64,000 nt of DNA, taken from NCBI GenBank assembly GCA_947588685.1, contig CANPYM010000001.1, positions 479-64,478 of the forward strand. Reading direction: 5' to 3'. The stretch is from an uncultured Bacilli bacterium. GTDB lineage: Bacteria; Bacillota_I; Bacilli_A; RF39; UBA660. This document shows, one piece after another, positions 1-64,000 of this stretch; positions within the stretch are counted from its first letter, which is position 1; every line of letters begins with the position of its first letter. Position numbers and translations under genes: made by a program. The notes under the pieces were generated by a model, which saw nothing but the letters and a program-made list of their open reading frames with translations, was not told the DNA's origin and did not search any database.

Positions 1-289
1 TTATCCGAACTGGATGCTCAACGACTAAATCGCTAGCTTGACAATCCTTAATTGATGCTTTATTTAAAATTGGGTATAATGGTGACTTATATAATAAATC
101 ATTTGCTAAGCCATCTTCTGTAATTGTAAATAGCATACTTCTAACAATATGACTTTTATTAACTCTTAACTGACCAGTTCTAATACTATAACCATCTCCA
201 TCAATACCATCTTGTAAGGCTTTAAAAAACTGAAGTGGTTTAACAACATGACCAACATATATAGTATCACGGCTAACAACTGTTTTCAT
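1..289 (-). CDS. hypothetical protein, N-terminal 96 codons only (gene runs off window edge)
   Basis: ATG at 289-287 preceded by GGGGGA SD (295-300 on the reverse complement). The frame is open to position 1 (MKTVVSRDTIYVGHVVKPLQFF...). No family recognised. Confidence 0.5.
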   Translation of the reverse strand, partial: MKTVVSRDTIYVGHVVKPLQFFKALQDGIDGDGYSIRTGQLRVNKSHIVRSMLFTITEDGLANDLLYKSPLYPILNKASIKDCQASDLVVEHPVRI

Positions 290-351
290 AATATTCCCCC
301 TTGAATGAGAGTATATTAACACATATTCCCTTTTTTTGCAAATTTTAAATT

Positions 352-379
352 AAAAGATACTACCTCATAAAGTAGTACC
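352..379 (-). terminator. rho-independent terminator after galE
   Basis: Minus strand GGTACTAC-tttatgag-GTAGTATC (8-bp stem with one G-U pair) followed by TTTTAATTT, immediately after the galE stop. Confidence 0.5.
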
Positions 380-1378
380 TTATTTTGTTTTAATAACATA
401 ATTATAAGCATCACGGCACATATCTTCAAGATTAAGTTCTGCTTTCCATCCTAAACATTGATAAACACTTGAAGGATCAGCATAACAGGCAGCGATATCA
501 CCAGGTCGGCGATCAACAATTTGGTATGGAACTTTAACATTATTAACTTGCTCAAAAGTTTTAACTAACTCTAAAACACTATAACCTTTTCCCGTACCTA
601 AATTGTAATATTTAAGACCACTACCCTTTAAAACCTCTTCTAAGGCTTTAATATGACCATTAGCTAAATCTGTAATATGGATATAATCTCTTACACCTGT
701 ACCATCAGGAGTGTCATAATCATTACCAAAAATATTTAAAATAGGAAGTTCTCCTGTTGCTACCTTGATAATATATGGCATTAAATTGTTTGGTATGCCA
801 TTAGGATTCTCACCAATTAACCCACTTTTATGAGCACCTAGTGGATTAAAGTAACGCAAAATAGTAATATTCCAATCATTATCAGCCGTATAAACATCCT
901 TTAAAATGCCCTCAATATATAATTTAGTTGAACCATAAGGATTGGTTGTCGTTAATGGGGCATCTTCTTTTATAGGTAGTGTTTGCGGTGAGCCATAGAC
1001 AGTCGCACTTGATGAAAAGACAATATTTTTACAGTTATATTTTGTCATTACCTCTAGTAAATTAAGTGTTGAATCAATATTGTTACGATAATAAAGTAAA
1101 GGTTTTGAAACCGATTCACCAACAGCTTTTAACCCCGCGAAATGTAATACTGCAGCAATTTTATGATGGGAAAATATCTTATTAATTAAAGCGTAATCAC
1201 AAACATTTCCCTTATAAAACTTAACATCTTTACCAGTAATTTTTTTGATGCTATCAATAACGTCCATCTTAGAATTACAAAGATTATCAACAATTATAAC
1301 ATCATAACCAGCTTCTAATAAAGAAACGGCTGTATGACTACCAATATAGCCACAACCACCTGTAACAAGAATTTCCAT
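380..1378 (-). CDS. galE: UDP-glucose 4-epimerase
   Basis: 332 aa. N-terminal Rossmann motif VTGGCGYIGSH, YxxxK catalytic motif (PYGSTKLY), GalE-like over the whole length. Confidence 0.93.
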   Translation of the reverse strand: MEILVTGGCGYIGSHTAVSLLEAGYDVIIVDNLCNSKMDVIDSIKKITGKDVKFYKGNVCDYALINKIFSHHKIAAVLHFAGLKAVGESVSKPLLYYRNNIDSTLNLLEVMTKYNCKNIVFSSSATVYGSPQTLPIKEDAPLTTTNPYGSTKLYIEGILKDVYTADNDWNITILRYFNPLGAHKSGLIGENPNGIPNNLMPYIIKVATGELPILNIFGNDYDTPDGTGVRDYIHITDLANGHIKALEEVLKGSGLKYYNLGTGKGYSVLELVKTFEQVNNVKVPYQIVDRRPGDIAACYADPSSVYQCLGWKAELNLEDMCRDAYNYVIKTK

Positions 1379-1386
1379 ATATCCTC

Positions 1387-1998
1387 CTAATCAATCACTG
1401 TAACTTTTGTAATTATAGGTTGATTTTCTTTAGCAACCGTCTCACCATCAGCTAAAGTTATCGTCTCATCACATATTTTATCAACGACTTCCATACCATT
1501 TGTCACATGTCCAAAAGCAGCATACTGACCATCTAAAAACTCAGAATCTTGATGAACAATAAAGAATTGGCTACTAGCACTATCATAAAGTTGGGAACGA
1601 GCCATAGAGATAACACCGCGTTTATGAGAAATAGTATTATTCACACCATTAGCTTTAAACTCACCCTTGATTTTATTTGGTGAGCCACCCGTTCCATTAC
1701 CATCAGGATCACCACCTTGAATCATAAAGCCTTTGTATACTCGATGAAATGTTAATCCATCATAAAAACCCGATTTAGCTAAATCAATAAAGTTAGTTAC
1801 TGTTATTGGCGCTACATCTGCATCTAATTCAAGTTCAATTGTACCATATTTTTCTACTTCCATTTTAACGTGATGTAAACCTTTCATATATTCACTCTCC
1901 TCTTTCTTTTCGTTGTCTTTAACTTCTTCTTTTTGACCACAACCAATCATCATAAAAAAGAACATAAAACACACTATTATTGGAACTATTTTCTTCAT
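1387..1998 (-). CDS. cyclophilin-type peptidyl-prolyl isomerase, predicted lipoprotein
   Basis: 203 aa. Hydrophobic signal peptide ending in a lipobox-like MIGC. Cyclophilin core FHRVYKGFMIQGGDP...SMAR...SQFFI. Confidence 0.9.
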   Translation of the reverse strand: MKKIVPIIVCFMFFFMMIGCGQKEEVKDNEKKEESEYMKGLHHVKMEVEKYGTIELELDADVAPITVTNFIDLAKSGFYDGLTFHRVYKGFMIQGGDPDGNGTGGSPNKIKGEFKANGVNNTISHKRGVISMARSQLYDSASSQFFIVHQDSEFLDGQYAAFGHVTNGMEVVDKICDETITLADGETVAKENQPIITKVTVID

Positions 1999-2021
1999 TA
2001 TATCACCATCTTAATTATAAC

Positions 2022-2049
2022 AAAAAAAATAGAGGTAAACAACCTCTAT
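2022..2049 (-). terminator. rho-independent terminator
   Basis: Minus strand ATAGAGG-ttgttta-CCTCTAT followed by T8. It overlaps the stop of the 139-aa ORF. Confidence 0.7.
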
Positions 2050-2465
2050 TTTTCTATCATATTTAGCAAATTAATTTTAAACATATCTTTTTCAGCGTGT
2101 TGTTTAGATACCATAACACCCTTATATGTTACTAACTCACTTGCATGTCCTTCACTTAAAATCTCTGTTGGTTCAAATTTATCTAGCATTACTATTTTTT
2201 CTTTTTCGTATACTAAATAATATAATTTAATATCACCATGCACCTTAGAAAATAAAGCATCCGTTGGTAACTTTAATTCATAAGTTTTAGTACCATTAGT
2301 TTTATTTGTTGAAATTAATTTTCCTAGGAAATTTCCTTCTTTTAAAGCAGGATAAAATTCAAAATATAATTTCTTATAGGCAAGCATGTTATATTTTTTT
2401 ATAGAACGTTCTAACTTCTTAAACTCATTTTCGTTAACGTAATCAAACACATAGGTATTCTTCAT
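2046..2465 (-). CDS. hypothetical protein (139 aa)
   Basis: Complete ORF bounded by its own terminator and an upstream AT-rich promoter region. No family recognised with confidence. Confidence 0.55.
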   Translation of the reverse strand: MKNTYVFDYVNENEFKKLERSIKKYNMLAYKKLYFEFYPALKEGNFLGKLISTNKTNGTKTYELKLPTDALFSKVHGDIKLYYLVYEKEKIVMLDKFEPTEILSEGHASELVTYKGVMVSKQHAEKDMFKINLLNMIEK

Positions 2466-2540
2466 AACAAGCCCCTTCCTATCATAATATTATACTATTC
2501 TTATTCTAATTTTATGATAACATATTAACATAGTGTTGTC

Positions 2541-2570
2541 AAACAAAAAGAAGCGGAAAGACGCTTCCTT
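2541..2570 (-). terminator. rho-independent terminator (bidirectional shape)
   Basis: GAAGCG-tctttc-CGCTTC followed by TTTTTGTTT on the minus strand, 17 nt after the stop of the 502-aa gene. Confidence 0.65.
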
Positions 2571-2586
2571 TTGTCTTTTATTTACA

Positions 2587-4095
2587 CTATGCGGCTTTCT
2601 TTCGACCTGTTAATTTATAACCTTGAGAAGTTAAGTTTTTATCAACTGGATCACATGTACTCCACTTTATGTCAGATGTTCCACCAGTATATTTTTTAGT
2701 ACGATAACGATAATATGTAACATTACCATATACTGGAACTTTTCTTGTCTCGTATACTGGAACTTTCTTTGTTGCATATACTGGAACTTTTCTTGTTGCG
2801 TATACAGCAACTTTCTTTGTTGCATATACTGGAACTTTTCTTGTTGCATATACTGGAACTTTTCTTGTTGCATATACTGGAACTTGTTTTGTCGTATATA
2901 CTGGTTTTGTCTCATATACTGGAACTGTTTCTGTCTTATATTCCGTTTTATATACTGGAACTACTTCATATACATCCCAAGTATAAGAAGTTCTTACAGC
3001 ACAGCTTGAACAACTTTGAGAAGTTCTAGATCCTCTTTTTACATAAATATATTTTGATGTATTAGAAGGTATCGTTGTTCCACTATCAGATTTAACATAT
3101 TTAGTTGTTGTACCAGATTGAACACGATATGCCTTACGTACTGTTTGTGTACCAACTTGAACTTTTGTTGTACCTGTTTGTACTCTTTCCGTTTTATATC
3201 CAGATACATATTGTTCATCTTTATATTCTTTTACATATTGTTCATCTTTATATTCTTTGATATATTTTTTATCAATATAACGTGATACATACTTTTCTAC
3301 AGCTTGTTTAGCTACATAGGTTTGTAATTTTGTACCCGTTTGTACTTTTTCCGTTTTTTCACTAATTTTTTCTTCTACTACTTTTGTCTGTACTTCCGTG
3401 TTACTATCAGCAGTTACTTTATTTTTAGACCAATCTGACCATGGTGTATAAGACCAAGTACCATCAGTTGTTTTCTTATATTCACAGATATATTTTTTAG
3501 TTGTACTTGTACTAGGTTTTGGAGATGGGTTTACGACTGGTGTTTGCTTTTCACATACACCGGTTGCCTTACAATAGTCGTAGCAGCCAAGATATACCAT
3601 AATATAGTCTTCTTGTGAACCACAGCTTAAGTTAACCTTCATTCGATATTCTTCATCATATTTAGTAATTTCAACATATGATTTTTCAGCACTACAGTAG
3701 TTTCCATCTTTATCGATTAATTTTAAAACTAAATGTTTTTCATACATTTGCGCTAAAGTCATCTTATCGCTTTGACCAACTTTTTGTGGCAAACGCTCAT
3801 TAGTATAGTAACCAACAGCTGCATCTTTCATTCTTTCAATATTATCAGCAAATATTTGGTTATATAAAGCGGCTAAACGATCAATTGATGTCTCACTAGC
3901 ATTTTGTTTCTCATTATCAGCGCTAGCATCAGCTTTAGACTCTGTTTGTGTTTTATTAATATTGTCATTAAAAAACTTGCGCATATATCCCTTAGTTGGG
4001 AATAACCACACTAATAAAATGACAAATAAAACGACAAAAAATATTTGAATTAATATATCCTTGACGGAAAATGTCTCTCTTCTTTCTTCGTACAT
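2587..4095 (-). CDS. membrane-anchored Cys-rich protein with C-terminal octapeptide repeat array
   Basis: 502 aa. One N-terminal TM helix (ILIQIFFVVLFVILLVWLF), a Cys-containing middle domain, duplicated YVKEYKDEQ, then about 8 copies of KVPVYAT(R/K). Strong promoter and terminator flank it. Confidence 0.75.
   Translation of the reverse strand: MYEERRETFSVKDILIQIFFVVLFVILLVWLFPTKGYMRKFFNDNINKTQTESKADASADNEKQNASETSIDRLAALYNQIFADNIERMKDAAVGYYTNERLPQKVGQSDKMTLAQMYEKHLVLKLIDKDGNYCSAEKSYVEITKYDEEYRMKVNLSCGSQEDYIMVYLGCYDYCKATGVCEKQTPVVNPSPKPSTSTTKKYICEYKKTTDGTWSYTPWSDWSKNKVTADSNTEVQTKVVEEKISEKTEKVQTGTKLQTYVAKQAVEKYVSRYIDKKYIKEYKDEQYVKEYKDEQYVSGYKTERVQTGTTKVQVGTQTVRKAYRVQSGTTTKYVKSDSGTTIPSNTSKYIYVKRGSRTSQSCSSCAVRTSYTWDVYEVVPVYKTEYKTETVPVYETKPVYTTKQVPVYATRKVPVYATRKVPVYATKKVAVYATRKVPVYATKKVPVYETRKVPVYGNVTYYRYRTKKYTGGTSDIKWSTCDPVDKNLTSQGYKLTGRKKAA
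2729..2962 (-). repeat. 24-bp in-frame tandem repeat (8 regular copies plus 2 degenerate)
   Basis: The unit tatactggaacttttcttgttgca starts at 2729, 2753, 2777, 2801, 2825, 2849, 2873 and 2897. Degenerate copies start at 2915 and 2951. It encodes VPVYATRK-type octapeptides. Confidence 0.9.
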
Positions 4096-4127
4096 ACAAA
4101 TCCCCCTCTTTTCACAAGTTGTGCCCT

Positions 4128-4156
4128 ATATTAGCACTTTTTTAAATAATTGTCAA
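4128..4156 (-). promoter_or_regulatory. sigma-A type promoter of the 502-aa repeat protein gene
   Basis: Minus strand TTGACA (4156-4151), 17-nt spacer, TAATAT (4133-4128), about 30 nt upstream of the GGGGGA SD and ATG. Confidence 0.6.
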
Positions 4157-4180
4157 GTTGAAATTAAGAACTATTAAGTC

Positions 4181-4206
4181 AAAAAAGCATTTTTAACAAA
4201 TGCTCC
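4181..4206 (-). terminator. rho-independent terminator after the Smr gene
   Basis: Minus strand AGCATTT-gttaa-AAATGCT followed by TTTTTT. Confidence 0.7.
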
Positions 4207-4272
4207 TAAAATTTTATATGTGAAAACAAATATTTTAGGTGTTTTTTCATATTTTTGCCTGTATCACAAGCC

Positions 4273-4557
4273 TTATATTCCCTTTTTATCTTTGGAAGCA
4301 ATCGCCACGATTGTCATTCCGACATTACCTGCAAAAATTTGATAATCTAAAACATATTTATTTTTCTTTAAAGTTTCATGTGTTGTATGGCGAATTACAC
4401 CAGAACCAATACCATGAACAATAACTACATTAGTGTTTCCCATAATATAATTATCATAAATAAACTCATTAATCTTTATTTTGGCATATAAGCTATCGAA
4501 GCCATGCAAATCAAGTGATGGTAAATTATCTACAAATATTATCTCATTTAAGTTCAT
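4273..4557 (-). CDS. Smr domain protein
   Basis: LDLHG...VVIVHGIGSGVIR matches the Smr/MutS2 C-terminal domain signature. Start placed at MNLNEIIF. The longer ORF-track start would overlap the kinase gene by 65 nt. Confidence 0.7.
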   Translation of the reverse strand: MNLNEIIFVDNLPSLDLHGFDSLYAKIKINEFIYDNYIMGNTNVVIVHGIGSGVIRHTTHETLKKNKYVLDYQIFAGNVGMTIVAIASKDKKGI

Positions 4558-5437
4558 TAAAGACTTCGTCCATTTCATCTTTAGAGAAAATAGAATTACG
4601 ACCACCAATTCTTGTTACACTCATTGCTCCCGCAACATTAGCGTAGCGAAGAACTTTTTCTAATGGCCAATTAGAAGCAATACCATAAGCAAAAGCACCA
4701 TGGAATATATCTCCTGCGCCTGTTGAATCAACAGCCTTAACGTGAACAGATGGAACAACTGTTACTTCCCCATCTTTCTTATAGGCGCAGCCTTCATCTT
4801 CTAACGTTACAACAATCGTCGTATTAAACTCATTTTCTAACATATTAAAAGCTTTTTCTAGTGATGCTTGATCCGTGATAGGGGTATGACTAACTAATTC
4901 CATAAAATCTTTAGAACATACAACATAATCAGCCATATAGCACAAATCTTTAACTTCTTTACGATCTCTACCAGCGTCAATAATAACGACAGCATCAGGG
5001 TATTTTTCAATCATTTTCTTTGACATTTCATACTCTTGCCCATCAACTAAAATGATATCTGGGTCAATATCGATATCCACATCATGCATCTTCATATCAC
5101 TTGGACGGTAAGTTAAAATTGTTCTACTACCCGTTGAGGTATTAGCAATGATGTGGCTTGATGTTGTCGTATATTCATCACTTAATTGTAAGTAATCTGT
5201 GTTAACGCCAATACTGCGGAACTCATCACGAATTCTTTTACCATATAAGTCATTACCAACGATTCCCGCAAAGTAGACATTACAGCCCCATTTTGCTAAA
5301 AGATAAGCAGCATTACCAGCTGGTCCTCCTCCACATTCAATCCGATCGTGAACACGATTTTTCGTATTTTCTTTAGGATAGACATCAAGTGGTGTCGTTA
5401 TATCATAAGCACTATGTCCAATACATAATATTTTCAT
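4544..5437 (-). CDS. PfkB-family carbohydrate/nucleoside kinase
   Basis: N-terminal GGGPAGNAA di-Gly region and C-terminal DSTGAGDIFHGAFAYG motif of ribokinase/PfkB kinases. ATG at 5437 follows an AGGTGA SD. Confidence 0.85.
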   Translation of the reverse strand: MKILCIGHSAYDITTPLDVYPKENTKNRVHDRIECGGGPAGNAAYLLAKWGCNVYFAGIVGNDLYGKRIRDEFRSIGVNTDYLQLSDEYTTTSSHIIANTSTGSRTILTYRPSDMKMHDVDIDIDPDIILVDGQEYEMSKKMIEKYPDAVVIIDAGRDRKEVKDLCYMADYVVCSKDFMELVSHTPITDQASLEKAFNMLENEFNTTIVVTLEDEGCAYKKDGEVTVVPSVHVKAVDSTGAGDIFHGAFAYGIASNWPLEKVLRYANVAGAMSVTRIGGRNSIFSKDEMDEVFNELK

Positions 5438-5503
5438 ATCATCACCTAATATAATTATAATCAAAATTAAAGGTAAAGTAAATAATTTAAAGATTTTTAT
5501 AAC

Positions 5504-5533
5504 AAAAAAAGATTAAGGATAAACCTTAATCTT
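5504..5533 (-). terminator. rho-independent terminator after ppdK
   Basis: Minus strand AAGATTAAGG-tttat-CCTTAATCTT (10-bp stem) followed by T7. Confidence 0.8.
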
Positions 5534-8162
5534 CAGCTTTTAATTCCTTTAAAGCAGCTTGAGCAGCAGCTAAACGAGCGATTGGAACACGATATGGGCT
5601 GCAAGATACGTAAGTTAAACCAATCTTATGGCAGAACTCAATACTTGATGGTTCACCACCATGCTCACCACAGATACCTAATTTAATATCAGGACGGAAA
5701 CTACGACCTTTATTAACAGCCATCTTAACTAATTCACCGACACCAGTTTGATCTAGTTTAGCAAATGGATCTGATTCATAAATCTTATTTTGATAATAAG
5801 AATCTAAGAACTTACCAGCATCATCACGTGAGAAACCAAAAGTCATTTGTGTTAAATCATTTGTACCAAATGAGAAGAACTCAGCTTCAACGGCGATTTG
5901 ACCAGCTGTAATAGCGGCTCTTGGTATTTCAATCATTGTACCAATATGATATTTCATAAATGAATGTTTCTCTTGTTTTACTTTTTCAGCTGTCTCAACA
6001 ACAATATCTTTAACAAACTTTAACTCTTTAACTTCCCCAACTAATGGAATCATAATTTCAGGAACAATTTCGATATTTTCTTCCTCACTAACTTCAATAG
6101 CAGCTTCCATTAAAGCACGTGTTTGCATTCTAGCAATCTCTGGATAAGTAACAGCTAAACGGCAACCACGATGACCCATCATTGGGTTAAACTCATGTAA
6201 TTCACTAATCTTATTTTTCAATGCTTCAATACTTACATTCATATCTTTAGCTAACGCTTCAATATCCTCTTCATTAGTTGGTAAGAACTCATGTAGAGGT
6301 GGATCTAAGTATCTAACAGTCATTGGTAAGGTCTTTAATTCTTTATACATAGCTTTGAAGTCAGCTTTTTGGAATGGAATTAACTCATTTAAGGCTTCTT
6401 CACGAGCTTCAACGGTATCAGCTAAAATCATCTTACGAATCTTTGGAATACGATCTTCTTCAAAGAACATATGCTCTGTACGGCATAAACCAATACCTTC
6501 AGCACCTAATTCTAGAGCTTTCTTTGTATCTCTTGGATTATCAGCATTTGTTCTAACGCCTAACCGACGAGCATCATCAGCCCACCCCATAAGACGACCA
6601 AAGTTACCACTAACAGTTGCTTCAACAGTCTTAATATCACCATCATAGATTTTACCAGTTGTACCATCAAGAGAAATATAATCGCCTTCATGGTATGTTT
6701 TACCACCTAAAGTAAACTCTTTAGTTTCTTCATTAATCTTGATATCGCCACATCCAGATACACAGCAAGTACCCATACCACGCGCTACAACAGCAGCATG
6801 ACTTGTCATACCACCACGAGCCGTTAAGATACCTTGAGATGCAACCATACCTTCGATATCCTCTGGCGTTGTTTCAAGACGAACAAGAATAACTCTTTCA
6901 CCTTTACCACCAGTACCTTGTTCTTTAGCTTCTTCAGCCGTAAAGACAACTTTACCAGCAGCAGCACCAGGAGATGCAGGTAATCCTTCACCAATAACCG
7001 TGCCCTCTTTTAAAGCCTTTTCATCAAAAGTTGGGTGTAGTAATTGATCTAATGATTTAGCATCAATTCGAAGAACAGCTTCTTCTTTGGTAATCATTTC
7101 TTCATCAACTAAATCACAAGCAATTTGAATAGCAGCATGAGCTGTTCTTTTACCATTACGTGTTTGTAAGAAATATAATTTACCTTCTTGGATAGTAAAT
7201 TCCATATCTTGCATATCACGATAATGTTTTTCAAGCATCGTTGCTGTTTTAACAAATTCATCGTAGCAATCCGGCATATCTTCAGCTAATTTACTGATTG
7301 GTTGTGGTGTTCTGACGCCGGCAACAACATCTTCACCTTGAGCATTGATTAAGTATTCACCATAAATACCCTTTTCCCCAGTTGATGGGTTACGAGTGAA
7401 GGCTACACCAGTACCAGATGTATCACCCATATTACCGAAAACCATAGCTTGAACGTTAACAGCCGTTCCCCAATCAGATGGAATATCATTCATCCGACGA
7501 TAAACAATAGCTCTTGGATTATCCCATGATCTAAATACTGCTTTAACAGCACCTAACAATTGATCTTTTGGATCTTGTGGGAAAGCTTCACCAATAGCTT
7601 CTTCATAAACTTTTTTAAAACGATTAACTAATTCTTTTAAGTCATCGGTTGTAAGCTCGGTATCATATTTAACGCCTTTAGCTTCTTTTACTTCGTCGAT
7701 AATTTTTTCAAAATGTGATTTTGGAACTTCCATAACAACATCAGAATACATTTGAATAAACCGACGATATGAATCATAAGCAAAACGTGGATTATCAGTC
7801 TTTTTAGCAAATCCTTCAACTGACGTATCATTTAAACCTAAGTTCAAGATGGTATCCATCATACCTGGCATTGATGCTCTAGCACCACTTCGAACAGATA
7901 CTAAAAGTGGGTCATCATTATCACCAAATTTTTTACCTTGCATTTGTTCTAGTTCTTTTAATGCAGCATAAATTTGTCCTTCAATTTCTCTTGAAAGAGT
8001 CTGACTATTGTCATAATAATCTGTACAAGCCTCGGTTGTAACAGTAAATCCTGGTGGGATTGGTAATCCTAAATTAGTCATTTCAGCTAAGTTAGCACCT
8101 TTACCACCTAGAAGGTTACGCATTTCCGCATTACCTTCGCTAAATAAGTATACAAACTTCAT
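5526..8162 (-). CDS. ppdK: pyruvate, phosphate dikinase
   Basis: 878 aa. Phosphohistidine swivel motif GGMTSHAAVVARGMG, N-terminal ATP-grasp region, C-terminal PEP-utiliser TIM barrel (GICGEHGG). Confidence 0.95.
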   Translation of the reverse strand: MKFVYLFSEGNAEMRNLLGGKGANLAEMTNLGLPIPPGFTVTTEACTDYYDNSQTLSREIEGQIYAALKELEQMQGKKFGDNDDPLLVSVRSGARASMPGMMDTILNLGLNDTSVEGFAKKTDNPRFAYDSYRRFIQMYSDVVMEVPKSHFEKIIDEVKEAKGVKYDTELTTDDLKELVNRFKKVYEEAIGEAFPQDPKDQLLGAVKAVFRSWDNPRAIVYRRMNDIPSDWGTAVNVQAMVFGNMGDTSGTGVAFTRNPSTGEKGIYGEYLINAQGEDVVAGVRTPQPISKLAEDMPDCYDEFVKTATMLEKHYRDMQDMEFTIQEGKLYFLQTRNGKRTAHAAIQIACDLVDEEMITKEEAVLRIDAKSLDQLLHPTFDEKALKEGTVIGEGLPASPGAAAGKVVFTAEEAKEQGTGGKGERVILVRLETTPEDIEGMVASQGILTARGGMTSHAAVVARGMGTCCVSGCGDIKINEETKEFTLGGKTYHEGDYISLDGTTGKIYDGDIKTVEATVSGNFGRLMGWADDARRLGVRTNADNPRDTKKALELGAEGIGLCRTEHMFFEEDRIPKIRKMILADTVEAREEALNELIPFQKADFKAMYKELKTLPMTVRYLDPPLHEFLPTNEEDIEALAKDMNVSIEALKNKISELHEFNPMMGHRGCRLAVTYPEIARMQTRALMEAAIEVSEEENIEIVPEIMIPLVGEVKELKFVKDIVVETAEKVKQEKHSFMKYHIGTMIEIPRAAITAGQIAVEAEFFSFGTNDLTQMTFGFSRDDAGKFLDSYYQNKIYESDPFAKLDQTGVGELVKMAVNKGRSFRPDIKLGICGEHGGEPSSIEFCHKIGLTYVSCSPYRVPIARLAAAQAALKELKAED

Positions 8163-8241
8163 TTTATCCTCCTAATCTATTAATTATTATATCATTTTTA
8201 ACTATCGTATGACAACCAAATTATAGTAATTTATCCTAAAT

Positions 8242-8823
8242 TTACACATTCGTTATGCCCATAACTTTTTCTAAGTAGCATTTCCCGCATAATGGTTCAT
8301 AAGTTACATCTCCCACGCCATCAATAGCAACATCTTCGCCATCAGTAACAAACTTACCATTTACCTTACGGCCTTGGAACTTAGCTTTCGCCCCACAAGA
8401 ACAAATAGTTACTAATTCTTCTAACTCATCAGCTAATTCCATTAATGTTCGACTGCCAGTAAATAACTTCGATTTAAACGTTGTCCTAAGACCATAACAG
8501 ATGACAGGAATATTACTAAGCTTACTTATTTTCCATAAGTCTTCAACTTGATAAGGTTGTAAAAACTGCGCTTCATCAACTAAAATACAAGCGACATCTC
8601 GCAAGTCAATTTTTTCTAAGACATTATCAAATGGTCTTAATATAACATCAGCTTGTTTTTTTAAACCAATTCTTGTAACAATACTTCCCCCACCTTTAGA
8701 ATCAATAGCGGGTTTAACAATAATTGCCCTTAAACCATTTTCTTGATAGTTGTGAGCTGTTTGTAATAGATGCATTGTTTTACCACAATTCATCGCACCA
8801 TAACGAAAATATAACTTTGCCAT
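8242..8823 (-). CDS. tdk: thymidine kinase
   Basis: 193 aa. P-loop GAMNCGKT, VDEAQF, C-terminal zinc cluster CSCG...CGKC. Confidence 0.93.
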   Translation of the reverse strand: MAKLYFRYGAMNCGKTMHLLQTAHNYQENGLRAIIVKPAIDSKGGGSIVTRIGLKKQADVILRPFDNVLEKIDLRDVACILVDEAQFLQPYQVEDLWKISKLSNIPVICYGLRTTFKSKLFTGSRTLMELADELEELVTICSCGAKAKFQGRKVNGKFVTDGEDVAIDGVGDVTYEPLCGKCYLEKVMGITNV

Positions 8824-8831
8824 AAATCCCC

Positions 8832-9665
8832 CTACTTATGCGCTCTTGGATGCGCACTTAGATATACATTTCTTAAATGTTCATTAGTTAGGTGCGTATA
8901 AATCGTCGTTGTACTCAATGATTCATGACCTAATAATTGTTGAACACTTCTTAAATCAGCCCCATTATTTAACATATCGGTCGCGAATGTATGTCGTAAA
9001 ACGTGGGGTGAGATATGAATTTTAAGACCAGCTGTTTGAACGGCATTATCAATAATCGTTCTTACCTCTCTTGTATTAACCTGATTACCTCGTTTACTTA
9101 ATAATAAGTAAGGAGCGTTTTTACTATCTAACTTCGGGCGAGCGTCTTTTAGATAAGCATCAAGCAAATTTTTACAACGTTCCCCATATAGAACAATTCG
9201 CTCTTTACTGCCTTTACCTAAAATGCTTATTTCACATTTATTCATATTGATATCTTTTAAAGTTATACCAACTAATTCACTAACTCGAATACCCGTAGCA
9301 TATAGAAGTTCTAACATTAAAGCATCCCTTAACCCTAATGGTGTCTTTTGATCAGGCGCTCCTAAGATGGCTTCTAATTCACTTGTATAAATAATTTTGG
9401 GCAATTTCTTTTCCATCTTTGGATTACTAATTAAAAGCATCGGATTATTCGTAATTAAATCTTGTTTTTTTAAATATTTGAAAAAACTTCGCAGTGAGGA
9501 AATATGTCTTGCAATCGCCCTATTAGCATATTTCTTATCATAGAGAAAATTAAGGTATTTCCGAATAATTTGATAATCAACTTTCTTAATATCATTAATT
9601 TTTTCTTCCTTTAAAAAGATATTAAATAAATCGAGGTCATCACGATAATTAATAATAGTATTCAC
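8832..9665 (-). CDS. tyrosine recombinase, XerC/XerD family (5-prime end unresolved, see finding)
   Basis: Catalytic residues present: ATGIRVSEL (Arg), HVLRHTFAT (His-x-x-Arg), LGHESLSTTTIYTH (His...Tyr). 9665 is the first canonical start (GTG), but Xer-like codons continue upstream to the stop at 9744-9746. Confidence 0.85.
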   Translation of the reverse strand: MNTIINYRDDLDLFNIFLKEEKINDIKKVDYQIIRKYLNFLYDKKYANRAIARHISSLRSFFKYLKKQDLITNNPMLLISNPKMEKKLPKIIYTSELEAILGAPDQKTPLGLRDALMLELLYATGIRVSELVGITLKDINMNKCEISILGKGSKERIVLYGERCKNLLDAYLKDARPKLDSKNAPYLLLSKRGNQVNTREVRTIIDNAVQTAGLKIHISPHVLRHTFATDMLNNGADLRSVQQLLGHESLSTTTIYTHLTNEHLRNVYLSAHPRAHK

Positions 9666-9730
9666 AGAATATTGTTTTTCATTCTGTAAAACAGCTAAAT
9701 ATGCATCAATTAACTTTTCCGTATTATCAC

Positions 9731-10879
9731 CTAATTCATCTTTTTATAGGCACTAATATAAAGGCCAGCGATAATATCAGCAAACATCTTAGCTGACTCA
9801 TATGTCTTAAAATGATATGGTCTTATAATAACGGTATCACGATCTTTGAAAAGTTCTTTATACATCGTTTCGATAACTTCATCAGTCGTTAATACTAAAA
9901 CCGTTATGCCATTTAAAGAAGCATAGTTAATTTTAGCTTCCAAATCAGCATTATAATCATTAGCGTATACTAGAACGAAAGCAGAATTAACATATATTTT
10001 TTTAAACTCTTCGGTAAGAGGTAATGATACATTAGCATTATATGGATAATAAATTGGATTTTTAAAACAACGTCTACAATTATTATATAGTTCAATATAA
10101 TCATTATGATATTCGCGGTTTACAATCCCCCCGAAAAGGAAAACTGGTTTCTTTGGATTAATAGCTCGTCCATATTTTTTAAAGAAATTAGGATGTTCAA
10201 AAAGAAGAAAGGGATTATTAGTAGGTTTCTCTTCTTGTGGTAAAGCATTTGCGCTAGGAGTTTCCACTTTCGTGTTTTCTACTTTAGGCACTTCTAGTTT
10301 AGGAAGAGGTTCAGAAACTTTAGATACTTTTTTCTTTGCCTTTAATTTTTGAACATAGCTATGATATAAACTATCAATGGTTGGCAAATCATCATTAGGG
10401 AAATCTTCAAGATAATTACTATATTGATCACAAATTTTACGAACAAAAGTAAAATATTCTTCATCCGTAAAATTCTTAACTACTTTCTTCAAGTTTTCAT
10501 TAATTATCGTATCACTTACGGCATCATCCATAATCGCATCAAAAAACTCTTTATCTAACAAATTTGGTTCGTCAGTTAGAGCATACCTTAAGAAAGAACG
10601 ATTTTTAATGATTAATCTAAACGCAATTAAATGCTTTTTATACATAACAAAGCGCTCTTTATCATCCGGCATAAAAATACGTAATTTAAGATCATAATCC
10701 GGTGTATTCTCAATATCATAAGTGTGATTAAATTCTTTTATTTTATCTGGATATTCTTTTAAAACCCCTTTTGCCGTTTCAAACTTTACGGTATATTTAT
10801 CAATGTCAGTTAACTCACCATCCATTAAATGAATAGCGTTAACACTTGAATTATTAAGTGAAATACATAGAAATGCCAT
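9731..10879 (-). CDS. hypothetical protein (382 aa), C-terminal flavodoxin/NDT-like fold suspected
   Basis: ATG at 10879 follows an AGGTGG SD. N-terminal domain of unknown type, then a K/P/E-rich linker. The C-terminal block VFLFGG...AFVLVYANDYNADLEAKINYASLNGITVLVL resembles nucleoside 2-deoxyribosyltransferase-like folds (weak). Confidence 0.65.
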   Translation of the reverse strand: MAFLCISLNNSSVNAIHLMDGELTDIDKYTVKFETAKGVLKEYPDKIKEFNHTYDIENTPDYDLKLRIFMPDDKERFVMYKKHLIAFRLIIKNRSFLRYALTDEPNLLDKEFFDAIMDDAVSDTIINENLKKVVKNFTDEEYFTFVRKICDQYSNYLEDFPNDDLPTIDSLYHSYVQKLKAKKKVSKVSEPLPKLEVPKVENTKVETPSANALPQEEKPTNNPFLLFEHPNFFKKYGRAINPKKPVFLFGGIVNREYHNDYIELYNNCRRCFKNPIYYPYNANVSLPLTEEFKKIYVNSAFVLVYANDYNADLEAKINYASLNGITVLVLTTDEVIETMYKELFKDRDTVIIRPYHFKTYESAKMFADIIAGLYISAYKKMN

Positions 10880-10914
10880 ACTACCACCTAATATAATTAT
10901 AGTCATTATAACAC

Positions 10915-10942
10915 TAAAAAATCAAGTCTTTTGACTTGATTA
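10915..10942 (-). terminator. rho-independent terminator
   Basis: Minus strand ATCAAGTC-aaaag-GACTTGAT followed by TTTTT, 3 nt after the stop at 10945. Confidence 0.75.
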
Positions 10943-10944
10943 TC

Positions 10945-11946
10945 TTAATTAAAATTATCAATACCTTTCGTAAATTCATCGACAAGTTTATTAAATTGAA
11001 CAAGGTTTTGACTAAGTTCTGTCCGCTCTTTATCTAACTCTTTTCTTTCGTTAGCAAGATTAGTTCTTTCTGCATCTAATTGTTCTTTACGTTTAACTAA
11101 TCCTAATTCAACTTGTTCGATATTCTTATTACGACTATCATAAGACTCCCGTAGTTCATCTTCTAATTTCTTTAAATTAGCTAGGGATGTATTTTTATAA
11201 CTTTCAAACTCAGCTCGATCTTTAGCTAAGGCTTCTTGATCAGCGCGAAGAGTTACTAGTTCTTTTTCAATCTCACTCTTTTTAGCTTGAAGTTTAGCAT
11301 AGACATCTTCTTTATAAGTGTTTATTTCTGCATAATCTTTTTTCTTATTAGCCTCATGTTCTTGTTGCATCCGGCGTAATTCTTCATAACGCTCATCAAT
11401 TTTACGTTTAATCTCCGTATTACGATTAACAATCTCGGAAGCACCTTTAACGTTATTTGAAACTTTATCAAATAATTGATTTAAGTCTTGAATAGTTGTC
11501 CGAACAGGAGCTGGTGTCTCTTCTTTAGCCTTTGGTGGCGTAACTGGTTGGACTTGAGGATTAACATTACGTTCAACCCGACTTGGACTTATTGGCCGCG
11601 CTTTAATATTACGATTTAAATAAGCATCGACGCTTGAAACTTGTGATAGTGCATCTTCTTTAGAAGACGTATTATCAGTTTTTACTTCTTCGTGATGTGG
11701 CGTAATTAATTCAACAACCGGTGCATCATCATCTTTTTCAGTATATAAATCGATTTTAGGTTTATTATCTTCAACTTTTGGTTCATTATAATCCATATAA
11801 AAGTCAGCTAAATCATCTTCTTCTTTAGTCGAACTAATAGGTTTAATATCTTCATCATCCAAAAGTTTTAAATCGTCATCTTCATAGTTTAAACTATTTA
11901 GTTCTGATAAAATATCATCACTATTTACGTCTGCAATATTTTTCAT
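10945..11946 (-). CDS. acidic N-terminus / long coiled-coil protein (333 aa)
   Basis: D/E-rich N-terminal third, P-rich linker, and a C-terminal region of about 190 aa with heptad-like K/E/L periodicity. No enzymatic motif. Confidence 0.7.
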   Translation of the reverse strand: MKNIADVNSDDILSELNSLNYEDDDLKLLDDEDIKPISSTKEEDDLADFYMDYNEPKVEDNKPKIDLYTEKDDDAPVVELITPHHEEVKTDNTSSKEDALSQVSSVDAYLNRNIKARPISPSRVERNVNPQVQPVTPPKAKEETPAPVRTTIQDLNQLFDKVSNNVKGASEIVNRNTEIKRKIDERYEELRRMQQEHEANKKKDYAEINTYKEDVYAKLQAKKSEIEKELVTLRADQEALAKDRAEFESYKNTSLANLKKLEDELRESYDSRNKNIEQVELGLVKRKEQLDAERTNLANERKELDKERTELSQNLVQFNKLVDEFTKGIDNFN

Positions 11947-11961
11947 ACTTCACCTCGACAT

Positions 11962-12543
11962 TTACTCAGAAACATCGGGGTTAATACGATAGTTATCTAT
12001 AAAATCTCTAACATTCGCACAACTATTGACTAATTCCTTTGCTTCTAAGTACATTTTTTCTCGATCAAGCTGTTTTTGTTTTTCATATTCTTCTTTTTCA
12101 GCTTGAAAACTATCTTCGGACAATTTGCGAAGGCTTTCCCATTCTTGTTTTGTGCGTTCAAACTTAGCTTTTTCATTTTCTAACTCTTGCCGTTCAAGAC
12201 GAATCTTTTCTAATTCGAGATGCTTTTCCATTTCAAACAAAGCTCGTTCTTCATCCAAACTGTTAAGAGATGGTATCTCTTCTTCAGAAGGCGCGGCTTC
12301 ATCTATTTTTTCATCTTGCACTTCTTCGGCATCAGTGTTAGAGGCGATAATTTCATGAAGAAGTTTATCAAGTTCTTCATCATCCATATTGACAAGATCA
12401 TCAGCTAAAATTTCTTCTACAGCGGGTGCTGATGGGAACTCATCATCGTCACCTAAAGAAGTTAAATTGGTGACATCAAATAATAAATCATCGTCATCGT
12501 TTAGGATTACCATATCTAAATTGTCGTCCACTTGTATCACCAC
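11962..12543 (-). CDS. acidic N-terminus / coiled-coil protein (193 aa)
   Basis: Same architecture as the neighbouring 333-aa protein. GTG start at 12543, with an alternative ATG at 12513. Confidence 0.65.
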   Translation of the reverse strand: MVIQVDDNLDMVILNDDDDLLFDVTNLTSLGDDDEFPSAPAVEEILADDLVNMDDEELDKLLHEIIASNTDAEEVQDEKIDEAAPSEEEIPSLNSLDEERALFEMEKHLELEKIRLERQELENEKAKFERTKQEWESLRKLSEDSFQAEKEEYEKQKQLDREKMYLEAKELVNSCANVRDFIDNYRINPDVSE

Positions 12544-12604
12544 ACAACCTCTTTTTAATTCTTCGCAAGTATTATATCATAACCCAAATTAAAAAAACAA
12601 TATT

Positions 12605-14758
12605 TTATAATGGATTTATATCAATTTCTACTTTTAATTTAGGCGTAACATATTTTTGATTAATAAAAGTTAAGGCTTCCATTAATTCTTTTGATTTTTT
12701 ATACTTAATAGTAATTTGAATATAATAATTGTTATTTACTTTTGAGATAAAAGCATTACTTGGTCCTAAAACAATAATTTTAGAAACATTATTACGTAAA
12801 TACTGAGTAATTTTAGTTGCTTCTTTATAACATTCATCATAGTCTTTACCAATTACTTGAATCATTGTTAAATTATAAAATGGTGGATATTTCAATTGCT
12901 TTCGAACATTCATTTCCTCTTCATAGAATCCTTCATAATCGTGGATCTTAGCTTTTAAAATACTATAGTGATTTAAATTAAAACCTTGAATAATTACTTG
13001 TCCTAATTTATCCCCTCGACCAGCACGACCGGCTACTTGATCAAGCAATGAAAATGTTCTTTCTGCACTCCGAAAGTCAGGAATATTTAAACTGGCATCA
13101 CCATTAACAACACCAACTAAAGTTACATTTTCAAAATCAAGTCCTTTAGCAATCATCTGGGTTCCAACTAAAATATCATACTCATAATTTTTAAAAGCGG
13201 TAAGAATACTAGAATGACTTCCCTTTTTCGAAGTTGTATCAATATCCATTCGAATGATTCGGGCGGTTGGTAAAAGACGCGCTAATTCTTCTTCAAGGCG
13301 CTCTGTACCAAGACCGAATTGATTAATTTTATCACTTTTACAGTTAGGGCATATTTTCGGTTTATATGTCGTATAATCGCAATAATGACAACGCATCGTA
13401 TTAGTTTTCTTATGATAAGTAAGTGGTATCTCACAATTAGGACACATTACTTTATAACCACACTCATGACATAAAACAGTTGTCGCATAACCTCTTCGAT
13501 TTAAAAGAATAATAGCTTGTTCTTTTTTTTCGAGGATTGTATTTAGAGCTTGAAGTAGCGGTTTAGAAATGATGGGATGACCATGTTTTATCTCATCAGC
13601 CATATCAATTAAACTAACTTCCGGTAAATTGTTATTGATACGTTTAGTTAAACGAAGCAATTCATAAATACCCATCTTAGCACGTGTAAAGCTTTCTAAA
13701 GATGGTGTAGCGCTACCGAATAAAACGGGAATATGATGATACTTAGCACGAAAGATAGCTATATCAACAGCATAATAGCGAGGATTAGTTTCTTGCTTAT
13801 ATGTTTTGGTATGTTCTTCATCTAAAATAATAATACCAAGATTTTTAAAAGGTGCAAAAATAGCACTCCGAGCGCCAATGGCAATATGAACCTCACCGCG
13901 GACGATTTTACGCCATTCATCATATCTTTCAGCATCACTAAGACGGGAATGCAAAACCGCAATATCACTTCCAAAACGTCGTTCAAACTGACTGACTAGT
14001 TGCGGTGTTAAACTGATTTCAGGAACTAAAATAATAGCGTCTTTTCCTCTTTTTAAAGTATCCGCAATAATGCGCATATATACTTCCGTTTTACCACTAC
14101 CGGTTACACCATATAAAAGGAAAGGATGAAAAGTATCTTTGGAAGCGATAACTTTCGTAACAGCTTGTTTTTGCTCTTTATTTAAAGTAACAAGTTGTTC
14201 ATCCTGTTTTAAAGCATAATTAAGTCTATAAACCTCCTGATATTCTTCTTTGATGACACCTTTTTGAAGGAGTGTCTTTATCGGTGAGGCATAGTCTTTC
14301 AATTCCTTTTTTAAAATAGTTTTATCAGCTAACATTGCTAACAATTCTTTTTGCTTAGTATTTGCTCCCACATAAGATGGATCAACTAATTTAAGATATG
14401 TTTCATATTTTTCTTTAATTTTAACACCATTTTTAGCTTTTAGGGCTTTGGGTAACATAGCTTGATAAGAAGCCATTTTGGTAGCCAGACTTTTTTTACT
14501 TATATAATTACCAATTTCAATCAATTCATCAGTTAAAATAGTCTCTTCATCAATAACTTCAATGACATCCTTTAATTTACCATCAAAAGAACTGGTCTTA
14601 CTGATATTTATGACAAAACCCTCTAGCTTTTTAGAGCCAAATGGAACTAAGACACGCTTCCCAATGGCTATACTATCCTTTAAAGCTAGAGGTACATTAT
14701 AATCAAATAATTTATCAACAGCCTTAGCTGTTATTTCCACCAAAACCTGCGCTACCAC
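12605..14758 (-). CDS. priA: primosomal replication restart helicase PriA
   Basis: 717 aa. Walker A GVTGSGKT, DEEH box (ILDEEH), two CxxC pairs of the Cys-rich zinc region (CHECGY..CPNC...CHYC...CPNC). GTG start. Confidence 0.93.
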   Translation of the reverse strand: MVAQVLVEITAKAVDKLFDYNVPLALKDSIAIGKRVLVPFGSKKLEGFVINISKTSSFDGKLKDVIEVIDEETILTDELIEIGNYISKKSLATKMASYQAMLPKALKAKNGVKIKEKYETYLKLVDPSYVGANTKQKELLAMLADKTILKKELKDYASPIKTLLQKGVIKEEYQEVYRLNYALKQDEQLVTLNKEQKQAVTKVIASKDTFHPFLLYGVTGSGKTEVYMRIIADTLKRGKDAIILVPEISLTPQLVSQFERRFGSDIAVLHSRLSDAERYDEWRKIVRGEVHIAIGARSAIFAPFKNLGIIILDEEHTKTYKQETNPRYYAVDIAIFRAKYHHIPVLFGSATPSLESFTRAKMGIYELLRLTKRINNNLPEVSLIDMADEIKHGHPIISKPLLQALNTILEKKEQAIILLNRRGYATTVLCHECGYKVMCPNCEIPLTYHKKTNTMRCHYCDYTTYKPKICPNCKSDKINQFGLGTERLEEELARLLPTARIIRMDIDTTSKKGSHSSILTAFKNYEYDILVGTQMIAKGLDFENVTLVGVVNGDASLNIPDFRSAERTFSLLDQVAGRAGRGDKLGQVIIQGFNLNHYSILKAKIHDYEGFYEEEMNVRKQLKYPPFYNLTMIQVIGKDYDECYKEATKITQYLRNNVSKIIVLGPSNAFISKVNNNYYIQITIKYKKSKELMEALTFINQKYVTPKLKVEIDINPL

Positions 14759-14769
14759 AAATATCCCCC

Positions 14770-15702
14770 TTAATTTTTCAATGCTCGTAAAGCATCTTTT
14801 ACTTGTTTATTATAATTATCAATACTTTTTAAGAAAATATTTTGAATATTTTGCTCCCTGATTTTCTTCTTATTATACTCATCTTCAAACTTCTTGGTAA
14901 TCATCCTTTTAAAACTTTTTTCATCCATGGAAGACGTAACAACCATTTTTTCAATGAGACGATTAAGAAATGTTTGATATGCATTAACACCACTTTGATC
15001 ATCTTTTATAGTTTGAAGCGTTTGATAAGCTAAATAAGAAAGAGTTAGACTGCGCTCATCCAATAATTTTTTCGTTTTATCATCATCTAAAACTTTCGAT
15101 GTAGCTTTAAAGTTTTCAATAAAATTATATAATTCTAAAGCTTTACGATAGTTTGTTTCTTCCTCTAAAATAGGTGTCTTACTGACAGGATTTCTCACCA
15201 GGGAACTATCTTTTAATTTTTCAACGAAAGGACTTTTTAAAAGCGATGTTACAATCGCACTTACTCTATCGATGCGTTCTTTAAAAGTTAGTCCATAAGA
15301 TGATCCCATTTTATCACTCTTATAGTCAATTGATACTTTAATATCAACACTAACATCGGCGTCATTTAGGGATGACTTTAAAGTTGATACATAGTTAGAA
15401 GAAGCTCCAATATTACCATTGAAGAAGCGATTTTCTTCTAGAATAATAAAATCATTCAAACGATATAAAAGCGTTTTAATAAAACGATTTTCATAGGATG
15501 TTTCGACATCTTGATCAGCTTCACTATAATCAAAGTTAACAATATTAGATACAAAAGGCAAATATTGTTCGACTTGATTAAGCCAAGAATAATCATAGTC
15601 TTTAGAACTTATTTGACCCTTGACATCCATCTTGGCATCTTTGGTAAAAGAATCATAATTATCATCTGCTATACTCATCAAGTCAACCATTTTATCGTTC
15701 AT
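14770..15702 (-). CDS. hypothetical protein (310 aa)
   Basis: Complete ORF 11 nt upstream of priA. It contains the YENRFIKTLLYRL motif reminiscent of DUF2357/DUF524-type proteins, followed by VDIKVSIDYKSDK (weak PD-(D/E)xK-like pattern). Confidence 0.65.
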   Translation of the reverse strand: MNDKMVDLMSIADDNYDSFTKDAKMDVKGQISSKDYDYSWLNQVEQYLPFVSNIVNFDYSEADQDVETSYENRFIKTLLYRLNDFIILEENRFFNGNIGASSNYVSTLKSSLNDADVSVDIKVSIDYKSDKMGSSYGLTFKERIDRVSAIVTSLLKSPFVEKLKDSSLVRNPVSKTPILEEETNYRKALELYNFIENFKATSKVLDDDKTKKLLDERSLTLSYLAYQTLQTIKDDQSGVNAYQTFLNRLIEKMVVTSSMDEKSFKRMITKKFEDEYNKKKIREQNIQNIFLKSIDNYNKQVKDALRALKN

Positions 15703-15705
15703 AAC

Positions 15706-16827
15706 TCACCTATTTTCTATCACGTTAATTCCTAATTCATCATCTAGAATGAATTTAGCATTTTTTACTTCCCACACTTTATGATATGAAGGAAAAGTAT
15801 CATATAATTCCCTTGTCATAAAAACATAATCAAACAAATCAAAACTGTTGCTAGCAAGTTTTAATTTTGAAGAAATATTATTTGTTGCAACCTTATACCC
15901 CTTCGCAGCTAACATCTTTAGACTACTCATATTATGACGAATATCATCATAGTCAAAAGTTAAAATAATTTTCTTACGAAAATCCCGATTATTTAAAATG
16001 CGATCTAAACTTAAAAGATTTTTATTTTTCATTAAATAATCACTCTTTAAAGGGAAAAAATAATAATTATTTCTCTTTCCTTTTAAATATTCCTTTAAAA
16101 TCCAAAAGGTTAACTTTTCAAGATATATTGTACATAAATCGTCATTAATTCCCTTTGTGAATCTCGCCTTTTCAAGTTCTAAAGTATCATAACGACTAAG
16201 TTGTTTAATATCATAATAGTAACTAACCATATAGTAATTATCGTTTTTAACATAACGATGAAACTGTAAAATAAAGGAATTGTTATCAAGAGCTTTAAAG
16301 AACTTCTTCTCTGCCGTTACATCTTTACGACCCCTTATAAGTAATTCTTTATTAAGCGGTTCTAACTCACTTGCTGTTACTTTAATTCTTTTAGCAAAAT
16401 CATTAAAAAAGGCCTGCAGACGATCTTCTAATGGTAGGTCGTTATTAAACTCATTAGTATATTCATCAACCTTTAAGGCTAGATAAATGAGATTAGAAAG
16501 AATGACAATCGTATTGATGTCATCATTAATTTGACTATCTAAACCACTATTTTGATAAAAAAGAAGCGATGAGGTTAAAACATCTTTAATCATTGATGGA
16601 GTACTCTCTTTGATTTCAAAATATTTAGACAATAGTTCATAATTTGTTTCAGGATGAAAGTAATACTCTGTCATATATATTTCAATTATCTTATTAATAA
16701 TTTTAGTTAACTTAACATTTCTTTTTAAAGTATATTTAGTGAATATCTCAGCATAACGACATATATTTTGTCCCTTACGCCATATAAATAAAGAAATAAT
16801 GTCATTTTCCACTATACCACTTCCCAA
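15706..16827 (-). CDS. hypothetical protein (373 aa), degenerate EAL-like C-terminus suspected
   Basis: TTG start in the ORF track; the true start is uncertain. The C-terminal block KKIILTFDYDDI...LKMLAAKGYKVATNNISS...FDLFDYVFM follows the spacing of EAL motifs, but the catalytic residues are replaced. Confidence 0.6.
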   Translation of the reverse strand: MGSGIVENDIISLFIWRKGQNICRYAEIFTKYTLKRNVKLTKIINKIIEIYMTEYYFHPETNYELLSKYFEIKESTPSMIKDVLTSSLLFYQNSGLDSQINDDINTIVILSNLIYLALKVDEYTNEFNNDLPLEDRLQAFFNDFAKRIKVTASELEPLNKELLIRGRKDVTAEKKFFKALDNNSFILQFHRYVKNDNYYMVSYYYDIKQLSRYDTLELEKARFTKGINDDLCTIYLEKLTFWILKEYLKGKRNNYYFFPLKSDYLMKNKNLLSLDRILNNRDFRKKIILTFDYDDIRHNMSSLKMLAAKGYKVATNNISSKLKLASNSFDLFDYVFMTRELYDTFPSYHKVWEVKNAKFILDDELGINVIENR

Positions 16828-16872
16828 GTATCTACTTACTAAATCGTATCATAAACAACGACAATTTACAAG

Positions 16873-16898
16873 AAAAAAAACGCCAATAAAAGGCGTCC
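16873..16898 (-). terminator. rho-independent terminator
   Basis: Minus strand GACGCC-ttttatt-GGCGT followed by T8. Confidence 0.7.
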
Positions 16899-16907
16899 TT
16901 TAATAAT

Positions 16908-17579
16908 TTAATTTTTTGGTGTTTGCACATTTGATGCGGCTTGATTTGACGTTACCTGATTAGATGTTGTTTGATTAGAAGTTACTTGATTTGATGCTGT
17001 TTGATTTGACGTCGTTGGAGTAGTTGGGGTTTGATTTGATGTCGCTTGATCCGTGGTTGGATTTTGATTAGATGTTTGGATAGTATTACAAGGACATAAA
17101 TTAATTTTGCAAGCATCAGGTGTCGTCGTTGTCGTACAGCAACTACATTGATCAGATGTGTAAACGATCTGTCTTTTAATATTATTTGGTAATTTAAAAG
17201 TAACATCATTTTCAAAGTATAAGGCATCATCGTTATCTAAATCAAAGAAAATCGTCTTATCATCAAGAACCATTTTATATTTCCCATAAACAACAGCCTT
17301 AACAGTATCATTAAGATCAACATCTTTAAGGTATCCCTTAACCTCATTTGGATTGACAATATCTAATTTGGTATATTTATAGCCATTGATATTGGCATCA
17401 TATACGTAATCTGTAACATATAATTCAATATTGTTAATTACACCAATCGGCATAGCTTCTTTCTTTTCTGTTTCTTCTTTAGTCGCATCAGTTTCTGGCT
17501 GATGTGTTGTCATATAAACAAATCCCGCTAACATTGCAACAAACATTATGCCAAAGATAGCTAAAACTTTCTTATTCAT
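16908..17579 (-). CDS. membrane-anchored protein with Cys cluster and T/S/N/Q-rich repeat tail
   Basis: 223 aa. N-terminal TM helix, then CSCCTTTTTPDACKINLCPC, then TSNQ(V/T/A) pentapeptide repeats. Confidence 0.7.
   Translation of the reverse strand: MNKKVLAIFGIMFVAMLAGFVYMTTHQPETDATKEETEKKEAMPIGVINNIELYVTDYVYDANINGYKYTKLDIVNPNEVKGYLKDVDLNDTVKAVVYGKYKMVLDDKTIFFDLDNDDALYFENDVTFKLPNNIKRQIVYTSDQCSCCTTTTTPDACKINLCPCNTIQTSNQNPTTDQATSNQTPTTPTTSNQTASNQVTSNQTTSNQVTSNQAASNVQTPKN
16931..17075 (-). repeat. about 15-bp in-frame tandem repeat (TSNQx units)
   Basis: Reiterated ttgatt(t/a)ga(c/t/a)gt units with 15-nt period, about 9 copies of variable fidelity. Confidence 0.75.
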
Positions 17580-17631
17580 ATCGTCACCTACTATAATTAT
17601 TATATCAATTATAGTTTATAAATACAATAAT

Positions 17632-17655
17632 AAAAAACGGTTACCCGTTTTTTAT
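17632..17655 (-). terminator. rho-independent terminator after pheT (palindromic, bidirectional shape)
   Basis: AAAAAACGG-ttac-CCGTTTTTT overlapping the pheT stop. Confidence 0.6.
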
Positions 17656-20024
17656 TTACTACGAAGAGTGGCCCCCATCTTCGTTTCAACTTCTTTAATG
17701 ATTTTATCAAAAGCGATGGTTACTTCTTCATCGTTTAATGTTCTAGTTGGATCAGAGAATGTTAAACCAAAGGCGATGGATTTTTCATTTTCACCAACAT
17801 TTTCACCGACATAGACATCAAAAACACTAATGTCAGTAAGAAGACGGCCACCCGCTCTTCTAATAGTATTAATAATACTATTTGCTTCAACATCTTTTTT
17901 AACTACAAACGCTAAATCTTTCTTTACCTCAGGATATTTAGAAGCTTCTTTATACTTAATTGGTTTAATCTTCTTTTCATATAGTTTACTCATTGATATT
18001 TCCGCGACATAGACTTCATCTTTTTTATAACTTGGATGAACTCTTCCAATAATACCAATTGATTCCCGGTCTAAAGTAATAGTCGCACTCATACCCGGAT
18101 GAAGTTCTGGTATTACTTCTTTAACAAAATCATAACGATTTTTAAATCCTAGATAATCTAGCATATTACTTATGATACCTTTTAAGACATAAAAGTCGGC
18201 TTTAACTGATGTCATTTGCCAGTTATTAGATAGGTAATTACCTTTCATTAAAATGGCAACTTTACTGTCTTCAGCGTAAGCGGCATCATAAGTTTTAGCG
18301 ATTTCATAGATCATCACATCATCAACGTGACGAGCTTTATTATATTCATAAACATTAATAAGCGATGGAATAAGACTTGTTCTTATAATAGCTTTATCCA
18401 AACTCATTGGATTTGGTAAAACAATTTGACTCTTATCCTCATACTTAAAAGTATCAGCCATTTCTTTACTAATCAAGGTATAGTTTTTGGTCTCATTCAA
18501 GCCTAAAGAGCGAAGACGCGAAGATATTTGCTTACGAATTAGAACATCGCCAACATAAACCCCTCTTCTAATTGGTACAGCTGGTAAGGTTGAAACAAGA
18601 TTATGATATCCATATAACCTTCCAATTTCTTCAGCAATATCATTAATATTAGAATCAATATCTAATCTTCTTCGTGGGATTGTTACCGTGAATATCCCCT
18701 TATTTTCTTTATATTCAAAATCAAGGCGACCTAACTCCGTTTTAACATCATCATCAGTTAGGGTAATACCTAACAAACGATTGATATCATTGGTCTTAAA
18801 GCTAACGGTTTTAACCTGTTTATCAGCATTATCATATAAAGTCATACCACTTAAGATTTTCGCATCAGCATATTTTTGAAGAAGATGACAAGCCCGGTTA
18901 AGAGCTTTTAAGGTATACTCATAATTTAATCCTTTACCATAGCGAATTGATGCTTCACTTTTTAGATTAAGTCTTGATGCCGTCTCTCTAATATGAACAG
19001 CATCAAAAATAGCACTTTCAATTAAAATGTCTTTGGTTGTTTCATCAACATCGGTATTCTCACCGCCCATAACGCCAGCGATACATACCGGTTTATCACC
19101 ATCAGTAATGACGATATCATCACTTGTTAAGACTCTTTTGTTACCATCTAAAGTAATGATTTCTTCCTCTTCTTTAGCGTTACGAACTAAAATGTTATCG
19201 CCTAATTTATTTTTATCAAAGAAATGAAGAGGTTGACCATACTCTAACATAACGTAGTTAGAAATATCAACAACATTGTTAATCGGACGCATACCAGCGG
19301 CAATTAAACGTTTCTTGATAAACTCTGGTGATTCTTTAATAACGACATCTTTGACCATTTTAGCGGAATAAAAAGAACAATTTGGTGTATCAACCGTTAG
19401 TTTAATATGCTTATTAACGTCATCCTTAATCTCATCATAATCATCATCTGGTAAGGTTACTTTCTTATTTAAAATACAAGCGACTTCATAAGCAAAACCG
19501 ATATGATAATAACAATCATTATTACGATGTTTATGAACATCCAATTCATAGATGGTATCATCGGTTCCAAGATAGATGTTTGCATCTGTTCCGGGAGGAA
19601 GATCAGTCTCAAGTTCAGTAATACCTTTAGCATAAGTTTCATCGGTTTTTTCTTCTAAACCAAGTTCAAACAAAGCACAAATCATTCCATTTGATTCTTG
19701 ACCACGAATCTTACCAGCTTTAATTTCCCCACCTGGTAAAACAGCACCTGGTAAGGCTACAATAACTTTTAAACCGGCCCGAACATTGGGAGCGCCACAA
19801 ACGATTTGAACAACATCTGTTCCAATATTAACTTTACATAAGTTTAAATGATCACTATCAGGATGAGGTACACATTCACTAACATAGCCAATAACTAAGT
19901 TATCGATATGACTTTGTTTAACTGCTTCAACGTTAACGCCAGCTTTGGTTACTTTAACAGCTAACTCTTTTAAATCTTCACCCTCAAGATCAACATAATC
20001 TTTAACCCAATTTAAACTAATCAT
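17652..20024 (-). CDS. pheT: phenylalanine--tRNA ligase beta subunit
   Basis: About 790 aa. N-terminal tRNA-binding domain (MISLNWVKDYV), B3/4 and B5 regions, C-terminal FDX-ACB. The ATG at 20024 overlaps the pheS stop (ATGATTAG). Confidence 0.93.
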   Translation of the reverse strand: MISLNWVKDYVDLEGEDLKELAVKVTKAGVNVEAVKQSHIDNLVIGYVSECVPHPDSDHLNLCKVNIGTDVVQIVCGAPNVRAGLKVIVALPGAVLPGGEIKAGKIRGQESNGMICALFELGLEEKTDETYAKGITELETDLPPGTDANIYLGTDDTIYELDVHKHRNNDCYYHIGFAYEVACILNKKVTLPDDDYDEIKDDVNKHIKLTVDTPNCSFYSAKMVKDVVIKESPEFIKKRLIAAGMRPINNVVDISNYVMLEYGQPLHFFDKNKLGDNILVRNAKEEEEIITLDGNKRVLTSDDIVITDGDKPVCIAGVMGGENTDVDETTKDILIESAIFDAVHIRETASRLNLKSEASIRYGKGLNYEYTLKALNRACHLLQKYADAKILSGMTLYDNADKQVKTVSFKTNDINRLLGITLTDDDVKTELGRLDFEYKENKGIFTVTIPRRRLDIDSNINDIAEEIGRLYGYHNLVSTLPAVPIRRGVYVGDVLIRKQISSRLRSLGLNETKNYTLISKEMADTFKYEDKSQIVLPNPMSLDKAIIRTSLIPSLINVYEYNKARHVDDVMIYEIAKTYDAAYAEDSKVAILMKGNYLSNNWQMTSVKADFYVLKGIISNMLDYLGFKNRYDFVKEVIPELHPGMSATITLDRESIGIIGRVHPSYKKDEVYVAEISMSKLYEKKIKPIKYKEASKYPEVKKDLAFVVKKDVEANSIINTIRRAGGRLLTDISVFDVYVGENVGENEKSIAFGLTFSDPTRTLNDEEVTIAFDKIIKEVETKMGATLRSK

Positions 20025-21066
20025 TATTATCATCCCTTCTATCAAAGGTGTGTGTTTCTCTTAAATCTGTCTGATAAAATGTCCGAATATCATCGATACC
20101 GTACTTTAACATTGCTAATCTTTCAGCGCCAAAGCCGAAGGCAAAACCTGTCCATACTTCAGGGTCATAACCACAATTACGTAAAACGTTAGGGTGAACC
20201 ATACCAGCACCACTTACCGTAATCCACCCGGTATTTTTACATAATGCACAACCACTGCCTTTACAAGCAAAGCATGAAATATCTGTTTCAACGGAAGGTT
20301 CCGTAAATTGATAATAACTTGGACGGAAACGCGTCTCGCAGTCTTCACCAAATAAGTGTTTAGCAATAACATCAAAAGTACCTTTTAAATCAGATAAACT
20401 GATATTTTTATCAACTAATAAGCCTTCAATTTGCATAAATTGATGGGAATGGGTTGCGTCATCGGCATCACGGCGATAAGTCTTACCAGGACAAATCATT
20501 CTAATAGGCTTATCCCCACCAGCCGCTAACATTGTCCGCGCTTGAACGGGTGAAGTTTGACTTCTAAGTAAAATAGTATCATCTTCAATATAAAAAGTAT
20601 CTTGGGCATCACGAGCAGGATGGCCTTTAGGAATATTTAAAAGTTCAAAATTGTAGTGATCCTCTTCTACTTCTGGTCCATCAACAACATCATAGCCCAT
20701 TGACATAAAGACATCTTCGACATCTTCAACAACTTTCTCTAAAATATTAGGAGCTCCAACACTAATACTTGTCGCTGGTAACGTTACATCGATATCTTCA
20801 CTTTTTAATTTTTCATTTAAAACGCGTTCATCGATTTCCTTTTTCTTTTCATCAATTAAAGCCGTAGCTTCTTCTTTAACTTGATTTAATTTAGCGCCAA
20901 AGTCTTTTCTTTCTTCCGGTTTTAAAGAGCCAATTTGACTTGATAAAGCACTAATACTACCCTTTTTACCTAAATAAGTAACCCGTAAATTATTTAGTTC
21001 TATCTCATCATTTACCTTTTTAATTTCTTCTTTTAACTTCTCTAAGATATTATCTAAGTCTTGCAT
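20017..21066 (-). CDS. pheS: phenylalanine--tRNA ligase alpha subunit
   Basis: 349 aa. Class II core (FRPSYYQFTEPS, GAGMVHPNVL, FAFGFGAERLAML). Confidence 0.94.
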   Translation of the reverse strand: MQDLDNILEKLKEEIKKVNDEIELNNLRVTYLGKKGSISALSSQIGSLKPEERKDFGAKLNQVKEEATALIDEKKKEIDERVLNEKLKSEDIDVTLPATSISVGAPNILEKVVEDVEDVFMSMGYDVVDGPEVEEDHYNFELLNIPKGHPARDAQDTFYIEDDTILLRSQTSPVQARTMLAAGGDKPIRMICPGKTYRRDADDATHSHQFMQIEGLLVDKNISLSDLKGTFDVIAKHLFGEDCETRFRPSYYQFTEPSVETDISCFACKGSGCALCKNTGWITVSGAGMVHPNVLRNCGYDPEVWTGFAFGFGAERLAMLKYGIDDIRTFYQTDLRETHTFDRRDDNND

Positions 21067-21082
21067 TTTATCCCTCCTAACA

Positions 21083-21297
21083 AAAAAAGTATTATGGTAT
21101 AGGGACGCCCGAGCGTGGTACCACCCTATTTCATAATACGATTATGCACTCTATGACTATAACGCGTCACCGTTATAAATTTTCTTTTATAACGCTAGAA
21201 AGTGAATTCACTAAGATTAACTGTTAATTTCCACCAACCATTAACTCTCTTTTAGTTAATTACTTACCTACTACTCTTTCATCTTGGCTTTCAAAAC
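21083..21297 (-). promoter_or_regulatory. T-box riboswitch leader, Phe specifier
   Basis: Minus strand T-box core AGGGTGGTACCACGCTC (21127-21111), followed by a T7 terminator tract. Stem I carries the AGAGA motif and distal GGTTGGTGGAAA loop. The specifier context GAA-TTC-A puts the TTC codon at 21206-21204. Confidence 0.85.
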
Positions 21298-21303
21298 AAA
21301 CAC

Positions 21304-21332
21304 ATTGTAACATATTTACGTTAAAATGTAAA
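21304..21332 (-). promoter_or_regulatory. sigma-A type promoter of the pheST leader
   Basis: Minus strand TTTACA (21332-21327), 17-nt spacer, TACAAT (21309-21304). Confidence 0.6.
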
Positions 21333-21338
21333 TAATCA

Positions 21339-21863
21339 TTATTTAATTTCGCTAAAATATAAATTAGCTTCCCGTTCATGTTTAAACGTTGTCGTCATAC
21401 CGTGACCAGGATAAATAGTTACATCTCCGGGAATAAAGCTTACTTTCTTTAAACTTTCCAGCATCTCACTTAAGTTACCGGTTTCAAGATCGGTTCTACC
21501 AATGGACTCATAAAAGATAAAATCACCACCAAAGAAAGCTTTATCTTTCTTAAAGTAAAGACTAATCGCATCACTTTTATGACCCGGTGTGTAAAGGACA
21601 TCAAAAGTAAACTTACCTAAAGTTACTTCTTCCTCTTTCAAATTATGATAGTCATATATTTGTTCTTCAGAAAAAAGGAAAAGCACTCCTACGTGATCAA
21701 AATGGTGATGGGTAACAATAACGCCATCGATAATTTTATCTTTGATAGCTTCTTTTATTTTAGGAGCATCATCACCAGGATCAATAATTAAAAGATGATT
21801 ATCAATACTAAGAAGGTAACAATTCGTCTCTAATGGTCCAACAACAAGAGTTTCTATCTTCAT
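21339..21863 (-). CDS. MBL-fold metallo-hydrolase
   Basis: 174 aa. THHHFDHVG metal-binding motif, later TPGH. ATG at 21863 follows a GGAAGTGA SD. Confidence 0.85.
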   Translation of the reverse strand: MKIETLVVGPLETNCYLLSIDNHLLIIDPGDDAPKIKEAIKDKIIDGVIVTHHHFDHVGVLFLFSEEQIYDYHNLKEEEVTLGKFTFDVLYTPGHKSDAISLYFKKDKAFFGGDFIFYESIGRTDLETGNLSEMLESLKKVSFIPGDVTIYPGHGMTTTFKHEREANLYFSEIK

Positions 21864-21867
21864 CAAA

Positions 21868-22797
21868 TCACTTCCTAATCATATCAATTAAATAATCAAT
21901 AAGGTGTTCATTAAATCCTAAAGGAATAGGCGCACCCGCTGCGTGAATGTGTCCTTTACCATTAAATAAACTAGCAAAGGCATTAACATCAGCCTTATCA
22001 TCCAAACTACGAAAACTTAAGCTACGATTTAAATTGATAACGGCAATTAAATCAACCTCATTTTTATAATAATTAGCAAGTGTATTACCAACCTCACTCC
22101 GGTATTGTTCAGCAAAGACAAATCCCACTTTATAGCCTTGAACATCTCTAATAATAACTTTATCTTTTAAGTTTTCAATATATTCATCTTTACGCCGTTC
22201 GTCAATTTCTAAAATCGTCTTTTCGGTCTCATCAAAATAGAAAGTATCACTTTCTCTTAAAAAACTAGTATATTTAGAAATAAACTTTAATATGCCATAA
22301 TTAGCAAGTAAAGCTCCTAAGTTTCTCGACTCTAAAAAAAGAGGACTAGAGGTATCCCAAGTATCACCCACTCTTACAAGTTCAACCATATCTTTGACAC
22401 ATTTTTTCCTAATAATAGCATTATCATAGTTTGTTAAAAGATAATTATAATAAATCGTTGTCCCACTTTCTCTTTTGCCATTTTGTTCCAATATAACTTT
22501 AGCAAACGGATAAGCATTTAATTCTAATGCCCCTTCATGGTGATCAAAAAGGTGGATTTTATCTTTAAGGGGACTATTTTTAATCATATCAGCTACGCTC
22601 ACGCTAAAACTTAAATCGGTAATGATAATCTCATCATACTGACTAAATGTATCATTTTGCATTGACTCTTTCATATAATCATCAACATCTTTAGCTTCTA
22701 ATAATTTATAGTCATAATCACCAAAAACTAAATCCGTTAGAATAACTGGCATAATACCATCTGGATCAGCGATATGGGAAATTAGTAATCTCTTCAT
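21868..22797 (-). CDS. DHH/DHHA1-family phosphoesterase (NrnB-like)
   Basis: 309 aa. SHIADPDG, FDHHEG (DHH motif), C-terminal GKGHIHAAG (DHHA1 GGGH-like motif). Confidence 0.75.
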   Translation of the reverse strand: MKRLLISHIADPDGIMPVILTDLVFGDYDYKLLEAKDVDDYMKESMQNDTFSQYDEIIITDLSFSVSVADMIKNSPLKDKIHLFDHHEGALELNAYPFAKVILEQNGKRESGTTIYYNYLLTNYDNAIIRKKCVKDMVELVRVGDTWDTSSPLFLESRNLGALLANYGILKFISKYTSFLRESDTFYFDETEKTILEIDERRKDEYIENLKDKVIIRDVQGYKVGFVFAEQYRSEVGNTLANYYKNEVDLIAVINLNRSLSFRSLDDKADVNAFASLFNGKGHIHAAGAPIPLGFNEHLIDYLIDMIRK

Positions 22798-22798
22798 T

Positions 22799-23422
22799 TT
22801 AATCTTCCTTTTCTAAAACTTCTTTAACAGGTCCATAAGTCTTACGATAGCCATCAATTAAGCCATATTTATGAATAGCTTCAATATGGGCTTTCGTAGG
22901 ATAACCCTTATGTTTAGCATAACCATACATCGGATATTTTTGATCTAGTTCATACATCATCCTATCTCTTGTTACTTTAGCAACGACACTAGCAGCTGCA
23001 ATACTAATACTTTTAGCGTCACCCTTAATAATTGAGGTTGTTGGTATATCAAGATTAAGAGGCATCGCATCAATTAAAATATGATCGATGGGTACTTGTT
23101 TTCTTACTTCTTCAATCGCTCTTAACATCGCTATTTTTGTAGCCTCATATATATTATACTTATCGATTTCTTCAGCTGTACATTCACCAATTCCATAAGC
23201 AACACAGTTATTGATGATATAATCATAAAACTTATCCCGTTTTTTCTCACTTAATTTTTTAGAATCGGTTAGACCATCTAAAACAAAATCGGAAGGTAAA
23301 ATAACGCAAGCGGTAATAACAGAACCAACTAAAGGGCCCCTTCCTACTTCATCAACACCAGCGATATATTTTAATCCTTTAGCGTATAATTCTTTTTCAT
23401 ATTGCCATAAATCTACTTCCAT
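22799..23422 (-). CDS. rnhB: ribonuclease HII
   Basis: 207 aa. AGVDEVGRGPLVGSV catalytic DE motif, DSKKLS, and the AASVVAK region. Confidence 0.92.
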   Translation of the reverse strand: MEVDLWQYEKELYAKGLKYIAGVDEVGRGPLVGSVITACVILPSDFVLDGLTDSKKLSEKKRDKFYDYIINNCVAYGIGECTAEEIDKYNIYEATKIAMLRAIEEVRKQVPIDHILIDAMPLNLDIPTTSIIKGDAKSISIAAASVVAKVTRDRMMYELDQKYPMYGYAKHKGYPTKAHIEAIHKYGLIDGYRKTYGPVKEVLEKED

Positions 23423-24165
23423 AAGCCACCTCGAATAAATATAAAACGATTTCTCCCTTGCATATCTTTTGCAATTTGAACATCAACGTCTCCTAAATAT
23501 TGATGCGCTAAAGATGTAATATCTTCACCTAAACTATCCCCTATTTCAAAAGCAATTAAATACTTATCTTTGATATTTTTATGACACGTTTTTAAAATTA
23601 AATCATAAAAATATAAACCATTATTAGGAGCATATAAAGCTAGATGTGGTTCATTATTTTTAACAACATCCATAATTTCTTCATCGATAGCAATATACGG
23701 AGGATTACTAATAATAACATCAAACTTACCCGTAACCGCATCTAACATATCGCTTTTAATAAAATTAATTTTCGCATCATTATCTTTAGCGTTTACTTTA
23801 GCCAAAGCTAGAGCATCACTTGATATATCAACCGCTGTAACATTTAAGTCCGGACGTTCCTTTTTTAAGGCAATAGCAATACAACCGCTACCAGTACCAA
23901 GATCGATAACATCCTTCATATCTGTATCTTTTAGGTATTTAAGCGTTTTTTCAACTAACTCTTCGGTTTCAAAACGAGGAATTAAAACACGAGGGTCAAC
24001 TTTAATCTGATAACCATAAAAAGAGACATCTCCAACAATATATTGGATAGGTTCGCCCTTATTTAATCTTTCTAAAGCCTCTTCATAATCATCTGTTTTT
24101 AAATAACGCTTTAAATATGCTTCATTATATTTTTTTAATTCATCATCACTATAATTAATACTCAT
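23413..24165 (-). CDS. prmC: release factor glutamine N5-methyltransferase
   Basis: 250 aa. SAM motif DLGTGSGCIA, catalytic NPPY (SNPPYI). Located directly downstream of prfA, as in most bacteria. Confidence 0.9.
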   Translation of the reverse strand: MSINYSDDELKKYNEAYLKRYLKTDDYEEALERLNKGEPIQYIVGDVSFYGYQIKVDPRVLIPRFETEELVEKTLKYLKDTDMKDVIDLGTGSGCIAIALKKERPDLNVTAVDISSDALALAKVNAKDNDAKINFIKSDMLDAVTGKFDVIISNPPYIAIDEEIMDVVKNNEPHLALYAPNNGLYFYDLILKTCHKNIKDKYLIAFEIGDSLGEDITSLAHQYLGDVDVQIAKDMQGRNRFIFIRGGLWK

Positions 24166-24184
24166 AATTACTAAAGAAAGGAGA

Positions 24185-25240
24185 TTATTCTCCTTTTAAC
24201 TTTCTAGCTTGATCTTCTGTAATCAAGGCTTCAATAATATCATCTAAATCGCCATCCATAACCCGGCCTAGTTGCATTGTTGAATATCCAATGCGGTGAT
24301 CAGTTACTCGGTTTTGGGGATAGTTATAAGTTCTAATTTTTTCCGAACGATCACCGGTTCCAATTTTACTCCGACGTTCTTTACCTAGTTCTTCATCTTG
24401 TCTTTCTAATTCCGCTTCATATAATCGAGCCTTTAAAACTTGCATAGCTTCCGCTTTGTTTTGAATTTGACTACGTTGATTTTGACAAGTAACGACGGTG
24501 TTCGTTGGTAAGTGGGTAATTCTAACGGCTGATGGCGTGGTATTGACACCTTGACCACCATGACCAGAAGCACAATAGACATCGATTCTTAAATCACTAT
24601 CTTTAATCTCGATATCAATATCTTCTACTTCCGGCATAACTAAAACGGTTGCCGTTGAAGTTTGAATACGGCCTTGGGATTCGGTTGCGGGAACCCGTTG
24701 AACACGATGAGAACCACTTTCATATTTCATTTTTGAATAGACATTATCGCCTTTTATCCGAAACTCAACTTGCGAATATCCGCCAGCTGTACCTTCTTCA
24801 GCATTAATCTCTTCAACTTTCCAGCCTTGCTTTTCAGCATAATAACAATACATCCGATATAAGTCACCAGCAAAGATATTAGCTTCATCCCCACCGGCTG
24901 CGCCTCTTATTTCAACAATGACATCTTTACCATCATTAGGGTCTTTTGGTAAAAGTAAAATCTCTAAATTAGCTTCTAATTCTTCTTTTCTTTGGATAGA
25001 TGCATCATATTCTTCTTTAGCTAACTCCCCTAGTTCTGGGTCTTTAAGCATTTCTTTAGCGTCATCAATTGAAGCCAAAACTTTTTTATATTCTAAATAA
25101 GCATCATAAGCTTCTTTTAGGGAAGCTTGTTCTTTATTTAAAGCGGTTATTTTTTTAATATCAGCGCATACTTCAGGACGCATAAGTTCATCTTGTAATT
25201 CTAAGTAGCGTTTTTCAATCGCTTGTAACCTTTCAATCAT
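24185..25240 (-). CDS. prfA: peptide chain release factor 1
   Basis: GGQ motif ([11 protein letters not shown]), RF1-type PxT tripeptide region (RVPATES), ATG at 25240 after an AGGTGA SD. The ORF-track GTG at 25249 lies inside the SD. Confidence 0.94.
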
Positions 25241-25263
25241 TTTAATCACCTAACTAATCAAAA

Positions 25264-25292
25264 TTATACTATATTAACTCTTGTTTGACAAG
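25264..25292 (-). promoter_or_regulatory. sigma-A type promoter upstream of prfA
   Basis: Minus strand TTGTCA (25292-25287), 17-nt spacer, TATAAT (25269-25264). Confidence 0.6.
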
Positions 25293-25305
25293 AAAAAAGA
25301 ACTAG

Positions 25306-25746
25306 TTAATTGTCTTCTTCTAGTTCATCTTCAGTTAAGATAGCAAGATCGCCAATGTCATCTTCATCGTCATCTAAATCATCTTCATCAGATTCCATAG
25401 CGTCAAGATTTTCTTCTTCTTCCTCGCTCTCTTCTTCTTCCGTTTCTACTTCCTCAGTATCTTCATCTTCATCATCAATACTCATAACTTGGGCTTTTTG
25501 TCTGTTACGTAAATCCCATTCAGCTGTATCATCTAAGAAAATAAATCTTTTATCGGTTGTTAGTGAGGTATAAAAGTCTCCTATTTTCGAAGTATATTCA
25601 TCATCACTCATTTTAAGAAGACGACTAATCTCTTTAAAAATAGCCGCTGTATTCATCGCACCCTTTTTTTCTTTTAAAATCAATTCTGTTAAATCCGTAT
25701 AGGTTAATAGTTCTAAATCTTCCTTTTTCATTTTACTTAAACTCAT
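25306..25746 (-). CDS. rpoE: DNA-directed RNA polymerase delta subunit
   Basis: N-terminal HARE-HTH-like domain (LELLTYTDLTELILKE...FYTSLTTDKRF) and a poly-acidic C-terminal tail, typical of Firmicute RpoE. ATG at 25746 after a GGAGGG SD. Confidence 0.85.
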   Translation of the reverse strand: MSLSKMKKEDLELLTYTDLTELILKEKKGAMNTAAIFKEISRLLKMSDDEYTSKIGDFYTSLTTDKRFIFLDDTAEWDLRNRQKAQVMSIDDEDEDTEEVETEEEESEEEEENLDAMESDEDDLDDDEDDIGDLAILTEDELEEDN

Positions 25747-25769
25747 CAAAAAATCCCTCCAAATATTAA

Positions 25770-27470
25770 CTACATCGTCGTTGGTATATCAATTCCTAGT
25801 AGATATAACATATCTTTAATAATATGACTTGTCATATCTAAAATACAAAGCCAATCATTTTTCTTAACTGCATCTTCTTCATTATTTATATGATTGTTTT
25901 GGTAAAAAACATTAGTTAAAACACACACATCGTATAAATATTCAGCAATAAAGTTTGGCATGCGACTGTCAAACGCCATCTTAAAGGCGAATGGTAAGTC
26001 TAATATTTTCAACCGTAAATCACGGTCATACACATTGTAGATGACATTCGTTAAAGCATTATAATCAAAGGCATTGTCATCAATGATTTTACGAATACGT
26101 AAATATGTGTATAAGATATAAGGTCCGGTTTTACCGATAACCTCAGAAAACTTGCTGATATCAAAAATGTAATCACGTTCCCGATTGTTTTCTAAATCAG
26201 CAAATTTTAAGATAGAGTTAACAATTTTATCAATATCATCATCTGATAAATTACTACTCATTTCAGATTTAGACATCAATATTTCTTTTGCTTGATCAAA
26301 TAAGTTCTGAAGCTTTGGTGCATCGCCACTTCTTGTCTTATATGGTTTACCATCCTCACCATTAACAGTTCCATAGCCCAAATATTCTAACTTATTATAT
26401 GCGATAATATCGGCCTTGTCACAAACTCTGAAAACTTGTTCAAAGTGTAACTCTTGCCGCAAATCAACAACATATAAAATGTGATCAGGATGAAAATCTT
26501 TAACACGCTGAATAATTGTAGCAATTTCAGTAGAAGCATAAAGATAAGCACCATTACTTTTTTTAAATAGAAGTGGTGGGACCATCTTTTTATCATCGGC
26601 TTTTGTTACATCGACAACAAGAGCTCCTTCACTTTCTTCTAAAAGATGCTTAGCATTTAAAATATCCGTCGCTTCATCTAAATAAGGATAAGCATCCGAT
26701 TCGCCATACCAATAATCAAAGTGAACATCTAAATAATCATAGATACTTTTCATATCGGCTGTTGATACTTCAAGAATTTTCTGCCACCATTTATGATACT
26801 CTTCATCACCATCTTGAAGTTTCTTCGTAATCGTCGCACATTCTTCTTTAATGTCTTCATCTTCTTTACATAAAGCACTCATTTCAGGATAGATTCGGTC
26901 TAGTAAAGCGATGTTGATATCAGAAATAGCTACACCTTCTTTTTGAAGGCCATAAATAACTTCCCCTATTTGTAAGCCATAATCTCCTAAGTGGATATCA
27001 CTTATAACATTATGACCTTGATATTTAATGATTCTTTTAATAGCCTCACCGACAATAGCAGTTCGCATATGACCAACGTGAAGAGGCTTAGCCACATTAG
27101 GTCCCCCATAATCGATAACAAATGTTTCAGGATTAGAAATAGGTTTTATACCCCATTTATCATCTTTGTTCATCCGAACAAGATAAGAAGTAATAAACTT
27201 ATCACTTAAAGACATATTAATAAATCCCGGTGGGGCAAAAGAGACTTCTTTAAAGTAATCATCAAAGTTACTTAATTCATTAATAGCTTGGACAATGTCC
27301 TTACCGATAGCCACCGGATTTTGATGAAACTCTTTAGCTAATTTAAAGGCATCATCACATTGATAATCACATAAATCAGGACGATTAGATTTAATAATAT
27401 GCATTTTAGCAATGTTATAGCCTAACTTATTAGATACTTCTGTAATAAGTTTTTCTAATGTATCAATCAT
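25770..27470 (-). CDS. argS: arginine--tRNA ligase
   Basis: 566 aa. Class I HIGH-type motif (PLHVGHMR), Arg-tRNA synthetase N-terminal domain and C-terminal DALR anticodon-binding region. Confidence 0.92.
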   Translation of the reverse strand: MIDTLEKLITEVSNKLGYNIAKMHIIKSNRPDLCDYQCDDAFKLAKEFHQNPVAIGKDIVQAINELSNFDDYFKEVSFAPPGFINMSLSDKFITSYLVRMNKDDKWGIKPISNPETFVIDYGGPNVAKPLHVGHMRTAIVGEAIKRIIKYQGHNVISDIHLGDYGLQIGEVIYGLQKEGVAISDINIALLDRIYPEMSALCKEDEDIKEECATITKKLQDGDEEYHKWWQKILEVSTADMKSIYDYLDVHFDYWYGESDAYPYLDEATDILNAKHLLEESEGALVVDVTKADDKKMVPPLLFKKSNGAYLYASTEIATIIQRVKDFHPDHILYVVDLRQELHFEQVFRVCDKADIIAYNKLEYLGYGTVNGEDGKPYKTRSGDAPKLQNLFDQAKEILMSKSEMSSNLSDDDIDKIVNSILKFADLENNRERDYIFDISKFSEVIGKTGPYILYTYLRIRKIIDDNAFDYNALTNVIYNVYDRDLRLKILDLPFAFKMAFDSRMPNFIAEYLYDVCVLTNVFYQNNHINNEEDAVKKNDWLCILDMTSHIIKDMLYLLGIDIPTTM

Positions 27471-27472
27471 AT

Positions 27473-27826
27473 CTACTCCTCTATTTTTAATCTATATTCT
27501 CTTTTTTCGTCATTTAAATGATAAATTATTTCAATCTGATTAGGACTTATTAATAAAGTTTTGGTTTCTACTTCTAAATCCATCATAAGATTTTCTTTTT
27601 TAAGACGATATGTACCCATTAATTTAGTATGACCCTTAAATGGCAAAATAATTTCATATTCGTTATTTTCCCGTTTTAATGTTAACATTTCTTCATTATA
27701 TTCAATTGTTACTAAAACATCATCATCAGGATACTTAATCGTTTTGTTATTAACAATAGCTAAAGTATTCTTTTTTACTTCGCTATCCGTTGTTTTTAAA
27801 GTCGTTTCAATTCGCTTTTTAGCCAT
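27473..27826 (-). CDS. DUF1934 (YwiB-like) beta-barrel protein
   Basis: 117 aa, immediately upstream of argS as ywiB is in Bacillus. ATG at 27826 after a GGGAG SD. Confidence 0.65.
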   Translation of the reverse strand: MAKKRIETTLKTTDSEVKKNTLAIVNNKTIKYPDDDVLVTIEYNEEMLTLKRENNEYEIILPFKGHTKLMGTYRLKKENLMMDLEVETKTLLISPNQIEIIYHLNDEKREYRLKIEE

Positions 27827-27923
27827 AATATCAACTCCCAAACATTATAGCATACTTTTATATAAATTGTAACTTATATTTTCTATTTTTTTTCGAATAA
27901 TAAAAGTAGAATAGAGTGATGTT

Positions 27924-29891
27924 ATGAAAAAGCTAAAATTCTTATTAAAATTAAGCCTTATTTTAATCGTTATTGGCGGGATTAGTTATGTATCAGTCTA
28001 TGCCATAGCTAGATACCAAAAGAAATTACCAATTGAATCAGCCAATAAGTTTTATATATATGACGCAAATGAAGAATTAGTCGATAGTCTAAATGATCGC
28101 GCCGTCAGTCTAAAAGATATTTCCACGCATGTCATTAAAGCGACGATTGCGATTGAAGATAAAAAGTTTTATAAACACGCTGGTTTTGATTTTCCTAGGA
28201 TTCTTAAATCACTCTATATTAATATTAAAAGTGGAGAAACATTGCAAGGTGCATCAACCATTAGTCAACAATTATCTAAAAATCTTTTTTTATCATTTGA
28301 AAAAACGTGGGAAAGAAAATTAAAAGAAGCTTGGCTAACTATAGAATTAGAAGCACAGTATGATAAAGATGAAATCTTAGAAGCATATTTAAATACCATT
28401 AATTATGGAGGAATATATGGGATTGAAAAAGCTAGCCAATATTATTTTCATAAAAATGCCTCCGAGCTTGATTTAGCAGAAGCGACTATTTTAGTTGGTA
28501 TTCCCAAATCACCTAGTAATTACTCCCCTATTTCCAATCCTGAAAATGCCAAAAAAAGACAATTGCTGATACTTGATGCGATGGTTAAAAATAATTATAT
28601 TACGGAAGAAGAAAAAGATGAAGCCTATGCCGAAGAACTAACTTACTACGGCAATTTTACTAGTGATAGTTCTAAAACTATTATGTACTATAAAGATGCG
28701 GTTATTAATGAATTATCCGAAATTGAAGCTATTCCCCCATCTTTCTTAGAGACGGGTGGGTTAAAAATATATACATATTTAGATGAAAAAGCCCAAGGCA
28801 TTTTAGAAAAAGCTATGGATGATAATATTACCAATGATGAAACGCAAATAGCGGGTGTTATGATGGATCCTAATAATGGTCATGTCATTGCCTTAACTGG
28901 TGGGAAGGACTATGCAGTAAGTAAGTTTAACCGCGCTATTTCAGCTAAAAGACAGATGGGTTCCACTTTAAAACCTTTTCTTTATTATGCTGGATTAGAA
29001 AATGGCTTTACCGCCTCCACGACTTTTACCAGTGAGAAAACAACTTTTGTTTTTGGTCAAGATAAAACTTATAGTCCCGCTAATTATAATAATAATTACG
29101 GTAATAAAAGTATATCGATGCCAGCTGCTTTAGCTTATAGTGATAATATCTATGCCGTTAAGGCTCATCTTTTTTTAGGTGAAGAAACGCTTGTCAACGT
29201 TTTAAAAAGAGTTGGCATTACCGGTAATATCGAAGCTGTCCCATCACTTGCTTTAGGAAGTGAAGAAATGCGGCTTATTGATGTCACTGGCGCTTATGCT
29301 GCTTTAGCAAACCTTGGTAGCCGAGTTAAACCCCGACTAATAAAAAAAGTTGAAGATATGAATGGCCATGTTTTATATGAAAATGATGATGAAAAAGAGG
29401 CGGTTTTAAATGCCTCGCTTGCTTTTATTATGAATGAGAACTTAACTAGTACTTATAACTATAATTTTATTGATTATAATTATCCAACGTGTTACGACCT
29501 AACAAAAAGTTTAACCCATAAATATTCTATTAAAACAGGCACTACCGATTATGATCACTTAGTTTTCGGTTATAATGCTAACATTGTGATTGGTCTTTGG
29601 AGTGGCTATGATGACAATCACCCGTCAGAAATTAGTAATGGTAAAGAATTGCGACATATGTGGCGAGATATTGCTGAAGATTATCTTGCCGATAAGGAAG
29701 TATCTTGGTATACCATTCCTAATAATGTCGTCGGAGTCTTAGTTGATCCTATTAGTGGTAAAACAGCTACCAGTAAAACTAAAAAGCCAACAATGTTTTA
29801 TTATGTTAAAGGAACAGAACCAACCTTCGACAATAATCTCGATGCCTTAATACCGACGATAAAAGAAGATGACACATCAAAGAAAAGTTAA
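27924..29891 (+). CDS. class A penicillin-binding protein (glycosyltransferase + transpeptidase)
   Basis: 655 aa. N-terminal TM helix. GT51 motifs IAIEDKKFYKHAGFD and GASTISQQL. Transpeptidase motifs STLKP (SxxK), YSDN (SxN) and KTGT. Confidence 0.92.
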   Translation: MKKLKFLLKLSLILIVIGGISYVSVYAIARYQKKLPIESANKFYIYDANEELVDSLNDRAVSLKDISTHVIKATIAIEDKKFYKHAGFDFPRILKSLYINIKSGETLQGASTISQQLSKNLFLSFEKTWERKLKEAWLTIELEAQYDKDEILEAYLNTINYGGIYGIEKASQYYFHKNASELDLAEATILVGIPKSPSNYSPISNPENAKKRQLLILDAMVKNNYITEEEKDEAYAEELTYYGNFTSDSSKTIMYYKDAVINELSEIEAIPPSFLETGGLKIYTYLDEKAQGILEKAMDDNITNDETQIAGVMMDPNNGHVIALTGGKDYAVSKFNRAISAKRQMGSTLKPFLYYAGLENGFTASTTFTSEKTTFVFGQDKTYSPANYNNNYGNKSISMPAALAYSDNIYAVKAHLFLGEETLVNVLKRVGITGNIEAVPSLALGSEEMRLIDVTGAYAALANLGSRVKPRLIKKVEDMNGHVLYENDDEKEAVLNASLAFIMNENLTSTYNYNFIDYNYPTCYDLTKSLTHKYSIKTGTTDYDHLVFGYNANIVIGLWSGYDDNHPSEISNGKELRHMWRDIAEDYLADKEVSWYTIPNNVVGVLVDPISGKTATSKTKKPTMFYYVKGTEPTFDNNLDALIPTIKEDDTSKKS

Positions 29892-29900
29892 AAAAATATC

Positions 29901-30689
29901 CTACTTTGGGATATTTTCTTTTTTCTTTTGAACTCCTTTATTACTAGTTAATTCACCTAGAGTATCTTTTAGCGAATTACTTATTATTTGATAACTTCTC
30001 TTTAGATAATTATTATATTCATCATCACTAAGATTTAATTCTTTTTTGATAGCTTCATCGGTAGCATAAAAGCCATCATAACCATAATGATAAATCACAA
30101 ACTTAACAAAGATAGGATCATCTAACGGAATGTTATGTAGGATACCTAACCTATTACCAATAAAAAGCATATCATCAATATTATCTTTAGCAGGTAATTT
30201 TTTCAATTCGCGTTTTGTTTGCATAAAGAAAGATGTTTTTTCTTTTTCATTTATATACTTCCTAGCTACTTTTGTAAAATAGATATTAAAGACTTCCGTG
30301 CCATCATACTTTTCCATAACCTCAAGAAGAATATCTTCAATCATCGCCTTAAAGTCTTTTTCTTTGACACCAAATTTTCTTAAAACAAGCGTAAATGGTA
30401 ACCAGTACTGGTCTTCTAAAGCAATCATAGCGTCCATATCACCTTGCCGGATAACGTCACATATTGATAAATTAATAGCTTTATCTAAGGCAAAGCTAAC
30501 ATCGAGTGAGGATGCGTAAAGATCAAAACTTTGTAATAATTGTTCTAAAAAAGATTCTGTTAAAAAGGAAAAGCGTTGATACTTCTTAAGATACTTATCA
30601 ATTAAAAGTTGCCGTTCAGCTAAACTTAATTCTTTTTTTTCTGGTGTTACAGGAGTACGTCCTTTATTTTTATTTTTTTTCTTACTCAT
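29901..30689 (-). CDS. hypothetical protein with sigma-70 region-4-like C-terminus (262 aa)
   Basis: Basic N-terminus. C-terminal block FVKFVIYHYGYDGFYATDEAIKKELNLSDDEYNNYLKRSYQIISNSL resembles a region-4 HTH preceded by an LxLRYG-like segment. Confidence 0.6.
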   Translation of the reverse strand: MSKKKNKNKGRTPVTPEKKELSLAERQLLIDKYLKKYQRFSFLTESFLEQLLQSFDLYASSLDVSFALDKAINLSICDVIRQGDMDAMIALEDQYWLPFTLVLRKFGVKEKDFKAMIEDILLEVMEKYDGTEVFNIYFTKVARKYINEKEKTSFFMQTKRELKKLPAKDNIDDMLFIGNRLGILHNIPLDDPIFVKFVIYHYGYDGFYATDEAIKKELNLSDDEYNNYLKRSYQIISNSLKDTLGELTSNKGVQKKKENIPK

Positions 30690-30701
30690 ACCAAACCTCT
30701 A

Positions 30702-31343
30702 CTATTTATTTACTTTTTGATAACCATTAGATGTTCTAAGACTTTCAAAATAATCTAGATAACGTTCGGAAGCTGCTGCTAACATTGCATCAACTTCTTC
30801 TTCCGTCATATTAAACATTTTAGCAAGCATTGCTGGTGTATATGTACCTAGCTTTGATGTTCCTAATCTTAAGATAAGTAAAATTGCTTCTTCTTGTGAT
30901 AAATAATCTTCTACTTCACTTAAAGTCTTTGTTTTAATAACTTCTTTAATAACTTGCATTGGATCTAAAGTTAATAAACCTTGAACTGGCTCCACATTAG
31001 GATCGGTATATTTTTTTGTCCGTTTTAAAATAGTATGACGCACTACTTCCGGTTTAGAATCCTTACTATCCGTTGAAGACGCTACCATTACTTTTTTCAT
31101 TGGCGCACTTTCTTTTAATATCTTTTTAAGTTTTGGAATGACCGAAGTTGCGACATACTTAGATATTTGAGGGTCAACATCAGATATTACTTCATCATAA
31201 TTAACACCATAAACAGCTTGAACTTTAGTTATAACTTCCTCTGGTAAAAGTTCAATTGCCCCTTTTATTTCTTCCACATAATATTTTCTATCTTCATCAA
31301 AATTACTTAATAAAGATAAAAGGTTACTCTTCTTTCGTGCCAT
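30702..31343 (-). CDS. hypothetical protein with two sigma-70 region-4-like segments (213 aa)
   Basis: N-terminal LLPEEVITKVQAVYGVNYDE and C-terminal LSQEEAILLILRLGTSKLGTYTPAMLAKMFNMTEEEVDAML both resemble the region-4 pattern (LsereReVl.LRfGl...tleEIa..lgvs.erVrqi). Confidence 0.6.
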   Translation of the reverse strand: MARKKSNLLSLLSNFDEDRKYYVEEIKGAIELLPEEVITKVQAVYGVNYDEVISDVDPQISKYVATSVIPKLKKILKESAPMKKVMVASSTDSKDSKPEVVRHTILKRTKKYTDPNVEPVQGLLTLDPMQVIKEVIKTKTLSEVEDYLSQEEAILLILRLGTSKLGTYTPAMLAKMFNMTEEEVDAMLAAASERYLDYFESLRTSNGYQKVNK

Positions 31344-31419
31344 AAAACCTCCCTATAAATTAGCTCTATTATAACACATTTAAACATACCTCGCTATAAA
31401 TAATAAAAAAAAAGAAGAT

Positions 31420-32025
31420 TTACTCTTCTTCAATAATAGCATCTTTAGCTTCGCTTTCTTTCATCTCTTTCGTTACTTTTTTATTTAAAACAGATGAATA
31501 ATCTTTATGTTGTGTCGTATAGTAGATATAACTAACTAATTCTGAGATAGCATAGATAATTAGGAACAAACCTAACATTTTAGAAAACTTTTGTGTTAAA
31601 ATGACAACGCCCACAAGCATAACAACGATAGCTTCAACAAGGAAAATCGTCGAACCGGTCTTATCAACCTTACGAACAGCAATACCTAAAATTAATCTTT
31701 GAATGCTCATAAAAATTAGAAAAGCGCCAATCATTAAGCTTAACGTTAAAACAATAACATCAGACCTAAAAGCAACAAAAATACCAACCCCAACAATAAT
31801 AATACTAGAAATAATTGAACCTAAACCACTAGTATTATCGCGTTTAGATGATACTAAACCGGTTATAAAACGAATAATACCAGCTAAAACTAATATACCA
31901 CCAACAACATATCCTGATAAATCAAGAATAACATTCATGCCTCCAAAGCATAAAACAATGCCTAAAATTAAAACGATAACAGACATCACCAAGGATGATG
32001 TATTAATTGGTTCATTATGATTCAT
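31420..32025 (-). CDS. HdeD/DUF308-family membrane protein
   Basis: 201 aa with six evenly spaced hydrophobic helices carrying G-rich turns, and a charged C-terminal tail. Confidence 0.65.
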   Translation of the reverse strand: MNHNEPINTSSLVMSVIVLILGIVLCFGGMNVILDLSGYVVGGILVLAGIIRFITGLVSSKRDNTSGLGSIISSIIIVGVGIFVAFRSDVIVLTLSLMIGAFLIFMSIQRLILGIAVRKVDKTGSTIFLVEAIVVMLVGVVILTQKFSKMLGLFLIIYAISELVSYIYYTTQHKDYSSVLNKKVTKEMKESEAKDAIIEEE

Positions 32026-32061
32026 ATCAACACCTCATTATAATTATACAACAATGATATT

Positions 32062-32103
32062 AAAAAAGCAAAAAGAAATGACTAGCATATTTAACTAGTC
32101 ATT
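32062..32103 (-). terminator. rho-independent terminator after thrS
   Basis: Minus strand AATGACTAG-ttaaatatg-CTAGTCATT (9-bp stem) followed by TCTTTTTGCTTTTTT. Confidence 0.7.
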
Positions 32104-33856
32104 ACTTGTATGATTTAATTTGTTCTAAAACATAACTAACAAAAGCATCTTGGGACAAAGATATGGTTTCACTATTTCCAAATGTCCGGTAACTAATACT
32201 ATTAGCGTCTTTTTCTTTATCACCAAGAATTAACGTAATTGGTATTTTTTTCGTTTGAGCTTCCCGCATCCGATAGCTTAGTTTCTCTTCCCTATCATCA
32301 AGATGAACACGAATGTTATTTTGTTCTAATAATTGTTCAACCTCTTTAGCATAGTCAAGATGATATGCATTATTAACTGGAATTATTTCTACTTGAACAG
32401 GCGCAAGCCATAGTGGTAAATTACCTTTAGTCTCTTCAATAATATAAGCCATAAAACGATCTAATGATCCTAAAATGGCGCGGTGTAAGACAACAGGTGT
32501 CTTTTTCTCACCATCAGCATCAACATATTTTAAATCAAACTTAGCTGGTAAGCAGAAATCTAATTGGCAAGTTGATAAAGTATATTCATTACCAACGGCT
32601 GGCTTAACATTAACATCTAACTTTGGTCCATAGAAAGCCGCTTCACCGATTTCTTCAGTATATTCAATACCAAGTTCATTTAAAACAGCCCGAAGTTCAT
32701 TTTCAGCCTTATCCCACATCGCATCATCAGGATGATACTTTTCTTTATCAGCTGGATCACGAAGGGATAAAACACAGCGATAATCCGTAATATTGAAATC
32801 TTTGTAAACATCAAAAATTAAGTCGACAACATTTTTAAACTCATCCTTAATTTGTTCTGGTGTTACAAAGATATGAGCATCATTTTGACAGAAATGACGA
32901 GCTCTTTCAATGCCCTTAACAGCGCCACTTGCTTCATAACGGAAATCATGAGCAACCTCACCAATGCGAATTGGAAGTTCCTTATATGAATGCAACTTAT
33001 TAGCATAGATCATCATATGATGTGGACAGTTCATTGGTCTTAAAACGAAAGCCTCACCATCAATCTCCATTGCTGGGAACATATTTTCTTTATAGTGATC
33101 CCAGTGACCACTAGTCTTATATAAATCAACTGTTCCAACGCAAGGCGTCATAACGTGTAGATAACCTAACTTACGTTCTTTAGCTTTAATGTAATCTTCT
33201 AATTGTTGCCATACGATATAACCCTTTGGTAAGAACATTGGTAGTCCTCGTCCAACTAAATCATCAGACATAAATAGTTCTAATTCTTTACCAATTTTGC
33301 GGTGATCACGCATTTTAGCTTCTTCTAATTCTTGTAAGTGAGCATCTAATTCTTCAGCTGTTTCAAAGCAAACACCATAAATACGTTGAAGCATTTTATT
33401 TTTAGCGTCACCTTTCCAGTAAGCACCACTAATTTTTAAAAGTTTAAAATGCTTTAATTCTTTAACAGTCTCAACATGTGGTCCCCGACATAGATCCGTA
33501 AAATCGCCTTGGGTATAACAACTGATAACAGTCTCATTTGGGTCCATTCTTTCAATTAAATCAAGTTTATATGGATCATCTTTGAACATATCTAAAGCTT
33601 CTTCTTTAGATATCTCATGACGAACGATTCTTTTGCCATCTTTAGCTAAACGTTTCATTTCTTTTTCGATAGGTTCTAAGTCCTCTTCTTTAATAACCTT
33701 ATCGCCTAAATCAATATCATAGTAAAAGCCATCTTCAATAACTGGTCCTACCCAAAACTTTGCTTCAGGATAAAGATGCTTAACAGCTTGCGCTAAAAGA
33801 TGAGCACAACTATGATTTAAAATATTTAATCTTTCATTTTCTTTGATATTAATCAT
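32102..33856 (-). CDS. thrS: threonine--tRNA ligase (no N-terminal TGS domain)
   Basis: 584 aa. It begins about 13 residues before the editing-domain HSCAHLL motif. Class II catalytic core (FRYEASGAVKGIERARHFCQNDAHIF) and a C-terminal anticodon-binding domain. Confidence 0.93.
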   Translation of the reverse strand: MINIKENERLNILNHSCAHLLAQAVKHLYPEAKFWVGPVIEDGFYYDIDLGDKVIKEEDLEPIEKEMKRLAKDGKRIVRHEISKEEALDMFKDDPYKLDLIERMDPNETVISCYTQGDFTDLCRGPHVETVKELKHFKLLKISGAYWKGDAKNKMLQRIYGVCFETAEELDAHLQELEEAKMRDHRKIGKELELFMSDDLVGRGLPMFLPKGYIVWQQLEDYIKAKERKLGYLHVMTPCVGTVDLYKTSGHWDHYKENMFPAMEIDGEAFVLRPMNCPHHMMIYANKLHSYKELPIRIGEVAHDFRYEASGAVKGIERARHFCQNDAHIFVTPEQIKDEFKNVVDLIFDVYKDFNITDYRCVLSLRDPADKEKYHPDDAMWDKAENELRAVLNELGIEYTEEIGEAAFYGPKLDVNVKPAVGNEYTLSTCQLDFCLPAKFDLKYVDADGEKKTPVVLHRAILGSLDRFMAYIIEETKGNLPLWLAPVQVEIIPVNNAYHLDYAKEVEQLLEQNNIRVHLDDREEKLSYRMREAQTKKIPITLILGDKEKDANSISYRTFGNSETISLSQDAFVSYVLEQIKSYK

Positions 33857-33867
33857 TTTATCACCCT

Positions 33868-34452
33868 CTAATCTTCTTCATAATGTCTTTCAAATTTTAA
33901 TGTCTTCTTCTTGGCCAGTTCCTTACTAGCCCTTGTCGCTTGAAGACTATCTGGTCTACTAATAAGTTCCCGGCGTACTTTATTATAATTGCCAATTTGC
34001 CCGGTGTGACTATATATTTTTAGTAAACACGACAAATCATAAGTCGACATTGATGACAAATTATAATCGTTAATGTTTGGTAGTGGCGTTTCTGTCGTCC
34101 ATGTTTCTGGACTTGCTTCTAACCATTCATCATCATCCATAACAGAAGACATTCCCATATCCTCAAGATAACGTAATTCTTCAGGTACAACATAAGGAAT
34201 TACTTCATTAGCAATATCGACAACTAAAACAACCTCACCACAATATACCGTCTGCGGATTATCCAAAATATGCGCGTAACTCGTTCGTTTTAAATTAGGG
34301 AACATTTTCGCTAAATCACGATGGGTAAGTCCTTCTTGCATCAAAGCCGGATTATGAATACCCAAAAAGCGCGCAAGAAAAGATGTCATTGTCATCGCTT
34401 GATCTTTTAACCCCTTTAAACGTCTTTTATCATCCTTTTTCTTATCTGCCAT
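33868..34452 (-). CDS. hypothetical protein (194 aa), first gene of the T-box-controlled thrS operon
   Basis: ATG at 34452 lies 7 nt after a GGAGG SD, itself directly after the T-box terminator. Its stop is 11 nt before the thrS ATG, and the thrS SD (AGGGTGA) sits in the gap. No family recognised. Confidence 0.7.
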   Translation of the reverse strand: MADKKKDDKRRLKGLKDQAMTMTSFLARFLGIHNPALMQEGLTHRDLAKMFPNLKRTSYAHILDNPQTVYCGEVVLVVDIANEVIPYVVPEELRYLEDMGMSSVMDDDEWLEASPETWTTETPLPNINDYNLSSMSTYDLSCLLKIYSHTGQIGNYNKVRRELISRPDSLQATRASKELAKKKTLKFERHYEED

Positions 34453-34460
34453 AATAAAAC

Positions 34461-34680
34461 CTCCAAGAATGAAAAAAGCTCCTTGTATATTAAAATACAA
34501 GGAGCGTCAAATACGCGGTACCATCCTCATTTATCGCTTAATTAAGATAACGGTTAACACCGGACATTTCTTTCGAACGCAGCTAAAAGGTAGTAACATT
34601 ATAGTTTGTTTCCTAGTTTACACCAACCACTAGTTCTCTTTAAAACTCTCTATAAAATCGTGTCCTTTATCTTCGCCTCT
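34461..34680 (-). promoter_or_regulatory. T-box riboswitch leader, Thr specifier
   Basis: Minus strand T-box core GGATGGTACCGCG (34526-34514). Terminator GCTCCTTGTAT-attttaat-ATACAAGGAGC plus T6 (34505-34473). Stem I has AGAGAG and distal GGTTGGTG. The specifier context GAA-ACA-A puts ACA at 34609-34607. Confidence 0.85.
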
Positions 34681-34686
34681 AAAGAC

Positions 34687-34715
34687 ATTCTAACATAAAA
34701 AACTAACTTTGTTAA
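34687..34715 (-). promoter_or_regulatory. sigma-A type promoter of the Thr T-box leader
   Basis: Minus strand TTAACA (34715-34710), 17-nt spacer, TAGAAT (34692-34687) preceded by TGT (extended -10 like). Confidence 0.55.
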
Positions 34716-34725
34716 CCTTTTTTAC

Positions 34726-35622
34726 CTAATTTCTTAAATTTTTGCTAAGCATTTCTTTAGTTTCTGTTAATTGTTTAATGCGCGCAATAATTCTAGATGC
34801 TTTAACAGCGTCAACGCCAGATTTAGAATAAGCTAAAAATTCTTCCAACTGTTCTAAAGATAAGTTTGATGTAAAAAAAGTAGGCAAATGATTATCCATT
34901 CGATATTGTAAAAGTGGGCATAATATTTCATCCCGATTCCAATCAGTTATATGTTCCGCACCAATATCATCAATTAAAAGTAACGGAGTTTCTTTAGCTT
35001 TCATAAAATTATCATTAAAATTATCTAAGAAAGCTCCTCTTACAAACTCTGGCCAAAAGATAATCATACTATGGTAGCCATCTCTAGCTAAATCATTAAA
35101 TAAGGCCGAAATAATATATGATTTACCACAGCCAAAATTACCGTGAAGATAAAGACCTTTTAAATGTTGATTATTAGGATAATCCTTATAAAAATTGTTG
35201 ATCCATAAAATTGTATCAAAGCGATTTTTATCGGTCTTATGAATCTTACTGATAGAAGCCTCTTTTAGTGCGTCAGGTAAACCTAGATATGTAACTCTAT
35301 CCAAATACTCAGTATTTTGTTTTAATTTACGATAATACTTACAAGGACGATATTCAAAGTTTAAATTACCATCAACATTAATTGGCATATAGACATGGCC
35401 CTTAACTTTATTTGGGCAAGTAGCAAGACTTTTACATTCTAAACAGTTATGATATTCACACCCAGCTTTTTCTAGCATCGTTGTATTTTCCATCAAGATC
35501 TCATCAGGTAATTTTAAGCCTTTTACAATTTTGGCTACAACCGGATCTTTAAGGACTTTTTGATACTCTTTTTTTAAGTCAAACTTAGGCATATTATCAA
35601 CGTTAATTTCAAGTTTTTTCAC
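34726..35622 (-). CDS. dnaI: primosomal helicase loader DnaI
   Basis: 298 aa. N-terminal Cys cluster (CEYHNCLECKSLATC), AAA+ Walker A GNFGCGKS, Walker B LLLIDDIG. GTG start overlaps the upstream stop (GTGA). Confidence 0.85.
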   Translation of the reverse strand: MKKLEINVDNMPKFDLKKEYQKVLKDPVVAKIVKGLKLPDEILMENTTMLEKAGCEYHNCLECKSLATCPNKVKGHVYMPINVDGNLNFEYRPCKYYRKLKQNTEYLDRVTYLGLPDALKEASISKIHKTDKNRFDTILWINNFYKDYPNNQHLKGLYLHGNFGCGKSYIISALFNDLARDGYHSMIIFWPEFVRGAFLDNFNDNFMKAKETPLLLIDDIGAEHITDWNRDEILCPLLQYRMDNHLPTFFTSNLSLEQLEEFLAYSKSGVDAVKASRIIARIKQLTETKEMLSKNLRN

Positions 35623-36905
35623 TTTTTATCCCCCTTTAATAAGGCTTCAAAAGCTTTTATTTCTTCATCAGTAGCTGTATCTTCTTTGATATCTTTATCA
35701 AACCATTCCGGCTTTTTAGCAATTTTTTTAGGAGATGCTTTCGTCTCTTTTTTATTATGACGCTCCTGGTACTCCTTTTCAGCTAACGCCATTGCATCCT
35801 CAACGGTTTCAATATTGCTTTTCTTCCACTGCGAAGCAATCGTATCAACAAAAGCTTTGGTTAGTTTATTATTATTAATTTTAAGAACATAGTCGATTAA
35901 AACATTAACAACCCCAGGCTGTAATTCCAAATCTAATAGCAAATAAGAAACTATTTTTAAATCACTAACCGATGGTGTCCCTGTTGGATACTTACTTTGA
36001 AGAAAATCATATGGTGAGGTTGTTTCAAACATCTTAATCATTCGCATCCGATTAGATAATCCATCTTTAGTTGTTCTTAAATATTCTGGTTGCTTACGAT
36101 AAATTAAACTAGGTAGTTTACCAGCATTATCATATTGATAATACTTGATAGCGTTATCCTTTAATTTATTTTTATCAATCGTATGCCGATCAGTTAAAGA
36201 ATTACGAATAAGTTCAACCATCGCTTCATTATCATAATTATAAATAAATGATATTTTCATTAAGTAGTCTTTCGTATCTTTCGTAAGACTGCGATGATTC
36301 AATAGTTCCGGTGGGATTAAGTTTAAGATAGTGTTAATATCAATTTTCGATACAATACTTAACGTCCGGGTATTCTTATTTTTTAAATTATACATTTCTA
36401 AATTACGGGATAACGTTGTTGTCCAAACGAATGTATCACTAAACTTACTCGTAATATCTTCATAATTACGAAGATTAATATTAGGAACTTTAAAATAGTC
36501 TATAATGCGTTCATATTCCTTTTCGCCGACCGCATTCATTAAAGCTGTATTAAGAATAGGATTATCTAAAAACTCTTTCGCACTTAGTGGTGAATATAAT
36601 TCATAGACATAATTATTCACACTTTCCCGCTTTAAATAAGTCTTAATTAGACCGATTGCTTCTAATTTTTCTCTTGCTAACATAAACTCATTACAGCTTA
36701 ACATCATATTGTTTAAAAGCGTATTATGCGTATATTCCAAAGACATTACTTCCGCACGGTTTAGATAAGCTGCTAAGGTATTATAAAGACTAACGGCCAT
36801 CGCTCCAATTAGCGGTTGATATAAATTGATAAGAAGGTCGTTATCATTTTGAATTATTGTCTTATTTATAACAACAAAGGTATCTGATGGTAAAACATTA
36901 TTCAT
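35619..36905 (-). CDS. dnaB: replication initiation/membrane attachment protein, DnaB(Bsu)/DnaD-domain family
   Basis: 428 aa, directly upstream of and overlapping dnaI, as in the Bacillus dnaB-dnaI operon. C-terminal DnaD-like repeat (LIDYVLKINNNKLTKAFVDTIASQWKK). Confidence 0.7.
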   Translation of the reverse strand: MNNVLPSDTFVVINKTIIQNDNDLLINLYQPLIGAMAVSLYNTLAAYLNRAEVMSLEYTHNTLLNNMMLSCNEFMLAREKLEAIGLIKTYLKRESVNNYVYELYSPLSAKEFLDNPILNTALMNAVGEKEYERIIDYFKVPNINLRNYEDITSKFSDTFVWTTTLSRNLEMYNLKNKNTRTLSIVSKIDINTILNLIPPELLNHRSLTKDTKDYLMKISFIYNYDNEAMVELIRNSLTDRHTIDKNKLKDNAIKYYQYDNAGKLPSLIYRKQPEYLRTTKDGLSNRMRMIKMFETTSPYDFLQSKYPTGTPSVSDLKIVSYLLLDLELQPGVVNVLIDYVLKINNNKLTKAFVDTIASQWKKSNIETVEDAMALAEKEYQERHNKKETKASPKKIAKKPEWFDKDIKEDTATDEEIKAFEALLKGDKK

Positions 36906-36972
36906 AACTTTCCTCCTTATAAAAATATCTTATCATAATTGAATATAAAAAAAAAGTAATAAAAATTATTAC

Positions 36973-37179
36973 TTATAAAATAGCACATAAAATCATAAAA
37001 GCTAATCCTAAAACAAAAGTAAAACGCGTCATAAATAATTCGCCACCACGCTCTTTACGATTAGCAAATAAATCACTATTACCACCGCTGATAAGGCCAC
37101 CATCACCTTCAGCGCCACCTTGTAATAAAACAAAGGAAATTAATAAGATACAAATAATAATTAAGGCTATTGTCATCAT
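36973..37179 (-). CDS. secG: preprotein translocase subunit SecG
   Basis: 68 aa with two TM helices flanking a Gly-rich loop (VLLQGGAEGDGGLISGGNSDLF...RGGE), matching the SecG pattern. Confidence 0.8.
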   Translation of the reverse strand: MMTIALIIICILLISFVLLQGGAEGDGGLISGGNSDLFANRKERGGELFMTRFTFVLGLAFMILCAIL

Positions 37180-37231
37180 AAACCTCCCAACTAGATATTA
37201 ATTTATCATATTTACTTAAAGAAAGCAAGTT

Positions 37232-38506
37232 TTATTTATCTTTAATAATAACAATACTGTAGTTTTCAAAGCTGATATTATCTAAAATATCGTTTAGCTC
37301 GTCAATATTCAAAGAATCAATCAAAGCAAACTCATTTAACTCCACTTTGCCATAATTGATAATATTGTTATTAATCTTACTATTGATACCAAAAATGTTG
37401 TCGCTACGGTATATACAGCCACTTTTAAAACTCTTCTTTTTGCGTTCTAATTCTTCACGTGTCGGTCTAATTTTTCCAACATTAGCTAAAAGACGATCTA
37501 AAACCTCTTGATATTTTAGTGACTCATAATCAAGAATATATAATAAGTGTTTATCTGTATGTAGAACGTCATAGCAAACACCGGTACTAATTAATTTATC
37601 GGTCCGAAGCTGTTCTGCAAAAACGGAAGTAGTTCCCAAAAGAAGTGAAAAATAAAGATTTAAATAGATTCTAAGGCGATTAATATCATATCCTGAAGCA
37701 TTAATTTTATAAGATAAGGCTACCTTTGGTAAGGATACTTCAGAGATAACTTCTTCTTTTAAAACATTAACTGTATCAGGCTCATCGTAAGTTTTAACAC
37801 GAATAGGCTTAAAAGGTTCAAAAGTTTTACGGCTTTGATTCTCTTTGATAATTTGAATAGTTTCTTCGGGATCAACATTACCTGTAATCGTCATAAACAT
37901 ATTACCAGGATGATAGAAAGTATTATAACATTTATATAAATCTTCCTTAGTAATTTTCATAATAGTCTCACTTGTCCCACCAATTGGATACCTGATAGGA
38001 TGATATTTAAAACTATTAAATAAGGCTTTATCATAAAGTTTCCATGCGGGATTATCAGCTAACATTTTAATTTCTTGATCGATTATTCCCTTTTCTTTAA
38101 GGACATTTTCATCCGTAAAATAAGGATGTTGAACAAAATCCAAAAGATAATTTAAATTATCTTCAAAATGCGTTGGTCCAGAAAATAGATAAGTTGTTTT
38201 ATAATTAGATGTATTAGCATTAGCATCAGCTCCGCGAGCCGAAAAATAACTAAAAGGATCTATCCCATCTTCCTCTTCAAAAACCTTATGTTCAAGAAAA
38301 TGTGCGACCCCCATTGGTACGGTATAGTATTCCTCTTCACCTAAAGGAATAAATGTATCTTCGATACTACCATACTTAGTTGAAAAAGTTACATAAATAT
38401 TTTTGACTGTTGTTTTAGGAACAATATTTATGAGTAAACCATTATCTAGAGTTTCACTATAAAGATCTAAATCATAATGAACCATTCTACTCTTCTTCAT
38501 TGGCAT
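37232..38506 (-). CDS. M16-family zinc peptidase (catalytic subunit)
   Basis: Inverted zincin motif HFLEH plus a downstream E. Start ambiguous (TTG 38509, ATG 38506, ATG 38500). ATG 38506 lies 5 nt after GGAAGG. Confidence 0.85.
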   Translation of the reverse strand: MPMKKSRMVHYDLDLYSETLDNGLLINIVPKTTVKNIYVTFSTKYGSIEDTFIPLGEEEYYTVPMGVAHFLEHKVFEEEDGIDPFSYFSARGADANANTSNYKTTYLFSGPTHFEDNLNYLLDFVQHPYFTDENVLKEKGIIDQEIKMLADNPAWKLYDKALFNSFKYHPIRYPIGGTSETIMKITKEDLYKCYNTFYHPGNMFMTITGNVDPEETIQIIKENQSRKTFEPFKPIRVKTYDEPDTVNVLKEEVISEVSLPKVALSYKINASGYDINRLRIYLNLYFSLLLGTTSVFAEQLRTDKLISTGVCYDVLHTDKHLLYILDYESLKYQEVLDRLLANVGKIRPTREELERKKKSFKSGCIYRSDNIFGINSKINNNIINYGKVELNEFALIDSLNIDELNDILDNISFENYSIVIIKDK

Positions 38507-39758
38507 CAATTCCTTCCAATAAGAATACGGTGTTTAAATGAATCTTTGATGAAATCGCTACAACCTCATCTTTCGTTACTTGCATAATTTTCTTTCGCCG
38601 TTCGGAAATTGTATCAGCATTTAGATATTCAATAGCGGAATACATCGCCACAATACTTTCAGGATTATCTTCTAATTCTTCTAAACTGCTAAGATATGTC
38701 TCTTTAGCATTGTTAAGTTTAGCATCATCAAAATCACCGGTCTTCATCTTATTAAGTTCTTGATTAATAAGACTTAAAGTCTCATCATAGTCAGCGGCGT
38801 TAATCCCTGCTCTAATAATACCAATACTTAATAGTGGTTGATTTGAGGAATTAATGTAGTAACAAAGCGAATGGTCTTCCCGAACGACTTGAAACAAATT
38901 AGATTCCGTACTACCACCTAAAATGTAGTTATAAACACTTAAAACATAACGTCTTTCATAATCAGTTAAAGGATCTAGTCTAAACCCTAACATCAAAGTA
39001 CTTTGCTCTTTCGTTGTTTTCTCAATTTTTAATTTAATTTCATCATTAACTTCAGGGTGAAGATAAAAATGACTATCTTTACTCTTAATGTTATTTTTAA
39101 ATACTAGATGTTTTTGAACAAGGCTTTCAATGCGATCAACATCTACCTCACCAATAACAAAAACATCTGCTATATCGTTATTAATAACATCACAATAATA
39201 TTCATATAAATCTTTACTTGTAAGTTTTTCTAAGTCCTCCATATAACCAGAACTGCGATAAGAATATATGCCATCGCCCATTTCTTCAAGCATTCTAATC
39301 TGGGCATATGTCCGAACATTTTCATCGAGCGTTGTTAGATAATCACTAAGATTATGATAAGCAATATCATAATTTTCCTTAACAAATGCTCCATTAGAAA
39401 CATTAGGATGATATAAAAACTCTTCTAAAAGTTCAAAAGAAGCATCATCCATGCCCTCTTCTGTATATTTAGGATTGATAAAAGTCATATCAAAACTAAG
39501 AATAGTATAAATACCACTCTCATAATTAGAGCCATGATACGAAAGATCATATAAGTCTTCTGATTTTATTTCCAAAAGGCGTTTAGTTGGATAATTAGCA
39601 GTCGACTCAAAAAGAGCATTAACAAGCATATTACGTTTAGTTATTTCTTCTTTAACAAGTTTTCGCTTAAAATTAACTTTAACATTAATCGTCTTAAAAC
39701 GATCTGTTTGGATAATATGCAAATTATAGTGTTCTTTTTCTAATTTAGTGTATTCCAT
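38487..39758 (-). CDS. M16-family peptidase-like protein (no HxxEH, non-catalytic partner)
   Basis: 423 aa with insulinase-like fold features but no zinc motif. Paired with the catalytic paralogue, like Bacillus ymfF/ymfH. Confidence 0.8.
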   Translation of the reverse strand: MEYTKLEKEHYNLHIIQTDRFKTINVKVNFKRKLVKEEITKRNMLVNALFESTANYPTKRLLEIKSEDLYDLSYHGSNYESGIYTILSFDMTFINPKYTEEGMDDASFELLEEFLYHPNVSNGAFVKENYDIAYHNLSDYLTTLDENVRTYAQIRMLEEMGDGIYSYRSSGYMEDLEKLTSKDLYEYYCDVINNDIADVFVIGEVDVDRIESLVQKHLVFKNNIKSKDSHFYLHPEVNDEIKLKIEKTTKEQSTLMLGFRLDPLTDYERRYVLSVYNYILGGSTESNLFQVVREDHSLCYYINSSNQPLLSIGIIRAGINAADYDETLSLINQELNKMKTGDFDDAKLNNAKETYLSSLEELEDNPESIVAMYSAIEYLNADTISERRKKIMQVTKDEVVAISSKIHLNTVFLLEGIDANEEE

Positions 39759-39772
39759 AAATCACCTATTTT

Positions 39773-40732
39773 CTAATTACTTTTTAGTTCATTTATTAAG
39801 TTTGCCTTTTCCTCATCGGTAAGTGAGGTTGCATTAATGGCATTGATATTAAAGGTCATAAAGTCTTTTTCCGTATAATCAAAAGTTTGATTTAAACGGG
39901 CATATTCATCACTTAAAGTCGTATTCGAAACCGTTCTATTATCGGTATTAATACATACTTTAATTCCGGAATGAACAAGCCTATTAATAGGGTGTTCCTT
40001 AATCTCACTTACCACATTGGTTTGAACATTACTGGTTGGACATACCTCAAGTAAAATATTATTTTCCTTAACATATTCCATTAACTGAGGTGAAGAAATA
40101 ATTCTAATACCATGGCCAATTCTTTTAGCTCCAAACCTGATTGCATCAGCAATACTAACCTCGCCATCAGCTTCACCCGCATGAATCGTATATCTAACGC
40201 CCTTTTCTTTGGCATAAGCAAATAAACCTTCAAAGAATGATGTCTTATAAGTTGCTTCATCACCAGCTAAATCAACACCAATGACCCCATCATCTTCATA
40301 CTTCTTAGCTAAATCAATAATCTGCTTATTTTTTTCTAATGAATCGTTTCGCATCATTGATAAAATTAAGTTTGTTTTAAGATCAACTTTAGCTAAACCT
40401 TCTAAAACAGCATCAACAACTTCTTCTAGTGTTAAAGCACTGGTATGTTGATGCGGCGCAAAACGAATTTCTGCATAAATAACATTTTCATCTTTTAAAT
40501 CCATCGCGAGTTCGCTAGCAATGCGAATTAAGTTTTCTTTCGTTTGCATAACGGATATTGGTAATTCAAACCTTGTTAGATAATCAGCTAGATTATGGCA
40601 TTTTAATGGCGCAACTGCTTTCGCATTAGCTTCTTCAATAGTTATACCAGCTAATTCCGCTAGTGTTGGAACTCTAACACTACCATCTAAATGAACATGT
40701 AATTCAACTTTCTTCATTTTTTTATAATTCAT
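39773..40732 (-). CDS. add: adenosine deaminase
   Basis: 319 aa. VELHVHLDGS metal motif, HAGE, NTDN near the C-terminus. Confidence 0.9.
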   Translation of the reverse strand: MNYKKMKKVELHVHLDGSVRVPTLAELAGITIEEANAKAVAPLKCHNLADYLTRFELPISVMQTKENLIRIASELAMDLKDENVIYAEIRFAPHQHTSALTLEEVVDAVLEGLAKVDLKTNLILSMMRNDSLEKNKQIIDLAKKYEDDGVIGVDLAGDEATYKTSFFEGLFAYAKEKGVRYTIHAGEADGEVSIADAIRFGAKRIGHGIRIISSPQLMEYVKENNILLEVCPTSNVQTNVVSEIKEHPINRLVHSGIKVCINTDNRTVSNTTLSDEYARLNQTFDYTEKDFMTFNINAINATSLTDEEKANLINELKSN

Positions 40733-40739
40733 ACTACAC

Positions 40740-41447
40740 CTACAATCTACTAGCTACCAGAAGGGCTAACTTAATCATCGCATCAAAAGACGTTTCGCGC
40801 TCTTCACTAGTGGCTTTCTCACCGGTAATAAAATGATCAGAAATAGTAACTAAACAAGCAGCCTCTTTATTTAAAATCTTAGCAGTATTAAATAAAGCAA
40901 AGGATTCCATTTCACAAGCTAAGCAGCCATATCTATCATATAACTCTTGAAAATTATCATTTGTTTTATAGAAAACATCACTACTATGTAAGCGGCCAGC
41001 TAAAATCTTTTGATCTAACTCCGTGGCCACAGCTTTAATCATTTCATTAAGTCTTGAGCTACTAGATAAAATGTTTGCTTCTTCCCCACTTTGTACTTTA
41101 GCAAAGCTAGATTCAGAATATGCATCTAAGGCAAGCATAACATCGTATAATTTTAGCTCTTCACTATAAGCACCGGCTGAACCGATACGAATAATATTGT
41201 CTACATCATAAAACTTATATAATTCATAACTATAAATACCAATACTAGGCATACCCATACCAGAGGCCATAACTGTAACTTCTTTGCCATTATAAGTTCC
41301 CGTATACGCATAAATATTACGAACACTATTAACAAGCTTATAATCTGATAAATAATTTTCCGCTATGTATTTAGCACGTAAGGGATCACCTGGCATCAAA
41401 ACTGTTTTAGCAATACTACCAAGAGGTGCTTCAATATGTGGGGTCAT
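40740..41447 (-). CDS. deoD: purine nucleoside phosphorylase, DeoD type
   Basis: 235 aa. MTPHIEA...VLMPGDPLRAKYIAE N-terminus, GMGMPS, and EMES motif (ACEMESFAL). Confidence 0.92.
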   Translation of the reverse strand: MTPHIEAPLGSIAKTVLMPGDPLRAKYIAENYLSDYKLVNSVRNIYAYTGTYNGKEVTVMASGMGMPSIGIYSYELYKFYDVDNIIRIGSAGAYSEELKLYDVMLALDAYSESSFAKVQSGEEANILSSSSRLNEMIKAVATELDQKILAGRLHSSDVFYKTNDNFQELYDRYGCLACEMESFALFNTAKILNKEAACLVTISDHFITGEKATSEERETSFDAMIKLALLVASRL

Positions 41448-41560
41448 TAAATCACTCCTTTATATTATTCCCTATCTTGGGACATCTAAACATAAATCTT
41501 TTGATTGTCTATTCTAATATAACTATAACATTTTTTATCTTTAAAGTAAATAAAGAGGAT

Positions 41561-42376
41561 TTATTCCTCTTTATCACGATACTCTTTAACATTAATAGCA
41601 ATGCCTAATACTAGTATATAAGATATGACATATATCCAAAGCATCAAAATAACGATACTTGATAAACTGCCATAGAAAATATCATAGTTAGCAAAATGCG
41701 ATATATAATATGAAAAAATAATGGTTGCCACAATCCAACCAAAAGTTGTAAATAAAGAACCTTTGGTTGTGTTCTTGCTTAATATCTGCCAATCCGGCGC
41801 AATAACATAAATTAATTTAATAGCAAAATAAATTAAAATCATCGCAAGCGGCCATCTAGCAAAAAAGAAAGTCCAGTACAAGGCATTCGCTAATGTCGAT
41901 TCATTTAAGTTAGCTAAAATAAGTTTAGCTATACTATTACCATAGGTTAAAACCGCTAAGGTAAAAGCTAATAAAACAACAAGAATAAATATTAAAAAAA
42001 TAGCTTTAACTCTTCTTTTAACAAAATCATCGGCTGGGAAACCATATAAGGCATTCGAAGCTGTAATAATGGCATAAGAACCATTACTCGCTAAGAAAAA
42101 GCCAATCACCATTGATAATCCAATGGTTGTATCAAAACTTTTACCACTGATAAAATCGATTAAAGATCTAGCAATATCTTGTGGTAAAGCGGAACTAATC
42201 ATCTCAGTAATTGTTCCAACCGAAATATCGAAAAATGAGGCTACCCAACCAACTAAAATTAATAATGGAAAAATTGATAGGATAAGGAAAAAGGCAATTT
42301 GACCTGGCAAAATACTTACCATAGGATCACTAATTAGGCCTTTTATTTCCTTCCACCAGTTACGTAAACGTTTCAT
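41561..42376 (-). CDS. YihY/BrkB-family membrane protein
   Basis: 271 aa with six TM helices. The N-terminal W..I.......S..A.A.AFF.LLS.FP-like pattern (ILPGQIAFFLILSIFPLLI). Confidence 0.8.
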   Translation of the reverse strand: MKRLRNWWKEIKGLISDPMVSILPGQIAFFLILSIFPLLILVGWVASFFDISVGTITEMISSALPQDIARSLIDFISGKSFDTTIGLSMVIGFFLASNGSYAIITASNALYGFPADDFVKRRVKAIFLIFILVVLLAFTLAVLTYGNSIAKLILANLNESTLANALYWTFFFARWPLAMILIYFAIKLIYVIAPDWQILSKNTTKGSLFTTFGWIVATIIFSYYISHFANYDIFYGSLSSIVILMLWIYVISYILVLGIAINVKEYRDKEE

Positions 42377-42382
42377 ACGCTC

Positions 42383-42583
42383 CTAATTTTCTTTAATATG
42401 AATTAAATCTTTAGCAATTTCTTCTAAAGCTCGACCGATATCTTTAGAAGAAACATATTCGTTTTCCTTCATTTGATAATATTCTTTTTCGTGCATCTCT
42501 TTTGCTCGTTTAGAAACTAAGTTTACTAATAAATATTTAGATCCTACTTTTGTAAGTAATTTATCAATTGATGGATATATCAT
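42383..42583 (-). CDS. rpoZ: DNA-directed RNA polymerase omega subunit
   Basis: 66 aa. [30 protein letters not shown] closely parallels Bacillus RpoZ/YloH. ATG at 42583 after a GGGAG SD. Confidence 0.85.
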
Positions 42584-42664
42584 ATTATCACGCTCCCTAA
42601 TATGATCATATCGCATTTTACATTTTCAAGCAACAGATATACACAAAGTTGACAAAACTTGACA

Positions 42665-43939
42665 TCAACTAATTATCTCATAGATTAGTGGTTCCTTATC
42701 AACTTTTTCCATACCAATATCAAAGCAATTCAAGATTGTTTCAATTTTCATATCTTTTTCATTTAAATATATTTTGATTAGTTCATCATTAACTTTAACA
42801 TAATCACCAATTTTATGAGTTAAAGTAAAACCGACGCTCGGATCTATAACATCTGTTTTAGCTAACCTTCCAGCACCTATCAGTCTAGCTATCTCACCTA
42901 AGCCAAAAGTATCAATATGATTTATATAACCTTCCTTAGCTGACTTGACCGAAAAGATACGCTTAGAGATTTTTAAATTAGTTAAATCGCCTTTTTGATA
43001 AGTAACCATTTCTTCAAACTTATGGTAAGCATCGCCACTTTGTAATTTTTTTAGGCATAAAGTCTTAGCGTCTTCAAGAGGCATATCTTCCGTTTTATTT
43101 AAGACTAAGGCAGCCATATTGATAACTAATTCAATTAAATCAGCCGGTCCATAACCTTTTAATGTCTCAATAGCTTCTTGAACCTCTAAAGCATTACCAA
43201 CCGCATTACCAAGTGGTTCGTTCATATTGGTAAGAAGGCAAATAACCGTTTTATCAAAACGACGACCAATATTAATCATCATTTTAGCTAACGATCTTGC
43301 ACTATCAATATCTTTCATTAAAGCACCATTACCAACTTTGACATCAATGAAAATCATATCAGCACCACTGGCTAATTTCTTTGACATAATTGATGAGGCA
43401 ATTAAAGGAATAGAATCAACGGTACCCGTCACATCTCTTAAGGCATATAGTTTTTTATCAGCGGGAACAATATTACCCGTCTGACTGATAATAGCAAGGC
43501 CAATATCATTTACTTCTTTAATAAAATCATCTTGACTAAGTTCAACCTTAAAGCCATCAATCGCTTCTAATTTATCAATAGTTCCACCAGTATGACCTAG
43601 TCCCCGACCACTCATTTTAGCCATCTTTGGTCCCAAGGAAGCAAGTAATGGGCCTAAAACAAGAGTTACTTTATCACCTACACCACCGGTTGAATGCTTG
43701 TCAACCTTAATTCCATTAATTTTACTAAGATCAATCTTATCGCCACTATTTAGCATTGCTTTAGTTAGATAAAAAGTTTCTTCTTCATCCATTCCATTTA
43801 AAACGATAGCCATCAGTAAAGAGCTAATTTGATAATCTAAAATGCTTCCATCAAGCATTCCAGTTATCATAAAGTTAATTTCTTCTTCCGTTAACTTTTG
43901 CTTATTTTTTTTATGTTCGATGACATCTATAATTGTCAT
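42665..43939 (-). CDS. pdp: pyrimidine-nucleoside phosphorylase
   Basis: 424 aa. VDKHSTGGVGDK phosphate-binding motif and SGRGLGHTGGT loop. Confidence 0.92.
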   Translation of the reverse strand: MTIIDVIEHKKNKQKLTEEEINFMITGMLDGSILDYQISSLLMAIVLNGMDEEETFYLTKAMLNSGDKIDLSKINGIKVDKHSTGGVGDKVTLVLGPLLASLGPKMAKMSGRGLGHTGGTIDKLEAIDGFKVELSQDDFIKEVNDIGLAIISQTGNIVPADKKLYALRDVTGTVDSIPLIASSIMSKKLASGADMIFIDVKVGNGALMKDIDSARSLAKMMINIGRRFDKTVICLLTNMNEPLGNAVGNALEVQEAIETLKGYGPADLIELVINMAALVLNKTEDMPLEDAKTLCLKKLQSGDAYHKFEEMVTYQKGDLTNLKISKRIFSVKSAKEGYINHIDTFGLGEIARLIGAGRLAKTDVIDPSVGFTLTHKIGDYVKVNDELIKIYLNEKDMKIETILNCFDIGMEKVDKEPLIYEIIS

Positions 43940-43996
43940 ATTATCACCATCTTCATTTTACCATAACCATCGTAAAAAAGAAAGTTGGACTACTTG

Positions 43997-44140
43997 TTAT
44001 TCTTCTTTGCCTTTATTTGACAAAAATGTAACTTTTTCAGCAACAACTTCGACATATTTTTTATGCGTATCATCATCTAAGGTTACATCACGGGTCTGAA
44101 TCCGACCTTTCACACCTATTAAAGTCTTTAGGTATACACA
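43997..44140 (-). pseudogene. 3-prime remnant of a single-stranded DNA-binding protein gene (last 48 codons, no start)
   Basis: The minus frame reads CVYLKTLIGVKGRIQTRDVTLDDDTHKKYVEVVAEKVTFLSNKGKEE-stop. This aligns by eye with the last OB-fold strands of bacterial SSB (FLKKGSL.GV.GRLQTR.Y....G....V.EV.A..V.FL). Upstream codons lose all resemblance at about 44135, where the plus-strand phage cargo gene begins. Confidence 0.6.
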
Positions 44141-44154
44141 AGGAGGAAGAAAAT

Positions 44155-44658
44155 ATGTATTGCAAAAATCTTTTAAAAAAAATGAAGAAAGGTCATTACT
44201 ACCTATATTGCAAATTGCTAAAAGAAGAAATCACTTTTGATAAATGTCATGGTTGTCAATTTAAAGAATACAAACGATATGAACCTATGAAAAGGCATTC
44301 AAGCAAACAATTAAAAATGGAAAAGATGCGTTTTAGTATATTATATAAAAACTTGTCTATATGTGCAGAATGCGGCATTAAAAATGGTAGTTTCGATGAT
44401 AGAATTGGTATGTTTACACATATTGACAAAAATGAAGTTTTTGAAGGATCGTATAGAGAAACATCAATAAAAAATGGAATGATTGTGCCATTATGTAGTT
44501 ATTGCCATAAAAAGTTTCATAATAACAAAAACTTCAATCTAAAATATAAAAATCTATTTGAAAATGAATTCTTAAAAGAGAAAAGTATTGAAGAATTCAT
44601 AAGTTTATTTAAAAAAGATTATATTTACTTATATGAAAAAGCTAGCAAAAATGACTAG
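44155..44658 (+). CDS. zinc-finger HNH/NinG-like nuclease-family protein
   Basis: 167 aa with an AAGGAGG SD. CxxC pairs (CHGC, CAEC, CSYC), a basic middle stretch, and C-terminal THID...N...LCSYCHKKFHNN resembling an HNH/NinG beta-beta-alpha-Me core. Confidence 0.5.
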   Translation: MYCKNLLKKMKKGHYYLYCKLLKEEITFDKCHGCQFKEYKRYEPMKRHSSKQLKMEKMRFSILYKNLSICAECGIKNGSFDDRIGMFTHIDKNEVFEGSYRETSIKNGMIVPLCSYCHKKFHNNKNFNLKYKNLFENEFLKEKSIEEFISLFKKDYIYLYEKASKND

Positions 44659-44663
44659 CTTTT

Positions 44664-44810
44664 TTAATAAATAATTTTAAAATAATTAAATGGATCTTCG
44701 CTACCAACAACTTTATCAAGAAAGTTTCGTAATTCTTCGAAAAACATTAATGATATCATGATATCGGTATCATTGATTAAATTATAAAATATAGTAGTTT
44801 TTTCATTCAT
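44664..44810 (-). CDS. small acidic hypothetical protein (48 aa), not in the ORF track
   Basis: ATG at 44810 lies 4 nt after a GGAGGTG SD. The product is MNEKTTIFYNLINDTDIMISLMFFEELRNFLDKVVGSEDPFNYFKIIY. It lies downstream of the endolysin terminator, so it is probably separately transcribed. Confidence 0.5.
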   Translation of the reverse strand: MNEKTTIFYNLINDTDIMISLMFFEELRNFLDKVVGSEDPFNYFKIIY

Positions 44811-44876
44811 TATAACACCTCCTACTATATTATTATTGATTTAATGCCTATTTCCTTTTTTAAAAAATTATTTCAT

Positions 44877-44912
44877 AAAAAAATAGGTAAGGACATAATC
44901 GTCCTTACCTTT
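44877..44912 (-). terminator. rho-independent terminator after the endolysin gene (bidirectional shape)
   Basis: GGTAAGGAC-ataatc-GTCCTTACC (perfect 9-bp stem) flanked by an A-run and a T-run. Confidence 0.8.
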
Positions 44913-44926
44913 TAATATAATAAACT

Positions 44927-45865
44927 TTATATTTTTTTCAAAGCAGATGCTTTATAATAACCGGTTGTGCCAGAATCATTTCCAACTTTATAAGGATATT
45001 TTGCGCTAGGATATATCTTTTTAATTTTTCTGGTCCAACCAATACCATATGCAGTTTTACCACCACCATCTTTTGTTTCTTTTCCTGTTCCAATAATTTT
45101 AACCTTATTACCTTCTGCTAAAGCATTTGAAGAAGTTGTAGGATTAGGAGTTGGCGCAGGTTCTAGCTTTGGTGCTGGTGTAGATTCTGGTTGAGACTGT
45201 AGCTCAACTTTTTTGATATATCCATTTAGTCCTTTTTCTAACATAATACCAGGATAATCTTTATAAGCATAGTCTTGGTCACATACCACACCGGCCACTT
45301 TATTCGTCCTTACATAATTGGAGCTACCACCGAACTGCCACATTCCGTGCATTGGACTTGCAGGGTTAGATTTGCTCCAATTCGCTAACCATTTATCATA
45401 AGGCTTAATTATTGTACTATCTATTTTATTTTTAAACCAGTTGGAATTAGCATAGACACTGACATAATATCCTTTACCTTCTAAATATTCGCAAAAGCCT
45501 TTTACAGCTTCAGCTACGGCTTTCTTGCTTGCCTTGCTCTGATATTTCGTATCTTCAACATCTATAGCGATTGGATATTCAAATTGTTTTCCTTTTAGAC
45601 AATTCTTATACATATATTCGGCTTCAGCTTGTCCATTTGCATAAGTTGTTGCCCTAGAAAACCAGTATGCTCCGACTTGAATACCATTATTTTTAGCATT
45701 TTTATAATGACTTTCAAAACATTTGTCTTTAGCTTTAGATGTTCCATTTCCAGAACCAGTATAACCAGCTCTTATAATGGCAAACTTGACACCCTCGCTT
45801 TTTGCCTTTTTAAAGTCGAATCCCATCTGCCATTCTGATATATCAATACCAAATATTTTATTCAT
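44927..45865 (-). CDS. endolysin: GH25 muramidase with P/T-rich linker and C-terminal SH3-like wall-binding domain
   Basis: GIDISEWQ...FAIIRAGYTG...IAIDVE...VCDQDY GH25 pattern, a linker PESTPAPKLEPAPTPNPTT, and a basic C-terminal domain. ATG at 45865 follows a GAGGTGA SD. Confidence 0.9.
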   Translation of the reverse strand: MNKIFGIDISEWQMGFDFKKAKSEGVKFAIIRAGYTGSGNGTSKAKDKCFESHYKNAKNNGIQVGAYWFSRATTYANGQAEAEYMYKNCLKGKQFEYPIAIDVEDTKYQSKASKKAVAEAVKGFCEYLEGKGYYVSVYANSNWFKNKIDSTIIKPYDKWLANWSKSNPASPMHGMWQFGGSSNYVRTNKVAGVVCDQDYAYKDYPGIMLEKGLNGYIKKVELQSQPESTPAPKLEPAPTPNPTTSSNALAEGNKVKIIGTGKETKDGGGKTAYGIGWTRKIKKIYPSAKYPYKVGNDSGTTGYYKASALKKI

Positions 45866-45889
45866 CTTATTCACCTCTCTTTGTTTTAC

Positions 45890-46135
45890 TTATTTTTTTA
45901 TGTGAACTAAATCATAAATGCCTGCAACACCGAATGCTGCACCAAAACAAATTAAGCCTGCTGTTAAAGGATTACTAATTAATCCTGTAGCAATTGTGAT
46001 TACTGTTGCAACAATGCTAATTACTAAATTTTGTAACGGAATAAATCTTGATGGGACTAAATTGTTTTTAAAGAACATACCCAAAACTCCTGTAACAACT
46101 GCTGTAACAACTGCTATAATTACCTCTACTGTCAT
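45890..46135 (-). CDS. holin (81 aa, multi-TM)
   Basis: Three hydrophobic segments and a charged C-terminus (HIKK), immediately upstream of the endolysin. AGGTAGGTGA SD. Confidence 0.75.
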   Translation of the reverse strand: MTVEVIIAVVTAVVTGVLGMFFKNNLVPSRFIPLQNLVISIVATVITIATGLISNPLTAGLICFGAAFGVAGIYDLVHIKK

Positions 46136-46153
46136 GCTATCACCTACCTTTCA

Positions 46154-46456
46154 TTAATTCTTCTCTATCAAATAATTTTGCATCTCAGTTTTTGTGGTTT
46201 TTAATTTTTCAATTCCGTTTCCAGTTATTTCGTGATCAAGTAACGCAACTAAAGACTTACAAATCATTTTGTTTGTTTGCTCAATCGAAGTAAGCCTTTT
46301 ATTATCGTTACCTAATAGTTCATCATGCTTTGAAAGCTTCTTCTTTATATCAGTAACCGGACTGATGAAATTGCCTATTGCTTTAATTGCATTTATTAAA
46401 ACAACAATTCCACCGGCAATAGCCAAAATTAATTCCCAAGTTATTGTCAAAATCAT
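46154..46456 (-). CDS. phage membrane protein (N-terminal TM + coiled coil), possible holin partner
   Basis: 100 aa. One TM helix (WELILAIAGGIVVLINAI) followed by an amphipathic helical region. First gene after the fibre-module terminator. Confidence 0.6.
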   Translation of the reverse strand: MILTITWELILAIAGGIVVLINAIKAIGNFISPVTDIKKKLSKHDELLGNDNKRLTSIEQTNKMICKSLVALLDHEITGNGIEKLKTTKTEMQNYLIEKN

Positions 46457-46473
46457 TCATCTCCTTCTATTAA

Positions 46474-46510
46474 ATAAAAAGAAACAACCTTTAACTTGAA
46501 GTTATTTCTT
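46474..46510 (-). terminator. terminator between fibre and lysis modules
   Basis: Minus strand GAAATAAC-12 nt loop-GTTGTTTC (one G-U pair) followed by TTTTTATTT. Confidence 0.5.
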
Positions 46511-46544
46511 TATTCATTAATTACGCTTTTAAACAAGCTGAAAA

Positions 46545-47063
46545 TTATAATTCTTGCAAAATAATGGATGTCATATCGTTGCCAACCGCTGCGACATATT
46601 TTCGAGGGCGAGCATAAATGCTAACAATATCGTCAGCGTTTAAATCCAAGATACAATCAATCGGTATTGTTGACGCCGAATATATTTCTTCTCCAGAAGT
46701 TGCACAAAATACCCTAGCAATGTTTCCATTAACATAAATTATTAAATTGCTGGCACTGGCTCCAGCTGTTTGGATTTGTAAAGCAGTCGTACCATAGATA
46801 TGAACTCTACACTTTCTGTTGATTTTTATATCACCATTTAAAAGTGAAAATGCGTCGCCATCATTAATTCGGGTATTAGTTAAATTAATCTTTACTGTGT
46901 CACCAGCTTGAATACGCAAAGCGTCCGTAAAATAAGCATCCATTAAAGATTTACTTAAAATATCACTTAATAATTCCGTTTTATTATGTAAAATAGAATC
47001 ACTTGTAATTTTATATTTTTTAGATTTAAAAATTCGCCATTTCAATAATCTTGCTATTTGCAA
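46545..47063 (-). CDS. fibre-tip cassette 2: shared N-terminal adaptor + C1q/TNF-like jelly-roll head (suspected)
   Basis: 172 aa. The only start candidate is TTG at 47063 and there is no SD. The N-terminal KSKKYKITSDSILHNKTELLSDIL is paralogous to cassette 1. The C-terminal G.Y.I......L.IYVNG........S....L.L.A.D.V.IY pattern is like BclA/C1q heads. Confidence 0.6.
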   Translation of the reverse strand: MQIARLLKWRIFKSKKYKITSDSILHNKTELLSDILSKSLMDAYFTDALRIQAGDTVKINLTNTRINDGDAFSLLNGDIKINRKCRVHIYGTTALQIQTAGASASNLIIYVNGNIARVFCATSGEEIYSASTIPIDCILDLNADDIVSIYARPRKYVAAVGNDMTSIILQEL

Positions 47064-47066
47064 ATT

Positions 47067-47462
47067 TTAAGTTCCAAAGCCAATAGCTATCCATTCAATT
47101 GTTGTGGCAGTAGTATTTGTTCTTGTTACAACCAATGACATATAATCAATTGTTTTTGAAGAAACTCCAACCCCAGTAACTTTGGTTCCAGGAACCGTAG
47201 ATAACGGAGTCACCACAGCTGCTGGAGGAGATTTAAAAGCTTTAGGAAAATTAACTTGCTTTAAAGTTGGAGTATTTGCTTCAGTAGGTGTTATACTAGT
47301 TTCACCCCAGCAAACAAGAAAAATCCAAAATTGAAAATATTTGTTATTTTCATCATAAGATATAGTTAAATTATCTAAAATATCACTTAACAATTTACCT
47401 TTATGAATAATTGAATCACTTAATAGCTTAAGCTTTTTGAGCCTTGCCGTTTTCCAAATCAT
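47067..47462 (-). CDS. fibre-tip cassette 1: shared N-terminal adaptor + H-type-lectin-like head (suspected)
   Basis: 131 aa. ATG at 47462 lies 9 nt after an AAGGGGG SD. N-terminal ARLKKLKLLSDSIIHKGKLLSDIL. C-terminal VNFPKAFKSPPAAVVTPLS...IEWIAIG fits the H-type lectin domain pattern. Confidence 0.65.
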   Translation of the reverse strand: MIWKTARLKKLKLLSDSIIHKGKLLSDILDNLTISYDENNKYFQFWIFLVCWGETSITPTEANTPTLKQVNFPKAFKSPPAAVVTPLSTVPGTKVTGVGVSSKTIDYMSLVVTRTNTTATTIEWIAIGFGT

Positions 47463-47648
<186 letters not shown>

Positions 47649-47658
47649 TATTTCACCT

Positions 47659-49404
47659 CTATTTTTCATCATCCCACTCACCGACATCTTCAAACAAATC
47701 TATTTCCGGGAATATATTGTTGCCATTATGATCTATCAATTGAACTGTTCCTTTATCTTTATCTTTCAAAATATACGCTGGAACTAATTCATCATTAATA
47801 CATAGCATTCCAATAAAATTAGCATATCCATCAGTTAAAGCCATCATATATTGTGATCTCGTTTCACTACCTGACAAGCTATCACTCTTTAAAGCTAAAT
47901 CAGTAACTACAAACTCAACTGTAATTTCACTATCTTCTGGCAATTCTATATCTAATTTTCCATCAAAAACAAATGAATTTCCTTCTGTAGAACACGAAAC
48001 ATTTTTATAATCGCTATATTCACCACCATTTAACTTATAATGGTATTTCATACTTAATACATTGTTTTTAATGCCAAAATTGTCATTCCAAAAGGATCCA
48101 CTACATTTTAAATTAACCTCTTTAGATGTTGCTTCTGTTCTTTCTACAATTACAGTAGTTATAACAGGTACTTTATAACTCAAATATTTATAATCACTAT
48201 CGTCGTTAATTGACAATTTTTTAGTTTGAACTTCTGTACATGCCCCTCTTGTATCCCTCAAAAGAAATCCAAAATTGACTATATCCTCATTTATAGAATT
48301 ATATAATTTGTTATCAGCCTTTTCAATTAATCGTACATTATTAAGTTCATATAGATATTCATAAACTTGTGCATCATCAAATAAATTAACATTATAAAAA
48401 GAAGCCTTTATTTGGGAGACATTTCTTATAAAAACATCAGCAGAACCAGTTAATTCTTTTGATAGATTATCAGCTACTTCTAATTTTGAATCAAAAGTTA
48501 TAGATGATTTTGTCCTAGAACAATACCAATCATAAGTTTTAGAATCAGTACCTAAAAGTGTACCGTTCGCATCATAAGTAGATAACTTATAAGTTATTGG
48601 TATTTTACCTTGAATATCTTTTGAAATGTCATAAAACTCAATTTCTTTGGATAACATCTCTTCAAGAGTTAATGGAAAGTCTAAATTAACATATTCACTT
48701 ATACTAGGTTTCGTTTTATCAAAAACAACATTAATTCCTTTGTTAATAGAAAAATTATCAGCTATTATTCCACTTAATAATTTTCCAGATTTATCAGAAA
48801 AAGAATACTCTAATTTATGTTTAAAGGTCGTTGTTGCACACGTTATTTCTAAAGTTTCATACGATGGATAAGCATTGTTAGATATATTGACTAAATTTCC
48901 ACTATTAATCACACTAGCTCGAGGAATCTTAGTTAAAGCCGTATTAGAGGTTTGAACAGTAGCTGACTCCGGAACATATGAGGCACTTGTATTTTTGGTC
49001 CACATTACCTTTGCATAGCCACTTAAAGTTCCGTCATCTTTATGGATTACAGTAACTTCTTTAGTTAAAGAAGAAGATGCCCCAGTATTTAAGCTTTTAA
49101 CTGTCTTTGTTCCTAAAAGTTTGTCGCTATTGGTATTATCATCATGCCAATAGATTTTTAGCGTTGGAGCATACGTTGAATAAGACCCTGTTCCGGATTT
49201 TATCGTTCCTGTTACACTAATTGTAGATGTATTATTTGGAATTGATGTACTCTTTTCATTAAAAGAAACTGATAAATTGAAAGTTCCCAAACCTCTAATG
49301 GTTTTGCTTGCTGAATTAGATGCAGCCATTAAAACATAACCATCTATTTTAGATAATCTCTCAGCATTGATAAAACTTGTTTTTATATTATTCAAGAGTA
49401 TCAT
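47659..49404 (-). CDS. tail fibre/receptor-binding structural protein (581 aa)
   Basis: Beta-rich and S/T/N-rich, in the position of distal tail genes. The N-terminal third resembles DUF859-type phage structural proteins (HxDDG-like loop: IHKDDGTLSG). The start may be the TTG at 49395 (GGAGGA 9 nt upstream). Confidence 0.65.
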   Translation of the reverse strand: MILLNNIKTSFINAERLSKIDGYVLMAASNSASKTIRGLGTFNLSVSFNEKSTSIPNNTSTISVTGTIKSGTGSYSTYAPTLKIYWHDDNTNSDKLLGTKTVKSLNTGASSSLTKEVTVIHKDDGTLSGYAKVMWTKNTSASYVPESATVQTSNTALTKIPRASVINSGNLVNISNNAYPSYETLEITCATTTFKHKLEYSFSDKSGKLLSGIIADNFSINKGINVVFDKTKPSISEYVNLDFPLTLEEMLSKEIEFYDISKDIQGKIPITYKLSTYDANGTLLGTDSKTYDWYCSRTKSSITFDSKLEVADNLSKELTGSADVFIRNVSQIKASFYNVNLFDDAQVYEYLYELNNVRLIEKADNKLYNSINEDIVNFGFLLRDTRGACTEVQTKKLSINDDSDYKYLSYKVPVITTVIVERTEATSKEVNLKCSGSFWNDNFGIKNNVLSMKYHYKLNGGEYSDYKNVSCSTEGNSFVFDGKLDIELPEDSEITVEFVVTDLALKSDSLSGSETRSQYMMALTDGYANFIGMLCINDELVPAYILKDKDKGTVQLIDHNGNNIFPEIDLFEDVGEWDDEK

Positions 49405-50440
49405 CCTCCAAATCTTCTAGTTTTTGAATTAACTGTTTTAAATTAAAGAAGCCAACACCATCTTTTTCCCCTTCAAAATGTTTTGATGTCATTTTTATTG
49501 GTTTCATTTTTAAACTTTGAAGCTGAATACTTTCTACAGCAATTAATTTATCAACACCTGTTCCATTATGATTAAAGATTGATTGAAGCTTCTGTCTATT
49601 GTAGATTTTGACTCCTCGATTATTCATTCTTAAACTAACCAAATCGGTAGAATCAACAATTGTGAACTCCCGGGTACCAAAGGTATATGTCATATTTCGG
49701 ACGCTTTCAATTGTAGATTGTTGCAATTCGTCTATTCTTTTGATTGTTTCTTCAAAATTAAGTTTAAATTGATCAACACCTTCAACAATTGATAAAACTT
49801 GACCTTTTAAAACTTCTAATTGATCACCAACCTTTTGGGCTAAAGAATCATCTGTATAACTTAAAGCATCGATAAAATCTCCGTCTTCATATTCTTCATC
49901 AACTGTTTTTGATATTTGACATGCATACAATAGTCCGTCATTAATCCACAAATCACCATTGTCATATGGTGGATATGGTTCTTCTAAAAAAACACGTCTC
50001 TTATTATCAGCTGCATCTTTAGCAGCATTAGCAGTTGATAAAGCATCCTTTAAGTCTTTATCTTTTATTTCCAGCCATTCATAAATATTATTTTCTTTAT
50101 TAAAAGTAAAGGTATAACAATATCCTGTTTCCCGATCATAAAAGAGATCTCCAATATGAGATCTCTTTTCTTCATCGGTATTCCAATTAACCGAAGGTTC
50201 AGTTGTTAAACTTGGCTTATAATTATAATACCAAATATCAACCTTTTCATTTATATCTGCTTCAAACTCTTTTAAAGTACTTAAAGTTGATTTTATAAAA
50301 TTATTTAAATCAGCTTTAGTATCATTGATAGCTGCAACATTTCCTTTTATTTCATTAAGAAGTTTTTCTAATTTGTATTTTCGTTCCAGGTCTTGAGCCG
50401 TTCTGACTCCAGGTATATCTTGTCGTTGCAATTTTACCAC
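49388..50440 (-). CDS. tail fibre/structural protein (350 aa)
   Basis: N-terminal coiled coil, then repeated W...GDL(F/W) motifs (HIGDLFYD, NGDLWIND) common in phage fibre shafts. The likely start is the TTG at 50431 (GAGGTGG 6 nt upstream). Confidence 0.65.
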   Translation of the reverse strand: MVKLQRQDIPGVRTAQDLERKYKLEKLLNEIKGNVAAINDTKADLNNFIKSTLSTLKEFEADINEKVDIWYYNYKPSLTTEPSVNWNTDEEKRSHIGDLFYDRETGYCYTFTFNKENNIYEWLEIKDKDLKDALSTANAAKDAADNKRRVFLEEPYPPYDNGDLWINDGLLYACQISKTVDEEYEDGDFIDALSYTDDSLAQKVGDQLEVLKGQVLSIVEGVDQFKLNFEETIKRIDELQQSTIESVRNMTYTFGTREFTIVDSTDLVSLRMNNRGVKIYNRQKLQSIFNHNGTGVDKLIAVESIQLQSLKMKPIKMTSKHFEGEKDGVGFFNLKQLIQKLEDLEDDTLE

Positions 50441-53400
50441 CTCACAGTTCCATTAGAGCTAACTTTCATACCTAATTCTTCAAGAATAGTTTTGATATCA
50501 TCATATGGCAAATTTTTATTATTTAAATAATTAACTATTTCAGAATTATATGTGTCATCGCTTGGATATTCCATCTTATAAAGCATTATTTTTTGTTCAT
50601 AAGTTAAATCCAAACCATTTATATAATTAATTATTTTATTTTTTCTAGATCCATTAATGGTTTTGCCATTCGCATATTTATCAGATTTGATATTATTTAA
50701 GTTGTTAGTATATTCTCTATATAAAACAGTATCTTCGGTAACCAATTTAGACATTTGGTATTGCTTTTGGTTATTATATGCCCAATCATAAGCACTTTTA
50801 CTATCCTCGGAAGAAGAATAATCTTTATAAGAAATATTATTCTTCGTTAAAAAATCATATTTTTCTGTATTTTTATTATAAAAATCAAATTCTTCATAAT
50901 TAGCAAATTGTTCATAATTATCTAATTCAATTCGATCACTAACTTTTTTCATGGTTTTTAATTTTGATGCATCAACCACATTATATTTTGAATCATAAAG
51001 AATCTTTCTGTTTTCATCATAATAATATGTTTTATTGACTTGCTTACCTTTTGAGTTAAGCTCTTTATTAATATATTTTGTATATCCATATTGATCCGTA
51101 TTGTTTTTAGATGTAACATTATTAAACATAATTTCTTTTTTATCTGTAGGAAGATTCAAACTTGTTATATAATCAAAAGCTTGCTCTAAAGAATTAGCCT
51201 TTTTTAAATAATTAATTGGAATATTAATTTCGTTATAATTGTTATCATAAACAATTGAATTAGATTTGTCATACCAATAAACATTTCCATCAAAATCAGT
51301 ATATTTTTCATAATTATTCTCATCTTTAGTAGCTTTAGCTTTCTTTAACTCATCCTGATAATCCCAATACTCTTGAATTGGTAAACCTAGTTCTTTATAT
51401 TCAGCTGTTTGTTTATCGTTTAGTGGAGCACGACCTTGATCAAAATAATCTCTAGCATTGCTACTTGCATACTGACCAAATAGAGCTGCTTGAACACGGT
51501 TTTGAGGAATATCTTCCACTGGGAACCTTAATTTTCCACCATCAGTGTAAGATCCTTTTACTGGAAGATCTTCATCAAACATTCCTAATCCTTTTTTTAT
51601 TTTGTTAAGCTGATTGTATCCGGATGGCATTATATAATATGGCAAAGCTTCTTTTAAAATATCTAAACGACTCTCTTCATTTCCGTATTGATCTTTGCCT
51701 TGGACCAACTCTACTATTGGAAGCGCCTCGCTAATAGGTATACGGCCACCACCAGTTAAGATACTTGCAAAAGGCAGTTGATCAATTAAATCACCCATAG
51801 CTTCTTCAGCACGTTCTGTCATACTTTTATCCTTGTCATCATCATCTGGCCAAAAAATCTTTTTTAACATTTCAATTGGATTAAACATTACAGATGATCC
51901 AGTCAATTTTTTAAAAAATTCATCAAAGAAAAATGAAGCAGCTACTAATTGACCTAATTGGAATATGACAGATTTAGCTGTTCTATTTCCACTTTGAATA
52001 TCCATTTTATAATCATGGATTAAAGCTTGCCATTGATTATTTACCTCTAATTGAAATTGAGAAAAAACACCTAAAGTTTTGGAATTAAAGATAGCAGCTG
52101 TTGCACCTTTAGTTCTATCACCCATAATCCTTGAGGCAAAGTCATCTGCTTGTTTTATTGCAACATCTTCGGATAAATTATCACCTAATAATTCATAATA
52201 TTTGCTTCGCCAGATCACATTTGATGTAAAAGTATCGGTAGCTGTCATGAAACATTGACCTGCACTTGATATCTTTTGCCATGTCTTTTTTGATATAGTA
52301 TCGCTTCCGGCTCTTGATGTTAAAAAGACTGATTTATCAGCCAAATTATCTTGATGAACAATGTTTTTTAATTCTGATATTGTTCCTTGAATAACAGCTA
52401 ACTTCTTAACCTTTGGCATCGCTTGAACTACAGAAACAAAGTTTGTTAAAGCACTTCTAACATTAAAACCAACCATATTGCTTCCAACTTGAGATTTTAT
52501 AGCGTTAAGACAATTGTAAACTCTTCGTCCAGCAGCTTCTTCAAGACCACGATCAATCTTACCTTTTTTGCCAGCAAGAGCATTAGCTTGTTCATCTAAC
52601 CATGCTGCATATCTACTTAATTTATGATTTTTCATATCCTGGATTCGCTGTTCTTGTTCATAATCATTTAGCTGATATGCATTATCCATTCCATGCTGTT
52701 CGCCGAATGTGTCACGGACTAATTTAGCTAAAGTCCTATATCTTTGAATATCTTCTGTATGGAAAATTAAATTAGATGAACTTTGAATATATCCATCGAT
52801 TCCGGTTATTGCGTCATAAGTTGTATTAATTCCTTTTCTGGCAACAGCACTTGCAAAAAAACTTTTTCCAGGTTTAAATTGATCTGTTATTCCATTTATA
52901 TCAGTAGGTAACAAATCATCGTTTAAGTTTTGTCTACTAAAAGGAACACCAAAGCGGCTAAATATATCATTTAATTCGTTAAAGTGTCTCATATAGTCTT
53001 TTCTTTTAGGAATAGCATCATATCCCATATCAACTAAAACTTCATTAATGTCATCTATATATGTGTCATATTTAGATCTTATAACTCTTGCTGCATTCTT
53101 AATTTTATCTTGAGTTTTTATATCTGGAAATTCTCGAGCTAATTCTTTATCACCATAATTTATATATTCGCCAAAGTCATTGACATACTTCTTTTCACCA
53201 TACTTTTGGACAGCAGCCGATTCTTTACTTCTAGCTTTAATACCTAAATCCATAATCTCGGCACGTTCTCTATTTTGCCATCTAATTGATTCAGCCTCAT
53301 TATATTTTGTCCTATTAATAGTAGCGTCATTTATCTTTTGACCAATCTCATAGCCAAAGACTTTTTCATTTAATCTAATTGGATCTGTTATAAATGAATT

Positions 53401-56400
53401 AACTGCTGAAATATCGTCGCCTTTTGAAATATCTTCCACAGTTAATCCCATCTTTTCCAATAATTCTTCTCTAATGACTTCCCTTGTTCTTTTTTCGGCC
53501 TTTTGATCTAATTCGTTTTGAAGTTTTCTAATTTCTACTTCATTTAACGAATTTTTTTGAATAAGATTAAAAACTTTATCTCGTGCTTGCCTTAATTCAT
53601 AATTTGATAATCTAAACTTATGTGTAACAGTATCATTACTATTCATAAAGTCACCTAATGCATATAATTGATCTACTTCATTAATAATATTTTTATTAAA
53701 TAAATAAGGATATTCTTCGCTCAATTCCTGCCACAATGAATCTATTGATAAACCTTCATTACCTAGCTTTAATTTACCAAAATTAGACTTTCTAAACTCA
53801 TTATAATCAGTTATTTGATTTTTTAAATTGTCATCAACTTTAATTTTAGAAGCCTTTATTTCTTTTTTAATTGCCAATGTTTGAGAATCAACAAAGTCAA
53901 TCTCTCGATTGGCATATTTATCTACAATTTTCTCGATTTCTCGGTATGTATCTACATTTACTAATTGTTCGGCCGTCTTACCCATAAAGCGTCTCAAATC
54001 GTCTCTAAATGACTTTTTTTCAGCATTAGAAAAGCCAACATATTCGTTGGCAGCTTTAGTGGCAGCATTTATACCTTTATAAGTTCCTTGAGCAATTGCC
54101 CTTTTAATCTTTTCTTCTACCTTTTTGCGACGCTTTTCTAATGGCGAATAATAATTTGTATATTTTTCATTATTATTCTCATTAGAATTAGATTTATTAT
54201 TATCTTTTGCTACGTATTCTAGTAATTCCTCTATTTCAGTATTTCCTTCTTGAACTTTGACATCATCGCCAAAAACATTAAAATTACCTACGGGTGCAAT
54301 ATCATCATTGTTATTTGATAAAGAATAATTAATATTTTCATCTGATGAAAGATCTATATTTTCTTCTAATATTGGTAAGATATTATCTTTCCAATTAGCA
54401 TAATCTTTATCGCTGAAGATATGATTATATGACTCATTGTATGTCATATCAAAATCGTCAACATATCCATTATCATGATTGGCTATTCTAAACTCAGTAT
54501 TACCTTCAGCATCTTTGATATAAATACTAGGAACATATCCAGCCTCTTTACTTTTGCTAATTTCATAATTGATATTATGTTTATCTAAATAATTTAACAG
54601 TTCATTATATCCCTTTACAGCTAATTCTTGCCGATCAAAAAAGGTTTTATCTTGACCTTCATCATATCTTGGAGATATTCCTTCCTTTTCTAATATTTCA
54701 TTTATTTGACTATATACATCATCATAAACTTGTTGATTATGAGTCTCCACTTCTTCTTCAGTCATATTTATTTCATCTAAATCAACATCGGATAAATCAA
54801 TATAATTTTCTTCTGAATATGGTGAATATGCAATAATGTCATCTATTTCTTGATAAGTTATTTGATCAACATCCATATCTCTAATTAAACGATTAGTTTC
54901 AATTTCAATATAGTCTTTTTGTTTTTTGCTATTTAAATCTTCATATCTTTTTGTTTCTGAACCAAAATTTGATAAAGAAAGAGATGTATTATCTACATCT
55001 CTTGACAGATTTTTCTTACTTGATTGAATAAAGCTTTTTTCTGAAATGTTTTTGGATTGATAGTCTTCAAGTATTGAATCAATGTATTCTGTCCACGATT
55101 GTTCCCCTTCAACTGAAGCATTATTCCAATTATCGAATTCATATCTAAATTCAGTTCTTTCAATATTCGTATTAATGTTCGTTCTAAAGGCGTCAACATT
55201 TTTTCCCTCCTCAATTATATTTTTTATAAAGTCCTCGTTCCCTAATATTGGGATTTTAGATAAAATTTGATAATTATTATCAGCTGTTTTTAAAACCTCA
55301 TAGTAATTATTGTAATCATTTAAAAACAAATTTTCATCTACACCAATTTTAGCTTTACTTATCATCTGATTAAATAAGACAGAGGATTTATACTCATCTA
55401 AATTTCTATCTTTATTATACTCTATACCAGTGGTATTTACAACTTTAGCATATTGTCCTTGTGTTGGATCTATCCATGCTACATCATTAATTGATACTTC
55501 TTTTGAGTAAACTTTACCATTCCCTGCGTAACTTTCTGCCTCCATTCTAGATGGTGAAACAAATATACCTTGTTCTATTGGGTAAGATGAATATACTATT
55601 ATTAATCCATTTTCAATGGCTTTCTCTATATCTTTCTTTGTTAAATCAGGATCATAAGCGTCATAATCAGCCCAATCGTCATCTTCAATAGTTTCTTGAA
55701 GTGTTTTTATATCTTCAATATTCCTAATCCAAGTAACTGTTTCATTTCCTGCTGGATTATTTTTTAATATGATGTCAAGCTGTTTTTCCTTTAAAGTATT
55801 AGAAGGAAAAGAACTATCATCTAATTTTTGATTGTTTAGTGAATACTTTATATTATCTTGCATATTACTATTATTGGATAATGTACTAGATTTGACATTA
55901 TTGTTAGATTGTGATATATTATCTTCTACAGAGGAACCATGGGTTGATTCGTCAACCATAATAGATAAGCTATTTTTATCTATCGTGGCTCCTCTTTTTT
56001 CGTTAATATTATCAATATCATACGCATAATTACCATCTGATTCTTTTCTAACAACCATTCTTCCTTCAAATACGCTATAATCTTCTATCAAACCATTATT
56101 GTTTTTTAATGGGTATGCAAGTAACACATTATAATAGTCGAAACCTTTTCTTCCTCTATGCGTATTTTTATAATTTGATTTTCCAGATTTTAAAGGATCT
56201 ATTTTAGCTAGTTCTAAAATTTCTCCATAATTTCCTGAAATTCTATATTTTAAACGTCTTGATTTGTAATTGTTATAACCATCATACATAAACTTTTTTA
56301 TATCATTGTTTGTAACTTGTAAATAATCATTACTTGACATATTTTTTACTTTTTGTCCTATTAATTTTGTTAAAACTAATTTCACATCTTTTTTTGATGG

Positions 56401-58710
56401 TCTAGAGCCAAGTAAATCATCAGATATAACAACGTCTTCTCCAGATATCAATTTACCTTTTGAAAACTTAAGCTTTTTTTCTTGCTTAGAAATATCACTA
56501 TTTTGATATATATCCCTAAACTTCTTTTGAATCTCTCTTAATTTTTTCTCATCGTCTGTTCCTTTAAACTTAATAACTAAGTCATCTATTAAGTCTTTTA
56601 TTTTTGTAAATAAATTAGGTTTCTTAGATAGACTTTCAATCAATTTTTCGTCGGTAAACATGTAGTCGCCTACTAAATCGGCAGCTAATTCATTTTCTAT
56701 ATTAGTACCATCAATTCCTTTATATAATTCCTTTATTTGATCTAATCTAGAATCATAATCACCTTTTTGCTTTGCATAATCAAATAACATATCGCGAAGA
56801 TCTTTAGATTCTGCTGTATTTTCAAATAAATGATTTGTTTCATGTCCTAATATTACATTTAGGGCTTTTTTTGAATCTGTGTTTATTAAAATTGTCGTTT
56901 TTCCATCTTCATTAGTTCTCACAAAGCCATTTATTTCAGCATTTTCTACATTATGGCCTAATTTTTTTAATTCTTCTGAATTAGTAAAGCCATACTTAAT
57001 ATTTTCTTTGTTTAAATTAGACGCTATATCAACAATTTTTCTTGAATCAGATGTATTATTCATAAACTGTGCGGCCGTTTTTCTTGTAAATTGTTCATTC
57101 TCATCTTTTATTTTAGTCTCATCATATTCATATTTTTTATTTTTTTGGTTAGCCTCATAATAACTTTTTTGAAGAAATTGATCTTTAGATGCTGAATCAT
57201 TTATTAATTTAGCTTGTTGCACCCTTAATTTATCAATTTTAGACTGTATATCGGCTTTCTCTTCTTTGGTAGTAGTATTTTCCATTTGTTCCTGTAAAGT
57301 TTTAATTTGGGCTGTTGATGATGGTGATAGAGCCTGTTCTATGTCTCCAATATCTACCTTTCCAGATTTTATTTGTTCATTTACTTCTTTTTTGATTGAA
57401 CTTAATTCTTTTTTTGATAGATCAGACATATATGCTTCAATATCGCCATTATTAAAGTCATTTTCAACCTGTTTTCGTATTGCTTCTTTTTCGGTTGCAT
57501 TTAATTTTGAGCCTTGGTTATATTCAGCTTTTTCTATCCTATCGTCAACTATTGATTCAATAGTTTTTTTGTTCATTAATTCTTTTCTTCTTTTTTCGGT
57601 TAATGATTCCATTACTTTTCTTTCATTTTCAGAAAAACCATCAACATAATCAACATTAGCTTTTGTGGATTTTACTAATGAAGGAGCTGATGAAATACCT
57701 GAAGCAATAGCGCCATCAATAAATTGATCTAAAAGTTTTTCATCATTTAAAATGTCTCTTAAATCTTTATCCGACATGTAAGTCAATTTTTTGCCAAGTC
57801 CTTGACAAAATCCTGATACAACTTCCTCTAATCCTTCGCCACTAGCTTTGATGGCATATTCCGAGAAATTCTTCATTAAACGGCTTTTAAATCTATTGCT
57901 AACAGCACTAGCTATTTGATCATCAAAACCACCAATACCTTTAGAAAGTCCTAATGCATTTGTTCCTTTTCCTAAACCACCAAACATCATTTCAGAGCCA
58001 GCTTCAGCAAGACCACTTATTATCCCATATTTTAATGCTTCGCCATTTGTAGCACCATTCTCATAAGCTTCAGTCATTCCATTTCCCATCGCTGTGGAAA
58101 AGGTTGTTCCTGTTATGGTAGCATCTACCACTTTATCAGATCCTACTTTAGCTTTAGTAACTCCGCCTATTGCTTGTAATCCATATATATATCCTAAAGT
58201 TTGGATTAATCCATCTGATCGGTCGGTTGTTACAGACCACTCTTCAAAAGCATCAGGAGTTTTCCAAATCTTTTCAGCTTGATTCTCCATTGCACTTTCT
58301 CTTAAATCATTAGGATCTATATAATCTTTAAAAAGGCCAGTTTTTTCAAGAAGATTAGCTTGACCATATGCAATCATATCTCCGAAGCTTTCACCAATAC
58401 CCCAAATACCTTTAGTAAATTCAGTAGCAGCTTTTCCAGCTGTTCCTATAATTGTTTTAGGAATATCTGTCCAATCAAATCCATCTTCAAAGGCTCCTTT
58501 ATCAATAAAACTGCCAAGAAAATCGAAAGTTTCACCTAATGGATTAGTCAAAAACTTTTCCCAACCAGATTTTTTTTCTTGATTTTGATTAGCTTGTTGT
58601 TCTGCAAGTTGAGCTATTTGGTCTTGTAGCTGTTGCTGTTGTTCTTGTTGTAATTGTTCCTCGGTTTTTTTCTCTTCCCATTTCCTTGTTTTTGGATTGT
58701 ATTTATACAT
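50434..58710 (-). CDS. giant virion/ejection protein (2758 aa), polyvalent-protein-like, with zincin HExxH module
   Basis: Single uninterrupted ORF with an AAGGTGA SD. Q-rich N-terminal coiled coil, then a Gly/Ala-rich hydrophobic region. HETNH at residues 623-627 (56830-56844) with a downstream ELAADL. A nuclease/LPD-like block at about residues 760-900 (GFDYYNV...YAYDIDNINEKR). The C-terminal half has hydrophobic helices and YYYD/YWYD repeats. Confidence 0.8.
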   Translation of the reverse strand: MYKYNPKTRKWEEKKTEEQLQQEQQQQLQDQIAQLAEQQANQNQEKKSGWEKFLTNPLGETFDFLGSFIDKGAFEDGFDWTDIPKTIIGTAGKAATEFTKGIWGIGESFGDMIAYGQANLLEKTGLFKDYIDPNDLRESAMENQAEKIWKTPDAFEEWSVTTDRSDGLIQTLGYIYGLQAIGGVTKAKVGSDKVVDATITGTTFSTAMGNGMTEAYENGATNGEALKYGIISGLAEAGSEMMFGGLGKGTNALGLSKGIGGFDDQIASAVSNRFKSRLMKNFSEYAIKASGEGLEEVVSGFCQGLGKKLTYMSDKDLRDILNDEKLLDQFIDGAIASGISSAPSLVKSTKANVDYVDGFSENERKVMESLTEKRRKELMNKKTIESIVDDRIEKAEYNQGSKLNATEKEAIRKQVENDFNNGDIEAYMSDLSKKELSSIKKEVNEQIKSGKVDIGDIEQALSPSSTAQIKTLQEQMENTTTKEEKADIQSKIDKLRVQQAKLINDSASKDQFLQKSYYEANQKNKKYEYDETKIKDENEQFTRKTAAQFMNNTSDSRKIVDIASNLNKENIKYGFTNSEELKKLGHNVENAEINGFVRTNEDGKTTILINTDSKKALNVILGHETNHLFENTAESKDLRDMLFDYAKQKGDYDSRLDQIKELYKGIDGTNIENELAADLVGDYMFTDEKLIESLSKKPNLFTKIKDLIDDLVIKFKGTDDEKKLREIQKKFRDIYQNSDISKQEKKLKFSKGKLISGEDVVISDDLLGSRPSKKDVKLVLTKLIGQKVKNMSSNDYLQVTNNDIKKFMYDGYNNYKSRRLKYRISGNYGEILELAKIDPLKSGKSNYKNTHRGRKGFDYYNVLLAYPLKNNNGLIEDYSVFEGRMVVRKESDGNYAYDIDNINEKRGATIDKNSLSIMVDESTHGSSVEDNISQSNNNVKSSTLSNNSNMQDNIKYSLNNQKLDDSSFPSNTLKEKQLDIILKNNPAGNETVTWIRNIEDIKTLQETIEDDDWADYDAYDPDLTKKDIEKAIENGLIIVYSSYPIEQGIFVSPSRMEAESYAGNGKVYSKEVSINDVAWIDPTQGQYAKVVNTTGIEYNKDRNLDEYKSSVLFNQMISKAKIGVDENLFLNDYNNYYEVLKTADNNYQILSKIPILGNEDFIKNIIEEGKNVDAFRTNINTNIERTEFRYEFDNWNNASVEGEQSWTEYIDSILEDYQSKNISEKSFIQSSKKNLSRDVDNTSLSLSNFGSETKRYEDLNSKKQKDYIEIETNRLIRDMDVDQITYQEIDDIIAYSPYSEENYIDLSDVDLDEINMTEEEVETHNQQVYDDVYSQINEILEKEGISPRYDEGQDKTFFDRQELAVKGYNELLNYLDKHNINYEISKSKEAGYVPSIYIKDAEGNTEFRIANHDNGYVDDFDMTYNESYNHIFSDKDYANWKDNILPILEENIDLSSDENINYSLSNNNDDIAPVGNFNVFGDDVKVQEGNTEIEELLEYVAKDNNKSNSNENNNEKYTNYYSPLEKRRKKVEEKIKRAIAQGTYKGINAATKAANEYVGFSNAEKKSFRDDLRRFMGKTAEQLVNVDTYREIEKIVDKYANREIDFVDSQTLAIKKEIKASKIKVDDNLKNQITDYNEFRKSNFGKLKLGNEGLSIDSLWQELSEEYPYLFNKNIINEVDQLYALGDFMNSNDTVTHKFRLSNYELRQARDKVFNLIQKNSLNEVEIRKLQNELDQKAEKRTREVIREELLEKMGLTVEDISKGDDISAVNSFITDPIRLNEKVFGYEIGQKINDATINRTKYNEAESIRWQNRERAEIMDLGIKARSKESAAVQKYGEKKYVNDFGEYINYGDKELAREFPDIKTQDKIKNAARVIRSKYDTYIDDINEVLVDMGYDAIPKRKDYMRHFNELNDIFSRFGVPFSRQNLNDDLLPTDINGITDQFKPGKSFFASAVARKGINTTYDAITGIDGYIQSSSNLIFHTEDIQRYRTLAKLVRDTFGEQHGMDNAYQLNDYEQEQRIQDMKNHKLSRYAAWLDEQANALAGKKGKIDRGLEEAAGRRVYNCLNAIKSQVGSNMVGFNVRSALTNFVSVVQAMPKVKKLAVIQGTISELKNIVHQDNLADKSVFLTSRAGSDTISKKTWQKISSAGQCFMTATDTFTSNVIWRSKYYELLGDNLSEDVAIKQADDFASRIMGDRTKGATAAIFNSKTLGVFSQFQLEVNNQWQALIHDYKMDIQSGNRTAKSVIFQLGQLVAASFFFDEFFKKLTGSSVMFNPIEMLKKIFWPDDDDKDKSMTERAEEAMGDLIDQLPFASILTGGGRIPISEALPIVELVQGKDQYGNEESRLDILKEALPYYIMPSGYNQLNKIKKGLGMFDEDLPVKGSYTDGGKLRFPVEDIPQNRVQAALFGQYASSNARDYFDQGRAPLNDKQTAEYKELGLPIQEYWDYQDELKKAKATKDENNYEKYTDFDGNVYWYDKSNSIVYDNNYNEINIPINYLKKANSLEQAFDYITSLNLPTDKKEIMFNNVTSKNNTDQYGYTKYINKELNSKGKQVNKTYYYDENRKILYDSKYNVVDASKLKTMKKVSDRIELDNYEQFANYEEFDFYNKNTEKYDFLTKNNISYKDYSSSEDSKSAYDWAYNNQKQYQMSKLVTEDTVLYREYTNNLNNIKSDKYANGKTINGSRKNKIINYINGLDLTYEQKIMLYKMEYPSDDTYNSEIVNYLNNKNLPYDDIKTILEELGMKVSSNGTVRW

Positions 58711-58722
58711 AAGATCACCTTC

Positions 58723-59910
58723 TTATTTTAACTTTTTCAATTTCTGTAAAACTGAACTATTTACTGGTGCAGGTATTTTTTCATATGTCATCTTTGAACC
58801 ATTCCATATCCAGTAAGTGCCATCAGATGTATAGAAAACATTTTGACCAGATACATTAACACCGGAGCTATTTTTAAAATTAGAATTATTTGTCCACTCA
58901 CTAACTTTTATACCTGTTTTAGAAACTGCTCCATAAACCTTACCATTATAAATAACTCCTTTAGGTTGATAAGTTTTACCATTTTTATCTACTGTATTGT
59001 TGAAGGCTCCAAATCTTTCAAGTGCAACAAGAGTTGTTTCTGGAATATCTCCATGATAATAATCTGTATCTATACGATATCCACTTGACGAACTAGAGCT
59101 TATTTTAGATGCTGCTTTTTGAGCTGCGATGCTAGCGTTTGTGCTTTTCTTCTGAAGATTATATTCTTTTTGCCACTGTTGATCTGCTATCTTATCACGA
59201 GCTTTTTGATATTCCATTTGAGCTTCGAATTGTCGAATTTGTTCTTTTAAACTATTTTCTTGATTTTGTTGATTAAGAACATCTTGCCATCTTGAATAAT
59301 ATCGATCATCTATTGATTGCTGTTGTTGCAACTGTTCTCTTAATAAATCGTTCTTATACTGGAATCCTTGTAAAGATAATTCTAACTGTTGCTGTAATGC
59401 TTGATAATAAATATCAGCTAAAGCTGAATTATTAGCTAATTGTGCATCTTTAATTCCATTATCATAATTAAGTACAATTTGATTAAAGCTTTCCCTAGCT
59501 GTTGAAACTCTATTTTGATAAGTATTCCACATACTTACATTGCTAAATTCACTAAAACCTGTATTAGCTAATCCATTAGCTGCCATTTGTTCAGCTTGAG
59601 CTCCATATTGATTACTTTGTTTTTGCCAATCAACATATGCTCCAGATTGTTCTTTTAAATAATCTTTATGAGCTTGTTCTTTCTGTTGGTTTAATTGGTC
59701 TATCAAATGATCTGTTTTTTCTTGCTGAAGTTCACTTTGCTTGTCAGCATAATCTTTTGATGCCTGGATTTGTTTATCATAAAACTCTTGACTTTGATTT
59801 ACCATATCACCGTACATATCGTTCATGCTATCAAGAGCATTTTGCTTTTCTGTTTCAACATCTTTAAAACGTTGATCTTCATAATTTATAGAATAATTAG
59901 GTGCTGCCAT
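58723..59910 (-). CDS. coiled-coil structural protein with C-terminal globular domain (needle/plug-like by position)
   Basis: 395 aa with a GGAGGG SD. About 260 residues of Q/E/K-rich coiled coil, a poly-Ser linker (SSSSSG), and a beta-rich C-terminal domain of about 110 aa. Confidence 0.65.
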   Translation of the reverse strand: MAAPNYSINYEDQRFKDVETEKQNALDSMNDMYGDMVNQSQEFYDKQIQASKDYADKQSELQQEKTDHLIDQLNQQKEQAHKDYLKEQSGAYVDWQKQSNQYGAQAEQMAANGLANTGFSEFSNVSMWNTYQNRVSTARESFNQIVLNYDNGIKDAQLANNSALADIYYQALQQQLELSLQGFQYKNDLLREQLQQQQSIDDRYYSRWQDVLNQQNQENSLKEQIRQFEAQMEYQKARDKIADQQWQKEYNLQKKSTNASIAAQKAASKISSSSSSGYRIDTDYYHGDIPETTLVALERFGAFNNTVDKNGKTYQPKGVIYNGKVYGAVSKTGIKVSEWTNNSNFKNSSGVNVSGQNVFYTSDGTYWIWNGSKMTYEKIPAPVNSSVLQKLKKLK

Positions 59911-59920
59911 ATATTCCCTC

Positions 59921-61621
59921 CTATCGTTTTATATATCCACCAATATAGGCTTCTAATGTTCCCGAATAAAACTTAAAAGGTTTTGTAGATTCAATTTTTA
60001 ATTGAATTGCTTTCCACTTTTTCATTTTTATACGGCAAACTACATATCGTTTTGTATATTCAAAATCGATGTCTTCATAATCATTGTCATCAGTCCTTGC
60101 TGATACTTTTAAATCTTTGCCTTCTAAATCTAAGACGCATCCACGCTTATTAGTTGTTTTTTGATACTGTGGATATCCAAATTCATCTTCAGCAGTTAAC
60201 CAATAACTTTCAATTTCTCTTTCTTCACTATTATCTGTTAATTTATAAATGCCATCTTCCGTACCTAAATAAAGAATGCCATCTTTTACTTTTGTACAAA
60301 TGATATTTTTTTCTAAAGTCCAAAAAAACCATTCATATTCATAATGGTTTTCTTTTTGAAACATTGAATTGCTATTTGCAAGATATATTTTATTATCAAT
60401 GATAACTAATAAATATCCTTTCCATTCTTCAAGAATCATCTCGCGATACTTTTCTTCAGCTAGGATTTTTGAGTCAATTAATGTACTTCTGTGCGCTAAT
60501 ACTTGTTCACTCGTTATATCACCATTAATTGCTTCCATTCCACGATCAGAAAAGAATACTATATCGTCATTAAAATTAATTCCTGTAGCTATACATCCAA
60601 TCGATATACTTGAGTGGGAACTAGGATAAATCTTTCCATATTCTGCATCCACAACCGGATTATGATAAAAAACAGTTGTATTTGCTTGTGATGGCTCTTT
60701 TAAAACCCATAATGCATTATTCCCAGGAATCATCGCTTTAACAGGCGACATATCTAATCCTTCATTATAATAATCTAAATCGCTGCAATAAGATGGATCC
60801 TCTAAACTTGTATGCCAAATTGTATTTGGATAATTAGGGTTTCCACTAAAGAAAACACGATTATCAAAAACAGCTAATAGATTGCATCTTTTGATTCTAT
60901 CAGCATAACCCGAAACTGTCTTTTTAAAAGTAATAAAAACATTATCTTGTCCGTCCGTTAAAGGTGGCTGAGGTGCCTCAGTAAAAATAATTTTCCCTTG
61001 AGTAGTGTCATATTCATAATCAGTTGGATATTCTAATAACTCATCATTAACTATTATGATAGGACATTCACCATCAATATTCGTTGCATCAAGATAATAA
61101 TCTTTGCTTTCGCCATCTGCTAAAAAGCTATTCTTTCGCCATGGGGATAACATGTTTATATCTTCATAGATACTGCCACCACCAGCTGGCTTTCTTCCAA
61201 TCGATGTCGCTGGAATATAGCCAACTACATCACCGATAATCTCCCCATCATATCTTAAATAATTTATTCCGTCTTTGATATATAAAACATTATTAAAAAT
61301 AAATGATTGGCTTCTTGCAGGTTTCATACCTTCATATAAGATAGTTCTTTCGCCATTTACTATTTTATATAATTTTGTTCCACAATGAACAATCATCATA
61401 TCAACATCATTTTTCTTATAAAAAAAGAGTCCAAATATAGAATTGTCGAAATCTTCGACTTTTTCCATACCTGGACGTGTTTCAATACAATTTCCAGATT
61501 CTTCATAATTTTTCCATACATTTAAAGCATCTGGACTACGATAGCTGGCTACTTCAGGATCAGAAAAATCAACTCCTACAAAATTAGCATAAACTTTTGA
61601 AATTAAACTTCCACTTACCAT
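59921..61621 (-). CDS. tail hub/stabilisation-like structural protein (566 aa)
   Basis: Beta-rich with repeated blade-like segments. Its ATG overlaps the upstream stop (ATGGTAA). Size and position match a P22 gp10-type protein (inference). Confidence 0.55.
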   Translation of the reverse strand: MVSGSLISKVYANFVGVDFSDPEVASYRSPDALNVWKNYEESGNCIETRPGMEKVEDFDNSIFGLFFYKKNDVDMMIVHCGTKLYKIVNGERTILYEGMKPARSQSFIFNNVLYIKDGINYLRYDGEIIGDVVGYIPATSIGRKPAGGGSIYEDINMLSPWRKNSFLADGESKDYYLDATNIDGECPIIIVNDELLEYPTDYEYDTTQGKIIFTEAPQPPLTDGQDNVFITFKKTVSGYADRIKRCNLLAVFDNRVFFSGNPNYPNTIWHTSLEDPSYCSDLDYYNEGLDMSPVKAMIPGNNALWVLKEPSQANTTVFYHNPVVDAEYGKIYPSSHSSISIGCIATGINFNDDIVFFSDRGMEAINGDITSEQVLAHRSTLIDSKILAEEKYREMILEEWKGYLLVIIDNKIYLANSNSMFQKENHYEYEWFFWTLEKNIICTKVKDGILYLGTEDGIYKLTDNSEEREIESYWLTAEDEFGYPQYQKTTNKRGCVLDLEGKDLKVSARTDDNDYEDIDFEYTKRYVVCRIKMKKWKAIQLKIESTKPFKFYSGTLEAYIGGYIKR

Positions 61622-62202
61622 TCAAGACCACCACTTTCATCAAACTCAATGTGTCCTGTATTATATCTTATATCTAAATTAGATAGCATTTGCTCATAGC
61701 GAGTTGAATAAACATTTCCATAAGAATTAGCTATATCACTCTTTAAAAGGTCGCCAGCGACACCATAAGGCATAATTTCCATGACATCATCAGATAAGTC
61801 AAACTCATAATCGTCTTCTGTATTTCTATCTATTCTCTTTGGATATTTAAAATATTCTATCTCTAATTTTCCATCTTCCAAACATTTTAAAATAGTTCCT
61901 TGAGCTTTATATTCATAATCAACACCCCTAACGATATCCAATTGATAGATTTCACAATTAGCAACTTTTTCAATATCCTTAAATCTAATTAATTGATTTT
62001 TAGTGACATCTAATTCAATATAATCAGGAATCTTTTTAATACGACTGAGCTCAAATTGAACTTGATTAATAATGTGATTCAGTTTGTTTTGTATATCTGG
62101 ATCTTTGGTTATTTTATCAATATCAGGTAAATTAGTTTCTTTGTTAATATTAATTTCCTCAATCATAGACAAAACTTTATCTTTTAAATCTAATAATGTC
62201 AT
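61615..62202 (-). CDS. head-to-tail adaptor-like protein (195 aa)
   Basis: AGGTGAG SD. Helical N-terminus (LLDLKDKVLSMIEE) typical of connector/adaptor proteins. Lies between the capsid and hub genes. Confidence 0.5.
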   Translation of the reverse strand: MTLLDLKDKVLSMIEEININKETNLPDIDKITKDPDIQNKLNHIINQVQFELSRIKKIPDYIELDVTKNQLIRFKDIEKVANCEIYQLDIVRGVDYEYKAQGTILKCLEDGKLEIEYFKYPKRIDRNTEDDYEFDLSDDVMEIMPYGVAGDLLKSDIANSYGNVYSTRYEQMLSNLDIRYNTGHIEFDESGGLEW

Positions 62203-62209
62203 AGCTCAC

Positions 62210-62521
62210 CTACTTATCTAAATCTTTAATATAATTTAAATCTTCTATAGCTTCACCTATTGTCACAAATCTTTCTACAGGAACAACATAGCCTCGTTCT
62301 TTATCTTCAAATAGAATAATCATATTCGGTTTTAAATGAATAACCGTTTTAATTTCTTGATCATATTTTTCATTAAATGTTTTTGTGATTTGAGTAAATT
62401 CTAGGTTTTTTAATTCCTGGATTAAATTACCATCTTCTGTTTCATATTTCAAAGTTGTATCTTCATCAACTTTAATTCCCTTATAAATTGTAACATCTGG
62501 ATTTTTAATATAATTTTTCAT
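62210..62521 (-). CDS. small structural-module protein (103 aa)
   Basis: ATG at 62521 lies 4 nt after a GAGGTGA SD. The longer ORF-track start at 62578 has no SD. The initiation region is a 29-nt exact copy of the one at 47641-47669. Confidence 0.6.
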   Translation of the reverse strand: MKNYIKNPDVTIYKGIKVDEDTTLKYETEDGNLIQELKNLEFTQITKTFNEKYDQEIKTVIHLKPNMIILFEDKERGYVVPVERFVTIGEAIEDLNYIKDLDK

Positions 62522-62598
62522 TATTTCACCTCTATTTTTCATGGTTATAGGAGTTGCACCTATTTTATACTCTACCATGATAAAAAGGGATTAAAGTC

Positions 62599-63778
62599 CT
62601 ATTCTGATGGACTTAATGTAATCCCTGTTAAATCTAACACTTTAGATTTTTCACCATTCTTAAGCGTTATTTTTTGCGTATTTGAATGTAATTGAACTAC
62701 TAGAATACCATCTTCATCTAAAGTACCACTACCTTTAGTTTTAGCCTCTGATAATTCCCAATTGATTGTTTCACCTTTAGTAGCTTCATCGCATTTGATT
62801 GCTAAAAAGTTACCTTTAGCATTCTTGCTGAATTTGGGGAAACTTTCAACATATTTTGATGTACCAGTTATCTTGGTATCTTGAAGTTCAACCTCTTGAA
62901 TTGTACTGATGTCAATTCCTAAAACTTCGCCCTCGGGTAAGTTTATTGTTACCGTCTTTTGGGCTGGTTTAGGGAGTTGGATTGGTGACTTTTAATACTT
63001 GGATTCTTTTTTCATCAACGATTTTTGCACCGAACGTGTCTAATCCACGGATAATATCTTTGAACTTTTTAGGATCTCTTAATGCTTCAACTTCATTAAT
63101 CTGACCAGCAAAGGCGATAGCTTTTTTACCTCTTATATCGCAATATGTATAAGAGCCATCATTTTTCATATTATTACTCATAATAACATCAAAGTCATCA
63201 TAAACACCAACTTTACCTTTTTTAATATAATTTGGATTATCAGTGCTTAAAGTAATTAAAGCTTTCTTAAACTTATTATAGATTTTTGGAGTAATTTCAA
63301 TAACGCCTTCTTCGTCAAAATCTCTTTGACGAAGTTCAACAATACCATCATCAACACCATTAATAATAGCATCTTCGGTAATTTCAGCAATTTCAGTGAC
63401 ATTTGTAGCTTGAGAAATTAAATCTGCTACATATGAATCTCTAGCTACAGCTAGACCATGAACAGCTTTTTCACGATATTTTTCCATTAATCCTGGCATT
63501 GATTGTGCCTTATCGACATCATCAACATAAAAAGCAAAATAATTTGCTTGATCAATCGTTAATAAAACCTTTTTATCATCCATTTCTTGGATTTCAATAT
63601 CTGCCCCGGTATATTTATTAATTGTAGGTTCACCAACACCTAAAATACGAACCGTGCGTGCATAGTTGCATTCACCTTCATATTCACGATTGCAATTATC
63701 AACCAGTTTAGTTTTCTTTTCGAGATCGTCTTGGATATGCTTTGACCAAACTTCTCTAATAAAATTAGTTACAGCCAT
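62599..63778 (-). CDS. major capsid protein, predicted long isoform (269 + 123 aa) made by +1 frameshift at CCC_UAA
   Basis: A 123-codon stop-free stretch (62970-62602) lies in the +1 frame with clear coding character but has no ATG/GTG/TTG until its last about 15 codons. That frame opens only 7 codons before the capsid stop. Confidence 0.6.
62929..62974 (-). other. candidate recoding signal: shifty stop CCC_UAA_A plus downstream nested stem-loop
   Basis: ACU CCC UAA A with overlapping Pro codons CCC/CCU. Six nt downstream: GCCC-aaaagac-GGTAA-caataaac-TTACC-cga-GGGC. Confidence 0.5.
62969..63778 (-). CDS. major capsid protein (short isoform)
   Basis: 269 aa. ATG at 63778 after an AAGGGTGA SD. 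The N-terminal MAVTNFIREVWSK... pattern is common to P22-coat/HK97-fold capsid proteins of Firmicute phages. It follows a scaffold-like gene. Confidence 0.75.
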   Translation of the reverse strand: MAVTNFIREVWSKHIQDDLEKKTKLVDNCNREYEGECNYARTVRILGVGEPTINKYTGADIEIQEMDDKKVLLTIDQANYFAFYVDDVDKAQSMPGLMEKYREKAVHGLAVARDSYVADLISQATNVTEIAEITEDAIINGVDDGIVELRQRDFDEEGVIEITPKIYNKFKKALITLSTDNPNYIKKGKVGVYDDFDVIMSNNMKNDGSYTYCDIRGKKAIAFAGQINEVEALRDPKKFKDIIRGLDTFGAKIVDEKRIQVLKVTNPTP

Positions 63779-63809
63779 TATTATCACCCTTTCTACTAGA
63801 AAAAGAGCT

Positions 63810-64000
63810 CTACCATTTAGTCATTGATTTTTCTACAGCTTCCAAAAGTTTAGGATTTGCATCAAAGTCTTTTCGTGTAAACTTCAATGCTTCTTCCCTA
63901 GTATAAAAATCTTTTACACCAGGATCCGTGCTATCTGTATTTTTCATTGATCCCATAGGCTCTATTTCTTTTTTTGGCTTATATTTTTGATAGGTAGTAT
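63810..64000 (-). CDS. scaffolding-like protein, C-terminal 63 codons (gene starts beyond window)
   Basis: Open minus frame from the window edge to the TAG at 63810-63812 (...KDFYTREEALKFTRKDFDANPKLLEAVEKSMTKW). Called by its position directly upstream of the capsid gene. Confidence 0.5.
   Translation of the reverse strand, partial: TTYQKYKPKKEIEPMGSMKNTDSTDPGVKDFYTREEALKFTRKDFDANPKLLEAVEKSMTKW

Follow-up and report, generated by a model that had tools for sequence, protein, structure and literature searches.

A giant protein of a temperate podovirus-like prophage is a probable ejection protein carrying a zincin-like block and exchangeable cargo modules

The stretch of DNA analysed here (64,000 nucleotides from an uncultured Bacilli bacterium, referred to as the window) encodes a 2758-residue protein, which we call the giant protein. 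We consider it likely that this is an internal virion (ejection) protein, the largest one of a temperate short-tailed phage, and the functional counterpart of T7 gp16 (IVP-D) and, by way of Bbp10 of phage BPP-1, its probable distant homologue, equipped with a zincin and with swappable cargo. The protein is modular. A conserved N-terminal block is followed by the zincin, then by a variable cargo region (residues 750-1460) and then by a conserved helical core (about 1466-2470). At least six blocks (the N-terminal block, the zincin, 745-945, 945-1092, 1096-1250 and the core) are distributed independently of one another among relatives. A preliminary description, made from the sequence alone, had proposed a polyvalent, probably injected effector carrier built on a podovirus ejection scaffold, and this central reading is supported by the PolyVal domains of homologues, by the zincin and by the homology to Bbp10. 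The features are collected in Table 1.

Table 1. Features of the giant gene and of its neighbours. Residues are those of the giant protein; positions are those of the window.
Feature	Residues	Position	Strand	Basis or remark
Whole ORF		50434..58710	-	2758 aa; predicted giant polyvalent internal virion (ejection) protein
Q/E-rich N-terminal stretch	~14-47	58570..58671	-	poorly conserved
Conserved N-terminal helical block	~68-486	57253..58509	-	contains Gly/Ala-rich segment ~160-262
Zincin-like metallopeptidase block	545-705	56596..57078	-	motif, conservation, predicted topology
LPD3-like cargo segment	773-855	56146..56394	-	sub-threshold Pfam PF18798
Mobile cargo module	945-1092	55435..55878	-	alpha/beta, pLDDT 84-97
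Junction peptide 1, DNIKYSLN	952-959	55834..55857	-	N-edge of mobile module
Cargo module	1096-1250	54961..55425	-	36-40% identity in four relatives
Orphan cargo/linker region	1260-1450	54361..54933	-	acidic and N-rich linkers, small block ~1290-1400
Junction peptide 2, ENINYSLS	1458-1465	54316..54339	-	exact cargo/core boundary
Conserved core	~1466-2470	51301..54315	-	almost all-helical; predicted IVP-D-type ejection body
Bbp10-aligned core segment	2033-2235	52006..52614	-	against BPP-1 Bbp10 residues 1688-1896
Strongly hydrophobic segment	2244-2266	51913..51981	-	the only one; kept in family consensus
Variable region, two beta-hairpin YxYD repeats	~2470-2627	50830..51303	-	
Conserved small helical C-terminal domain	2628-2748	50467..50829	-	
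Upstream virion genes p566 and p395		58723..61621	-	synteny
p566		59921-61621	-	homologue of Bacillus podophage Page gp15; syntenic
p395		58723-59910	-	syntenic virion gene directly upstream of giant
p350		49388..50440	-	downstream, syntenic; matches internal pieces of giant 'tail protein' PHROGs

The giant gene and its setting

The giant protein is read in a single frame from an ATG at 58710 to a TAA at 50434. A good ribosome-binding site, GAAGGTGA, is located 6 nt ahead of this ATG, at a spacing of 12 nt from the stop codon of the upstream 395-aa gene, and the 350-aa gene p350 starts at a GTG that overlaps the giant's own stop. An 8.3-kb open frame in DNA of 30% G+C cannot have arisen by chance, and this is a genuine gene, tightly packed within the late operon. 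The single 2758-aa frame reported in the preliminary description is confirmed. The sequence features listed there were also found as described: the Q-rich N-terminus, the Gly/Ala-rich stretch at ~160-262, YAYDIDNINEKR (895), IIVYSSYP (1037) and SPSRMEAESYAG (1052). Of the two features ascribed to the C-terminal half, the YxYD repeats are present as two hairpin repeats at ~2480-2620 and the hydrophobic helices were overstated, since a single segment (2244-2266) exceeds a Kyte-Doolittle value of 1.2. The whole protein had zero matches in Pfam and PHROGs and nothing significant in a sequence search of the PDB, and its N-terminal part matched nothing in NCBIfam. A search of viral contigs with the single protein likewise found nothing, whereas an alignment-based search did find contigs.

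The element that carries the gene is a temperate podovirus-like prophage of ~37 kb, in which the order is serine integrase, repressor, terminase, portal, scaffold, capsid, p122, p195, p566, p395, the giant, p350, fibre-like genes and endolysin. The giant is situated between the capsid and tail genes on one side and the fibre and lysis genes on the other, and the order portal-scaffold-MCP-p122-p195-p566-p395-giant-p350 is retained across dozens of viral contigs of 36-46 kb. The Bacillus podophage Page has homologues of the portal, p195 and p566, and the portal of a sister prophage has the Pfam P22_portal domain. [quoted passage not shown]

Great length, a high helix content and a place downstream of the head genes are also what one would expect of the tape measure protein of a long-tailed phage. 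Tube, sheath, chaperone and tape measure genes, including a frameshifted chaperone pair, were not found in the gene set of the prophage, and Pfam, PHROGs and NCBIfam gave no match to a tape measure family. The structural relatives of the giant are podoviruses, and its relatives share a constant core, their length being set by the gain and loss of cargo (from about 1000 aa in core-only proteins to about 3500 aa). No search assigned the whole protein to a tape measure family, an assignment that the preliminary description had named as one that would refute its own reading. With neither adjacent tube and chaperone genes nor a family match we exclude a tape measure, to which hardly any probability can be attached.

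A helical core related to Bbp10

The core is 46-60% identical among close relatives, with a peak of conservation at 1735-2467. The family to which it belongs, made up of giant proteins of gut phages, is very large and numbers 2982 clusters at 50% identity; in proteins of 1500-3500 aa the core almost invariably forms the C-terminal part. Core-only relatives of ~1000 aa have tubular-tail-like genes on one side and a T7 gp17-like fibre on the other, which is the slot of gp16. In two of these (L063 and L066) the order is tubular-A-like, tubular-B-like, a gene of 132 aa, another of 586 aa, the core and a gp17-like fibre, and the gene order of the present prophage is analogous. An AlphaFold model of residues 1451-2650, assigned with DSSP, is nearly all helix to about residue 2380 (mean pLDDT 71). 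In BFVD this core model matched 59 C-terminal pieces of viral giant proteins, with names that include ART-PolyVal, LPD3, MuF_C and "crystallin beta/gamma motif", the last of which is the name given to Bbp10. Foldseek comparison of the core model with the PDB returned helical noise only, and NCBIfam had nothing for the core or for the core-only relatives. A match to phrog_2206 was confined to the private N-terminal part of one distant core-only relative.

Comparison of the core with Bbp10 by hhalign gave 90.5% with an E value of 1.4e-6 over 186 columns, and HMMER gave 25 bits; reversed and locally shuffled controls reached at most 0.4%. Bbp10 has been identified as a homologue of IVP-D, the T7 gp16 family (Hardies et al. 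2016, PMC4819975). Direct comparison of the core with T7 gp16 was not significant (hhalign 0.7%), nor were those with gp15 and gp14, and no significant similarity to N4 gp50 was detected by hhalign, HMMER or BLAST. The link to IVP-D is therefore made through a single bridging protein, over 186 columns. The best T7 gp16 segment falls in the profile columns of the Bbp10 match. Two further candidates were rejected. An N4-like virion RNA polymerase is not indicated because gp50 went unmatched in the N-terminal, zincin and C-terminal regions, and gp20 of Bacillus phage Page (1680 aa) is unrelated to the core.

A conserved zincin-like block

The only HExxH in the giant protein is HETNH, at residues 623-627, and the ELAADLVG stretch downstream begins at E674. 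The preliminary description had read these elements as a zincin and had staked this reading on conservation of the motif in homologues. H623-E624-x-x-H627 is invariant in 51 of 51 non-redundant close homologues and the HExxH in all of 27 diverse zincin blocks from viral contigs, while E674 and D678 (ExxxD, 674-678) are near-invariant, at 90% conservation or more. A profile of the block matches 358 of the 442 sampled family proteins. AlphaFold places strands at 571-576, 595-599 and 605-610, a helix at 617-627 that bears the HExxH and a second helix at 671-684 that bears E674-x-x-x-D678 (pLDDT 85-97). This strand-strand-strand-helix-helix layout, with a three-stranded sheet ahead of both active-site helices, corresponds to a predicted zincin core fold and supports the earlier claim. 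An ExxxD whose Glu is the third ligand, located on the following helix, is the pattern of thermolysin and neprilysin. The N-terminal helical block is found without the zincin in some relatives (L023, L024 and L058).

Pfam did not recognise the block in 44 N-block and module fragments of relatives; Peptidase_M91 appeared as a weak match in one of these (E 0.008). A PDB profile search with the zincin profile found nothing, and the HExxH regions of N4 gp50 and Bbp10 were unmatched. Foldseek of the whole 1041-residue zincin-containing model against the PDB yielded only helical noise, although multi-domain models of this kind probably hid matches of small domains. The assignment as a putative gluzincin-like metallopeptidase therefore rests on motif, conservation and predicted topology.

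Variable cargo modules

The variable part of the protein lies between the zincin and the core. A Pfam search with 450-aa pieces of the giant protein detected LPD3 only, at 18-21 bits (best 20.6 bits) against a cut-off of 27, and no link was found between this LPD3-like block and the LPD3-annotated copies in relatives. An earlier suggestion of a nuclease or LPD block is thus reduced to a sub-threshold LPD3 match, and nothing indicates a nuclease. The block at 745-945 is common to only two relatives, at 60% identity. For region 1260-1450 there were zero homologues within the sampled family. Columns 710-960 of alignment A4 have no homologue coverage, and the model there is in effect a single-sequence prediction of low confidence.

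The module at 945-1092 reaches 72% identity in relatives in which the flanking sequence is 30-55% identical. It had been described as a degenerate ART-like fold. It is a well-folded, mobile module, but we rejected the ART reading: the candidate ExE (MEAESY) varies to NQARDY, AQAQMY and MEAGSY, the stretch that contains it is predicted to be helical, and neither a Pfam search nor a PDB search with the module profile matched ART or any other known family. No recognised enzymatic family was found in the giant's own cargo modules. In homologues the variable regions do contain recognisable domains (PF18760, PF18814, PF18812, PF18798, PF18838, PF18819, GNAT and LysM), of which PF18760, PF18814, PF18812, PF18838, PF18819 and GNAT occur in homologues that share the giant's end-pieces, and by name the cargo of relatives includes ART-PolyVal, PBECR (RNase-like), LPD, GNAT, LysM and kinase.

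These cargo types bear on whether the giant protein enters the cell at all. It might instead be an external tail protein (a central spike, a hub or a wall-degrading "tail lysin") that stays on the particle and uses its modules for adsorption or wall penetration. Tail genes do surround the giant, p350 has matches in parts of giant PHROGs that bear the label "tail protein", some relatives possess LysM and the C-terminal YxYD beta-hairpin repeats could bind the cell wall. However, the core is almost wholly helical, as in internal virion proteins, and is homologous to Bbp10, itself an IVP-D homologue; the ART, PBECR RNase-like, GNAT and kinase modules of relatives have cytoplasmic targets; and core-only relatives occupy the gp16 slot with a separate fibre gene downstream. 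We judge an external location to be improbable.

A peptide at module junctions

The module junctions are marked by a short peptide, [DN]x[KRQ][YF]S[LIM]S. It was observed 647 times, compared with 134 times in shuffled sequences, an enrichment of about 5-fold, and in 126 of 170 members it lies no more than 40 residues from the N-edge of the core. Among 48 occurrences there were 43 different 15-mers, with both serine codon families in use, and the peptide is therefore conserved at the level of protein and not of DNA.

Proteins with a zincin contain on average 2.05 motifs and those without it 0.28; when matched for length these values are 1.92 and 0.33. At the level of clades the odds ratio is 6.2 (Fisher p 9e-5), and on the core tree the motif tracks the zincin over at least 37 gains or losses, an association that is confounded by cargo number and by shared ancestry. 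The motif is absent from 18 of 60 zincin-bearing clades and present in 9 of 33 that have no zincin. Co-occurrence with the zincin, together with conservation as protein, suggests that the giant protein may process itself. We tentatively put forward the possibility that the zincin and the peptide constitute a built-in "cut here" system, in which the ejected polyprotein would be cleaved between every cargo module and the peptide would let new cassettes slot in and yet remain releasable.

In an ejection protein the HExxH module could instead be directed at host targets or have lost its catalytic activity, and [YF]S[LIM]S could serve as a structural linker or as a packaging or unfolding signal. 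The exceptional clades just enumerated favour such an explanation, as does N4 gp50, which has an MPTase and is nevertheless packaged unprocessed (cited in PMC5512222). Against it are the roughly 5-fold enrichment of the motif, its position at module boundaries, its conservation at the protein level, its tracking of the zincin and the invariance of the catalytic residues, and we regard this explanation as rather unlikely.

Discussion

From these features we infer that the protein is packaged and ejected, that it has protease activity, that it is cut at the junction peptides and that it may act against host defences; these steps would be connected as follows. The core (about 1466-2470) and the small domain at 2628-2748 would direct packaging of the giant protein into the capsid. 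On infection the protein would move through the tail and help to build or traverse a conduit for the DNA. Added ahead of the core are the N-terminal block, the gluzincin-like metallopeptidase (HExxH 623-627, E674xxxD678) and the exchangeable modules of residues 750-1460, and this cargo would enter the cell alongside the DNA and act during the first minutes of infection. The zincin may cleave the polyprotein at or near the junction peptides, freeing the cargo from a membrane-associated ejection body.

Among the closest known counterparts is Bbp10 (2052 aa), which is also giant and largely helical, occupies the last IVP slot of a temperate podovirus ahead of the fibre genes and has one HExxH upstream of the core. 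Detectable similarity, however, is found in its C-terminal region and extends over only about 190 residues at 22% identity, and the zincin blocks have no detectable relationship. BPP-1 also has separate genes for IVP-B and for an IVP-C-like transglycosylase, whereas here p395 is the only gene that separates the giant from the p566 tail protein, and the host of BPP-1 belongs to the Proteobacteria and not to the Firmicutes. T7 gp16 and N4 gp50 resemble the giant in being the largest ejected protein (ejection being presumed in our case) and in having a gene that follows the tubular tail genes. N4 gp50 moreover joins an MPTase, an enzyme destined for the cytoplasm and an IVP-D-like part, being a virion RNA polymerase embedded in an IVP-D homologue. 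Unlike these proteins, to which it has no significant sequence or profile similarity, the giant has neither a lytic transglycosylase domain nor an RNA polymerase.

With the polyvalent proteins (Iyer et al. 2017, PMC5512222) the giant shares the assembly of many unrelated modules in one virion-encoded polypeptide and a peptidase with HExxH and a downstream Glu as a recurrent hub, and its relatives possess ART-PolyVal, PBECR, LPD3, LPD23 and MuF_C. It differs in that a helical C-terminal carrier and an inter-module peptide are not described there, in that its zincin block is unrecognised by any Pfam model and in that its cargo matches named domains only at the level of the sub-threshold LPD3. 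By description, the prophages phi1 and phi4 of Clostridium clostridioforme LM41 are similar: they are temperate prophages of a gut Firmicute, ~41 kb in length and predicted to be podoviruses, in which one 8-kb "LPD3-like" ORF makes up about 20% of the genome, and the particles released by LM41 were mostly podovirus-like by TEM (PMC11318856). That report gives no domain analysis of the 8-kb ORFs.

Both ideas have already been described, podovirus IVPs that host domains destined for the cytoplasm by Hardies et al. (2016, PMC4819975) and polyvalent phage proteins built on a zincin hub by Iyer et al. (2017). The design for carrying cargo is known; the peptide that marks the joints between domains is a new detail. 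The present locus unites the two descriptions in a single family of temperate podophages of gut Firmicutes that is very large (~3000 clusters at 50% identity) and has no name, and whose carrier and protease are not recognised by Pfam, PHROGs and NCBIfam. For annotation, the carrier core and the zincin block now have a usable definition; the interval from zincin to core is a catalogue position in which new anti-defence or host-takeover cargo can be sought; and for the release of that cargo there is a specific, testable candidate. If the "cut here" system is real, polyvalent ejection proteins would acquire a defined grammar, made up of a carrier, a protease and cassettes flanked by delimiters; in thousands of uncultured gut phages the cargo repertoire would become readable, and its delivery could be tested with a simple reporter.

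A single large reading frame in a podovirus-type prophage

The preliminary description had proposed that a 2758-aa protein (hereafter the giant) is an injected polyvalent effector, with a zincin motif on an ejection-protein scaffold. The reading frame was confirmed as a single ORF. The sequence GAAGGTGA lies 6 nt 5' of its ATG, which follows the stop codon of the 395-aa gene in front of it by only 12 nt; p350, the gene behind it, has a GTG start codon that overlaps the giant's own stop (neighboring prophage genes are named by their length in residues). The giant has one HExxH and one strongly hydrophobic segment, and the remaining landmarks cited earlier were all present.

The host prophage, of about 37 kb, begins near window position 44150 and extends to a large serine recombinase about 17 kb past the window end, in a 1.16-Mb assembly of 30 contigs. 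In the direction of transcription there are regulators, a terminase (600 aa), a portal (580 aa), a 113-aa Peptidase_M78-like gene, the scaffold, the major capsid protein (MCP), p122, p195, p566, p395, the giant, p350, a 581-aa tail protein, two small receptor-binding-like genes and a GH25 endolysin. None of the prophage genes encodes a tail tube, sheath, chaperone pair or tape measure. The portal is homologous to gp4 of the Bacillus megaterium podophage Page, which is annotated as a 'podovirus-type' portal, while p195 and p566 are homologous to Page gp12 and gp15, respectively, and in the closest sister prophage it is the portal that contains Pfam P22_portal. In gut Clostridia, the ~41-kb prophages phi1 and phi4 of C. 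clostridioforme LM41 carry an 8-kb 'LPD3-like' ORF and are predicted to have podovirus morphology, and the particles spontaneously released by this strain are mostly podovirus-like in TEM (PMC11318856). The giant gene was found in only 1 of 61 related genomes compared, that of the window, as would be expected of a mobile prophage. Its relatives occur on 74 viral contigs of 36-46 kb, in the strict order portal-scaffold-MCP-p122-p195-p566-p395-giant-p350.

Several other genes deserve comment. The 113-aa gene has an HExxH of its own, HELMH; it matches phrog_87 and, with 23.9 bits against a cut-off of 22, Pfam Peptidase_M78/IrrE-like. The position between portal and scaffold is the usual slot of prohead proteases, and an ImmA/IrrE-type protease is oddly placed there; no homologue of this gene was found among the 74 related viral loci. 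p350, which is translationally coupled to the giant and syntenic in 35 of these 74 loci, matches internal segments of three PHROG families of giant proteins, phrog_21973 ('tail protein', 3605 aa), phrog_16381 and phrog_38044, so its domain belongs to a giant protein in other phages. The structural module of the cultured podophage Page likewise closes with a 1680-aa hypothetical protein, gp20; its comparison with the core family described below detected no similarity, and it may be an analogous carrier from another lineage.

Coordinates of the giant, its parts and associated genes (residues are those of the giant; C1 is the contig of the window, which spans C1:479-64478; L004, L066 and L081 are loci outside the window)
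Feature	Position	Strand	Remark
Giant ORF	window 58710 (ATG) to 50434 (TAA)	-	2758 aa
Conserved N-terminal region	residues about 200-750		about 30% identity
Variable middle	residues 750-1450
C-terminal core	residues 1450-2470		strongly conserved, about 55% identity
Variable stretch	residues 2470-2627
C-terminal domain	residues 2628-2748		small, conserved
HETNH	residues 623-627		sole HExxH
ELAADLVG	begins at E674
Strongly hydrophobic segment	residues 2244-2266
Junction peptide KYSLN	residue 956
Junction peptide NYSLS	residue 1462
KKLKFS	residues 745-750; window 56470-56487	-	within KKLKFSKGK
Beta-hairpin repeats	residues ~2470-2627; window 50830-51303	-	…NVYWYDKSNSIVYDNNYN… and …KTYYYDENRKILYDSKYN…
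p350	window 49388-50440	-	350 aa
113-aa gene	L004:1460-1801 (C1:65460-65801)	-	~1.3-1.7 kb past window end (C1:64478)
Core-only relative	L066:8573-11758	+	1061 aa
Page gp20	L081:19151-24190

The C-terminal core and its probable link to ejection proteins

The conserved and variable regions in the table were delimited by BLAST of the giant against 120 homologues, which are metagenomic proteins of 2000-3100 aa, mostly on 20-40-kb contigs. A second search, with a distant member as query (38% identity in the core), yielded 120 further giants with the same end-pieces. The middles of these proteins carry Pfam ART-PolyVal (PF18760), PF18814, PF18812, LPD3, LPD23, PF18819, GNAT, AAA_33 and others; these domains are the signature of 'polyvalent proteins' (Iyer et al. 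2017, PMC5512222). Two beta-hairpin repeats, modelled at pLDDT about 80-89, lie in the variable insert that separates the core from the C-terminal domain; they resemble cell-wall-binding hairpin repeats only by eye and matched no family.

The family is defined by the core, for which 2982 clusters (50% identity) were recovered at E <= 1e-3 and 1747 at E <= 1e-30. It is nearly always C-terminal, within proteins of 1500-3500 aa, and distant relatives of ~1000 aa consist of the core only. Phages with core-only proteins have the order capsid, tubular-tail-A-like (phrog_394), tubular-tail-B-like (phrog_376), 132 aa, 586 aa, core, T7-gp17-like fibre, which places the core in the slot of T7 gp16. An AlphaFold model of the core (50 rows; mean pLDDT 71, pTM 0.53) is almost wholly helical. 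It had no match in the PDB and matched 59 C-terminal pieces of giant viral proteins in BFVD (E <= 1e-3), with names including ART-PolyVal, LPD3, MuF_C, nuclease, DNA methylase and 'crystallin beta/gamma motif-containing protein'. The last name is also attached to Bbp10 of Bordetella phage BPP-1. Aligned with Bbp10 by hhalign, the core profile (36 rows) gave 90.5% probability (E 1.4e-6, 186 columns), pairing giant residues 2033-2235 with Bbp10 1688-1896, and HMMER gave 25 bits; reversed and locally shuffled Bbp10 reached at most 0.4% in hhalign. [quoted passage not shown] (2016, PMC4819975), who also state that internal virion proteins harbour domains destined for the cytoplasm. Direct comparisons of the core with T7 gp16 and N4 gp50 were not significant; the best T7 gp16 segment (1245-1300) aligns to profile columns that Bbp10 also matches. 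Given the one bridge through Bbp10, the gp16-slot position and the helical character, the core is best read as an IVP-D-type ejection body.

The distant core-only relative at L066 matches phrog_2206 'virion RNA polymerase' (profile positions 341-569 of 3406, E 4e-8) through its N-terminal residues 281-536, a part that the giant does not share. This match may additionally connect IVP-D-type carriers with the N-terminal part of N4-like gp50.

A putative metallopeptidase and a variable cargo

All 51 non-redundant close homologues keep the HExxH unchanged, as do all 27 diverse zincin blocks; in the latter N610 does not vary either, and E674 and D678 show at least 90% conservation. HExxH followed by ExxxD is the gluzincin arrangement, as in thermolysin and neprilysin. 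AlphaFold (44-row alignment) models residues 359-709 at pLDDT 85-97, with predicted strands at 571-576, 595-599 and 605-610, followed by a helix that closes with HETNH and, further on, by a helix bearing E674. This order is the MPTase topology given by Iyer et al. (PMC5512222). The block was not recognized by Pfam or among PDB sequences and matched neither the N4 gp50 MPTase region nor the HExxH region of Bbp10, and Foldseek with the whole 1041-residue model covering it returned only noise. Its profile is present in 358 of 442 sampled family proteins and absent from some giants and from all core-only relatives. The block probably has a genuine metallopeptidase fold, and its peptidase activity is putative.

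Beyond this block the sequence is mosaic in its distribution. Residues 745-945 match LPD3 at a sub-threshold level (20.6 bits, cut-off 27), are common to only two relatives in the sampled family, and could not be connected with the copies annotated as LPD3 in relatives. Residues 945-1092 form an alpha/beta module of confident fold (AlphaFold, pLDDT 84-97), found in 49 sampled relatives with up to 72% identity while its flanks show 30-55%, which marks it as a shuffled cassette. An ART-like fold had been suggested earlier; the candidate 'ExE' in this module varies among relatives and the module matches nothing, so this reading was rejected. Residues 1096-1250 are common to four relatives, and 1260-1450 have none in the sample.

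A junction peptide associated with the zincin

The recurrence of 'YSLS' at block boundaries in consensus lines prompted a search for a delimiter. Among 393 giants there are 647 instances of the pattern [YF]SL[SNKQT], versus 134 in shuffled sequences, and the context is [DN]x[KRQ][YF]SLS[DEN]. Of the two copies in the giant, KYSLN is at the edge of the mobile module (residues 945-1092) and NYSLS exactly on the boundary between cargo and core. Relatives have one to five copies, 130-500 residues apart and all between zincin and core, and in 126 of 170 members a copy lies within 40 residues of the core's N-terminal edge. A set of 48 non-redundant occurrences comprises 43 different 15-mers, and each of the two serine positions uses TCN as well as AGY codons, so conservation acts on the peptide and not on DNA microhomology. 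Directly after the giant's zincin block stands KKLKFS, which may be a degenerate third copy at the boundary between zincin and cargo.

Zincin-bearing members average 2.05 motifs per protein (87% with at least one), versus 0.28 (19%), close to chance, in members without the block; the length-matched values are 1.92 and 0.33. Across the core tree the zincin block was gained or lost at least 37 times. Counted over uniform clades of giants on this tree, the motif is present in 42/60 clades with the zincin versus 9/33 of those that lack it (odds ratio 6.2, Fisher p 9e-5), an association confounded by cargo number and ancestry. The pair fits a protease with its candidate cleavage sites. Such a role was proposed in general terms for MPTases by Iyer et al. 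(PMC5512222), who describe no such peptide. Self-processing at the junction peptide is a tentative idea, and we lean somewhat against it.

As a whole, the Bbp10-linked core, the PolyVal-type relatives and the conserved HExxH support the polyvalent, cargo-carrying ejection protein that was originally envisaged. We consider it likely that the giant is an internal virion (ejection) protein that carries cargo and belongs to a temperate podovirus whose host is a gut Firmicute with a small genome. Proteins of this kind have been described in principle (Hardies et al. 2016, PMC4819975; Iyer et al. 2017, PMC5512222). What this locus adds is clear limits for both the carrier core and an unannotated zincin block within a very large gut-phage family, together with the junction peptide and its link to the zincin.

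What the first reader, a model, noticed from the sequence alone, without database searches (positions are those of the whole stretch)
62599..62991. Hidden 123-codon ORF overlapping the capsid stop: predicted +1 programmed frameshift at CCC_UAA giving an extended capsid isoform
The 390-nt gap after the capsid gene is not empty. The +1 frame is open from 62991 to the TAG at 62601-62599 and reads like a beta-rich domain (KPAQKTVTINLPEGEVLGIDISTIQEVELQDTKITGTSKYVESFPKFSKNAKGNFLAIKCDE...). It has no ATG/GTG/TTG until its last about 15 codons and no SD. That frame opens only 7 codons before the capsid stop, and the capsid ends ACU CCC UAA A. This gives overlapping Pro codons (CCC/CCU) next to a slow stop codon, followed 6 nt later by a nested stem-loop (GCCC...GGTAA-loop-TTACC...GGGC). 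The same logic (overlapping proline codons plus a shifty stop) was reported for the +1 frameshift in the cps gene of Listeria phage PSA. C-terminal Ig-like decorations added by frameshifting are a known phage theme. The predicted junction peptide is ...VTNPTP-KPAQKTV...
Basis: partly seen in the sequence, partly recalled or inferred. Interest (0 to 1): 0.7.

Follow-up and report, generated by a model that had tools for sequence, protein, structure and literature searches.

The report
Frameshift-added capsid decoration domain cassette
The "empty" 390 bases after this phage's capsid gene encode a beta-sandwich domain that has no start codon and is most likely added to a fraction of capsid subunits when ribosomes slip +1 at CCC_UAA; the trick is already known from phages SPP1, PSA and lactococcal 936 phages, but here the slip site and the domain move between phages together as one unit.

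Summary
On the minus strand the major head gene (63778-62969, phrog_267) ends ACU CCC UAA. A 123-codon ORF follows in the +1 frame (62970-62599) and has no ATG/GTG/TTG until 13 codons before its stop.

Comparative evidence strongly supports a programmed +1 frameshift:
- In 45 related loci, 39 copies of the domain (38 unique junctions) sit directly after an invariant A-C-W-CCC-UA(A/G), always in the +1 frame.
- The upstream genes are unrelated. They belong to at least 8 major-head and 3 major-tail PHROG families.
- Coding constraint in the +1 frame starts exactly at the shift site.
- One relative has no start codon anywhere in the frame. Three use a -1 A9 slippery run instead. Others are in-frame fusions to capsid or tail-tube proteins.
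- Nucleotide homology to most loci is confined to 62978-62600. One phage carries two copies that are 98.7% identical, one on its capsid gene and one on its tail-tube gene.

The mechanism has experimental precedents in SPP1 gp17.1* (CCC_UAA), 936-phage MTP-TpeX (CCC.UAG) and PSA Tsh (CCC_UGA). This is therefore a new member of a known kind. The added point is a portable shift-site-plus-domain cassette. The downstream stem-loop is weak in the window, and its role remains only suggestive.

The parts
62969..63778 (-). Major head (capsid) protein gene, 269 aa, frame 0. Ends ...GTC ACC AAT CCA ACT CCC TAA.
   Evidence: phrog_267 major head protein, E = 4.8e-37. 4103 homologues; identical protein P0227 on a 145,677-bp contig.
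62969..62977 (-). Shift site ACU CCC UAA. E-site codon ACU, P-site CCC (rare Pro codon) re-pairing +1 on CCU, zero-frame stop UAA in the A site.
   Evidence: A-C-W-C-C-C-T-A-R is invariant or near invariant in 38 unique junctions, while upstream positions carry 0-0.8 bit. CCC is 4.7% of Pro codons against 37% for CCT.
62599..62970 (-). Start-less +1-frame ORF of 123 codons plus TAG. It encodes a short linker (KPAQK) and a roughly 110-aa beta-sandwich domain of family phrog_31690. Predicted fusion junction: ...VTNPTP-KPAQKTV...
   Evidence: pN/pS is 0.42 in the first 22 codons and 0.33 in the rest. AF2 pLDDT 83.7, all-beta. Weak Ig-like/BIG2 fold matches.
62929..62964 (-). Nested stem-loop starting 4 nt after the stop (GCCC/GGGC outer stem, GGUAA/UUACC inner stem). 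Candidate frameshift stimulator.
   Evidence: -8.9 kcal/mol, z = -1.6 in the window. Stronger in relatives (z -2.5 to -3.0). A different hairpin at the same position in another subgroup has z = -4.85. 93.9% of cells paired and one compensatory pair, UA:11/GC:4. Synonymous variation is depressed in the first 16 codons.
62600..62978 (-). Extent of the portable cassette. This is the only stretch with nucleotide homology to most related loci.
   Evidence: blastn: L003 is 97.6% identical over 62978-62609, with no homology on either side. About 35 other loci show the same limits. Within one phage, two copies are 98.7% identical from TACACCCTAG to the ext stop.
62581..62626 (-). Terminator-like hairpin followed by UUUUU, overlapping and directly after the extension's stop codon. 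This places the extension inside the capsid transcription unit.
   Evidence: -15.9 kcal/mol, z = -3.76, 0 of 200 shuffles. The syntenic relatives L004 and L035 have a GC hairpin plus U5 at the same place. The simple terminator scan missed it because its loop limit was exceeded.

Best explanation
This is a programmed +1 ribosomal frameshift at the last sense codon of the major capsid gene.

Proposed mechanism:
1. When the ribosome has the rare proline codon CCC in the P site and the zero-frame stop UAA in the A site, slow termination gives peptidyl-tRNA(Pro) time to re-pair one base downstream, from CCC to CCU.
2. Decoding then continues with AAA CCA GCC... for 123 codons.
3. Most ribosomes terminate and make the 269-aa capsid protein. 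A minority make a 392-aa isoform (...VTNPTP-KPAQKTV...) that carries a short linker and a roughly 110-aa beta-sandwich (broadly Ig-like) domain, which would be displayed on the capsid surface.
4. A hairpin starting 4 nt after the stop may raise the efficiency.

The shift site, hairpin region and domain ORF together form a unit of about 380 nt. This unit has been exchanged among unrelated phages and grafted onto the 3' ends of both capsid and tail-tube genes.

Shown here: the sequence anatomy, conservation of the site, where coding constraint begins, absence of start codons, the alternative -1 and in-frame solutions in relatives, and the cassette limits.

Inferred: that the slip actually occurs, its efficiency, the role of the hairpin, surface display and function (probably weak adhesion to carbohydrate or mucus, by analogy with other phage Ig-like decorations).
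For: - Anatomy.
- 39 copies (38 unique junctions) have CCC-TA(A/G) followed by the domain in the +1 frame. This holds after 15 unrelated clusters of upstream proteins. They are major head proteins of phrog_267, 422, 10, 1328, 544, 247, 909 and 2729, and major tail proteins of phrog_88, 820/3099 and 158.
- Of 397 ORFs of at least 100 aa in the loci, 36 end in CCC, about the number of complete cassette-bearing ORFs; I did not check them individually.
- Coding signature from the first codon after the slip: pN/pS 0.42, third-position variability 0.44 against 0.23 and 0.19.
- Upstream of CCC, the +1 frame has pN/pS 2.26 against 0.055 for the capsid frame. The ATGs chosen there by gene callers are therefore not real starts.
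- L028 has no ATG/GTG/TTG at all in the frame, and about 10 loci have none in the first 40 or more codons.
- Three loci reach the same domain by -1 at TT AAA AAA AAA G, where the -1 frame opens only inside the A run.
- In-frame fusions exist to a capsid (L042; P0216) and to a tail tube protein (P0135).
- The AF2 model places strands at residues upstream of the only candidate internal start.
- The terminator lies after the extension, not after the capsid stop.
- CCC is a rare codon.
- Experimental precedents use the same site: SPP1 CCCUAA (PMC6316719; sequence read), 936-phage CCC.UAG (PMC4759559), Listeria phage tsh CCC_UGA (PMC5009743).
Against: - There is no proteomic, ribosome-profiling or reporter evidence, and the phage is known only from metagenome assemblies.
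- The window's own stem-loop is not more stable than shuffled sequence (z = -1.6).
- Covariation support is a single compensatory pair that could be one evolutionary event.
- In many relatives an in-frame ATG lies 13 nt after an SD-like GAGGG (ATT in the window). Some independent initiation of a free 100-aa domain cannot be excluded for those relatives.
- No SD-like stimulator lies upstream of the site, unlike prfB.
Confidence: 0.88

Rival explanations
1. The ORF is an independent small gene translated from its own non-canonical or internal start, for example ATT 62916-62914 (ATG in many relatives) served by the GAGGG at 62934-62930. It would give a free domain of about 105 aa, perhaps a separate decoration protein.
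For: Gene callers annotate 105-115-aa products from such internal ATGs in many relatives. GAGGG is conserved because it encodes P-E-G.
Against: - The 22 codons upstream of that position are conserved as protein, with pN/pS 0.42, and are modelled as strands of the fold.
- The SD-to-start spacing is 13 nt.
- The window, L003, L006, L014, L028, L029, L035 and L039 have no canonical start there, and L028 has none anywhere.
- This reading cannot explain the invariant CCC-TAR after unrelated genes, the -1 A-run variants or the in-frame fusions.
Confidence: 0.04
2. Termination-reinitiation (translational coupling). Ribosomes terminate at UAA and some restart nearby without a canonical start codon, giving a separate 123-aa protein.
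For: The ORF abuts the stop codon. Coding constraint begins within a codon or two of the stop.
Against: There is no start or near-cognate start at the junction (AAA CCA GCC in the window; AGU GAG CCC and AGU CCA GCC in others). It gives no reason for an invariant rare CCC before the stop. The same domain is reached by a -1 slippery run or by in-frame fusion in other phages.
Confidence: 0.03
3. Not expressed: a decaying remnant of a formerly fused capsid C-terminal domain, or an assembly or sequencing frameshift error.
For: An in-frame fusion relative exists (L042), and its junction lies in a homopolymer A10 run.
Against: The same out-of-frame arrangement occurs in about 40 independent assemblies with diverged sequences. 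The ORF is kept open with pN/pS of about 0.33-0.42. CCC_TAA is not a homopolymer error hotspot. The cassette is 97.6% identical to L003 across the junction.
Confidence: 0.01
4. Transcriptional slippage. RNA polymerase, rather than the ribosome, makes the frame change and produces a subpopulation of mRNAs with the two ORFs fused.
For: This is plausible for the three -1 relatives and for L042, which have A9-A10 runs. Such runs are known slippage sites (PMC5009743).
Against: The window's site has only three Cs, too short for known polymerase slippage. The invariant stop codon right after CCC is explained by ribosomal but not by polymerase slippage.
Confidence: 0.03

Closest known systems
Bacillus phage SPP1 tail tube proteins gp17.1 / gp17.1* (+1 frameshift at CCC_UAA; Auzat et al. 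2008, as summarised in PMC6316719)
   Same: Identical P-site/A-site hexamer CCC UAA at the very end of a major virion protein gene (read directly: GCT CCC TAA T). Rare CCC shifting to frequent CCU. The extension is a beta-sandwich domain of about 90-120 aa added to a minority of subunits. Low-GC Firmicutes host background.
   Different: The SPP1 extension sits on the tail tube, not the capsid, and is an FN3 domain of 87 aa. The window's domain has no Pfam match. The E-site codon is GCU in SPP1 and ACU/ACA here. The SPP1 case is experimentally proven; this one is not.
Lactococcal 936-group phage PhiC0139 MTP-TpeX fusion (+1 frameshift at CCC.UAG; PMC4759559)
   Same: A 'shifty stop' CCC_UAG, the variant found in 23 of the 38 related junctions here. 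The extension ORF is an accessory present in only some members of the phage group.
   Different: It is a tail protein extension of 22.6 kDa with a carbohydrate-binding domain. It is a different domain family.
Listeria phage PSA Cps and Tsh (+1 frameshifts; Zimmer et al. 2003, as summarised in PMC5009743)
   Same: Both the capsid and the tail proteins of one phage receive +1 frameshift extensions, exactly as in related locus L046. The tsh site is CCC_UGA. The cps site is ACA_CCC_UCC, which shares the ACA_CCC E/P-site pair seen in most junctions here.
   Different: The PSA cps site is not followed by a stop and relies on a pseudoknot. Here a stop (UAA or UAG, never UGA) always follows, and only a simple or nested hairpin is predicted.
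C-terminal extensions added by -1 frameshifting (T3 and Lactobacillus phage A2 capsid proteins: Ig-like; T7 gp10B: not Ig-like), and the 'promiscuous Ig-like domain' model of Fraser et al. 2006 (as cited in PMC5009743)
   Same: The outcome is the same: sub-stoichiometric display of an accessory beta-sandwich domain. The same domain is reached by +1, -1 or in-frame decoding in different phages.
   Different: The published model attributes the frameshifts to chance out-of-frame landings of the domain. Here the shift site itself is part of the transferred unit, since homology starts at ACW CCC.
Bacterial prfB (RF2) autoregulatory +1 frameshift CUU_UGA_C
   Same: P-site slippage next to a slowly decoded stop codon.
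   Different: prfB needs an upstream SD-like element and serves regulation. No SD-like element is conserved upstream here, and the purpose is a second structural isoform.

Membership tests
CCC_stop +1 programmed frameshift in phage virion genes (SPP1 gp17.1*, 936 MTP-TpeX, Listeria tsh type) | The downstream ORF is in the +1 frame, overlaps or abuts the end of a major structural gene, and lacks its own initiation signals. | tested here: met
   no ATG/GTG/TTG for 117 codons. L028 has none at all.
CCC_stop +1 programmed frameshift in phage virion genes (SPP1 gp17.1*, 936 MTP-TpeX, Listeria tsh type) | The shift site is CCC immediately followed by a zero-frame stop codon, so that the +1 codon is CCU. 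| tested here: met
   ACT CCC TAA at 62977-62969. Invariant in 38 unique related junctions.
CCC_stop +1 programmed frameshift in phage virion genes (SPP1 gp17.1*, 936 MTP-TpeX, Listeria tsh type) | CCC is a rare codon in the genome and CCU is frequent. | tested here: met
   CCC 27, CCT 210, CCA 285, CCG 49 in 52 long ORFs. CCC is 4.7% of Pro codons.
CCC_stop +1 programmed frameshift in phage virion genes (SPP1 gp17.1*, 936 MTP-TpeX, Listeria tsh type) | Evolutionary conservation of the site and of the trans-frame coding capacity. | tested here: met
CCC_stop +1 programmed frameshift in phage virion genes (SPP1 gp17.1*, 936 MTP-TpeX, Listeria tsh type) | Two protein products with a common N-terminus are present in virions at a fixed ratio. 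| not testable with these tools
   This needs SDS-PAGE or mass spectrometry of virions. The phage is known only from metagenome assemblies.
PSA cps-type +1 frameshift (ACA_CCC_UCC plus 3' pseudoknot) | A 3' RNA pseudoknot acts as stimulator and the A-site codon is a sense codon. | tested here: not met
   The A-site codon is a stop. Only a nested hairpin is predicted. No pseudoknot-specific search was run.
3' RNA structure as frameshift stimulator (general) | A stable, conserved structure a few nucleotides after the shift site, supported by covariation. | tested here: inconclusive
   Window z = -1.6; relatives z -2.5 to -4.85. 93.9% of cells paired, but only one compensatory pair. Reduced synonymous variation.
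prfB-type +1 frameshift | An SD-like sequence about 3 nt upstream of the shift site. | tested here: not met
   Positions -27 to -4 carry no more than 0.84 bit, and no GGAGG-like motif is present.
Pfam Ig-like / FN3 / Big_2 domain families | A sequence match above the gathering threshold. | tested here: not met
   No Pfam family at E < 0.1. Only phrog_31690 'unknown function' matches.
Ig-like beta-sandwich fold (structural class) | A predicted 7-9-strand beta-sandwich that superposes on Ig-like domains. | tested here: inconclusive
   AF2 pLDDT 83.7, all-beta. The PDB matches are mostly Ig, Big, cadherin and S-layer domains, but they are weak (E >= 0.01, TM 0.3-0.45). In BFVD, uncharacterised phage proteins match at TM 0.6-0.7 and BIG2 proteins at about 0.45.

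The most novel reading that the evidence does not exclude
The roughly 380-nt unit is a self-contained, horizontally mobile 'recoding cassette'. It comprises ACW-CCC-UAR, the hairpin region and the beta-sandwich ORF ending at its own stop codon. It can be grafted onto the 3' end of essentially any surface-exposed virion gene and immediately gives sub-stoichiometric display of the domain. In this reading the shift site is carried with the domain rather than evolved after a chance out-of-frame insertion, and it may also serve as the microhomology for recombination.

Evidence in hand:
- Homology limits fall exactly at the site.
- At least 11 unrelated recipient gene families.
- An intragenomic duplicate on both capsid and tail tube.
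- Only 6 of the 120 best capsid homologues end in TP.
Probability: 0.55. Interest if true: 0.62.

Novelty: new member of a known kind. Interest (0 to 1): 0.5.

Why it matters
- **Annotation.** The gene is missed, or mis-annotated with arbitrary internal starts (75-167 aa calls), in every public assembly examined. A rule such as [quoted passage not shown] would recover a second virion protein isoform in many gut-phage genomes.
- **Biology.** The case extends the CCC_stop +1 frameshift, proven in a few cultured Firmicutes phages, to uncultured rabbit-gut phages and to a P22-coat-like/phrog_267 capsid.
- **Evolution.** It indicates that recoding signals can travel together with the domain they express. 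This sharpens the existing model of promiscuous Ig-like domains.
- **Engineering.** The cassette is a natural, compact design for partial-occupancy capsid or tail display, which could be useful in phage engineering.

Tried and rejected
Searches that led nowhere:
- megablast and tblastn of the region against 50,697 GenBank phages gave no match. The family is absent from cultured-phage records at BLAST sensitivity.
- IMG/VR with the single sequence gave no relatives. With the alignment it gave only two distant loci.
- The JGI metagenome scan gave none.
- Pfam on the capsid, the extension and the two downstream ORFs gave nothing significant.
- The simple terminator scan found nothing.

Ideas considered and rejected:
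- A second copy of the domain, or another CCC_TAR/+1 site, elsewhere in the window: none found.
- A phage-encoded tRNA that might affect Pro decoding: no tRNA genes in the window.
- Ribosome hopping from CCC to the downstream CCC in AGCCCA: rejected by my own reading of the sequence, because the landing frame hits a stop after three codons.
- Stop-codon readthrough or reassignment: rejected because the ORF is out of frame.
- The 140-aa "standalone" calls with upstream ATGs: rejected as real starts because the +1 frame upstream of CCC has pN/pS 2.26.
Full report
**1. The observation**

Reading the minus strand and the ORF list confirms the anatomy.

- A 269-aa ORF runs from ATG 63778 to TAA 62971-62969 and ends GTC ACC AAT CCA ACT CCC TAA A.
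- The +1 frame is open from 62991 to TAG 62601-62599. That is seven codons before the capsid stop and 123 codons after the CCC.
- This frame reads KPAQKTVTINLPEGEVLGIDISTIQEVELQDTK... It has no ATG, GTG or TTG until a GTG 13 codons from its end.
- The upstream ORF is a major head protein (phrog_267, E = 4.8e-37).
- The hidden ORF matches phrog_31690, a 107-position family of unknown function (E = 1.4e-10). It has no Pfam match.

There are three small corrections:

- The stem-loop starts 4 nt, not 6, after the stop.
- An SD-like GAGGG does occur inside the ORF.
- The PSA precedent is misattributed (see section 6).

**2. Relatives**

A protein search found 78 homologues, all called as stand-alone proteins of 75-167 aa with wildly different start positions.

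Their alignment shows conservation beginning at (L/H)P(K/S)PA-K-VT and none further upstream. This is the pattern expected if the real N-terminal boundary is a frameshift junction and the gene callers simply took whatever start codon was available.

A scan of GTDB genomes with the alignment returned 43 loci, almost all rabbit-gut MAG contigs. IMG/VR gave two distant ones.

**3. The junctions**

For every locus I located the upstream ORF, its stop and the frame relation.

*The +1 group.* In 39 copies (38 unique sequences) the upstream ORF ends with CCC followed by TAA (15) or TAG (23), never TGA, and the domain is in the +1 frame.

- A position-by-position count shows 0-0.8 bit of information from -27 to -4. 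It then shows A(-3) C(-2) W(-1) C C C T A R essentially invariant.
- The upstream proteins fall into 15 unrelated BLAST clusters.
- They are major head proteins of eight PHROG families (267, 422, 10, 1328, 544, 247, 909, 2729). They are also major tail proteins of three (88, 820/3099, 158).
- Among 397 ORFs of at least 100 aa in these loci, 36 end in CCC. That is about the number of complete cassette-bearing ORFs, though I did not check them one by one.
- In the window, CCC is 4.7% of proline codons, and the capsid gene is the only one of 52 long ORFs that ends with it.

*The -1 group.* Three loci (L018, L021, L036) instead need a -1 shift. They have TT AAA AAA AAA G just before the stop, and the -1 frame opens only inside the A run.

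*In-frame fusions.*
- L042 is an in-frame capsid-domain fusion whose junction is an A10 run.
- The exhaustive representative search found 528 cluster representatives.
- These include in-frame C-terminal fusions to a major tail protein (P0135) and a major head protein (P0216).
- They also include tandem arrays in proteins of over 2000 aa.

*One variant.* L041 has CCC AGC TGA, with the stop one codon later.

**4. Is the start-less part translated?**

- For the 22 codons between the shift site and the first position where any relative has an internal ATG, pN/pS is 0.42. Third-position variability is 0.44, against 0.23 and 0.19 at positions 1 and 2. This is the same pattern as the rest of the domain, where pN/pS is 0.33.
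- Upstream of CCC, the phrog_422 group has a +1 frame that happens to be open for 48 codons and contains the ATG used by gene callers. There the capsid frame has pN/pS 0.055 and the +1 frame 2.26. Coding in the +1 frame therefore begins at the CCC_UAR site.
- L028 has no canonical start codon anywhere in the frame. About ten loci, including the window, have none in the first 40 or more codons.
- The AlphaFold model (pLDDT 83.7, pTM 0.73) is an all-beta sandwich. Its first strands (TVTIN, EV) lie upstream of the only candidate internal start, ATT 62916-14.
- Fold matches are weak but are mostly Ig-like, Big, cadherin and S-layer domains (E >= 0.01, TM 0.3-0.45). In BFVD the matches are uncharacterised gut-phage proteins and then BIG2 proteins.
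- I therefore call the domain a beta-sandwich of broadly Ig-like topology. I do not file it in any Pfam Ig family.

**5. A portable cassette**

- blastn of 5 kb around the site against all loci shows that, for about 36 loci, nucleotide homology to the window is confined to 62978-62600. That is from the base before ACT CCC to the extension's stop.
- L003 is 97.6% identical over exactly that stretch, yet it has an unrelated capsid (phrog_1328) and unrelated downstream DNA.
- Only L004 and L035, and partly L009, are syntenic relatives of the window phage.
- In the siphovirus on L046, both the HK97-type capsid gene and the 192-aa major tail gene are followed by the cassette. Its gene order is TerL, portal, protease, capsid, connectors, tail tube, G/GT, tape measure.
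- The two L046 copies are 98.7% identical over 392 nt. Identity starts at TACACCCTAG and ends at the stop codon.
- Among the 120 closest of 4103 homologues of the window's capsid, only six end in TP. The rest end in other short tails. The cassette is therefore an accessory in this capsid family.
- The DNA downstream of the extension stop is unrelated between loci.
- In the window lineage this DNA forms a terminator-like hairpin plus U-run (-15.9 kcal/mol, z = -3.76). This places the extension within the capsid transcription unit.

**6. The RNA structure**

- The window's nested hairpin (62964-62929) is only -8.9 kcal/mol, z = -1.6.
- Relatives have a stronger version (GCCCUC/GAGGGC, z = -2.5; L037 z = -3.0).
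- A second subgroup has a different hairpin at the same position (GCCACG-N11-CGUGGC, z = -4.85).
- On 15 sequences sharing one register, 93.9% of cells pair, against 24-52% when the partner is slid.
- One pair changes on both sides (UA in 11, GC in 4). Both changes are non-synonymous (S->E and E->T). This may be one evolutionary event.
- Synonymous variation is lower in the first 16 codons than in the rest: 0.235 against 0.403 in one group, and 0.163 against 0.257 in the other.

Together this is suggestive of a functional 3' element but not conclusive.

**7. Mechanism and precedents**

The best explanation is P-site slippage of peptidyl-tRNA(Pro) from the rare CCC to CCU, while the A site holds a slowly decoded stop. 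This yields ...VTNPTP-KPAQKTV....

This is the mechanism documented for several phages:

- SPP1 gp17.1/gp17.1* at CCCUAA, with an 87-aa FN3 extension and a 3:1 ratio (PMC6316719). I read the site GCT CCC TAA T directly.
- Lactococcal phage PhiC0139 MTP-TpeX at CCC.UAG (PMC4759559).
- The tsh genes of Listeria phages PSA, A118 and A500 at CCC_UGA.

PSA cps uses ACA_CCC_UCC plus a pseudoknot (PMC5009743). The same review records that Ig-like extensions are reached by +1, -1 or in-frame decoding in different phages, and attributes this to chance landing of mobile domains.

The present family fits that picture with one refinement: the shift site is inside the transferred unit.

**8. Rivals**

- Independent initiation at an internal or non-canonical start, termination-reinitiation, pseudogene or assembly error, and transcriptional slippage all fail. 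None explains the invariant CCC-stop after unrelated genes together with where coding constraint begins.
- Transcriptional slippage remains plausible only for the A9/A10 relatives.
- Residual doubt comes from the complete lack of protein-level data.

**9. Verdict**

- In kind it is already known, so I rate it a new member of a known kind, with interest about 0.5.
- The interest comes from three things:
  - how clean the comparative proof is;
  - the systematic mis-annotation in public data;
  - the evidence for a portable recoding cassette serving at least eleven capsid and tail-tube families.

Noticed in passing
L046:7511-7902 and L046:9939-10328 (same phage as L012): One siphovirus carries the cassette twice, after its PF05065 capsid gene and after its 192-aa major tail protein gene. 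The copies are 98.7% identical from TACACCCTAG to the stop. This mirrors Listeria phage PSA, where both Cps and Tsh are frameshift-extended.
   Followed up: yes
L018:2470-2500, L021:2470-2500, L036:2470-2500; L042:2470-2500: Three relatives reach the same domain by a -1 shift at TT AAA AAA AAA G, where the -1 frame opens only inside the A9 run. L042 has an A10 run and an in-frame capsid-domain fusion. This could be a real fusion, a homopolymer assembly error or a site of transcriptional slippage.
   Followed up: partly
L041:2500-2520: Variant junction ATT CCC AGC TGA. The CCC is kept but the zero-frame stop lies one codon later, so the A-site codon at the presumed slip is a sense codon (AGC), as in PSA cps.
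   Followed up: no
P0031, P0036, P0066; L027:2504-2986: Some relatives replace the C-terminal ...LSPAE* with a further tail of about 40 aa (AQKSMPVRTVTEIKAQLDKLGIKYDNKATKADLLTLLPQKG). One carries a precomputed PF09124 hit. From memory it looks like a helix-extension-helix/SAP-type motif. L033 and L044 have extension ORFs of about 260 codons with a second domain.
   Followed up: no
P0079 (2272 aa, 9 matched stretches), P0082, P0107, P0112, P0116: The same domain occurs as tandem repeats in proteins of over 2000 aa with no Pfam match (P0079). P0080 has weak cadherin and SprB-repeat hits. The domain is therefore a general surface or adhesin-type repeat, not only a phage decoration.
   Followed up: partly
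window 50434-58710 (-): A 2758-aa ORF lies in the structural module, downstream of the capsid, with no PHROG match at E <= 1e-5. The neighbouring ORFs 49388-50440 and 47659-49404 match tail proteins, and 59921-61621 matches a virion structural protein (phrog_3287).
   Followed up: partly
window 62519-62578 (-): The next gene is listed from ATG 62578. It more likely starts at ATG 62521-62519 (MKNYIKNP...), which has an SD GAGGTG 5 nt upstream and aligns with the MKN starts in L004 and L035. The stretch 62522-62598 then holds the terminator-like hairpin.
   Followed up: partly
whole window: 49 of 52 ORFs of at least 120 aa are on the minus strand. GC is 31.7% and there are no tRNA genes. Stop usage is TAA 27, TAG 20, TGA 5. 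The capsid protein is identical to P0227, found on a 145,677-bp contig, so the window is part of a larger phage or prophage-bearing contig.
   Followed up: no
L046:16418-19693: A reverse transcriptase gene (PF00078 RVT_1) lies just downstream of a tail-fibre-region gene with DUF6273. P0084 combines the beta-sandwich domain with DUF6273. This may be a diversity-generating retroelement targeting a tail protein.
   Followed up: no
P0001-P0078: Public gene calls for this ORF family use inconsistent starts, giving products of 75-167 aa. The 128-140-aa calls begin inside the capsid coding sequence and the 100-115-aa calls at internal Met codons. This is a systematic annotation artefact caused by the missing start codon.
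   Followed up: yes
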